Source of the DNA: Candidatus Heimdallarchaeota archaeon
GTDB taxonomy: Archaea; Asgardarchaeota; Heimdallarchaeia; Heimdallarchaeales; Heimdallarchaeaceae
Assembly (NCBI GenBank): GCA_030668825.1
Contig: DAOVET010000022.1
Span: 1-37,609 of the forward strand
Length of the DNA stretch: 37,609 nucleotides
Direction of reading: 5' to 3'
Shown: piece by piece, positions 1 through 37,609 of the stretch
Layout of the letters: every line of letters starts with the position of its first letter
Numbering within the stretch: position 1 is the first letter of the stretch
The notes under the pieces: generated by a model
Told to the model about the DNA's origin: nothing
The model's input: only the letters and a program-made list of their open reading frames with translations
The model's database searches: none
Position numbers and translations under genes: made by a program

Positions 1-1
1 A

Positions 2-235
2 GGAGTTCCTATTATCCATAACATCGATAATTTAGCAGTAGGATCGTATAATTATACCATTGTAGTAGTGGATGAAGAAGGAAGATCTGTTAAGGATACA
101 GTTATGGTAACGGTTAACCCAGTTATTCCTGAATATAGCTCCCTGTTTGGTTATCTTATACTCTCATCGATTATGTGTATCACTTTGGCTATACTATTTA
201 AGAAAAGAAAATCCCAAGAAATTAGAAACATTTAA
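2..235 (+). CDS. Surface protein, C-terminal fragment (partial at window edge); Ig-like domain plus VIPE-TM-basic sorting signal
   Basis: Not in the ORF track. Frame 2 is open from the window start to TAA at 233-235: GVPIIHNIDNLAVGSYNYTIVVVDEEGRSVKDTVMVTVNPVIPEYSSLFGYLILSSIMCITLAILFKKRKSQEIRNI*. 27 of 44 residues are identical to the C-terminus of 34334..36394. Confidence 0.85.
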   Translation, partial: GVPIIHNIDNLAVGSYNYTIVVVDEEGRSVKDTVMVTVNPVIPEYSSLFGYLILSSIMCITLAILFKKRKSQEIRNI

Positions 236-255
236 TCTTTTTTCCTTTTTTTCTT
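236..255 (+). terminator. Oligo-T tract, probable archaeal terminator
   Basis: TCTTTTTTCCTTTTTTTCTT lies immediately after the stop codon, between convergent genes. Confidence 0.5.
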
Positions 256-264
256 GTTTCATTT

Positions 265-459
265 CTATCTAACTAAAAATGGCAATTCTATAACTAAAGC
301 TATCTCAGGACAATCTTCTTCACATACTCCACAATACCAACATTCATCATATTTTTGGTATGGGAACCCTTCATCATTCAATCTAATGATGTCCATTGGA
401 CAACTTTCTACACATTCACCACAGCTTGTACAAAGATCAGTATCTACTATCAATTGCAT
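265..459 (-). CDS. 2x[4Fe-4S] ferredoxin (AprB/AsfB-like)
   Basis: CTSCGECVESCP and CWYCGVCEEDCP motifs, C-terminal IELPFLVR. Starts 3 bp after the flavoprotein stop. Confidence 0.9.
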   Translation of the reverse strand: MQLIVDTDLCTSCGECVESCPMDIIRLNDEGFPYQKYDECWYCGVCEEDCPEIALVIELPFLVR

Positions 460-462
460 TGT

Positions 463-2136
463 TTATACTCCTCCATTTTTTATTGTCACTAGAGTTGTTT
501 GTTCTTCTCCAGATTTCTTTTCTTTTTCGAGGACAACATGCTTTAACAATTTCTCATCATCTTTTTCCGGATAATCGTTTCTATAATGGAACCAACCCCA
601 GCGACTCTCTTTTCGTGTAAGCGAGGCATGTACTGATAGTTCCGCACTATCTAGAATAAATTGTATTTCTTCGTAACGACTTAATTCGTGATAGTCAGTA
701 ATTTTTATGTCTTTCAATTCTTCTCTAAACCTTGGAAGCCACCATAAAAATCGATTCAATTTTGTTTCGTTTTTGGGGGGGACAGCATAATCACTAATTG
801 TTCGTCTAACTTTGTATTCGAAGTCTTGAATAGATATTGTACTGTTTTTGTTTGTATCCATAACGCTGAGAAGACGTTGCTCCTCTGCTTTCAATACATC
901 TTGGTCTACTTTACTGTGATCAATATTACTGACGAATTTTACTGCTTCTTCAGCTGCTACTTCTCCAAAAACAAATGCTCCTGTTAGGTGTTGTAATGGA
1001 ACACAAGCAACATCTCCTGCTGCAAATAGTCCTTTGAGAGTAGTTTCTGTTTTTTCATTAACTACGACACCAGTTAATCCATGGCCACCACAAAGTTGGT
1101 ACTCAGTTTCTCCTAATTCAATAAGGCCTTCTCTAAAATCAACTCCTCGGTTATCCCAGAATTTTTTCTGGATTGGTCGTTCTGTTGTGAATAGTATTCG
1201 TTCTATTTCTTGTATTCTTTCCTCAGGTAGGTGATTCATTTTTATGAAAATTGGTCCTCTACCTTCTCGAAGTTCCTTTAACATGGTTTGAGTGGAGAGA
1301 TACTCTAGTTCAATCGTTTCTCCAAGAGCATTAACTACTTCTGCTCCACGTGTAAGAGTGATATATAATAACGGACAGTTAAGATCTTTTATGAGCGGTG
1401 AACAATTAGTATATTCAAAACCTGTTAATTGGGCTCCTGCTCGATATGCTAAGGAATACCCGTCACCAGCATTTCCTGGATAATCAAATGTTCCATATAG
1501 ATATCCTGAATTTGGAAGCGAAAATCTAGCACAACCACCATTTGCAAGTATAGTTGCTTTTGCTTTGCAGATAACAAATTCACCTGTCCTGATGTTAAAT
1601 CCCATAGCTCCATTTACTTTCCCTTCATCAACCAAAAGACTTGTAATTATCGTTCGATTGATTACTCGTACTCCCGCTTCTTTGACTTTCTCAGCTAAGA
1701 CAAGTTTCAGTTCAGGAGAATCCATTTCCAATAGAAATTTCCCTTTCGCATGAACTTGCAGAGAGATGTATTTATCTTCATCATCTTTGGGAAAACGAAT
1801 ACCCCAGTTCTCAAGACGTTTAAGTATGGAGTAACTTCTTTCAGCCATAACAAAGCTAGGTTTGTAATCTAATATTCCTTCGGTAGCTATGCGTGCAGAA
1901 TCAATATATAACTCAGGAGTAGTAATGCCTGGTTGGACAACAATATTCAGAGCATCCATACCCATAGCAATGGAACCACTTCGACTAATCTCTCCCTTCT
2001 CAATAACAGTTACATCAATATTTGGATTTTTCTCCTTTGCAATAATCGCTGCCATACTACCAGCACTACCACCACCAATAACAAGTATATCTGTTTCCAA
2101 ATCCATCTTTTTACCCAACTGCTGTTTAAATCCCAA
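463..2136 (-). CDS. Fumarate reductase/APS reductase-family flavoprotein (AprA-like/AsfA-like)
   Basis: FAD motif ILVIGGGSAG, RSGSIAMGMDALN, NAGDGYSLAYRAGA, GLFAAGD and RKESRWG..HYRNDYP. TTG start, with an alternative ATG at 2106. Confidence 0.85.
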   Translation of the reverse strand: MGFKQQLGKKMDLETDILVIGGGSAGSMAAIIAKEKNPNIDVTVIEKGEISRSGSIAMGMDALNIVVQPGITTPELYIDSARIATEGILDYKPSFVMAERSYSILKRLENWGIRFPKDDEDKYISLQVHAKGKFLLEMDSPELKLVLAEKVKEAGVRVINRTIITSLLVDEGKVNGAMGFNIRTGEFVICKAKATILANGGCARFSLPNSGYLYGTFDYPGNAGDGYSLAYRAGAQLTGFEYTNCSPLIKDLNCPLLYITLTRGAEVVNALGETIELEYLSTQTMLKELREGRGPIFIKMNHLPEERIQEIERILFTTERPIQKKFWDNRGVDFREGLIELGETEYQLCGGHGLTGVVVNEKTETTLKGLFAAGDVACVPLQHLTGAFVFGEVAAEEAVKFVSNIDHSKVDQDVLKAEEQRLLSVMDTNKNSTISIQDFEYKVRRTISDYAVPPKNETKLNRFLWWLPRFREELKDIKITDYHELSRYEEIQFILDSAELSVHASLTRKESRWGWFHYRNDYPEKDDEKLLKHVVLEKEKKSGEEQTTLVTIKNGGV

Positions 2137-2296
2137 ATATTAAATAACTTCACTTTTTCTGTAACTAGACAAGTTTTAAATCTTTAGCACAATTTTGGGT
2201 TATCACTTCTGCCATGTATAAACAGTTTCAGAGCTACAAGAAGGTAAGTTTTGGTTCATAGAAAGATTTAACTCTCAGCTCAAAGCAAATTCATTC

Positions 2297-2833
2297 ATGA
2301 CAGTTTTTATTACAATGCTTCGTGGAATTAATGTTAGTGGTCAAAAGAAAATCAAAATGGACGAATTAAGGAAACTCTATGAATCATTGGACTTTGAGCA
2401 AGTACGAACATACATTCAAAGCGGAAATGTGATTTTCAATACAAACTTATCAGATCTCTCTGAAATAGTAAAGATGATAGAAAAGCAAATTGTTCTGAAG
2501 CTTGGTTACAATGTAACTGCTGTAATAAGAACTAGAGAAGAACTATCAGATATTGTGAAAAAGAATCCGTATTTTGATAAAGATCTAAGTAAGGTCCATG
2601 TTACATTTTTATCTGAAAATCAAATCAAATATTCTGAAGAAGAGATTTTAAAAGCAAAAGATGAAATGGAAGAATTTCAAATTGTGGATAAAGAAATCTA
2701 TCTCTTCTTACCAAATGGTTCAGGTAGAACTAAGTTAACCAATAATTTCTTTGAAAGAAAAATGGGTGTCAAAGCAACTACTAGAAATTGGAACACTACT
2801 ACAAAGTTACTAGACATTTCCAAATCACCTTAG
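2297..2833 (+). CDS. DUF1697 family protein
   Basis: LRGINVSG, VRTYIQSGNVIF and ATTRNWNT family motifs. Confidence 0.9.
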   Translation: MTVFITMLRGINVSGQKKIKMDELRKLYESLDFEQVRTYIQSGNVIFNTNLSDLSEIVKMIEKQIVLKLGYNVTAVIRTREELSDIVKKNPYFDKDLSKVHVTFLSENQIKYSEEEILKAKDEMEEFQIVDKEIYLFLPNGSGRTKLTNNFFERKMGVKATTRNWNTTTKLLDISKSP

Positions 2834-2974
2834 GTTTGTATTTCCTCTAGAAATTTGTCAATCTCTTGTTTGATTTTGTCACCCTACCCATAGAATAAGT
2901 GCTCTTTTTACGAGAGTAAACTATACTTGATTTGCTCAATTAATTTTTATATGAGCTAGAATAAGTTAACATTT

Positions 2975-4993
2975 ATGATTGATTTTAAGAATCTCATCAA
3001 GAACAATTATTCGGAACTCATTTTGTTTAGTGTAATTTTCTTGTTCTTCTTTCAAATGCTTTCAGATCTAGGTGAACGAATTTACAATTATGCTCTACTC
3101 GGATTGGAACCAACATTGCATATTCTCGCATTATTATTCTTGTTTTCCTCTATAGCTCTGCTCTTCTTTAGAAAAGCAATATCTGATAAGATTTTGTTTA
3201 TTGCGGGAGAGTTAATCATTGTATCAAGATTAATTGAACCATTACTCAAAGGAGAAGCTTTACTTATATTAGCCGGATTGTCTGTTAGTAGTTTCCTTAT
3301 TTTCTTTCCTGCATATTTCACAAGAAGCAAGAACAAAGAACAACAAACTGGGATAACACTAGGAGTATCATTAGCCATAGCTGTAGCAATGTCAATTCTA
3401 TTCAGAACAGTTAACTCTACAATAGATGTCTCGATATATAATTGGTTTCAGATAATTGGTTGGGTTCTAGGAATACTAGCTACACTTATGTTGGTTGGAA
3501 TGTTATTGCAAGGCGAAAAATCCGATCAGAAAAAAACAACTACTGAAGAAAGTCCAGCAAAATTCGGAAAAATTCTTCTTCTAGCTCTTGGTTTGTCAAG
3601 TGTATTCATAGTCATATGGTTTACATTCATAAGTCCTACAGTGATTTCGAGATGGACAGAAGGTAACTATATTGGTATTATTGTTGGAGTCTTAGTAATG
3701 TTAACTTTGTTCATTGTAGGAATGATTTTAAAACCTGACCTAATGAACGCAATTAAATCGTGGATGCTTTGGGCATGGAATGGACTTTTCGCAGTCTCTC
3801 TAACATTGACTGTAATGATACATCAAATTATACCCAATTATGGTTTATTCTTCCCTGATAATCCAGCAGCATACCCAATTGTTGCCATACCAACGACTTT
3901 GGCTCATCACATCCCTTTAGTCCTGATGATTCTACTTTCTCCTATAATTTACATAGATTTTATTCTTTTATCAAGAGAATTACTAAAAATAAAACCAAAG
4001 CCAGCAAAGGTAGGTGGAGGTTTTGCTTTAGGTGCAGGACTGTACATGTTAATTATGATCTTTATGCAAGTATTACCTAATGTCTGGGGATATCTTAGAC
4101 CAATTAGTACTGGATTCAGAGATTTATACTGGTTAGCTTTCCTAATTCCAGGTTTATTCGTTACTTTACCTATCATCCTAGTCAAGAAAAATACTATGAA
4201 ATTTGAAAAGACGGTTAGAGAACTTAAATCGAAATCCATAATTCTTATAATATTAGGGTTGATATTTCTAGGGACAGTGGTAGGAGCTCTTGTTACAAAT
4301 CCTCATCCAGGCACACCAGATGAAGAGAAAACTTCTCTAATAATCATGACTTACAATATTAGGGAAGGTGTAAACAACTCTGGTGAAAAGAATTATGATG
4401 GACAATTGGAACTGATAAGAAGTGTTGACCCTGATATTCTTGCTTTGCAGGAATGCGATCCTGCCAGAATTGGTGGAGGTAATTCCGATGTTGTTAGATA
4501 TTTTGCGAATAAATTAAATATGTTTTCTTACAGGGGACCTAAAACGGTTGCAAACACCTATGGTACAGCTATTCTATCTAAATATCCAATTACTAATGTT
4601 GCAGCTTTCTTTATGTTTAGTACACATCAACAGATAGGAACGACACAAACACAGATTACATTTAGTTCAACTCTTACATTCAATGTTTTCTCAAACCATC
4701 CTGCTGCAAAAACTCCAGAAGCAAAAGTTTACCAAATTGAAGAAATACTAAGTCGTACAGTAGGTCTAGAAAACGTTTTATTGATGGGAGATTTCAATTT
4801 TAAGCCTTACTCAGAATCATATAACATAACTGTAGCTACATTAGAAGATTCTTGGGAACAAAAATGGTTATCAGTAGCAGCAACTAGAATCGATCACATT
4901 TTCCTGAGTCCAGGAATGACTGTTCTTGATGCTGTATATATAGAAAAGGGTCATTCAGATCATCCTGCATATTGGATTGAAATTCAACTGTAA
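2975..4993 (+). CDS. Polytopic membrane protein with C-terminal endonuclease/exonuclease/phosphatase (EEP) domain, Cwh43/PGAP2IP-like
   Basis: About 12-13 hydrophobic segments, followed by EEP motifs MTYNI, PDILALQE, ILSKYPI, LMGDFN, RIDHIF and SDHPA. Confidence 0.8.
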   Translation: MIDFKNLIKNNYSELILFSVIFLFFFQMLSDLGERIYNYALLGLEPTLHILALLFLFSSIALLFFRKAISDKILFIAGELIIVSRLIEPLLKGEALLILAGLSVSSFLIFFPAYFTRSKNKEQQTGITLGVSLAIAVAMSILFRTVNSTIDVSIYNWFQIIGWVLGILATLMLVGMLLQGEKSDQKKTTTEESPAKFGKILLLALGLSSVFIVIWFTFISPTVISRWTEGNYIGIIVGVLVMLTLFIVGMILKPDLMNAIKSWMLWAWNGLFAVSLTLTVMIHQIIPNYGLFFPDNPAAYPIVAIPTTLAHHIPLVLMILLSPIIYIDFILLSRELLKIKPKPAKVGGGFALGAGLYMLIMIFMQVLPNVWGYLRPISTGFRDLYWLAFLIPGLFVTLPIILVKKNTMKFEKTVRELKSKSIILIILGLIFLGTVVGALVTNPHPGTPDEEKTSLIIMTYNIREGVNNSGEKNYDGQLELIRSVDPDILALQECDPARIGGGNSDVVRYFANKLNMFSYRGPKTVANTYGTAILSKYPITNVAAFFMFSTHQQIGTTQTQITFSSTLTFNVFSNHPAAKTPEAKVYQIEEILSRTVGLENVLLMGDFNFKPYSESYNITVATLEDSWEQKWLSVAATRIDHIFLSPGMTVLDAVYIEKGHSDHPAYWIEIQL

Positions 4994-5003
4994 TAGTTCT
5001 CTT

Positions 5004-6074
5004 TCAAACTTTTTTTCTTTTCTTACGTATAATTAAGTATGTAGTTGCACCTATAAGACTTAAAACTAAGAAGCCCCCTATAGAAGCTAAGGAAATTACT
5101 GTATAGTATAGATTATGATATTTTTGATATAAATCTAGACCATTTGTTACCGTTTCTTCTGAGAAAAGTTCTGATAATTTTATTCCTCGTTCTCCTTTTG
5201 ATAACTCTTCTGTTACATTGAAACTAACCTTCTCATTAAATTGTGAAGCAAAATAAATATGCATCATTTTGTTAACTGGATCACAAATATTGGAATAAGC
5301 TGTATATCCATCAATTTTTTCTACGTGAACAGCATCTAAGATTTCTTCAAAGTAATCAACTGTTATGTTATTTTCTGAATCTATCTCTTCTAATAATTCC
5401 GCAGCTTTCTCGTATCGAGGACATGGATATTTTCCATAATAACTTTCAGGGTTAGCACGGTTGAAATTAGTCTGAGCTAGATAACCATTTTCATCTATTT
5501 GTTGAGTAACTACAATTTCTCCACTTAAACCTGGGCTTAGAATAACAGAATCTCCATTTGCATCTGATAGGAATAACTGGAACCATAAACTTTCGAATTC
5601 GAATTTATTAACTAGTTCTATAGCTTCGCTAACGTTCGAACATTCTCTGAGTATCTTTCCCGATAACCAATCTTCTCCCATTTTATATGGTCTTTCGGGG
5701 TGCGAGTTCATGGGCATATCAGGAACAGCAGTTGAATCATAGCACAAACCTACTTCATTCATTCCTCCTTGAACACTAACATATGTATCTTGCCAATACC
5801 AGCCTAAAAAGACACATCCATATCCTGCAGAAGAATTAGGATATACAAAGACATAGCTACCTTCTGGATCATTCATCAAAGGATGATCCCCTGAAGCATC
5901 TTCACTATTCCCAAACAAGACTACTTCTCCAAATCTTGCAGAGAAATTTGTGCAGCTTGCTCCTTGAAATTCTGCAGCATTTTCAGATTGTATGTGATTT
6001 ACTGGAATTGTTATAAAAGACATAATTAGGAGAAATGTTATCGCAGTTTCTCTTTTGATTTTTTTCTCTTTCAT
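5004..6074 (-). CDS. Secreted, C-terminally anchored Ntn hydrolase (C45/choloylglycine hydrolase-like)
   Basis: Signal peptide, SCTNF (N-terminal Cys nucleophile), FGNSED, GGMNEVGL, QTNF, and a C-terminal TM with basic tail RKKRKK. Confidence 0.8.
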   Translation of the reverse strand: MKEKKIKRETAITFLLIMSFITIPVNHIQSENAAEFQGASCTNFSARFGEVVLFGNSEDASGDHPLMNDPEGSYVFVYPNSSAGYGCVFLGWYWQDTYVSVQGGMNEVGLCYDSTAVPDMPMNSHPERPYKMGEDWLSGKILRECSNVSEAIELVNKFEFESLWFQLFLSDANGDSVILSPGLSGEIVVTQQIDENGYLAQTNFNRANPESYYGKYPCPRYEKAAELLEEIDSENNITVDYFEEILDAVHVEKIDGYTAYSNICDPVNKMMHIYFASQFNEKVSFNVTEELSKGERGIKLSELFSEETVTNGLDLYQKYHNLYYTVISLASIGGFLVLSLIGATTYLIIRKKRKKV

Positions 6075-6090
6075 GTTAACACCCTTGATA

Positions 6091-6107
6091 TTCTCATACT
6101 ATGAGAA
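6091..6107. promoter_or_regulatory. Palindromic operator TTCTCATA-C-TATGAGAA
   Basis: Perfect 8-bp inverted repeat between the TATA-like element (about 6119-6130) and the start codon of 5004..6074, in a divergent promoter region shared with a wHTH gene. Confidence 0.6.
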
Positions 6108-6206
6108 CATTAGCAGATTTTTTTATATAAGTGTTTCGATTAAAAATAATTTGTTAGTTGTAATTTTGTCAAAAGGTTTATATATTTTTACTACAATTCA
6201 ATTTTA

Positions 6207-6890
6207 ATGAAGCGAAATTCAAAAGATAGTCATGAATTTATTACCTTTAAGCAACCAATTGTAAAAGTACTTAGAGAGAAAGAAGAACTTGAGCTCTACT
6301 ACAATTTTAAGTATGAACCAATAATCCGCGTATTAAGAGACAGTCCTTTAACTGTATCTGAAATTACTGAAAGATATAATGTGATCTCTGAAAAGAAGAG
6401 AAAAGAAGGAACGATTTATTTATTTCTCAAAGATCTGGAGAAAGGTGGGCTCATTGTTCAATCAGGTCAGCATGTATCTCTAAGAAAGAAAGAAGGAAAA
6501 ACTGTCTACTCTAGAACTCTCTATTCTAGATCTGCTAAGCTTATCTTTCCATCAGTATTGAATTCATATTATTGGAAAACCAAAAAGAGATTAAGAATTC
6601 TTGGAAATGTTAGTGATTTGTTTACTCTCTATACTAGAGACCAACAATCTTCCGTTGAGTGTCTTGGTGAACTTGTTTATGAGATTTATACAAACGCTGA
6701 TTTAAAAGTTGCAGAATTCTTTGAGGAATTCTCTGAGGATGTTTTTAAAATCATTGGTGACAAACCCTTCCAAGAACTCGATAGTATAATGACTATTTTT
6801 AGACTTTTAATGATTATTTTAGACCCATCTGTTTATGAAAAACAACTAAAAAAATGTCTTGGAAGCGATTCAAAAAATAAAAAGGATTAA
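6207..6890 (+). CDS. Winged helix-turn-helix transcriptional regulator (ArsR-like, Asgard-type)
   Basis: IIRVLRDSPLTVSEI...GTIYLFLKDLEKGGLI..LYSRSAK. TTTATATA at 6177-6184. Stop overlaps the next start (TAATG). Confidence 0.7.
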   Translation: MKRNSKDSHEFITFKQPIVKVLREKEELELYYNFKYEPIIRVLRDSPLTVSEITERYNVISEKKRKEGTIYLFLKDLEKGGLIVQSGQHVSLRKKEGKTVYSRTLYSRSAKLIFPSVLNSYYWKTKKRLRILGNVSDLFTLYTRDQQSSVECLGELVYEIYTNADLKVAEFFEEFSEDVFKIIGDKPFQELDSIMTIFRLLMIILDPSVYEKQLKKCLGSDSKNKKD

Positions 6891-7999
6891 TGTTTAAAAT
6901 GCTACGCTATAGAAATCTTAAAACAACTGTGTTTTTCATTCTTTCTATTCTTCTTATTACTAGTTCTTTTATCTCAAATTTATCGTACTCAGTTGCAATA
7001 AACTATGATGTATCAGGGGTTAATAATCAAATTACATCCTCTTGTACTATTTTCACAACAGTTATTGATGATACAGTCTTTTTTGGTAACAATGAGGATT
7101 ATAAACTGAATAATGCTTATAGATGGTATGTTCCAGCACAAAATGTTTCAACAACTTATTTTGGCGTTAAAGAGATCTATGGAGCCGTTTTCTTTGGATT
7201 TGATAATAATAATAACACAGATGTTGATAAATGGGAACAAGGAGGAATGAATGAATTTGGCTTATGTTATGATGGTAATGGTCTCCCAGATATTGAATTG
7301 AATCTAAATCAAAGTGCAATGTACCCTTATACTCCACATGCTTTAGCTCAAGTACTGTGGGATTGTAGAACTGTAGAGGAAGTAATTGCTTGGTATCTGA
7401 ATCATAAATGGGGTGGTACTTTTGGTGGACAAATTCATTATGCAGATAGTACAGGTGATGCAGTGGTGGTTAGTGTTAATGCAACAGGTCAATGGACTTT
7501 TACTAGAATTGATTCCACTTTTCTTGTTTCAACCAATTTTAATTTAGATAATGTTACACATGGACATTATCCTTGTTGGAGATATGATACTGCTACTCAA
7601 ATGTTAGGCGAGATTACTACTGAAGAAAATCTTAATGTTTCTAGATGTGCAAATGTACTTTATGAAGTCCATCAGGAAGGAACATATGCTACAAAATATA
7701 GCAACATTTGTGATCCTGTTAATCTTGAATTTTACTTCAACTCAGGTGAGAACTTCTTAGTTAGTGAAAAATTCAATTTAACTGATAAACTTGCTGAAAC
7801 AGGATCTTATGAAGAAAAAAGTAGTTTCTTAGGAGTGACTGGTAGAGATGGCGGCGTTTTAGTAAAAACTGAAAAGATTGACATACAATTTGAAACCGTT
7901 ACAGAAACTACTGATGAAACTTCTGGAATCCTTCTCCTAATTAGTGTTTTAAGTTTATTATCAACTGTATTTGTTTGTAATAAATTTAGAAAAAGGTAA
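6890..7999 (+). CDS. Secreted, C-terminally anchored Ntn hydrolase (paralog of 5004..6074)
   Basis: Signal peptide, SCTIF, FGNNED, GGMNEFGLCYD, STNF, YPCWRY, YSNICDPVN, Thr-rich linker, TM and KFRKR. Confidence 0.8.
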   Translation: MFKMLRYRNLKTTVFFILSILLITSSFISNLSYSVAINYDVSGVNNQITSSCTIFTTVIDDTVFFGNNEDYKLNNAYRWYVPAQNVSTTYFGVKEIYGAVFFGFDNNNNTDVDKWEQGGMNEFGLCYDGNGLPDIELNLNQSAMYPYTPHALAQVLWDCRTVEEVIAWYLNHKWGGTFGGQIHYADSTGDAVVVSVNATGQWTFTRIDSTFLVSTNFNLDNVTHGHYPCWRYDTATQMLGEITTEENLNVSRCANVLYEVHQEGTYATKYSNICDPVNLEFYFNSGENFLVSEKFNLTDKLAETGSYEEKSSFLGVTGRDGGVLVKTEKIDIQFETVTETTDETSGILLLISVLSLLSTVFVCNKFRKR

Positions 8000-8102
8000 A
8001 GCTATTCCCTTGAAAACTAAATAAAAACAAAGAGTCATAATTAGTTAAAATCACTATGAAAAATTATGATTTTTTGTGTAGTTCAATATTTATTTGTCAA
8101 AA

Positions 8103-8357
8103 TCATTCTGCAATTTTATATACTTCATCCCCTGGACGAACTCTTTCTGGTGTTTTAATACCAACCTTTTGACCTTTCTTTGCTGTTTCTATCTCTTTTC
8201 CTTCTATTTGCATTGATGTTACTTTCATTTTAAAATCAGTTGTAGCACCTTGAAAATGCAATTCATCTCCAATGCTTATCTTTCCCTCTACTTCTACAGC
8301 AGCAACACTAGGTTGTACGTAGAATTTGAATACAGAACCAACCTTTTTTTGACTCAT
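8103..8357 (-). CDS. Stand-alone translation elongation factor domain II-like beta-barrel protein
   Basis: IGDELHFQGATTDF..V.SMQIE...AKKGQKVGIK.PERVRPGDEVY, typical of the small archaeal EF-Tu domain II/U32 C-terminal-like proteins. Confidence 0.8.
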   Translation of the reverse strand: MSQKKVGSVFKFYVQPSVAAVEVEGKISIGDELHFQGATTDFKMKVTSMQIEGKEIETAKKGQKVGIKTPERVRPGDEVYKIAE

Positions 8358-8446
8358 TTAATCACCAACATCATATATGTTGTATTATTTCTTAAAGTTT
8401 TTCGGGAGATAAATTCTTGCTCTCTAAATAATCTATTTACAGAAAC

Positions 8447-8508
8447 TTTATAAGTGTCTCATTGATGAGACATATTAATATCGCCAAAATTGTCTTGTTT
8501 GTGAGACA
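8447..8508 (+). promoter_or_regulatory. TATA box plus two operator palindromes TGTCTCA-N4-TGAGACA
   Basis: TTTATAAG at 8447-8454, perfect TGTCTCA-TTGA-TGAGACA at 8455-8472, degenerate TGTCTTG-TTTG-TGAGACA at 8491-8508. Both palindromes are followed by TATTAA. Confidence 0.7.
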
Positions 8509-8531
8509 TATTAAAAATTGAGGTAGAAAAT

Positions 8532-9452
8532 ATGAAAATCAAATTTAACCTTAAAGAAGGTATTAACCATGTCTTCATACCAGTGTATGTAAATGATAAG
8601 GGCCCTTATAATTTCACTTTGGATACTGGAGCTCAAGCTACTACTTTATCTTCGACTTTGACTGAAGAATTAGGCTTGGAAACAAATGAACTCATTGGAG
8701 AAAAATATGAACCGCTAAAGAAAAAACGAAATTTAAAGCTAATTGAAGCTAACTTAAGGATAGGTACAGAAGACCTTATCACTGATGAAGTTTGGACGAT
8801 GGATCTTGGTTTTTCAACTAAAACAAGTGGTAAAAAGATAATTCACACTGCAGAAGTAGATGGTAAAAAGGTGATACGTGCTGAACATCCTAATATCCAA
8901 AAGATGATGAAAACCACTGAATCTGGCGAAAAGGTTATTCATACTACTGATGGTGTAATTGGTTATACTACCCTAAAGAACTACTTACTTTCTGTTAATT
9001 ATAGTACTAGAATCATGCAATTAATAAGAAATGATCAAGAATTCACAAATACTAGTCAAGATAAGATGCAGACGTTCGAATACATTGGAGATACTCATCT
9101 CGTTGGAATTCCAGTTTTAATAAATGAAGAAGGACCTTTTCCCTTTGTAGTTGACACTGGAGCTGGAGGAACTACAATTTCTAAGAATTTAAATGAGAAA
9201 ATGAATCTGCCTTTAAGTGATATTGTTGCTAAAGTTGTAGGTATTCATGGCGCACAAGAAACCCATATAGCGATTATAGATCATCTGACTGTTTCATCTA
9301 CTACCTATGATGATATTTATGCAGTTATAATAGAGGAAAGTATAATTGGTCCTAAATATAAGATAATTGAAAATGGTATTCTAGGTTACAATATATTCAA
9401 AGACCGCGAATTGATAATTGACTATCCTAATCAGACCTGTGCAATTATTTAG
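8532..9452 (+). CDS. Aspartic protease with two retropepsin-like domains
   Basis: FTLDTGA...DGVIGY and FVVDTGA...NGILGY. SD-like GAGG upstream. Confidence 0.85.
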   Translation: MKIKFNLKEGINHVFIPVYVNDKGPYNFTLDTGAQATTLSSTLTEELGLETNELIGEKYEPLKKKRNLKLIEANLRIGTEDLITDEVWTMDLGFSTKTSGKKIIHTAEVDGKKVIRAEHPNIQKMMKTTESGEKVIHTTDGVIGYTTLKNYLLSVNYSTRIMQLIRNDQEFTNTSQDKMQTFEYIGDTHLVGIPVLINEEGPFPFVVDTGAGGTTISKNLNEKMNLPLSDIVAKVVGIHGAQETHIAIIDHLTVSSTTYDDIYAVIIEESIIGPKYKIIENGILGYNIFKDRELIIDYPNQTCAII

Positions 9453-9470
9453 CCATTAGGAGATCTTATT

Positions 9471-10160
9471 ATGACCACATTAAACTTAGAAAAACAAATT
9501 GCTAGAATACCTTTGCTTACTAAAATTATTAACACTGAATCCTGCTTGATTCTTTACTCCTATTTAGCTCTTTATGGAAAAACAACTCCAGCAGAACTAA
9601 GGCAAAGAATTAGTCTAAGCAAAGCAACGATTTTTCGAAGTTTAGCTCAATTAACTGAAGCTGAAATAATAACCAGGGAAGTAAATGATCAGGTAACAGA
9701 TAAACGATATAATGTGGAATATTATATCTCTGAAACTTTGGTAGACTTTAGTAAATTTTCTTTTTCAAAGGAATTAAGAAAATATGCGGAATCTCAAGAA
9801 AAATTAGCCATCCTTGAGGAATGGTTATCCCAAATAGAATTCCTTCCTTTAGTTCTTAATCAGCTCACTTCCCAATTAATGATTTCAACATGTGAGCCTA
9901 CATCCTCTCCAAATGCAAAAAAGACCAGAATTATTAAAACCCTTATTTTCCGATTAAAAGAGGAAGAAAATTACTCACAGTTTCATAAGAAGTTGATAGA
10001 TTTTGTAGAAGACGTAGATCCAAAGCATTCAGAAAAGAAGAGAAATATGAAAGAACCGATGAAGAATCCTGTAGCATTTTCTGTTAGTGTTGTAGCATAT
10101 GATGATTCAGAAATCGAATGTGAAAATATTGTTATCAAAGAAAAAAGACTGAAGAAATAA
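9471..10160 (+). CDS. HTH transcriptional regulator (ArsR/TrmB/IclR-like wHTH)
   Basis: TTPAELRQRISLSKATIFRSLAQLTEAEII. AGGAG SD upstream, 18 bp after the protease stop. Confidence 0.75.
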   Translation: MTTLNLEKQIARIPLLTKIINTESCLILYSYLALYGKTTPAELRQRISLSKATIFRSLAQLTEAEIITREVNDQVTDKRYNVEYYISETLVDFSKFSFSKELRKYAESQEKLAILEEWLSQIEFLPLVLNQLTSQLMISTCEPTSSPNAKKTRIIKTLIFRLKEEENYSQFHKKLIDFVEDVDPKHSEKKRNMKEPMKNPVAFSVSVVAYDDSEIECENIVIKEKRLKK

Positions 10161-10237
10161 TAATCTATTATTTGCTGTCACATTTAGCTATCGTTTATTA
10201 AAATGTAGAGGAATTTCTCAACCCATGGACAGTTAAT

Positions 10238-10720
10238 TTACTGTTTTTCTAATTCCATTTTTAATTCTTCGTTATACTCATTTCTACTAGAATCATATTT
10301 TTTAGCTTTATCTGAATCTGTTAGATTATCCCAATAGTCTTTATATTTGCTAGGGATATCTAGAATGTTTTCGTGATTAAGTATATAATTGGTGGGCATA
10401 GGGTGAGTTCCTATTTCAACCTTAACGCCTATATTCTTCTCAATATGATTTTTGAAAACCTCAATGTACGGACATGGTGGATACCCAGCTAACATACCAG
10501 TTGCAAAGTGGATGACATCCGCACCATAATTCTTCATTCCTGAAGCAACATATTCCATATTCCCCCCTGGACACCCTCCACAAGTTGAATAACCAACTAC
10601 TTCCACTTCCTCTTTACTATATTTTTTAAAAGCTCCGTCTCGCTCTCTAACAGATCTAAAACATTTTCCTCCATTGCAAGAATTATAACGATCACAAATA
10701 ATAATACCAATTCTTTTCAT
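10238..10720 (-). CDS. CGGC domain protein (predicted metal/Fe-S binding)
   Basis: IGIIIC...C.GGKC, TCGGCPG, IHFATG, YPPCP and GTH motifs. Confidence 0.9.
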   Translation of the reverse strand: MKRIGIIICDRYNSCNGGKCFRSVRERDGAFKKYSKEEVEVVGYSTCGGCPGGNMEYVASGMKNYGADVIHFATGMLAGYPPCPYIEVFKNHIEKNIGVKVEIGTHPMPTNYILNHENILDIPSKYKDYWDNLTDSDKAKKYDSSRNEYNEELKMELEKQ

Positions 10721-10975
10721 CTTAAATCGATAAAAAAACCATTTTAAATATTTTAAACCTTATTCAACGACACTGTTCACAAGATATTAATGCTTTCATC
10801 ATAAATTTTGGAAGAACTTAAGTCTACATTATCGATGAGTGTATTGTACAGCTAAAAAAACCTATTCGAAAAGGAATGCGAATACAAGTAAAAGACCATT
10901 AATCTGATACCAATCACAATTATTAAATCGGAATGTCCAGCATCTCGTTTTAAAATCCTTTTAATAATATTTCTA

Positions 10976-11416
10976 AGTATTTTCCATAGATACGTTCAAC
11001 ATCTTATTGAGTTTGATTTCGTTGCTCTGTATGGAAAATGTGTAGCTATGGATAAACCACTGACAGAGAAACTCTTTGCCAGAACTGCTAAATTCTTCTT
11101 TGTGGATTCCTATTATGATAAAATAGTTTGTGAAGAACCTAATTGTATTGAAAGTTTGAGTGATCCATTAGGTCTCATCTATGATGTTCATGCTCCTGAA
11201 AAAAAACATCTAGAAGAATTCACTGCTCTCTTAAAAGACAGTTTTAAGAAAGTCACGAAGATATTATTCAAAGAAAAACCTGACGAATTTGTTCAAAAAG
11301 TTGAAAAGCTATCTCTAAAGGAGATAACTGACGTTATACAAACACTCAGTATTATTGAATTAGTAAGAAATTCTAAGAATTACTCTAAATTACTTTCATG
11401 CCTTGATAAAAAGTAA
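10976..11416 (+). pseudogene. 5'-truncated wHTH regulator (homolog of 6207..6890 type)
   Basis: The frame upstream of ATG 11048 reads SIFHRYVQHLIEFDFVALYGKCVAMDKPLTEKLFARTAKFFF, which is the HTH recognition helix and wing. There is no start codon back to TAA at 10889-10891. Confidence 0.55.
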
Positions 11417-11470
11417 AATTTCTCTTAGAATTTTCTCAAGAAATTTTCTAGATCCCAAGAGTTTATAGTT

Positions 11471-12334
11471 TTACATCTCTTCAAGAATTGTTTTTTTGAT
11501 TGTTTGTGTGAACTCAAATACACCTGGCTTAGTATGACAGTAGTCATAAGCTGGTACATCTATTATCTTACAGTTTTGTATTAATTCATAAACAGCTTGA
11601 ATTTCATTAGATTCATGATATTTATCACCAGGTGTTCTAACAATGAAGACAGGAATCTTCATTTTCTTAAAATCCTCTGTTGCATCCCAGTCCTGTAAAT
11701 CTCTGCAATGTTTCCATCTTCGCACATCAACATTACTGATTCTGTCGTAGAAGACTTGTTTTTGAAACCCTTCAGCCACTTTATTCCTTAGATATATTCT
11801 AGCAACTAGCTTTCCTAAAGTATTCATCACAAAAGCAGGAAGTAAGAAAAAGAAATTTAGTAATTTTTTTGGAGCACGTGGTTTTCGAGAAGGACCTGTC
11901 AAGAAACAACCTTTTGGTGTAAACCTGTTTTGCCCTACCATGTGTGCAACATAACTTGCACCAAGACTTGAACCAAAAAGAACTAATTTCTTTTCATCTA
12001 GCTTTAGAAATTCAATAGCTTCTACAAAATCAAGAGCAATTCGATGAATTGAACACTCACTTCTTTTCGTTAATTCATTAGATTTTTTATCTCTTGGATC
12101 AACAATAACTAAATTAAATTCTTGATGTAAAGCATCCCAAAAGTCACTCCAAGTGAAATATCCTGATGCAAAACCTTGAACAAAGAAAAATACTATATCA
12201 GGTTTCGTTTTGTTACCTAAGGAATACTGACAATGAATTTCTTGCCCATCAGACATTGGGATATAAACTTTATTTGATTCTGTGATAAAGAGAAGATCCT
12301 GAGTTTGTTTTTCTGTTCTTGAATTTCTTTGCAT
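11471..12334 (-). CDS. Alpha/beta hydrolase (lipase/esterase-like)
   Basis: FVQGF oxyanion loop, VDPR, GSSLG nucleophile elbow, and late Asp/His. Confidence 0.8.
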   Translation of the reverse strand: MQRNSRTEKQTQDLLFITESNKVYIPMSDGQEIHCQYSLGNKTKPDIVFFFVQGFASGYFTWSDFWDALHQEFNLVIVDPRDKKSNELTKRSECSIHRIALDFVEAIEFLKLDEKKLVLFGSSLGASYVAHMVGQNRFTPKGCFLTGPSRKPRAPKKLLNFFFLLPAFVMNTLGKLVARIYLRNKVAEGFQKQVFYDRISNVDVRRWKHCRDLQDWDATEDFKKMKIPVFIVRTPGDKYHESNEIQAVYELIQNCKIIDVPAYDYCHTKPGVFEFTQTIKKTILEEM

Positions 12335-12347
12335 ACCTGTTAACCTT

Positions 12348-13211
12348 TTAGTCTATATGTGGAACCAAAGTAGCTTGAAAACTCTTAACTCCTGTGGATA
12401 GCATCACACAAGGAGGAATTTCCCAATTCAAAACTTCTTCTATAATTGTTAATTTCTTAATCTCATTTTCAAATAGACTAAAATAATTTGTATTAAATGC
12501 ATCGCTCAAGATTAGATCATATTCAACATCATTGGATTGTAATTCTGAAAATTTCTCAGCAGCTTTCTTTATAGCTCCTTTAAATCCCATGCCTGCACCA
12601 TACCCTTGAGCTCCTTTATCAAGTACAACTTCATATAGAGGTTTTAATTTTAATAGAGATGCCATAATACTTAGAGAAACCTTTTTCTGTACTTTTCCTG
12701 TTTTAAAAAGCACTTCGAAAGAAGGTGACATTCCTATAGTGAAAGTTTGAGTTCTCATCAAATCTAAAATTGAGAGGATTTCATCAACATTATTACCTTG
12801 TTTCACAAATTTGACTGCATTATAAACCAAAGCTCCTTGACTAGATGTGCTTAAACCACATTCATATAGAGTTACTTTAATTTTATCTCTAATTTTCTTA
12901 GCAGCAATTTTGGCAGAGTTGAATTGATTTGATATAGTCTGAGAAAGTCCAATATAAAAGATTTCATCATATTTTTCCTCTAGAGCTTGATTAAATATAT
13001 CAAGAGCTTCTTGAGGACTAGCCATTGTTGTCGTTGGGTAGGGATCAAGTTTTGGAATAGAGTTAGCTAAATCTTTACGATCCAGTTCAGTTATCTCTTT
13101 TAGATCTTGACCATCAAGAAAAATTTTGCTCTCAAGAATTCCAATATTTTCCTTTTCTGCAAATTCTTGAGGAATACCAGAAGTTGAATCTGTTACAATT
13201 TTAATTTTCAT
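12348..13211 (-). CDS. DegV family fatty-acid-binding protein (FakB-like)
   Basis: KIKIVTDST, PTTTMASP, LSQTIS, LFKTGKV and LLKLKP match DegV patterns. Confidence 0.85.
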   Translation of the reverse strand: MKIKIVTDSTSGIPQEFAEKENIGILESKIFLDGQDLKEITELDRKDLANSIPKLDPYPTTTMASPQEALDIFNQALEEKYDEIFYIGLSQTISNQFNSAKIAAKKIRDKIKVTLYECGLSTSSQGALVYNAVKFVKQGNNVDEILSILDLMRTQTFTIGMSPSFEVLFKTGKVQKKVSLSIMASLLKLKPLYEVVLDKGAQGYGAGMGFKGAIKKAAEKFSELQSNDVEYDLILSDAFNTNYFSLFENEIKKLTIIEEVLNWEIPPCVMLSTGVKSFQATLVPHID

Positions 13212-13387
13212 AATTCGAACCTTTTACGATTTCTTAAAAATATTTGTAGGTTGGGTTCTCCACAAAAGCATAATCCCTCTTATAGAAAGATGAAATCTTA
13301 TTTCAATTTAAAATTTTATTAAACCCATATTATTTCCACAAATAGATTTTTTATTCTTAACCTTAGCTACTAGTAAGAAAAAGAAAT

Positions 13388-13405
13388 GAAGAGAAGTTTC
13401 TCTTC
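13388..13405 (-). terminator. Inverted repeat followed by T-tract downstream of 13464..14105
   Basis: GAAGAGAA-GT-TTCTCTTC, with a T-rich run immediately 3' on the minus strand. Confidence 0.4.
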
Positions 13406-13463
13406 TTAATGTGCTTACATTTCTCAAATCTTATGTGTTGTTGGTTTTTCAGGTATTGTTATT

Positions 13464-14105
13464 TCAGTGCCAACATGCGTTGATTTCAAATTCCATATCA
13501 AAAGCCCATGGCCAAGGAAACCATCCTTCAATTATTACAGTTAGCGAGTGAATTCCGACTGATAACGCTCCAGGTTTAAAGATCATACCCTCCTGAAACC
13601 ACCAAATTGCTGAATCTACGTATCCTGCTGGAATCCAAACTCCAGGAAGTATTTCAACTGGTTCTTCAACAATGTATTCTTGGAAACGAGCCGGTTTTAG
13701 AGGTGTTTTAATTCCTTCGCAGAACTCTCCGTCTAGGATATAATCTATATTAATCATATCCCATGCAAGGTAGAAATCCTTGAAGCTAGCACCTAGAAAG
13801 TCTATATCTGATTGCCAGAATGAAACTCCCACACTGATATAGTGTGCATCTTCGACGCAATAATCCCAAGGAGGAGCCCACCAAACTTCTATTTTTTGAG
13901 TAGTGGTTACAACAGCTGGTAAGTTTGCCATATAGTCGAGACCAAGACCTCGAAATTCAACTCCATATGCTCCATTAGCAAGAAAACCTGCCATTGCATC
14001 ACCATATGTGTGGTGTTTGTAAGGTTGTACAGCAGATACTCCGTTAACTAGCATAATACCAACAAAGCAAAAGATTAGCATAGATATTATTCTTCTTTTG
14101 TTCAT
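13464..14105 (-). CDS. Secreted hypothetical protein
   Basis: Signal peptide MNKRRIISMLIFCFVGIMLVNGVSA. ATG 14105 has a GGTGGTG SD, whereas the track uses TTG 14120. Trp/Pro-rich, no recognised family. Confidence 0.75.
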   Translation of the reverse strand: MNKRRIISMLIFCFVGIMLVNGVSAVQPYKHHTYGDAMAGFLANGAYGVEFRGLGLDYMANLPAVVTTTQKIEVWWAPPWDYCVEDAHYISVGVSFWQSDIDFLGASFKDFYLAWDMINIDYILDGEFCEGIKTPLKPARFQEYIVEEPVEILPGVWIPAGYVDSAIWWFQEGMIFKPGALSVGIHSLTVIIEGWFPWPWAFDMEFEINACWH

Positions 14106-14299
14106 TTTTCGCACCACCAAAGTTTATTATAAACTTTAGTAATGACTAATAAGGACATAAAGCTATAAAAATCTTTCTCGAATATAATAATAAATAAATT
14201 ACTAGTTCTTGTTCATCAAATTCATATTTCAAATAAAAAGGATTCTCCTTGATTTTGTAGAAAAATATATATCCTCACGATTTTAGATTATCTGATAAT

Positions 14300-15418
14300 A
14301 TGAGTAAAGCAGATGTAAAACCAAAACCAAAATTCATTTTTTTTCTTAAGAATCTAGGTTTACTTTGGAAATTAAAACGAGCTGATCGGAAGGTTGGAGA
14401 GGATTTTGTTAATGCTAATAAAAAACTTCTAGAGCCAATTTATCCTGTTTCTGAAGGCAGTAAAGGTCCCATGGAGGAAGGAATGATCTATGTGATGTTT
14501 AACTCTGAAGGAAAAGAGGATCCAGATAAAATTGATACTGTTTTCAGATTCTTCTGGGTTGATGCTCCTGTTCTTCGTTTATCTGTCTTGGATTCTTTTA
14601 TTGTTTCTGAAAAACTCAAAACTAGAAAATGGGATGAATTCTATCCAAGAGGAGTCTTGCTCAATAAGATGAAAGATCGATATCATCAGGAGGTTTCTGA
14701 ACCTGAAGTAGACTTTCTTATAGATGGTACTTGGGATGAAGGTTATTCTTTTGTGTTTAATGATAAAAAATTGGACATCACTGCAAAATTGAACTATACT
14801 CCAACTAATGATAAAGGGATCTTAGTCTACTATAATGGGCGAATGGCTATCAGCCCTTCTATGGCTCAGAAATTCTATGATAGCTTTGCATTCAAAGTTA
14901 CTGGAGAAATAGTTGTAGAAGGTCAGAAGGTAGAACTCAAGAATGGTCGTGGAATAATTGAGCATGGTATAGGTATTTTTTCTAGCTTACACATTTATGA
15001 TTGGAGATGGTTAAATTTGCAATTCCCTGAAGGGGCAATTCATCTATTTTATCATTCTCTAGATATAGAGGAGGAAGGAATTTTTGAAGCGGGAGAGGGT
15101 GCTCTGGTTATAGATGATGAATGGTTTCATTTTCAACCCTATGATTTCGATATAGAAGAAACTGGTTTTGCAGAAGATGAAAACTTACCCTCAAAAGTTC
15201 CGACTGCATGGAGAGTAACTGGAGGAAAGGATGCATCTGGGAAAAATCTCTTAGATTTGGAAGTTACCTCTACAGCAAAAATATCTTGGCTGGGTGTTCT
15301 CGGAAAAGAGAATCAGTACATAACTAACTATGTTTTAGAAGCTGAAGGGACTTGGAAAGGTAAAAGTATTAAAGGAAAGGGAACATTGGAGAATATGATG
15401 CATAGGATAATTGAGTAG
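14300..15418 (+). CDS. AttH/tocopherol cyclase/lipocalin-like beta-barrel protein
   Basis: VTGEIVVEG...GRGIIEHG, WRWLNLQF, VPTAWRV and GTWKGKSIKGKGTLE pattern of the AttH-like fold. Confidence 0.6.
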   Translation: MSKADVKPKPKFIFFLKNLGLLWKLKRADRKVGEDFVNANKKLLEPIYPVSEGSKGPMEEGMIYVMFNSEGKEDPDKIDTVFRFFWVDAPVLRLSVLDSFIVSEKLKTRKWDEFYPRGVLLNKMKDRYHQEVSEPEVDFLIDGTWDEGYSFVFNDKKLDITAKLNYTPTNDKGILVYYNGRMAISPSMAQKFYDSFAFKVTGEIVVEGQKVELKNGRGIIEHGIGIFSSLHIYDWRWLNLQFPEGAIHLFYHSLDIEEEGIFEAGEGALVIDDEWFHFQPYDFDIEETGFAEDENLPSKVPTAWRVTGGKDASGKNLLDLEVTSTAKISWLGVLGKENQYITNYVLEAEGTWKGKSIKGKGTLENMMHRIIE

Positions 15419-15436
15419 ATTTACATTCTAACAAAT

Positions 15437-15733
15437 ATGTGTCGATTTCTCTTAGTACAGAAAGAATTAATAATTGAGTATTGCTCATTAATATCTGGAG
15501 CGTTCTTTGTTATACCTAATCCAACAATTATCCCAAATATATTTGGTAATTCATTAGGTTTATTTGATCTACTTGCTGCTGCACCAGCTATAAGGATTTT
15601 TAGAGGTCTTCTCCTTTACGATAATACATTATCTAATCATCTATTTGATCTCACCTTGCTAATAATCCTATCAGCAATATTCTTAGCACTAGGACTTTTC
15701 TTATACTCGAGAAAACACTTTAAGCCTGAATAA
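15437..15733 (+). pseudogene. Orphan C-terminal fragment of an ABC-2 type permease
   Basis: LISGAFF..P...APAIRIFRGLLL...LTLLIILSAIFLALGLFLY resembles the last helices of ABC-2 permeases. The N-terminal part is absent. Confidence 0.55.
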
Positions 15734-16073
15734 AGAGAGTTAACCCTCTCTCATTTTTCCTCTTTATTCTTCACTATTAATTAGATGTCACATTTATATT
15801 TTTCAAAATTCTGATTGTATGTTCAATATCCTCATCTGTTATCATATCTAAAATCTTACTTATTTCTTCATTCTGTATCTCTCTTTGTTTATTGTAATTT
15901 ACTACCTTATTTAGTTGCATTTTTGAAAATACTAGAGTAAATTTCACTTCAGAATCTGTATAATTGATGACAAAACCATCATTAATCTTAATAACAAGAA
16001 AGATAAAATATTATCGTAATTTACTTCAACACTGAAAAATTTCAATAAACAGATTATATATCGGAGTAATAAA

Positions 16074-16640
16074 ATGAGCTTTATGTCTTCTTTTTCCAAA
16101 TGGTTAATGAAAAAACTAAGAGCGGAAAAGAAGGCTAAAATTCTTATTTTGGGGCTTGATGCTGCAGGTAAAACTACATTGACTAGATTTGTTAATACTG
16201 GAGTATTCCTAGAAGGACTTACTCCAACAATTGGTCAGAATATAGATACGATAAGTTTTGAAGGGTGGGATATTACTACGATTGATGTTGCAGGTCAAGA
16301 GCAGTTTCGATTTCTCTGGGAAATTCATTACCCAGGCTGCAGTGCTGCGATCTTCGTCATTGACGCAGCTGATATTGAACGTTTGCCCGAGGCACGTGAC
16401 CTTCTTCGAATTCATCTTTTTAATAATCCAATTCTTGAACAAGTTCCTGCTTTGATTTTAGCTAACAAGCAAGATCTTCCTGGTGCAATTCAAGCTCCAA
16501 TAATGATACAACTTTTGAATTTACACTTGGATATGAAAGAACGTACGTTTGCTGTTTTTGATTGTAGTGCTTTAACAGGTAAAGGGGTAGTTGAAGCATT
16601 TGCTTGGTTGGTAAATCAGCTTGAAATGAGTAAAATGTAA
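16074..16640 (+). CDS. Arf-family small GTPase (eukaryotic signature protein)
   Basis: G1 GLDAAGKTT, G2 TPTIG, G3 DVAGQ, G4 ANKQDL, G5 CSAL, plus an N-terminal amphipathic extension. Confidence 0.92.
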   Translation: MSFMSSFSKWLMKKLRAEKKAKILILGLDAAGKTTLTRFVNTGVFLEGLTPTIGQNIDTISFEGWDITTIDVAGQEQFRFLWEIHYPGCSAAIFVIDAADIERLPEARDLLRIHLFNNPILEQVPALILANKQDLPGAIQAPIMIQLLNLHLDMKERTFAVFDCSALTGKGVVEAFAWLVNQLEMSKM

Positions 16641-16664
16641 CTTACAGGACTGATTTGACTATAT

Positions 16665-16958
16665 TTATTCCCATTCTCCTAGGACTGCAATGGCTGTTTT
16701 CAAGCTGGAACATTTAGGACATTCAATACTTTCTGTGTCGTTATCAGGTTCAGTAATTCCATTTTTTGGAACCTGTAAGGTTTGTTCATTTTCTTGACCA
16801 CAATCTATACAGGTTTTCAGAAAAATGATTTTTTCACATACTTCACAATAGTAGTTGTGGAGTTGGTTTTTAGAGTTCTTTCCAACTTCGTGGTATAATG
16901 TTAGTTTTAGTTCGCAACCACGACAATAGAAGTAATATCGCTTTCCCATTAGTCCCAC
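16665..16958 (-). CDS. Small zinc-ribbon protein
   Basis: Four CxxC pairs (CRGC, CEVC, CIDC, CPKC). GTG start, with an alternative ATG at 16949. Confidence 0.7.
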   Translation of the reverse strand: MGLMGKRYYFYCRGCELKLTLYHEVGKNSKNQLHNYYCEVCEKIIFLKTCIDCGQENEQTLQVPKNGITEPDNDTESIECPKCSSLKTAIAVLGEWE

Positions 16959-17126
16959 ACCTATGATTAACTAAGGAATCGAAATATAATAAAAGGTACG
17001 TAGGGAGTATAATGCAACGGTTTTACAACAATTCTTTTCATTAGATAGCGACCTGAACAATTTTGTAAAGAATGATGCTATCCTTTTAATATTCTTTTCA
17101 AAGCTATTTTAAAATCAATTTTTATC

Positions 17127-17369
17127 TTAGCCTCCCCCTACTGCAGGGAATAAAGAAATTATGCTGCTCTCTTCATTGATTATATCATCCACTGATGCTC
17201 TGAGTCCATTAACTAAAATTATTTTTACTTCTTCTTGGTTAAAATTCAATCGTGCAATTAACTGAGCAAGTGTTGTTCCTTTATCAATTTCCATCTCTAA
17301 TGGATTTAAATCACTAACACTAGGATATTTTTTCCTCAGAGATGCAAATACTTTAACAAATATTTTCAT
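17127..17369 (-). CDS. moaD: MoaD/ThiS/SAMP ubiquitin-like sulfur carrier
   Basis: VKVFASLR, ILVNG and C-terminal FPAVGGG. Lies directly downstream of aor. Confidence 0.85.
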   Translation of the reverse strand: MKIFVKVFASLRKKYPSVSDLNPLEMEIDKGTTLAQLIARLNFNQEEVKIILVNGLRASVDDIINEESSIISLFPAVGGG

Positions 17370-17418
17370 GTATTTCCCAGCTATAAAATAATAAAAAAAA
17401 AGAAGAATAAAGATTTAT

Positions 17419-19251
17419 CTACTTTAACCCTAGTTCTATTATCTTTTCTTCAGAAGGGATTCCATTAACCCATCCTCTTAGTTCGTAATATTCTTCTTTC
17501 ATTGTATCTAAATCTACAGTTTGACCCTTTGAAGGACCTTCAGGCATTTTTTCTTCTAGCAATCTCTTCGGCAATGTATCATCTTTTCCTGTTATTCCAA
17601 ATTTGTTAATGATCATCCTCTCAAGATTAGTTATTCTTTCTCCTATTGTTAGAAGCTCATCTGAATCAACATCCCATCCTGTTACTGGACAGATCATCTC
17701 TGCATATTCATCTAATCCTAGAGCAAATGTAAGGAATAAACAGTTTACAGAAGAGTTAACGATACTGGTGAAATCTTGGAATATTTTGACCAATTCAGCT
17801 TTACCTTCAGTTGTAAATCTGTCTACATCTCCTAGTATTTCTGCTGCAATTGTGTAACCTGTAACATGACATCCTCCTCTGTTTCCAGTGGCATAATTGA
17901 GTCCTATTCCTTTGGCACCACGTGGATCATAAGCTGGCATTTCTAATCCTTTAACAGACATTGATAGATCTGGAGCACCATAATGTTGACACATTTTTCT
18001 AGACCCTTCTCCTATCCAAAAACCAAGTCCTTGTCGAAAAGCTGCCATCCATGTTAGTTCAACGACAGCATCAGCATTACCAAATCGCAGATCTATACCT
18101 TGAAGATCTTCCTCAGGTATCATACCTTTTTCATTCAATTCCATAGCTGCTGCAATAGAAGAGCCAACGCTTATAGTATCCATACCAAATATATCACAAT
18201 AGTGATTTGCTCTGATAACAGCTCCCATATCATTTATTGCTGTAGAACCACCTAAAGCCCAAATAGATTCATATTCTGGACCTTCTGTATATGTTATCTT
18301 ATAATTTCCTTTGTCAACCTTGGTTTTTCTTCCACATGCAACAACACATCCCCAACAGGGATGCTTATTTATTAGGTACTCTTCCGTTAAGGTTTCTCCT
18401 GAGATTTTCTCTGCTTCTGGATTAACACCTGTCTGCCAATTTCTAGTTGGAAGCATACCATTTTGATTGATAATGTTGACTAAAATAGCTGTACCATAAT
18501 TAGGTAAACTTTCTGCTGTAGTATGATGTTCCTTTAGTTTCTCAACATGTTCTTTAACTTTAAGATCAAACTCATCTGGCTTTGCTATAATTGGTTTATT
18601 ATTACCCTCAACAATAATAGCTTTCAAGTTTTTAGAGGCCATAACAGCTCCGAGTCCTGTTCTTCCAGTAGCTCTGTGTTCTTCATTCATAATAACTGCC
18701 AAAGGAACTAGATTCTCTGCTGCAGGTCCTATGCAAGAAACTCCTGCTCTCTTTTTATCATGTTTGTTCCTTAGATGACTTGAGGTCTCAACTGAATTCT
18801 TACCCCAAAGTTTTGTTGCATCATGAATTTCTACAGATCCATCTATAATAGAGATATATACGGGATTTTCAGCTTTACCTATAACTACAATACCATCATA
18901 TCCTGCAAATTTGAGTTTAGCTCCCCATCGACCTCCTGAATTACCTGAACCAATTGAACCTGTCAAAGGGGATTTTAATGCCATGACATGATGACGCCCA
19001 CTATTTGGAGACCTTGTTCCAGTAACTGGTCCTGTAGCAAAAATAAGCATGTTTTCAGAAGATAATGCATCAAAATCCTTGACATTAATGCCTTTTTCCT
19101 CAAGTTTACTGACATATTTCCATAAAAGATGAACTGCTATTCCTTTACCTCCCACAAATTGACGAAGTATATCTTCAGAAATCGAAAAATCTTTGAATTC
19201 TTTAAGAGTTAAATTAACTTTTAACCATTTATTCATGTAGCCAAATTCCAT
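17419..19251 (-). CDS. aor: Tungsten-dependent aldehyde:ferredoxin oxidoreductase
   Basis: KSPLTG, GRTGLGAVMASKNLKAI, CWGCVVAC, EGPEYE, DIFGMDTIS, YDPRG and NRGGCH. True start is probably ATG 19251 (MEFGYMNK, 610 aa). The track's extension to 19425 overlaps the divergent gene. Confidence 0.93.
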   Translation of the reverse strand: MEFGYMNKWLKVNLTLKEFKDFSISEDILRQFVGGKGIAVHLLWKYVSKLEEKGINVKDFDALSSENMLIFATGPVTGTRSPNSGRHHVMALKSPLTGSIGSGNSGGRWGAKLKFAGYDGIVVIGKAENPVYISIIDGSVEIHDATKLWGKNSVETSSHLRNKHDKKRAGVSCIGPAAENLVPLAVIMNEEHRATGRTGLGAVMASKNLKAIIVEGNNKPIIAKPDEFDLKVKEHVEKLKEHHTTAESLPNYGTAILVNIINQNGMLPTRNWQTGVNPEAEKISGETLTEEYLINKHPCWGCVVACGRKTKVDKGNYKITYTEGPEYESIWALGGSTAINDMGAVIRANHYCDIFGMDTISVGSSIAAAMELNEKGMIPEEDLQGIDLRFGNADAVVELTWMAAFRQGLGFWIGEGSRKMCQHYGAPDLSMSVKGLEMPAYDPRGAKGIGLNYATGNRGGCHVTGYTIAAEILGDVDRFTTEGKAELVKIFQDFTSIVNSSVNCLFLTFALGLDEYAEMICPVTGWDVDSDELLTIGERITNLERMIINKFGITGKDDTLPKRLLEEKMPEGPSKGQTVDLDTMKEEYYELRGWVNGIPSEEKIIELGLK

Positions 19252-19372
19252 TTTAATACACCTAGACTGTGAATTGTGATAGAAGTAACCTTTCAACAGA
19301 TATAAATCTATCTGCAAAAATAGCGTATTTCTACTAATAGTTATATTTTTTAAATTTGAACCTAAAAGCAGA

Positions 19373-20704
19373 ATGGTAATGTTGTCAGAATATCCAAAGC
19401 TTTTACAAGTTGAACCAACAAACAAATGTAATTATTCATGTTCGATGTGTCTTAATGCATTTGGAAATTCTGAAAACCATTTTCTTTCTTTAAAGAGTTT
19501 TCAGTCACTAGCTGAAGAAATCTTTCCAAATCTAGATAAGCTTGTACTATATGGATTTGGAGAACCTCTAATACATCCTGATTTCATAGAAATGTTAGAG
19601 ATATCAAGAAAATATTTACCCCCAGAAAGTATAGTCTCATTTACGACTAATGGGTCACTACTCAATAAGAATAAAGTTGATGCTATAGTTGATAGACATC
19701 TAGCAGATGAGATTGTTTTTTCCTGCGACATGTTATTAAATAACAAAATAAAACCTGAGCTTCATTCCTTAGAAAATGAGAATGTAGAAGCAAATTTAAG
19801 ATATCTAATTGAAAGAAACGCAAACAAGAAAGTTCGAATAGGGATTCAATCTGTTCTAATGAAATCCAATGTTAATCAGATTGAGGGTATTATTTCCAAA
19901 TTTGGATCAATGGGAATTGATTTCATAGCATTAAGTCATCTTTTTCCATTCTTTGATAATTTACAGGAAGAAGTTCTATTCACTATGATATCACAAGAAG
20001 CATTATCAATATTGAAAGAAAATAGTAATCAGTGGAAAGAGATAATTCTTGGTGTATCCAAAGAAAAATTCGCAGAGAAAATGCAGGAAACATATAAACA
20101 ATTATACAAAAATAAGGCGAATATCAAACCTAAAATTAGACCTTTTTCTGAAATCTATGGGAAAGCTCAAGCAAAAGCAAAAGAAAAAAATGTCCATCTT
20201 AATATTTCATTATACATCAAGGAAAAAGATAGACTCAAAGCCTTATATGAACTAGAGAAACTTTTCAAAAAGTTTAGTAATATTGCAGAAGAAAGAGATA
20301 TTGAGTTGATTTTACCTGCAATTTTTCCAAAATTCTCCGATAGAAAATGCCCATTTCAGACAGCAAATGCTTCTGTTATTAGATCAGATGGAAATGTTGT
20401 TCCTTGCTTCAAATATTTATGGGATCATGAATCATATCTAAATAATCATGTAAGAAAAAACTCTTCATTTACATTCGGAAATATACATCAGAAGCCTTTT
20501 CTAGAAATATGGAAAAGTGAACAATATCTTAAATTTCGCTTAAAAATAGCAGAAATGAATAAATCTATCCCTTATTGTGGTGATTGTAGTTTATCAAGCA
20601 ATAACTGTTTTTATGCTATAGAAGATACATCTGATTGCTGGGGAAATATGCCATTTTGTTCTGAATGTCCTTATAGCTTAAATCTCACTAAATGCATAAT
20701 ATAG
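19373..20704 (+). CDS. Radical SAM/SPASM protein, tungsten-cofactor oxidoreductase maturase (Cmo-like)
   Basis: CNYSCSMC, YGFGEP, TTNG and a Cys-rich SPASM tail (CPF, VPC, CGDC, NC, DCWG, PFCSECPY). Divergent from aor. Confidence 0.8.
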   Translation: MVMLSEYPKLLQVEPTNKCNYSCSMCLNAFGNSENHFLSLKSFQSLAEEIFPNLDKLVLYGFGEPLIHPDFIEMLEISRKYLPPESIVSFTTNGSLLNKNKVDAIVDRHLADEIVFSCDMLLNNKIKPELHSLENENVEANLRYLIERNANKKVRIGIQSVLMKSNVNQIEGIISKFGSMGIDFIALSHLFPFFDNLQEEVLFTMISQEALSILKENSNQWKEIILGVSKEKFAEKMQETYKQLYKNKANIKPKIRPFSEIYGKAQAKAKEKNVHLNISLYIKEKDRLKALYELEKLFKKFSNIAEERDIELILPAIFPKFSDRKCPFQTANASVIRSDGNVVPCFKYLWDHESYLNNHVRKNSSFTFGNIHQKPFLEIWKSEQYLKFRLKIAEMNKSIPYCGDCSLSSNNCFYAIEDTSDCWGNMPFCSECPYSLNLTKCII

Positions 20705-20816
20705 ACCCTATGAAATTTTAAATAAGACGAGATTCTTTTTAGAAAAATGTAAGTTATTCTTTTAAACAAGGATATATTTTTATTTACTAATTTTCAAGTT
20801 ATTCACAAGTGATTAA

Positions 20817-21215
20817 ATGACAGGGAAAAAAGAAGAATGGAAAATTAAATATTCACATCCCAAATCTGCTCTTGTAACGTTACACGTAAATGATATGGAC
20901 AGAGCTATTCAATTCTATCAAGATGTGTTTAATTACAAAGTAAGTTGGAATGAAGCTCGCCAACTAGGCTGGGTAGAGATGAGTACTCATCTAGATGGAT
21001 TATTCATCGGTCTAAACGAAAGTGTTCATGGGTTAGCAGAAAACCAAACAGCTTTCACAATTAATGTTTCTAACCTAAAAGAAACCAAGGATTATTTAGA
21101 CAGTAAGGGCGTAGATACGACAAAAATTGAAGAATTTACAGGGATGATCGCTATGTTTTTCTTTGTCGACTCGGAAGGAAACAGAATAGCTATGGCAAGT
21201 TCTTCACGTAAATAA
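20817..21215 (+). CDS. VOC/glyoxalase family protein
   Basis: LHVNDMDRAIQFYQDVF and FFFVDSEGNRI. Confidence 0.88.
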   Translation: MTGKKEEWKIKYSHPKSALVTLHVNDMDRAIQFYQDVFNYKVSWNEARQLGWVEMSTHLDGLFIGLNESVHGLAENQTAFTINVSNLKETKDYLDSKGVDTTKIEEFTGMIAMFFFVDSEGNRIAMASSSRK

Positions 21216-21230
21216 AATAAAAGAATGATT

Positions 21231-22538
21231 TTAGTTGAAATATTCTAATGTTTTCTTACGTGCGTCATTTATTACCTCTTCTGGGAATTCCTCGAACACG
21301 AAATCAAGTACTTTGATGGCTTTAGAATCCAATTCAATGGCTTGATCTTTTTCTTCTTTCGTTCTGAATTGAGCCCTTGTAGTCATTTTGATAAGAGCTA
21401 AGAACATATTCTCCAAAAAACCAAAAAAAGTAGTATTTCCTTCGACAAAAGGTCTGGAAAATTCTAGATAGAATCCTAAAACTTGAGGATTAAGATCTAA
21501 AGTATTAGGTTCATCAAAAACATGAAAAGGAAAGGCATTTCCTAGCCCACCATCAACGATATAATTCACTGGGTGTTCTTTATTAAAGACTGACTTAAAC
21601 TCTCCATCCACAATACACATGCTAACTGGCTTGAAGATTATAGGAATGCTAATAGACATTCGAATAGCATCTGCAACACACAAATCTTTCCACCGTTCAT
21701 TATTTCTAAAGTAATAGGTTTCATTTGCAGCAACATCGAATCCTGTGACTACTAAATCAATCTGGAACTCTTCTTGAAACTGTTTGAAGGTACAATTCTT
21801 AATTCCTGATTTAACCTCTATGTAGTTATCAATTAAGTTCCTGAATTTTTCAGCTAAAAAGAAACCATATTCATATCTCAAACTACTAAAACTCTCTGTA
21901 GGACTACCCAAGATCATATCCATTGCAGTTTTAATTGTTTTATTATGTACGAGTTCAGGAACAGAGGGAATAATTCCATGCTTAGGAATATCTTCAACAT
22001 CAGTTTTTCTAGCCTCATAGTAAACATACCCTTTGAAGAGAGTAGCTAAGAACTTAAAGTTAAGTTGTGTAAGATATTTTCCAGGTATTTTTATTAAATC
22101 ACCAAAAGTCTTTTTCTCAGATTCAACAAATGCTTTCATGTACTTATCCACTAGAAGTTGATCTTTTTCTGTAGCTGGATTGTTAATAACACTTGTAGGA
22201 TTATCTTTTGTATAGATTGTTGGAATTCTATCAAATTCTACGGTATCTAATAAATTTTCACTATAATCACTTTTTACGATTTCCTCTACTTCATTTGATG
22301 TATATCCACAGGAAATTAAAAGTGCAGTAATTGAACCTACTGAGGTACCTGAAATCCCATAAATTTTTTCAGGATTAAGACGAAAAACTTGTACTCCATT
22401 GATCTCTTTTTTCACATAAGAAACAATTTCTAGTTCCTCCAAAGCTTGAAGCGCTCCTACGTAGGTAACACCTTTTCCGCCTCCTCCTTCAAAAGCGAGA
22501 AATCTTATATTTTCTTTTGATACCTTCATACAATACAT
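21231..22538 (-). CDS. Patatin-like phospholipase
   Basis: FEGGGGKG, GTSVG nucleophile, DAIRMSISIP and VDGG. Confidence 0.9.
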   Translation of the reverse strand: MYCMKVSKENIRFLAFEGGGGKGVTYVGALQALEELEIVSYVKKEINGVQVFRLNPEKIYGISGTSVGSITALLISCGYTSNEVEEIVKSDYSENLLDTVEFDRIPTIYTKDNPTSVINNPATEKDQLLVDKYMKAFVESEKKTFGDLIKIPGKYLTQLNFKFLATLFKGYVYYEARKTDVEDIPKHGIIPSVPELVHNKTIKTAMDMILGSPTESFSSLRYEYGFFLAEKFRNLIDNYIEVKSGIKNCTFKQFQEEFQIDLVVTGFDVAANETYYFRNNERWKDLCVADAIRMSISIPIIFKPVSMCIVDGEFKSVFNKEHPVNYIVDGGLGNAFPFHVFDEPNTLDLNPQVLGFYLEFSRPFVEGNTTFFGFLENMFLALIKMTTRAQFRTKEEKDQAIELDSKAIKVLDFVFEEFPEEVINDARKKTLEYFN

Positions 22539-22628
22539 TCTATTCTATTTTTCATTTATAATTCTATTTGAGTGGAGATAAAAACAAAAATTAGGTGAAA
22601 AATTTAAGAATACCAAGTTTAATGGAAA

Positions 22629-23150
22629 ATGATGATCAAATTTCATAAATATAATTCTTCATTACACAGAGCTGAATTTGTGGATATGAATAAAGCTTAT
22701 CTAAATTGGATACGCGATGAATCTCTCTAATACTTTGAAATCAATTTTGATGATATAATAGGTCCAATTGATGACTACGTGGAGAAATTGATGCCTGAAT
22801 TGGAATCTTGGGTTCCACCTAGAGGAATAATATAAATAGTTTTTTTTGATGATAAAATCGCAGGAATGGGGGGATTGAAGAGAAATACTGCTGATATTGC
22901 AGAAATCAAAAGAATGTATGTAAAGCCAGATTTCAGAGGTAAAGGTCTAGGTAAGGCTATAATGAATCAATTAATAGGTACTGCAAAAAATTTCGGATAT
23001 TCCAAATTACAGCTAGATACAGGACCTTTTATGAAAGCTGCACATAAAATCTATAAATCGGCGGGTTTCAATGAAATTGAAGAATATCCTAAAGCTGAAG
23101 TTCCCCAAGAAGTTAGATTTGATTGGTTTTTTATGGAAAAAAATCTCTAA
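22629..23150 (+). pseudogene. GNAT acetyltransferase interrupted by two in-frame TAA codons
   Basis: Continuous frame from ATG 22629 (MMIKFHKYNSSLHRAEFVDMNKAYLNW...) with TAA at 22728-30 and 22833-35, leading into EIKRMYVKPDFRGKGLGK...LDT...AHKIYKSAGF. Confidence 0.8.
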
Positions 23151-23464
23151 GGCCATTCCAGTTTGAACTTAACTTTCTTTGCTACAGCTCTATAGAATTT
23201 CATAACAACTCCAAATTCACTGAGTTGCTCTTTGGAAATGAAAATTAAATTGTATTCAAGTAGATCAAGAATATGTCTTTTTATCGTTCCTGGATTCATA
23301 CTTGTTTTGTGTTTAAGATCAATAATAGTCATATCATTTTTTATTAGTAATTTCAATATTTCTTCCTTTTTCTGATGAAAGATTATAGGCACAGCCGCAG
23401 GATCTGTAATAGTTATTTCTTCTTCGACTGAAGAGAAGTTTTTTTCATCCTTATCCCTGGGCAT
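23147..23464 (-). CDS. ArsR-like winged helix transcriptional regulator
   Basis: EILKLLIKNDMTIIDLKHKTSMNPGTIKRHILDLLEYNLI...KFYRAVA. Confidence 0.85.
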   Translation of the reverse strand: MPRDKDEKNFSSVEEEITITDPAAVPIIFHQKKEEILKLLIKNDMTIIDLKHKTSMNPGTIKRHILDLLEYNLIFISKEQLSEFGVVMKFYRAVAKKVKFKLEWP

Positions 23465-23473
23465 TTTTTCACC

Positions 23474-24385
23474 TCATTTTTCCTTCAAAGAATCATCAGT
23501 TTCTGTTTCTACAGATTTGCTTTTTGCTTTTGGAAGTGGTTTAAATCGCTCAAAATCAGCTGTATTATAGATTCTTGTAGAAATTAAAGCCATCATTGGA
23601 AATCCTATAAATAATCTGTAAATATATACTATGGCTAGAATGGCGATTAAAATTGGTAACACTACCGTTCCTTGTATTGTAGGCAACAATAGAACTAGTG
23701 TTAACGTAACTACCAATACTGGTACTGAAAATAACAGAAAATATAATCCCCATGTCTTAAACAATCGTTTAAAGTTCTTTCTTACAATTCTGAACGATTC
23801 AATAAAACCATTCTTTAAACTTCTTTGAGCGGTTACACTAGGCAAAGTACTATTAAATACAATTACAATAAAGAACAATGCAACAAAACGAAGAATAGTT
23901 GAAACGACAAAGAATATCTCATAATTAGCTTCTATAGGAGTTGGATCATGTTTAGACATTCGTTTGTCAGGAGCAAAGAATCCAAATCCTGTAACAAAGG
24001 TTAGTAAAATATACTTCCACCAGTTTGTCTTAAAATAGACAAAAGCTTTCTTGAATTCTGTAAACATATCTCCTGAAGAGAAAATATCGTAAGCTAAACC
24101 AAATTGACAAAAAAGAAATCCTGATATTATAAGATAAGATAAAGCTGCGAGAAATCCCCAGACTCTAAAAGTTAACTTAAAATCACTAGAAGCACTAGGA
24201 ATTAAATCTGATGGTGTAAGATTTGGAGATATAGCAAATATTGATACAATTATCCCCAAAATTATCCCGTTTATCACTAGAAATGCCAATATGGCAAATA
24301 TTTCAGTAGCAATAAAAGCTTTATAATTTGTTTTGAACATCTGCCAACTTATCTTGAAATCGTTTTTTGTTTCAGAATTTTCCAT
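23474..24385 (-). CDS. Polytopic membrane protein
   Basis: About 6 hydrophobic segments, FKISWQMFKTNY and SLKNGFIESFRIVRKNF helices. GAGGTGA couples it to the downstream regulator. Confidence 0.8.
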   Translation of the reverse strand: MENSETKNDFKISWQMFKTNYKAFIATEIFAILAFLVINGIILGIIVSIFAISPNLTPSDLIPSASSDFKLTFRVWGFLAALSYLIISGFLFCQFGLAYDIFSSGDMFTEFKKAFVYFKTNWWKYILLTFVTGFGFFAPDKRMSKHDPTPIEANYEIFFVVSTILRFVALFFIVIVFNSTLPSVTAQRSLKNGFIESFRIVRKNFKRLFKTWGLYFLLFSVPVLVVTLTLVLLLPTIQGTVVLPILIAILAIVYIYRLFIGFPMMALISTRIYNTADFERFKPLPKAKSKSVETETDDSLKEK

Positions 24386-24547
24386 AATATATCAACAAAC
24401 TAGGTTTATATTTATATTTTGTGAATAGTTTATTCTTCTGTTTGTAGAACAAAAACTAATAAAGAGAGAGTATAAACCATCTACTATGACTTCAGTGTGG
24501 GGCGAAAATATTTCAGATGGTTTCTTTACTCTCATTTGTTTGTCTCC

Positions 24548-25420
24548 TTACTTTTGCTGTCTTCTACGGAATAGAAAATAAGCAGCAACTAGAAACACAG
24601 TTGAATATATCAACATCCCTGCAGCTGCACCAGTTGCACTTGGTGTGAGCCATTGAAAACCTGTAGGTGAATCAGGACCTGGTCCTAGAGGTACTTCTCC
24701 GAATCTGTCTACTGGCATGTCTAAGCTAGCTGATATTATGTTACCATAATATGTTAAGAAGAATAATGGTTCAATCTCTATGCCTGTTACTCTTAGGATC
24801 ATGGTTCCCATATTAAATACAAGCAACACCATTAGTAAACTGATCACTATTGTTGTTGAAGATTTTTTCAGAAAACTACTGAAAAATGTAACCATTGAGA
24901 GAACTAAGAATGTATAGAATAAAGCCCATCCCCAAGACGCCCAAATCTCAACAGGTAGAATTTTGTATTTAATCACTGTAGTTATTGCTGTTACTATGTA
25001 AAACACTGTAACTGCAAATGCAGAAAGCAAATATCTAGCTATTATTCTACCTATAAACAATCTACCTTTAGTAATTTTAGGGAACAGTAAGTTTCCTGTC
25101 TGTTTATCATAATCTAAAGCTATTATTGTTCCTCCATACAACACTGCAATAATCAATATGAAAAAACCAACTAAGCTTAGATAGGATGCTGCATACCCAG
25201 ATGCTGTAGTTGGACTTTCAACACCTCTAGATTCACTAATCAAATTAACTATAAATGATAAAAGAAACACTCCAATAGCTATTCCAATTGAAATAAAGAT
25301 ATTCTTAACATTTCTTCTAAATTCAAAGGTTATGGTTGAATTTACTTGTTGAAAACTACGTTTTACTCCAAATGGAATATTTTCAAATCTTGACTTAAAT
25401 ACTCCTTCATGAGTTTCCAT
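24548..25420 (-). CDS. ABC-2 transporter permease
   Basis: Six TM segments and IALDYDKQTGNLLFPKITKGRLFIGR. Directly adjacent to the ATPase gene. Confidence 0.88.
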   Translation of the reverse strand: METHEGVFKSRFENIPFGVKRSFQQVNSTITFEFRRNVKNIFISIGIAIGVFLLSFIVNLISESRGVESPTTASGYAASYLSLVGFFILIIAVLYGGTIIALDYDKQTGNLLFPKITKGRLFIGRIIARYLLSAFAVTVFYIVTAITTVIKYKILPVEIWASWGWALFYTFLVLSMVTFFSSFLKKSSTTIVISLLMVLLVFNMGTMILRVTGIEIEPLFFLTYYGNIISASLDMPVDRFGEVPLGPGPDSPTGFQWLTPSATGAAAGMLIYSTVFLVAAYFLFRRRQQK

Positions 25421-26455
25421 TTAACTTGCCCCTCCTTGATTTTCTAGAGTTAAATTCGTTACTCCCGAGACTAAACTAATATACAGATCTTCAAGTGAGT
25501 TAGTTCTTGGAACAGAAAAGTCAACAACATCAATATTCTCCTTTGTTAACTTTTTGAGGATTTCATGCTGTTTTTCTAAACTTCCATCAAAACGTACCTC
25601 AAATATCTTATTATCTGGATTGAATAAAACGGTTCCTGAACCATTCTTTGACCCTGTTATAGGTTTGATTAATGATTCCAATTGGGCTCGTTTCTGACCT
25701 GTGTCCTCAGGAAGTTTGAGTAATTCTATTTTTAAAATACTGTCTTGAGTGATTGTTTCGAGATTTTCTATAGTATCATAGGCTATTAGTTTTCCATTAT
25801 TGATTATTGCAATACGATCTGAAATTTCACTTACTTCGTACAATAAATGACTGCTAAGGAATATTGTTTTTCCCTTATGTTTCAAATTCACTAATAACTT
25901 TCTTATTTCTCTTCTTGCTTTAGGATCCAAACCAGTCTGAGGTTCATCAAGCACCAATATTTGTGGATCATGTAATATAGCTGAAACAATACCTAGTTTC
26001 TGTTTCATACCTTTTGAAAAAGTACCTATCTTCTTATCAATCCACTCTGATAACTTAACCCAGGAAAGAACTTCTTCTATCCTTTCTGGTATCTTCTTTT
26101 TGGGATATCCCTTTAATTTAGCAAAGTAACTTAAAATCTGTTTAGGAGTCATATGATCATAGAATGTTGGGTTTTCAATTAAGAACCCAATTTGATCTAA
26201 TAATGCATCTTTATTTTGAGCTGTTAAACGTTGTAAGTCACCATTTTCTCTTATCCAAACTTCTCCTTCAGTTGGAAGTAAAAGTCTTGAAATCATTTTC
26301 ATATTTGTGGTCTTCCCGGCGCCATTTGGACCGAGTAAACTTATGATTTCCCCTCTTTTTACATCTAACGAGAAGTTGGATACAGCTGTAAAATCACCAA
26401 ATTTTTTGGTTAAATTTCGTAAGCTGATTACAATTTCTTCATTTTTTTCAGTCAT
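25421..26455 (-). CDS. ABC transporter ATP-binding protein (CcmA/DrrA-type)
   Basis: Walker A GPNGAGKTT, signature FSKGMKQK, Walker B LVLDEP and SSH. Confidence 0.95.
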   Translation of the reverse strand: MTEKNEEIVISLRNLTKKFGDFTAVSNFSLDVKRGEIISLLGPNGAGKTTNMKMISRLLLPTEGEVWIRENGDLQRLTAQNKDALLDQIGFLIENPTFYDHMTPKQILSYFAKLKGYPKKKIPERIEEVLSWVKLSEWIDKKIGTFSKGMKQKLGIVSAILHDPQILVLDEPQTGLDPKARREIRKLLVNLKHKGKTIFLSSHLLYEVSEISDRIAIINNGKLIAYDTIENLETITQDSILKIELLKLPEDTGQKRAQLESLIKPITGSKNGSGTVLFNPDNKIFEVRFDGSLEKQHEILKKLTKENIDVVDFSVPRTNSLEDLYISLVSGVTNLTLENQGGAS

Positions 26456-26469
26456 TTAATCACTTGCCC

Positions 26470-26539
26470 TTGCAAAATATGCAAACACTAACTGACTTTA
26501 ACACAAGGGATATATAAACGTTTGCAATTAACGCAAACG
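26470..26539 (-). promoter_or_regulatory. ABC operon promoter with two TTGC-N7-GCAA palindromes flanking the TATA box
   Basis: TTGC-AAAATAT-GCAA at 26470-84 and CGTTTGC-AATTAAC-GCAAACG at 26519-39. Minus-strand TTTATATA at 26511-18. Confidence 0.65.
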
Positions 26540-26544
26540 CCATG

Positions 26545-26737
26545 GTTAATAGAAAAGAAAAGTTATTCTTCTTGCTTGAATTCTTCTCTCATTTTTGAAA
26601 CCAATTCAGGATTAGTTAAGACATTAATAGCAGTCATAGCTAAAGCTTTAGCTGCAAATATCATTTGATTTTGACCATAATCTGAAATAGCTACTTTTGC
26701 AAAATCTATTAAATGGGCGTTAATTTCATTTTCACTT
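26545..26737 (-). repeat. 193-bp direct repeat copy 1: displaced 3' end of the M20 amidohydrolase gene
   Basis: Matches 28068..28260 with 7 substitutions and no indels (manual alignment). Confidence 0.95.
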
Positions 26738-26793
26738 CTCATTCTCTAATAATTTCACTGCCGAACAAAACTTTCGACAAAACTACTCCATAT

Positions 26794-27399
26794 TTATACT
26801 AATGGTTTAACCTTTCCTTGTATTAATTGCTGAAGTTCTTCAGCTAGTATTTGTTCGGCATATTTGGAATACTCAAGCTCTTTTTCTGCTCTTAGTTTAT
26901 ATCCTGAGCATATTTTTCCTGTCTTTAGCTCACTACAACTTTCACAAAGATCTCTTTCCTTGCGTTTATGTTTGTGAATTATTCTAAATGTTAGATATGT
27001 AACTAATATTGAGACCATCATTATAATTCTATGACTCCATTTAGACAGAATGAATATTGAAAAAAAGATGGCTCCTAAATCGAATCCATTAAGAAACCTT
27101 GCTATTCGCTTAAACATACGAGGCAATTTGACTACTTGAACTACAAAAGTTGGTACCATAAGAGATACTCCAATAATCGCCCATATTTGAAAACTAAATG
27201 AAGGATTAGAAATAATGCCAGTTAAAAGACCGATCACTAATCCTGAATAAATTAGAGTACAACCTTGGCACAAGTAAATATTCCCTATTTTAAATACTTG
27301 ATCGCTGTAATTCCGACATAATGGATGATGCGCAAACTTGAATCTCCACGTGAGTTTTAGTTTGAATATATTTAGTTTCAAACGCTTAAGGAATTTCAT
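26794..27399 (-). CDS. Cys/His-rich membrane protein (DUF2085-like)
   Basis: HHPLC, LCQGCTLIYSG (compare the CARCTGIYLG-type motif), four TM segments and C-terminal CESC..C. Confidence 0.65.
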   Translation of the reverse strand: MKFLKRLKLNIFKLKLTWRFKFAHHPLCRNYSDQVFKIGNIYLCQGCTLIYSGLVIGLLTGIISNPSFSFQIWAIIGVSLMVPTFVVQVVKLPRMFKRIARFLNGFDLGAIFFSIFILSKWSHRIIMMVSILVTYLTFRIIHKHKRKERDLCESCSELKTGKICSGYKLRAEKELEYSKYAEQILAEELQQLIQGKVKPLV

Positions 27400-27412
27400 T
27401 GATCTTATCTTT

Positions 27413-27751
27413 CTATTCTACGATTACTGCTGTTCCGTAAGCAATTGTTGCATTATTGGCTCCTTGACCTATTTGATCTGAATCAATTCTTATCCCAATA
27501 ACTGCATTTGCACCCATACTGGTTGCATGTTGTACCATACGTTGAAGAGCTTGATTCCTTGCATCTATTGCCATTTCGGTATATGCTGTTACTTCTCCAC
27601 CACATGTAGATTGACAACCGGCACAAAAATCTCCACCTACACCTCTGGATCTTACAGTAGCACCAAAGGCTATTCCTACATAACGTGCGACTTTATGTCC
27701 TGGTATCTCATTTGTGGTTGAAATCCAAACAGCTTTTTGTTGTGTTGCCAT
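27413..27751 (-). CDS. YbjQ/UPF0145 heavy-metal-binding family protein
   Basis: STTNEIPG, GGEVTAYTE, ARNQALQRM, GANAVIGIRID and AYGTAV. Confidence 0.9.
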   Translation of the reverse strand: MATQQKAVWISTTNEIPGHKVARYVGIAFGATVRSRGVGGDFCAGCQSTCGGEVTAYTEMAIDARNQALQRMVQHATSMGANAVIGIRIDSDQIGQGANNATIAYGTAVIVE

Positions 27752-28067
27752 AGTAGCTAAAGAAAATGATTCTTCTTAAGTTTTTTGTATTTTTATGGGG
27801 TACTTTAGATATATATGATAATTAGTAATAGAAGGAAGCTATCCTTTATGCTCGCCAATAGTATATCTGCTCTTCCTATTCATACATTTAAAACTGGTTT
27901 CGAATTCAGAATTCGAATAGTAAAATTGAAACATAAATGTGATTTAAAGGCTTAAATTAACAGAAGCTCTCTATTATGTAAAAAAAACAACTAAAGTCAT
28001 CTCTATTCTTCGAAAATAAAATTACTTTATATTAACGAATCCACCACGAAAACACTAAAACGCTTTA

Positions 28068-28260
28068 GTTAATAGAGAAGAAAAGTTATTCTTCTTGCTT
28101 GAATTCTTCTCTCATTTTTGAAACCAATTCAGGATTAGTTAAGACATCAATAGCAGTCATAGCTAAAGCTTTAGCTGCAAATATCATTTGATTTTGACCA
28201 TAATCTGAAATAGCTGCTTTAGCAAAATCTGTTGAATGGGCGTTAATTTCTTTTTCACTT
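28068..28260 (-). repeat. 193-bp direct repeat copy 2 (3' end of the intact amidohydrolase gene plus 18 bp downstream)
   Basis: See copy 1 at 26545..26737. Confidence 0.95.
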
Positions 28261-29255
28261 ATTCCAATATATGGGTGAATTGTTGGAACTTCATGACTTA
28301 CGTTTCCAATATCGCTTGAACCTAATCCACTTCCTTTAGGTGATTCGTGAATTGGTAATCCTAGTGATTTGAGATTTTCTACCCAAGCTTGACCTAGGAC
28401 TTTGTTGACTTTACGTGATCTATATGGATTTCCAACTATTTGAAAAGTCATTTCTGCTCCTGTGATTAAAGCTGCACCTTTGGCAATATTTTCTACCTTC
28501 TTAACTAATTCTTTGCAGTAACTATCCTTCAGCGCACGAATATAGAACTCAGCAGCTGCATAATCTGGAACTATGTTTGGTTTCACACCTCCATGTGTGA
28601 TGATACCATGAATTCTAGCATCACTGGATATATGTTGTCGTAAAGCACTAATACCATTGAAAGTTTGTATGATTCCGTCTAAGGCGTTAATACCTTTTTC
28701 AGGTTGTGAAGAAGCATGAGCTGTTCTACCTTTAAACTCAATTTTTACTTCAGTTACAGCTAATCCTCCTCGTCCCACAATATTTCTGATAGCAGAAGGA
28801 TGAAACATCATAGCTGCATCAACATCCTCAAACAAACCATGCCTTATCATATAGATTTTCCCCCCTCCTCCTTCTTCAGCTGGTGTTCCCATAAAAATGA
28901 GCTTGCCGGGTAAATGCTTTTTGAATTTTCCTAGTGCTAAACTAGCTCCTAGAGCAGCTGTTGCGATTAAATTGTGACCACATCCATGTCCCATTTCAGG
29001 AAGAGCATCATATTCTGCTATAATAGCAACTGTTGGACCATCGTTAACTTCAGGATGTACAGCTCTTATAGCTGTTTCAAGAGACGCGATACCATATTCT
29101 ACATCAAATCCTGCTTCAATTAAATGATCAGAAAGTAGTTTAGAAGCTTTAAATTCCTTGAAATTGAGCTCAGGATTCTCCCAAATTTCTTTGCTTACAC
29201 TAAATAGCTTCTCTTTCATTTTATCTATTGCAGAACAAACTTTATCCTTATTCAT
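28086..29255 (-). CDS. M20 family amidohydrolase (PM20D2/ACY1L2-like)
   Basis: PELNFKE, AEYDAL, HGCGHNLI, GTPAEEGGGGK, MFHP, GSSDIGNVS and HS. Confidence 0.92.
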   Translation of the reverse strand: MNKDKVCSAIDKMKEKLFSVSKEIWENPELNFKEFKASKLLSDHLIEAGFDVEYGIASLETAIRAVHPEVNDGPTVAIIAEYDALPEMGHGCGHNLIATAALGASLALGKFKKHLPGKLIFMGTPAEEGGGGKIYMIRHGLFEDVDAAMMFHPSAIRNIVGRGGLAVTEVKIEFKGRTAHASSQPEKGINALDGIIQTFNGISALRQHISSDARIHGIITHGGVKPNIVPDYAAAEFYIRALKDSYCKELVKKVENIAKGAALITGAEMTFQIVGNPYRSRKVNKVLGQAWVENLKSLGLPIHESPKGSGLGSSDIGNVSHEVPTIHPYIGISEKEINAHSTDFAKAAISDYGQNQMIFAAKALAMTAIDVLTNPELVSKMREEFKQEE

Positions 29256-29381
29256 CGTCTTCGATAATTTTGTTAATCTATGTGTATAAAAAAGTGTCTC
29301 AAAATCAGACTTTGATTACTTCAGTTGTTTCTTCTACGATATAGACTAGTTTTAAAAGAGATTATTAGAAACCACTCTGAA

Positions 29382-29555
29382 ATGAATAAGAGCTTTACAA
29401 GCAAAATTTTAGATTTACTTCAACAAGGCGACGAACATTTAGAAGATATGATTGCAGAATATATAGCAAAAACAAAGAAGAACCCATTTAAACAAGGGGA
29501 GTTCACCGATGATTTTCTAAATTGGAAAAATAACAAAGAAAAGAAAGCTCAATGA
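29382..29555 (+). CDS. Small hypothetical protein
   Basis: ATG 29382 has TTTTAAAA 25-32 nt upstream, whereas the track uses TTG 29325. Natural-looking charged helical sequence. Confidence 0.5.
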   Translation: MNKSFTSKILDLLQQGDEHLEDMIAEYIAKTKKNPFKQGEFTDDFLNWKNNKEKKAQ

Positions 29556-29577
29556 AATTAGGTAATCACACTTCATC

Positions 29578-30111
29578 TCAGTAGGTACTTTCTAACACAC
29601 AGTGTGATTGTAGAAAATACTTTTCCCCGTTTGATCTCACTAATTCAAGAACTATATGCAAAACTATTCCAACATCCCATTTTGGACCATCACTAGCTCT
29701 TTTTTTCAAAGTGTTTTGTTCAATTCCCATGTCTTCTAGTTTAGTAAACCAGATCTCTGTTGGAGGTGATTCTTCAGGAATCCAGATTTCAGCTCCCCAG
29801 TAAATAACCCACATTCTATCAGAATCAAGATAATCGGGAAATATAGAGACATTCGTTGCAATTATCGTTATTGCCGCATATATCCCCGTCCCCCCTTCTT
29901 CAACAACTGGCATAAAATCTCGCCAAAGGAAAGCATCTACTGTTATACTCATATTGTTAATGATGATTCTTTCTGAAGCTTCACGTAGTAAATCAATTGC
30001 AATGTTATAACTAAAATTTGGCCTGTAAAGTATTGGAACTGTTACTCCAGTAGCAACGACTGATAATACTAAGAAAGACACTATTATCTTCTTTGAAATC
30101 ATCTTCTCCAT
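29578..30111 (-). CDS. Hypothetical protein with N-terminal signal/TM
   Basis: N-terminal hydrophobic helix, LWRDFMP and GPKW segments. No family recognised. Confidence 0.7.
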   Translation of the reverse strand: MEKMISKKIIVSFLVLSVVATGVTVPILYRPNFSYNIAIDLLREASERIIINNMSITVDAFLWRDFMPVVEEGGTGIYAAITIIATNVSIFPDYLDSDRMWVIYWGAEIWIPEESPPTEIWFTKLEDMGIEQNTLKKRASDGPKWDVGIVLHIVLELVRSNGEKYFLQSHCVLESTY

Positions 30112-30240
30112 TATAGATATCTCTCAAAGATTATAATATTGTTTTTGTGTTTTATTGTGCACACATTTATATCTTTAAACAATCATGTTTTTGGTTTCTT
30201 GAATGTTCGAATTAAAACGGTTGTAGTCTAAGCGATCAAA

Positions 30241-30262
30241 CAAAAGAAAAAAAAAGAAAAAA
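30241..30262 (-). terminator. Oligo-T terminator of 30271..30678
   Basis: A-rich run CAAAAGAAAAAAAAAGAAAAAG (T-tract on the minus strand) just past the stop. Confidence 0.5.
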
Positions 30263-30270
30263 GTTTTATT

Positions 30271-30678
30271 TCATTTCTTAATGCTTATTAGATAGTAGAT
30301 TCCACCAACTAGAACAAGAACTCCTCCTAAACCTCCAGTAATCAAGCCTATAAGTATTAGAATTACACCTAACCACATTACATCTTTAACTAAAGGTCCT
30401 GTTTTGAGAGTATCTTGTAACCATTCCCAGATTAAAAATAGTACTAAGAATCCTAGCAACATTTGGATTAAACCAGTTAACCATGGAATATATGCCAATG
30501 TGAAAAAGGACGCGCTACCAATAAAATATAATCCTGGTGCAAGATACGTGAAAAAGGTAAGGAATCCCGAAACTAGAAGTACAAAACCTCCTATCAAAGC
30601 ATTCCAGTAACCTGCAAATTTCCAATTTGATTTGCTAGGTTTTTTTGCTGTTGTAACTGTTGTTGTCGTTTCTGACAT
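30271..30678 (-). CDS. Small membrane protein (about 4 TM, Gly-rich)
   Basis: Hydrophobic segments and a GLITGGLGGVLVLVGG C-terminal hairpin. Confidence 0.75.
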   Translation of the reverse strand: MSETTTTVTTAKKPSKSNWKFAGYWNALIGGFVLLVSGFLTFFTYLAPGLYFIGSASFFTLAYIPWLTGLIQMLLGFLVLFLIWEWLQDTLKTGPLVKDVMWLGVILILIGLITGGLGGVLVLVGGIYYLISIKK

Positions 30679-30769
30679 AACACAGATTAATGTTTTAATG
30701 CATATAAATTTTTACCTTAGCTAAGAATTGTTTTAAATAATAAAATGGTTAAGTTAAATGTTTTTTAAC

Positions 30770-31408
30770 CTAATCTGTAAGTAAAACATGAACTATGTGA
30801 ACAGCAATCACAGCTAGAAAAATTAGCAGACTGCGATGGAGCTTATTTAGTATTTTATGACCTCTTTTTGATTTCCAGAGCGGTTTTATCTTTAGCTTGA
30901 TGATAGCTCCAGTCAGAATGTAAAATAGAAAAATCGCTACTGCAACCCAACCAAAAATGCCCACTTCTTGCTCTTTTTTAATAAATTCTATCCCATGAAG
31001 GATAATTATTGTTGTAGCAGCAAGAGTTAGCAAATAATGGAGGTAGTTTAGAGGTTTTTTCGTTTTCAAATAAACTTTTTGCGTAACATTTTTGATTTTT
31101 CCAGTTTTTTCCTCATCGTTTAGAAATTTCCTTGTAAACTTATATACAAAAAGTACGATAACGTTGATCATACCTGCAGCAAAAAGTCCAATTGCAATTG
31201 CGCCTATATCTTTAGCTAAATCATCACCTATTAAGCCAATACCATCATTGTAGCCATTGTCATCATCAGCTTGAACATAACTTAGCGATAAAATCATACT
31301 TATGCTCAATAAAGAAAAGAATAGTAAATAAAAAAATTTGGTTTTTCTTTGATTGAATTTTGTTTTTATTCCATCCTTTGTTGGAGATATATAGAGATTT
31401 TTCTTCAT
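30770..31408 (-). CDS. Membrane protein with paired TM histidines (cytochrome b/ferric reductase-like TM domain)
   Basis: LHYLLTLAATTIIILHG (H-x13-H) and LHRSLLIFLAVIAVHIVH (H-x12-H). Start moved to ATG 31408 because the track's 31570 start overlaps the divergent gene. Confidence 0.6.
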   Translation of the reverse strand: MKKNLYISPTKDGIKTKFNQRKTKFFYLLFFSLLSISMILSLSYVQADDDNGYNDGIGLIGDDLAKDIGAIAIGLFAAGMINVIVLFVYKFTRKFLNDEEKTGKIKNVTQKVYLKTKKPLNYLHYLLTLAATTIIILHGIEFIKKEQEVGIFGWVAVAIFLFYILTGAIIKLKIKPLWKSKRGHKILNKLHRSLLIFLAVIAVHIVHVLLTD

Positions 31409-31509
31409 ACTGCTATTAAAACCAACCTCAAAACTTACTTGTTTGATTTCTTCGCTGAGTACATACTTAATCTTTATAAATCCCATTTTACCAAGATATA
31501 ACGTTACTA

Positions 31510-31734
31510 ATGAGCTACTTGATTGATGAATTGAAAGAAAGATATGAAGGAAGAATTGATTTCTCAGCAAATAAGTGGACAGCTTTGCGAAAATTACAAG
31601 AAGAATTAGAGCAGAGGGACTTTACAGCTGAAGAAATTCAATTGTTAGGTGCAATTATTATTGATATTATAAATAAACACGGAGGATCAAAGGAGGAAGT
31701 GTTTAGAGCTCTATACAAAGGGTATAATCTCTAA
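31510..31734 (+). CDS. Small hypothetical protein
   Basis: 74 aa helical, ATG start, TTTATAAA at about 31473-80. Confidence 0.65.
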   Translation: MSYLIDELKERYEGRIDFSANKWTALRKLQEELEQRDFTAEEIQLLGAIIIDIINKHGGSKEEVFRALYKGYNL

Positions 31735-31809
31735 TTTTTCAATAGAATTGATGTTTTCTTTAAAAAATTAAGCGTCACATTTAAATTCAAGTAAATAATT
31801 TTTAGAGTA

Positions 31810-32256
31810 ATGATTCAAGCTGTTTATATCATCTCTAGAACGGGGTTACCCATTGTAGTTGTAGACAAGGGAGATGATGACAGCAGTTTTTCAGATCAAG
31901 CTCTTTTCAGTGGAATAATGACAGCAATTCAAGCAGCTATGGAAGAAATAGATGTAGGTACCCCTAAGTTTGTTGATACAAGGAAATTTGAGATTTTCAT
32001 TGAATTATCCGATAACATCGCAGTTGCTTTATTACGGAAAGCTCATACTGATGTAGAAAGATCTATAATCCATGAAATAACTGCAGGAATACTAGAAGAT
32101 ATCTCAGTTAAATTTCCTAACATATCCGATTATAATCTGCTGACTGAAGAGCAAGTTGAAGAAATTGAACATTTTGTTGAGGAAATGATGAAAAAGGGGG
32201 ATAAGGAGATTGCACAAAGGAAAGCAACAAAAATCATTTCTGATTCATTTTGGTGA
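31810..32256 (+). CDS. Longin/roadblock-like domain protein (Asgard-type eukaryotic signature protein)
   Basis: MIQAVYIISRTGLPI...DQALFSGIMTAIQAAMEEI N-terminal strand-hairpin-helix pattern. TTTAAAT 24-30 nt upstream. Confidence 0.75.
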   Translation: MIQAVYIISRTGLPIVVVDKGDDDSSFSDQALFSGIMTAIQAAMEEIDVGTPKFVDTRKFEIFIELSDNIAVALLRKAHTDVERSIIHEITAGILEDISVKFPNISDYNLLTEEQVEEIEHFVEEMMKKGDKEIAQRKATKIISDSFW

Positions 32257-32261
32257 TAGTT

Positions 32262-32999
32262 ATGGTGGAAGTCCCTCTCTCAGCAGTTATATTTGAAACT
32301 TTTATTAGCGTAATGTTAATTTCTGTATTTGTTTTGATTTTATTGAAGTACATCCAAAGGAGAAAGAAACCGGTTCTTTATTTATTGTTAACTTTCTCTA
32401 GCTTTTCTCTTGCGAGTCTAATATCGGCAATAGGTCGATGGTTAGGATACTTCTTGGGTAATGATACTATCGGTTATACCGACCTCTCGAATATATCTGC
32501 GTTCTTACTGCTAGCAATTTCAAATTGTTTTGTTATTGCTTTTGTTGAAACAGTATTTGTTAATAAGGGCATAGACTTTGCTCTTCCATTTCTTGTGATA
32601 AATGGTGTTGCTGTTGGTATGTCTATTGAAGCAATTATCTATTGGTTCTCGAATAAGGAATTTGGTTTATTGGCTAATAAATTTTACATACTTGTGTTAT
32701 TAGCAATTATATCTTTAGTGACATATATTATTTTAACTTTCTATTCATTTAAGGAAGCAAAATTAAACACAGATAAACTTCCAAGATCAGGCTTTAATCT
32801 AATTGCAATATATGGAATATCTGTGAGTCTATTGTTCATCTTTTTTGCATTAGATAGTGTAATGGCCTCTCTTGGAAAAGGTTATTCCCCATTCTATTAT
32901 CTTGGGTGGACTTTTGCTATGACAGGTGTATTTTTAGGCTATTTAGGATACATCATGCCTAGTTGGCTGAAAAAACTCATATTGAGGAAAAGTTCGTAA
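32262..32999 (+). CDS. Seven-transmembrane protein (Asgard-type)
   Basis: Seven hydrophobic segments, LKYIQRRKK after TM1 and C-terminal GYIMPSWLKK. ATG 32262 is preceded by GGTGA overlapping the longin stop; alternative starts at 32250 and 32253. Confidence 0.75.
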   Translation: MVEVPLSAVIFETFISVMLISVFVLILLKYIQRRKKPVLYLLLTFSSFSLASLISAIGRWLGYFLGNDTIGYTDLSNISAFLLLAISNCFVIAFVETVFVNKGIDFALPFLVINGVAVGMSIEAIIYWFSNKEFGLLANKFYILVLLAIISLVTYIILTFYSFKEAKLNTDKLPRSGFNLIAIYGISVSLLFIFFALDSVMASLGKGYSPFYYLGWTFAMTGVFLGYLGYIMPSWLKKLILRKSS

Positions 33000-33112
33000 T
33001 CTAATTATAAAGATTTAATGAGAGCTTTTTCTCTCTTATATTACCCTAATGACAGAACGGAAAAGGTTGCTTACATCATATTCTTTATTTTAGGGGGAAA
33101 ACATTATAATAT

Positions 33113-34123
33113 TTGAATACTTTGCATTTAATGATGAAGTGGAATCATGAAGAAGAATTCGAAAATGTTGCTGTTTTCTTAGGTAACCTGTTCGATAAAA
33201 CTCCTGAAGATATCACAGATAGATTTCTTAATATTCCTGAAACGTATGTACTTGCGTTTAAAGAAGAAATTGATATCAAAGGTGTTTTAATTTCTATACG
33301 AGACGAGAAAGCCTATAACATAATGGAACTTCTTTATGCAGCTTTCGAACCCAATTTTAATTTCAAGGAAGGAAATGTGTTTAATAAGTTGATGAATTTC
33401 TGCAAAAAAGAGTACATAGACATTATCTTTGCTCATACTATCAATGAAAATAGTTTTGTGAATGTAGATATTGAAAAGCTCACGAAATTGGTAGCAATTT
33501 ACATGAGGGTTGGAATGAATCTATCTCTCTCAGATTACAAAGAAAAGTGGTATGATAAAGATAAGAATGAACTCCCTAAAATATCTACAGACAGTTTAGA
33601 ATTTCATGAGAAGTTCAAAGTTTCTAGAAAGAAAAAGTCAAAGAAGTTTACTTTGGTTGGTTTAAATGAGGTTTCTTGGACAAAAGTAGCAGAACTCCAA
33701 AATAAAGTTTATTCAAACATTGATTTTGAGGATAACATAAATATTCTTTCTAAGAACAGTACTGACTACAATATATCTTTAATTTCGAGACTTTTCAGTG
33801 GTTATTACGGTTCTCTGAGTGAAGAAACTTCATATTTTGCTTTAACAGATGAAGGTGAGTTAGCAGGATATATAATCACTCTAGCTCCAATAGATCAACG
33901 CGGTTTCATTGTAGATTTTGCTGTTAATCCTTCATACCAAAGTTTTGGTTTGGGAAAAGCATTGTTCAGAAATGCTATAATAAAATATTTTGAAGTGCTA
34001 AATTGTGAAAATATAGGTTCAGCTGTTACACTAGCAAACAAAAGAGCAGTAGGGATGTATCAAGAGAATGGATTTGAAATAAAGGGAAAAGAGGAAAAGG
34101 AAGGAATTCTCTTTATTGATTAA
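33113..34123 (+). CDS. GNAT family N-acetyltransferase
   Basis: C-terminal FAVNPSYQSFGLGKAL...VTLANKRAVGMYQENGF. TTG start, with an alternative ATG at 33131. Confidence 0.8.
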   Translation: MNTLHLMMKWNHEEEFENVAVFLGNLFDKTPEDITDRFLNIPETYVLAFKEEIDIKGVLISIRDEKAYNIMELLYAAFEPNFNFKEGNVFNKLMNFCKKEYIDIIFAHTINENSFVNVDIEKLTKLVAIYMRVGMNLSLSDYKEKWYDKDKNELPKISTDSLEFHEKFKVSRKKKSKKFTLVGLNEVSWTKVAELQNKVYSNIDFEDNINILSKNSTDYNISLISRLFSGYYGSLSEETSYFALTDEGELAGYIITLAPIDQRGFIVDFAVNPSYQSFGLGKALFRNAIIKYFEVLNCENIGSAVTLANKRAVGMYQENGFEIKGKEEKEGILFID

Positions 34124-34333
34124 ACTTTAAGACTTGTTATAATGATTATTTCAATAATGAACTAAAAATGTACTCTAATCAGGTTTTTTTAAACCTATTT
34201 TTTATTGATTTAAATAATTATTTGAATGATTATTTTTATATACACTGAATGTAAATAGAAACTTTTATCAATCTTATGTTAATAGTTTAGCAATTAGTCA
34301 ACTAAAAGCTAATTAAAAAAAAAGGTGTAAAAA

Positions 34334-36394
34334 TTGAAAAACAAGAAAAAAATCCTTTCTGTGTTTATTTTCTCTTTATTAATACTAGGAATTGTCTCAC
34401 CACTATTATCTCAATCAACTTTTGTTACCATTGATGACCCATTTAAATTAGACCTAGATGATGCTTATATTGAAGTTTATGTCTATGATGAACTTACTAT
34501 GAATCCTGTACAAGGTGCAGATGTTTGGCTTAGTGATGATGTTTATACCACCATAGATTTTGGCTTTACAAATATTGATGGTTTCATCAATTTTACTGGT
34601 TTAAGTCTTGGTCTTTATTATATTGATATTTATGCTTCTGGCTATGAAAACAATGGATCTACTGTAACTATTGATTATGAAGATGAAGGAGAATATGTTG
34701 AATTCTATCTTGTAAACGTCTTTGTACCTGGTAATGGTTTCATTGATGTCTATGTCTATGATTTTGAAACTACAAATCCTATACTAGGAGCATATGTTCA
34801 ATTAAACAATGAAGAAGGGTACTATATAACAGATGACTTTACAAACATCGATGGTTTCTACAATTTCACTGGTCTAGGTGCTGCGACTTATAATATTGAA
34901 GCGTCCGCTTTAGGTTATCATTACTTATCTGATTATGTTACAATTGATTATGATGGTGAAGGAGAATATTTGGAACTCTATCTTATGCCAGATTATGTAC
35001 CCGGTATCGGTTTCATTGATGTTTATGTCTACGATAATGTTACTCACACTCCTATAGCAGGAGCAGATGTTATGCTCTACGATGAATATTATTACTTCAT
35101 AGATTCTGGTACTACAGACATTGATGGTTTCTACAATTTCACTGGTCTAGGTATTGGTGACTATATAGTTGAAGCTGATACTTATGGCTATATACTAAAT
35201 TCTTCTTCGGTTTACATTGATTTTGATGGTGAAGGAGAATATTTGATGCTTTATCTATCGCCATTTGTTCGCACACTTGATATCCTTTATCCTTCTGACA
35301 GCCAAACAGTTGAAAGCGGATCAGTTCTTGTAGGATTCGATGCTAGTGAACCATATGAATTGGAAACAATTGATGTATATGTTGATGCAGAATATATAAC
35401 TACAGTTGGCATACATGGTGGTCCTTATACTGAATTTATTGTTCCTGTATTTGAAAATGGAACAAACACAATCTATCTTGAAGCTTATTGGAATGATGCG
35501 TCTATGGCTTCCGATACTGTTGATATCAATTCTATTAATGTTATTCCCACTGTGATTCTCAAGGAAGGCGACATTTTAAGATATAGATACTCAGATTTAA
35601 TTAATGTACAAACCCATGACCACAACTTTACATTCACTACCTGGCTCTCAACCTTTGAAATGTTGACTCATGTCACTATCCACCAGTATGATGCTGCTGG
35701 TACAATAATGCTTAATGAATTTTGGATGACTGTTAATGTACTTAATGGTTACGTATCATTTGATGAATCTGGTGAGCTTGAATTTGGGCATTTCTTCCCA
35801 TTTAGTAGTTTACTACCTAGTCCAGTTGTAGGAGATAAAATAGCATGGAATCCTTGGATGGTTATTCTAACAGTGAATGGAAGTACTGCATGGGAATATA
35901 CAGAAGTTTGGACATTAGAAGCTTCGATGGGTATGATGCTTTTCTATGTCGAAAAAAGTTCAAACCTTTTGTATTATCTTAAAATGCCTGGTTTTATTGA
36001 AGCGATTCTTCTAGAAACAACTATTGATTTTCTAAATCCATATGTATCTGATGTTGCAGATTTTGACTATGTTGAAGGAGATACAGGTAATGTTATTAGC
36101 TGGGATGCTACAGATATGAATCCTTGGAGTTATAGTATTTACAAAGACGCAGTATTTCTGCATTCCTTTAATTGGACAGCTGGTACTCCTATAGTAATAA
36201 ATGTTGATGGTCTTTCTGTTGGAACATATGTTTACAGAATTGTAGTAATGGACCTTGCAGGAAATATTGCAGAAGACACGGTCACAGTTACTGTCAACCC
36301 TGTTATTCCAGAATTAAGTCTATTTAGCAATCTGTTGCTAGTATCTACCTTTGTGTTTGTGGCTTATGTGATTAAGCGTAAAAGAGAAAAATAA
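34334..36394 (+). CDS. Cell-surface protein with three carboxypeptidase-regulatory/prealbumin-like repeats, Ig-like domains and a VIPE C-terminal sorting signal
   Basis: Signal peptide, three 91-aa repeats, acidic composition and C-terminal NPVIPEL-TM-KRKREK. AGGTG SD precedes the TTG start. Confidence 0.85.
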   Translation: MKNKKKILSVFIFSLLILGIVSPLLSQSTFVTIDDPFKLDLDDAYIEVYVYDELTMNPVQGADVWLSDDVYTTIDFGFTNIDGFINFTGLSLGLYYIDIYASGYENNGSTVTIDYEDEGEYVEFYLVNVFVPGNGFIDVYVYDFETTNPILGAYVQLNNEEGYYITDDFTNIDGFYNFTGLGAATYNIEASALGYHYLSDYVTIDYDGEGEYLELYLMPDYVPGIGFIDVYVYDNVTHTPIAGADVMLYDEYYYFIDSGTTDIDGFYNFTGLGIGDYIVEADTYGYILNSSSVYIDFDGEGEYLMLYLSPFVRTLDILYPSDSQTVESGSVLVGFDASEPYELETIDVYVDAEYITTVGIHGGPYTEFIVPVFENGTNTIYLEAYWNDASMASDTVDINSINVIPTVILKEGDILRYRYSDLINVQTHDHNFTFTTWLSTFEMLTHVTIHQYDAAGTIMLNEFWMTVNVLNGYVSFDESGELEFGHFFPFSSLLPSPVVGDKIAWNPWMVILTVNGSTAWEYTEVWTLEASMGMMLFYVEKSSNLLYYLKMPGFIEAILLETTIDFLNPYVSDVADFDYVEGDTGNVISWDATDMNPWSYSIYKDAVFLHSFNWTAGTPIVINVDGLSVGTYVYRIVVMDLAGNIAEDTVTVTVNPVIPELSLFSNLLLVSTFVFVAYVIKRKREK
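34465..35265 (+). repeat. Three intragenic tandem repeats, period 273 bp (91 aa)
   Basis: (Y/F)I(E/D)VYVYD..T..P..GA.V.L...T(N/D)IDGF.NFTGL....Y...VTID(Y/F)..EGEY occurs three times. GGTTTCATTGATGT at 34736 and 35009. Confidence 0.9.
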
Positions 36395-36408
36395 ACAATT
36401 AACACCAA

Positions 36409-36424
36409 ATTTTCTTTTTTTTTT
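36409..36424 (+). terminator. Oligo-T terminator
   Basis: T-run after the stop of 34334..36394, between convergent genes. Confidence 0.55.
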
Positions 36425-36439
36425 GTAAAATCTCTCTTA

Positions 36440-36694
36440 TTATTTTGATATTTTAAATACTTCATCGTTAGGACGTACTCTTTCTGGGACTTCAAAACCA
36501 ACCTTTTGACCTTTTTTGACGTTTTTCACTTCTTCACTTTCAATTTGCATAGATTTTACTATCATTTCAAAATCTGTAGTAGCTCCTAAAAATAATAATT
36601 TGTCTCCAATGTTTATCTCTCCAAGTACATCAATAGCTGCTACACTAGGTTTCACATAAAATTTGAACACTTCTCCAACTTTTTGATTTTTCAT
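36440..36694 (-). CDS. Stand-alone EF-Tu domain II-like protein (paralog of 8103..8357)
   Basis: 55 of 84 residues identical to 8103..8357, same length, ungapped. Confidence 0.82.
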   Translation of the reverse strand: MKNQKVGEVFKFYVKPSVAAIDVLGEINIGDKLLFLGATTDFEMIVKSMQIESEEVKNVKKGQKVGFEVPERVRPNDEVFKISK

Positions 36695-36826
36695 GAAATC
36701 ATTCTCCTGTAATTTTGCACATTAATAATATAAACTCACAGTCTTCTACTATACTTAATTAGCAAAGTTTTCCAGTTCAGTAACTGGATTATTTTGTGTA
36801 TTTAAAAAAATACTCAGAAACCTTGT

Positions 36827-37609
36827 TTATTTCAGATACTTTAATACTAATTCAGCAGCATTTCTTCCGGATTGCATTGATGGTTCAACCATTGGACCTA
36901 GAAAACTCCACATACCTGAATGGTAAAGACCTTTCATAAATCTGATTTTTTGTTTCCAAAGGAGCATATCGGTCCATCCTAATCCTGAACCGTGATGGTT
37001 GAGAGTGTATCTATGATATGTTAAGGGTGTACTTATATCCATTTGAACAATGTGCTTGCTAAGATTTGGTATTCTTTCTTCCATCCGTTTTATAAGCTTT
37101 TGAGCAAATTTCTCCTTGAATTTAGTGTATTTTTCACCACGATTAAGCCTTTTTCCTGCCTTCCAGTGATTGCTATAATCAAATGTTGCTGGAGAGAGGA
37201 GATGGATCCCATGGTGTTCTGCTTTTGCTCCTTTTAGTTTAAAGGATTCATCGTGAAGTGTGTTAAATTTTGCTACAAAACTGTTTTTCTCAGGATTGTT
37301 AGGTTTACCTGCTTCTACAATGTCATTAGTGTTCAGTAAAAGAACATCAGAACCGTCAAAATCGTAATCAGAAGGATTCAAATCCGTTACAATGGAGACA
37401 GAAAACCAAGAATCTGCAAAGGGTGTCTCATCAATTTTGCGCTTGAACTTCTTTGGAAGTATCTCTGGATTAAGTAATTGATAATAAAGCTGTTTTGCAT
37501 CTATAGCTGCTACGATAGATTTAGCTGTAAACTTAGATTTATCTTCTAGAACAACGCCTTTGATTCTTTTATCTTCCAGTTCAATTTTCACTACTTTCTT
37601 GGAATAAAC
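36827..37609 (-). CDS. Phytoene desaturase/retinol saturase-like FAD-dependent oxidoreductase (partial, N-terminus outside window)
   Basis: STPLTYHRYTLNHHGSGLGW, GLYHSGMWSFLGP and SGRNAA are C-terminal motifs of the CrtI family. The frame is open to the window end. Confidence 0.8.
   Translation of the reverse strand, partial: VYSKKVVKIELEDKRIKGVVLEDKSKFTAKSIVAAIDAKQLYYQLLNPEILPKKFKRKIDETPFADSWFSVSIVTDLNPSDYDFDGSDVLLLNTNDIVEAGKPNNPEKNSFVAKFNTLHDESFKLKGAKAEHHGIHLLSPATFDYSNHWKAGKRLNRGEKYTKFKEKFAQKLIKRMEERIPNLSKHIVQMDISTPLTYHRYTLNHHGSGLGWTDMLLWKQKIRFMKGLYHSGMWSFLGPMVEPSMQSGRNAAELVLKYLK

Follow-up and report, generated by a model that had tools for sequence, protein, structure and literature searches.

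A putative membrane phosphodiesterase related to PGAP2IP/Cwh43 in a Heimdallarchaeaceae archaeon

PGAP2IP/Cwh43 is among the least understood enzymes of GPI-anchor maturation. Cwh43 replaces the diacylglycerol or phosphatidic acid part of GPI with ceramide (PMC4962981), and the role of the EEP (endonuclease/exonuclease/phosphatase) domain of PGAP2IP/Cwh43 has been called "still vague" (PMC10704324). From the letters of one archaeal gene, an earlier note proposed a Cwh43/PGAP2IP-like membrane enzyme that might belong to a GPI-like anchor-processing system in an Asgard archaeon. The gene lies near the start of the window (the whole 37,609-nt stretch of DNA analysed). It raises the question of how closely its protein, P0001, is related to the eukaryotic type, and on what such a protein might act.

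P0001 is encoded by an intact reading frame with an ATG start. At E ≤ 0.001, 537 database proteins match it, the best 120 of which are near-full-length with 41–100% identity; the reading frame is therefore not due to chance. Proteins 93% identical to P0001 carry the source name Heimdallarchaeaceae, which agrees with the Asgard host assumed earlier. Two sequencing runs of doubtful RNA status each gave a single short contig, of 266 nt and 165 nt, which speaks neither for nor against expression.

Architecture, fold, and catalytic residues

The AlphaFold2 model of P0001, built with 87 homologues in the input, has a mean pLDDT of 94.0 and a pTM of 0.95. It contains 13 membrane-length helices (residues 14-43, 48-64, 71-90, 93-117, 122-146, 156-183, 197-218, 232-252, 262-283, 309-339, 343-366, 387-402, and 420-441) followed by an alpha/beta domain, much as the earlier note had described (about 12-13 transmembrane (TM) segments and a C-terminal EEP domain). 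When the whole model was used as the query, all fold matches fell on the EEP domain (TMq at most 0.28), so the TM domain was modelled separately. By itself it has the complete 12-helix, two-lobed fold of the major facilitator superfamily (MFS), with MFS matches spanning model residues 5-409. P0001 is 7–14% identical to these MFS transporters, which include the lipid-handling LtaA and Spns1. Unlike them, it continues into a 13th helix and a catalytic domain, and its most conserved TM-domain residues are at the outer face rather than mid-membrane. No Pfam MFS family matched P0001 at E ≤ 10, nor did one appear in the list of 25 Pfam families for 72 relatives. The MFS fold by itself shows no function, and the domain might transport solutes or serve merely as a scaffold.

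Several motifs of the TM domain are conserved (Table 1). The first helix carries FFFQxxSDxxExIY at residues 24-37. In the outer-face loop SPTVISRWTEGNY, P221, R226, and W227 hardly vary or do not vary at all, and the loop aligns with SNYGIIPRW of a second Asgard family, family B, described below. The loop NVWGYLRPISTGFRDLYW has the family consensus FTTVYDYIPxVGPxFRD, with Y373 and R382 nearly invariant, and aligns with ATVYDYVPLGELFRE of the family B protein P0299. This loop is the best-conserved link of P0001 to the second PGAP2IP TM domain. A K/R-rich loop at residues 403-419 (six K/R), predicted to be cytoplasmic, precedes the 13th helix, and the EEP domain is predicted to lie outside the cell, a topology read from charge bias alone (positive-inside).

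Table 1. Features of the gene and of its product P0001 (positions are those of the window).
Feature	Position	Residues	Strand	Assignment or basis
Whole gene	2975..4993		+	ORF, 672 aa + stop; MFS-fold membrane domain, 13th TM helix, predicted extracellular EEP phosphodiesterase domain
TM helices 1-6	3014..3523	14-183	+	N-lobe of MFS-like fold; models, hhalign to family B, MFS matches
TM helices 7-12	3563..4180	197-402	+	C-lobe of MFS-like fold; sub-threshold PF23021 matches of relatives, hhalign to residue 384
Loop motif SPTVISRWTEGNY	3632..3670	220-232	+	Outer face; conservation, predicted outside
Loop NVWGYLRPISTGFRDLYW	4079..4132	369-386	+	Outer face; conservation, sub-threshold PF23021 matches centred here
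13th TM helix	4232..4297	420-441	+	AlphaFold2 model, charge count; predicted to carry the chain outside
EEP domain	4334..4990	454-672	+	PF03372, PF23226; predicted extracellular from positive-inside count
TYNIREG	4349..4369	459-465	+	Metal-binding N461; conservation, motif location
LQECD	4445..4459	491-495	+	Catalytic E493 and D495; conservation, motif location
MGDFNF	4784..4801	604-609	+	D606 and N608; conservation, motif location
RIDHIF	4886..4903	638-643	+	D640; conservation, motif location
HSDHPA	4952..4969	660-665	+	D662 and catalytic H663; conservation, motif location

The alpha/beta domain that follows the helices belongs to the EEP fold. The general Pfam model PF03372 matches residues 458-663 over its whole profile (1-225 of 225) with 78.8 bits (cut-off 24.5). 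For P0001 this model outscores PF23226, the "PGAP2IP C-terminal nuclease-like domain" (58.5 bits, cut-off 27, residues 458-620, profile positions 7-171 of 239), which all 72 relatives scanned also match. The catalytic and metal-binding set of EEP enzymes (Asn, Glu, His, Asp-x-Asn, Asp, Asp-His) is complete: N461, E493, H575, N608, and H663 are invariant across 87 family members, and D495, D606, D640, and D662 are at least 90% conserved. The canonical GDFN/DH/SDH residues recognised earlier are thus all found. In the orthologue group of P0001 (25 of 25 members), NIR[E/L/Q]G follows the metal-binding Asn, with R463 in P0001, where the wider family reads NIQQG, so the specificity of this group may differ from that of the rest of the family.

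Searched by sequence and by fold, the PDB yields only EEP enzymes for P0001, with beta-hemolysin as a weak sequence match (E 3e-4). Sphingomyelinase C/beta-hemolysin and the neutral sphingomyelinases have the same catalytic fold, with similarity at the superfamily level only. They cleave a lipid head-group phosphodiester at the membrane surface, the chemistry proposed for P0001, but are soluble or peripherally anchored and lack its polytopic MFS-like domain.

Relationship to PGAP2IP and to a second Asgard family

As in eukaryotic PGAP2IP, the product of the gene CWH43, and in the last two-thirds of fungal Cwh43, two six-helix TM units precede a C-terminal EEP domain in P0001, whose length of about 670 aa resembles that of mammalian PGAP2IP (about 700 aa). 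The PGAP2/Frag1 module is fused to Cwh43 in fungi and separate in mammals; for P0001 no Frag1/PGAP2 domain or gene was found, and its host has no ER and no detected GPI pathway. Three Pfam models describe PGAP2IP, each with a cut-off of 27 bits: PF23022 for the first 6-TM unit, PF23021 for the second, and PF23226 for the EEP domain. TM helices 1-6 and 7-12 of P0001 are the counterparts of "6TM_1st_PGAP2IP" and "6TM_2nd_PGAP2IP", respectively. P0001 itself passes only PF23226, with no match to PF23021 at E ≤ 10 and none to PF23022. Of its family, 72 of 87 members were scanned; PF23022 matched one (E 0.064), and PF23021 matched 15 at E ≤ 10, all under the cut-off (best 26.1 bits). At E ≤ 0.1, 13 of 71 relatives showed PF23021 matches that were colinear over TM helices 7-12, likewise sub-threshold.

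The connection of the TM region runs through family B, which comprises P0299, P0300, and P0301-P0314, with sources that name Kariarchaeaceae, Hodarchaeota, and Promethearchaeota. Family B passes all three models (PF23022, PF23021, and PF23226 at 42.2, 83.1, and 109.4 bits for P0299 and 28.7, 64.4, and 100.1 bits for P0300), whereas P0001 passes one. The two are about 25–28% identical and share architecture, similar length (600-660 aa in family B), and the motifs in TM1, SPxxIxRW, and VYDYxP...FR. A TM-only hhalign comparison of the P0001 family ("family A") with family B was colinear over 314 columns (97.2%, E 4e-11), whereas shuffled controls reached no more than 45%. The alignment extends from residue 25 of P0001 (opposite residue 37 in family B, where the PF23022 match of family B starts) to residue 384, and the full-length comparison covers 594 columns (probability 100, E 5.5e-41). 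Since the TM region of P0001 is alignable to a family that passes all three models, it is homologous by transitivity to PGAP2IP-type TM domains. An absence of such homology had been named in the earlier note as the outcome that would speak against its proposal; what was found is the opposite, and with an EEP domain that passes PF23226, the full-length relationship proposed there stands. The likeness to yeast Cwh43 that it had seen in the segment PDILALQ...SKYPI (residues 486-539, nt 4430-4591) was judged through Pfam's PGAP2IP models, not the yeast sequence. As far as sequence comparison goes, both halves of P0001 are genuinely, though distantly, homologous to PGAP2IP/Cwh43.

A special closeness to eukaryotes, in contrast, is not supported: P0001 matches neither TM model, its family is also bacterial, and the rarer family B fits the PGAP2IP models far better, so that the eukaryotic enzyme apparently has a closer Asgard relative than P0001. 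Family A is common to Asgard archaea, Chloroflexota, Verrucomicrobiota, and Spirochaetota and appears to be a separate branch shared by Asgard archaea and bacteria. Family B forms a clade apart from it with support of 100 in a 69-row tree. Trees of 30 rows contradict the 69-row tree on the position of the root within family A, so the rooting supports no statement on which way any transfer between the Asgard archaea and the bacteria ran. The trees and TM-profile comparisons comprise prokaryotic sequences, and related loci were sought with a single query, the distant member P0240. No protein named eukaryotic was among the matches listed in word-indexed searches with the whole of P0001 and with P0299, or among those listed, from proteins longer than 735 aa only, for a 21-sequence profile of the C-terminal 420 aa. 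An exhaustive search had no eukaryotic protein among the best 150 of its 2384 matches. Family B is rare, with 3 of 201 Asgard genomes above the PF23021 cut-off and about 15 clusters in 5.8 billion proteins, and it was not found in the present genome.

A published CLANS analysis of EEP proteins places the GlcNAc-PDase group, Cwh43p, and PGAP2IP in one sub-cluster and notes an "Asgard/Chloroflexus group" that differs in size and domain organisation (PMC10704324). The P0001 family agrees with the latter as far as taxon mix (Asgard archaea and Chloroflexota) and the PF23226 match go. With the GlcNAc-PDase group, P0001 shares metal-dependent phosphodiester hydrolysis, which for P0001 is predicted from sequence alone. 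However, the characterised members of that group are soluble, secreted proteins of 219-357 aa that act on GlcNAc-6-phosphocholine or -ethanolamine, whereas P0001 has a 13-helix membrane domain.

Genomic context and candidate functions

Given the architecture and fold, the complete set of catalytic residues, and the PGAP2IP-type homology of both halves, P0001 is best read, with reasonable probability, as a stand-alone membrane enzyme of a prokaryotic sister family of PGAP2IP/Cwh43 that acts on a lipid-linked head group. The twelve helices would form a two-lobed bundle resembling MFS transporters, the 13th would take the chain out of the cell, and the metal-dependent EEP domain would sit above the outer face of the bundle. 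The MFS-like domain may bind, and perhaps translocate, a membrane lipid or lipid-linked glycan, and the EEP domain may cut or transfer its head-group phosphodiester at the outer leaflet. P0001 would then likely be a phosphodiesterase or transferase at the outer face of the membrane, with chemistry like that of phospholipase C or sphingomyelinase; the same kind of reaction is proposed for Cwh43 on GPI lipids.

A functional equivalent of Cwh43 would instead remodel anchor lipids: Asgard surface proteins, the C-terminally anchored products of adjoining genes among them, would carry a GPI-like anchor on whose lipid it acts. The full-length homology to the PGAP2IP architecture is consistent with this role, as is the predicted outside location of the EEP domain, which topologically resembles the ER lumen. 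GPI-anchor synthesis was also reported in 2026 to be Asgard-derived, but CWH43, PGAP2IP, and PGAP2 appear neither in its main text nor in its three readable supplements (PMC12872458). The neighbourhood argues against such a role: no neighbour of the gene recurs, even within the genus (the largest neighbour family occurs at 4 of 49 loci), and since none is conserved, the neighbours give no hint of a pathway. A single C13-peptidase match in the genome (40.6 bits) would fit an anchoring system, but it spans only profile positions 111-188 of a widespread family. The genome also encodes an exosortase-family protein, and exosortase is the ordinary route for C-terminal sorting. The Frag1/PGAP2 model (PF10277, E ≤ 0.01) and the PIG-U and PIG-M models have no match in this genome, which is 90.6% complete; this is weak evidence, because none of them matched any control genome either. 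The occurrence of family A in three bacterial phyla and the failure to find the more PGAP2IP-like family B in this genome speak against the role as well. Nothing supports a GPI-like protein-anchoring pathway linked to P0001 in this genome, so that part of the earlier proposal gains no support, and functional equivalence with Cwh43 is very improbable.

P0001 might also be an enzyme-transporter fusion for scavenging, in which the EEP domain, outside the cell, splits a phosphodiester at the surface or in the surroundings and the MFS domain imports the released product. Substrates could be phosphocholine or phosphoethanolamine on glycans, as for the GlcNAc-PDase group, or glycerophosphodiesters. 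The complete MFS fold and the conserved polar residues of TM1 (Q27, D30, and E33) would suit an importer; in the same EEP cluster, the members that have been characterised use sugar-phosphodiesters as substrates (PMC10704324), and longer bacterial relatives join the same EEP type to PF01663 phosphodiesterase and glycosyltransferase domains. However, conservation at the outer face, the lack of a Pfam MFS match, and the implication of the eukaryotic homologues in lipid remodelling rather than transport (PMC4962981) make scavenging rather unlikely. That P0001 is a nuclease held at the membrane to degrade or import nucleic acid from outside the cell is extremely unlikely. AP endonucleases, DNase I, and TDP2 share the EEP fold; high-ranking hits of the whole-model fold search include TDP2 and LINE-1 endonuclease, and the NCBIfam exodeoxyribonuclease III model (xth) gives a weak match of 20.6 bits. 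That score is far under the cut-off of 99, though, and in many family members the PGAP2IP-specific model beats the general one (102.9 versus 51.1 bits in P0127). The published clustering sets the group beside sphingomyelinases rather than nucleases (PMC10704324), and a mere anchor would not need a conserved 12-helix domain.

Implications for the family

The reading of P0001 as a lipid head-group enzyme could be extended to the whole PGAP2IP/Cwh43 family, whose TM domain would then be an MFS transporter that handles lipids, joined to an EEP domain resembling phospholipase C. An Asgard MFS-EEP fusion would be the ancestor of the eukaryotic GPI lipid remodelase, and at the outer leaflet the present-day Asgard enzymes of families A and B would flip archaeal inositol or sugar phospholipids and exchange their head groups; the lipids that anchor surface proteins might be among these substrates. 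This extension is speculative, and we consider it improbable. The MFS-like membrane domain nevertheless suggests a mechanism in which head-group cleavage is coupled to the presentation or flipping of the lipid, an idea not met in the searched literature on CWH43 with major facilitator or AlphaFold.

The gene itself is of moderate importance, as it belongs to a branch shared with bacteria and lends no support to the idea of GPI-like anchoring in Asgard archaea. Full-length prokaryotic relatives of PGAP2IP/Cwh43 provide tractable, intron-free proteins for structure and enzymology, and the two Asgard families, which lie at different distances from eukaryotic PGAP2IP, could help to establish when GPI lipid remodelling arose.

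The EEP domain and the predicted membrane fold

P0001, the window's 672-aa protein, had been described in the earlier note as a membrane protein with a C-terminal EEP domain and GDFN, DH, and SDH catalytic residues, and the ATG-started ORF, its Pfam matches, and the location of its motifs confirm that description. G+C content near the gene (0.32-0.35) does not differ from that of the remainder of the window (0.31-0.36). The EEP domain is complete (PF03372, residues 458-663, 78.8 bits), and PF23226, "PGAP2IP, C-terminal nuclease-like domain", covers residues 458-620 with 58.5 bits (cut-off 27). The segment previously quoted corresponds to residues 486-539, and the motifs are MGDFNF (604-609), RIDHIF (638-643), and HSDHPA (660-665). 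Across 87 aligned homologues, N461, E493, H575, N608, and H663 never vary, and conservation is 90% or higher at D495, D606, D640, and D662. Judged by its sequence, P0001 has an intact metal-dependent phosphodiesterase site, and the gene is under purifying maintenance.

The AlphaFold2 model of P0001, built from the 87-sequence alignment (pLDDT 94.0, pTM 0.95), contains 13 membrane helices, followed from residue 454 by an alpha/beta domain. A PDB search with the whole model retrieved EEP enzymes and no others (4ruw, TDP2, 3mpr, nocturnin, and the mannosyl-6-phosphatase 4c1r), the same set as the sequence profile. Residues 1-442 folded alone (pLDDT 81.6, pTM 0.88) matched major-facilitator (MFS) transporters and nothing else, the top 50 Foldseek hits all being MFS with E-values from 1e-4. 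These matches indicate that the modeled membrane domain has an MFS fold, in which helices 1-12 make up a two-lobed, MFS-like bundle and helix 13 serves as a linker. With the N-terminus placed inside, K/R residues number 19 among the 65 positions of the inner loops, 6 of them in the one loop before helix 13, and 5 among the 85 of the outer loops. Because of this inner-loop excess, the EEP domain is predicted to be extracellular, topologically the ER-lumen side. Under the same charge-based topology, the best-conserved membrane-domain residues (Y37, R144, D151, P221, R226, W227, Y373, and R382) would lie at outer helix ends and in outer loops.

Homology to PGAP2IP and the two Asgard families

P0001 belongs to a prokaryotic MFS-EEP family (family A). 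P0001 itself matches neither Pfam model of the PGAP2IP membrane region, PF23022 (first 6-TM) or PF23021 (second 6-TM). PF23021 is matched by 15/72 family-A members at E ≤ 10 and by 13/71 at E ≤ 0.1, always colinearly (residues about 313-398 on profile positions about 98-176 of 181); the top score among the 72, 26.1 bits, is just below the cut-off of 27. PF23022 is found in one of the 72 (E 0.064), and no other Pfam membrane family is matched by more than three of them.

Three matches passed the PF23021 cut-off in a search of 201 Asgard genomes. Two are full-length proteins, P0299 (630 aa) and P0300 (658 aa); their organisms share the order of the window's organism but belong to a different family, and both proteins pass all three PGAP2IP models (42.2/83.1/109.4 and 28.7/64.4/100.1 bits, respectively). 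Their family, family B, is rare, with 21 matching clusters (15 close) named Promethearchaeota, Hodarchaeota, and Kariarchaeaceae. Neither carrier genome has a strong family-A match, the best P0001 hits (E 3.6e-16 and 8.6e-19) being the family-B genes themselves. Family B was not found in the window's genome, where P0299 retrieves only two family-A genes (25-28% identity).

Profile comparison aligned family A with P0299 end to end over 594 columns (probability 100, E 5.5e-41). The membrane parts only gave 97.2% (E 4.2e-11) over 314 colinear columns spanning helices 1-11, compared with 0.2% for a reversed target, ≤ 1.0% for eight column shuffles, and ≤ 44.9% for eight shuffles of 25-column blocks. 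Since this alignment stands above its controls, the membrane domain of P0001 is, at the profile level, homologous to the PGAP2IP type; a membrane region lacking such homology was part of the outcome named in the earlier note as refuting its claim. Only on scores against Pfam's models does family B appear closer than family A to the eukaryotic enzyme. In the ESM Atlas, PGAP2IP models occur in 100% of members of fungal Cwh43 clusters, and prokaryotic clusters have only the EEP models, a contrast that serves as a lead. Other Asgard families have apparent split forms, in which the EEP part is its own ORF (about 190-390 aa) directly after, and on the same strand as, a 400-444-aa ORF matching PF23021 (16.6-29.2 bits).

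At E ≤ 0.001, 537 proteins match P0001; the best 120 are near-full-length (about 440-720 aa), 41-100% identical, and all contain PF03372 and PF23226. Source-named matches are "endonuclease/exonuclease/phosphatase family protein" entries from Heimdallarchaeaceae (93% identical), Hodarchaeota, Loki-/Promethearchaeota, and Odinarchaeota. Searching 1.84 billion representatives exhaustively gave 2384 matches (E ≤ 0.001), 204 of them at E ≤ 1e-30. Of the 201 sampled Asgard genomes, 82 have a match at E ≤ 1e-10 and 52 have one at E ≤ 1e-85, including 19 of the 21 other genomes of the window's family. The window's genome (90.6% complete) has two family-A copies, P0001 and, on contig 12, a paralogue 59% identical to it. 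Distant members are bacterial, and the 28 loci reached via P0240 (28% identical) are mostly Chloroflexota (Anaerolineae), with three Verrucomicrobiota and one Spirochaetes record. This spread agrees with the "Asgard/Chloroflexus group" that, in a 2023 paper, was seen and left unstudied in the EEP cluster of Cwh43p, PGAP2IP, and GlcNAc-PDase, a GlcNAc-6-phosphodiester hydrolase (PMC10704324). The EEP-level link to Cwh43/PGAP2IP is already in print and in Pfam's precomputed annotation; the membrane-domain homology, the MFS fold, and the two Asgard families were not found in the literature searched. A third group comprises six frames (about 650-713 aa) with 25-26% identity to P0001 over most of their length. 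Three have one in-frame TAA each, and the frame on G136:C13 is located some 1.2 kb upstream of a family-A gene.

A quick IQ-TREE analysis with PMSF gave a tree of 69 rows, after removal of two fragments shorter than 520 aa and of one locus with no match. It groups the 22 Asgard family-A rows in a single clade (SH-aLRT 100) and the 15 family-B rows in a second (support 100), and it places P0001 as sister to its own paralogue (support 100). Seen from family B, Asgard A is nested in a bacterial grade (supports 90-99). However, in both 30-row trees of a chosen subset (10 Asgard A, 14 bacterial, 6 family B; six unlabelled rows omitted), all bacteria fall on one side of a branch (support 97 with LG+G4, 94 with PMSF), and Asgard-A monophyly is without support. 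The trees thus disagree on the family-A root and hence on whether the donor was Asgard or bacterial.

Gene neighborhood and possible function

Coordinates of features in the window and in sampled Asgard genomes (G, genome; C, contig; L, locus; G000, the window's genome)
Feature	Sequence	Position	Strand
DUF1697, upstream neighbor of P0001 gene	window		
P0001 gene	window	exactly 2975..4993	+
NIR[E/L/Q]G site	window	4349-4369	
C45/AAT-like protein (PF03417)	window	5004-6074	-
PadR-like regulator	window	6207-6890	+
Second C45-like protein (PF03417)	window	6890-7999	+
Retropepsin-like protein	window	8532-9452	+
Aldehyde:ferredoxin oxidoreductase	window	17419-19425	-
Radical-SAM/SPASM	window	19373-20704	+
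Patatin-like phospholipase	window	21231-22538	-
Exosortase/archaeosortase-family ORF	G000:C65 (L098/L099)	1209-2132	+
Family-B gene	L034 (G111:C285)	949-2841	
Family-B gene	L035 (G178:C375)	907-2883	
Split form	G131:C22	38260-39410	-
Split form	G027:C7	46151-47223	+
Split form	G176:C21	43884-45031	+
Split form	G106:C26	6754-8156	+
Third-group frame	G099:C233	2501-4324	
Third-group frame	G077:C178	6367-8115	
Third-group frame	G121:C60	17702-19540	
Third-group frame	G147:C4	181474-183183	
Third-group frame	G003:C38	13323-15134	
Third-group frame	G136:C13	14586-15875	

The two C45/AAT-like proteins on either side of the PadR-like regulator are 34%-identical paralogues, each with a hydrophobic segment at the N-terminus and, at the C-terminus, a TM helix with a basic tail. 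They are the "C-terminally sorted" proteins with which P0001 had been proposed to form a GPI-like anchor system. Such a local system finds no support: none of the window's neighbors recurs within 1.5 kb of the gene at 12 other Heimdall loci, no neighbor family occurs in more than 4 of 49 loci (21 Asgard, 28 bacterial; 3-4 kb flanks), and the genome has a 414-aa exosortase/archaeosortase-family ORF (PF09721, 27.1 + 21.3 bits, 43 summed). C-terminal sorting of surface proteins is conventionally attributed to the exosortase family. Frag1/PGAP2, PIG-U, and PIG-M Pfam models match nothing in the window's genome or in any control genome, and the C13-peptidase match in the window's genome is partial. 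A 2026 paper assigns GPI-anchor synthesis an Asgard origin; CWH43 and PGAP2 are unnamed in its text and readable supplements (PMC12872458).

Elsewhere in the window, a 306-aa protein has two retropepsin-like aspartyl-protease domains (PF13650, two stretches), and 16 kb from the EEP gene lies a further enzyme acting on lipids, the patatin-like phospholipase (PF01734, 77 bits). The called 5' ends of the opposite-strand oxidoreductase and radical-SAM ORFs overlap by 53 nt, probably because a TTG start call is too long.

Longer relatives, P0272-P0297 (746-1260 aa), fuse a PGAP2IP-type EEP to a PF01663 type-I phosphodiesterase domain, three also having glycosyltransferase domains; the few source-named ones are bacterial. 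These fusions point to glycoconjugate or phospho-sugar chemistry for the PGAP2IP-type EEP. In the proposed mechanism, the bundle would hold, and perhaps flip, a lipid or lipid-linked glycan, and the EEP domain would attack its head-group phosphodiester at the outer leaflet. The outcome would be either hydrolysis or, in the manner suggested for Cwh43, transfer to an acceptor hydroxyl; Cwh43 is reported to replace the diacylglycerol or phosphatidic acid moiety of GPI with ceramide (PMC4962981). Less probably, the MFS-like bundle could be the importer half of a phosphodiesterase-importer fusion for scavenging, and it is unlikely that P0001 is a true GPI-like remodeling enzyme. A membrane nuclease is also unlikely; the only NCBIfam match of P0001 is to exonuclease III, far below threshold (20.6 vs 99 bits).

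The two copies in the window's genome differ after the metal-binding Asn. NIR[E/L/Q]G is present in 25/25 sequences of P0001's orthologue group, whereas NIQQG, or a close variant, persists in the co-resident paralogue group (first Q in 25/27), and NIQQG occurs in 92-93% of the wider family. The P0001 copy may therefore have shifted specificity.
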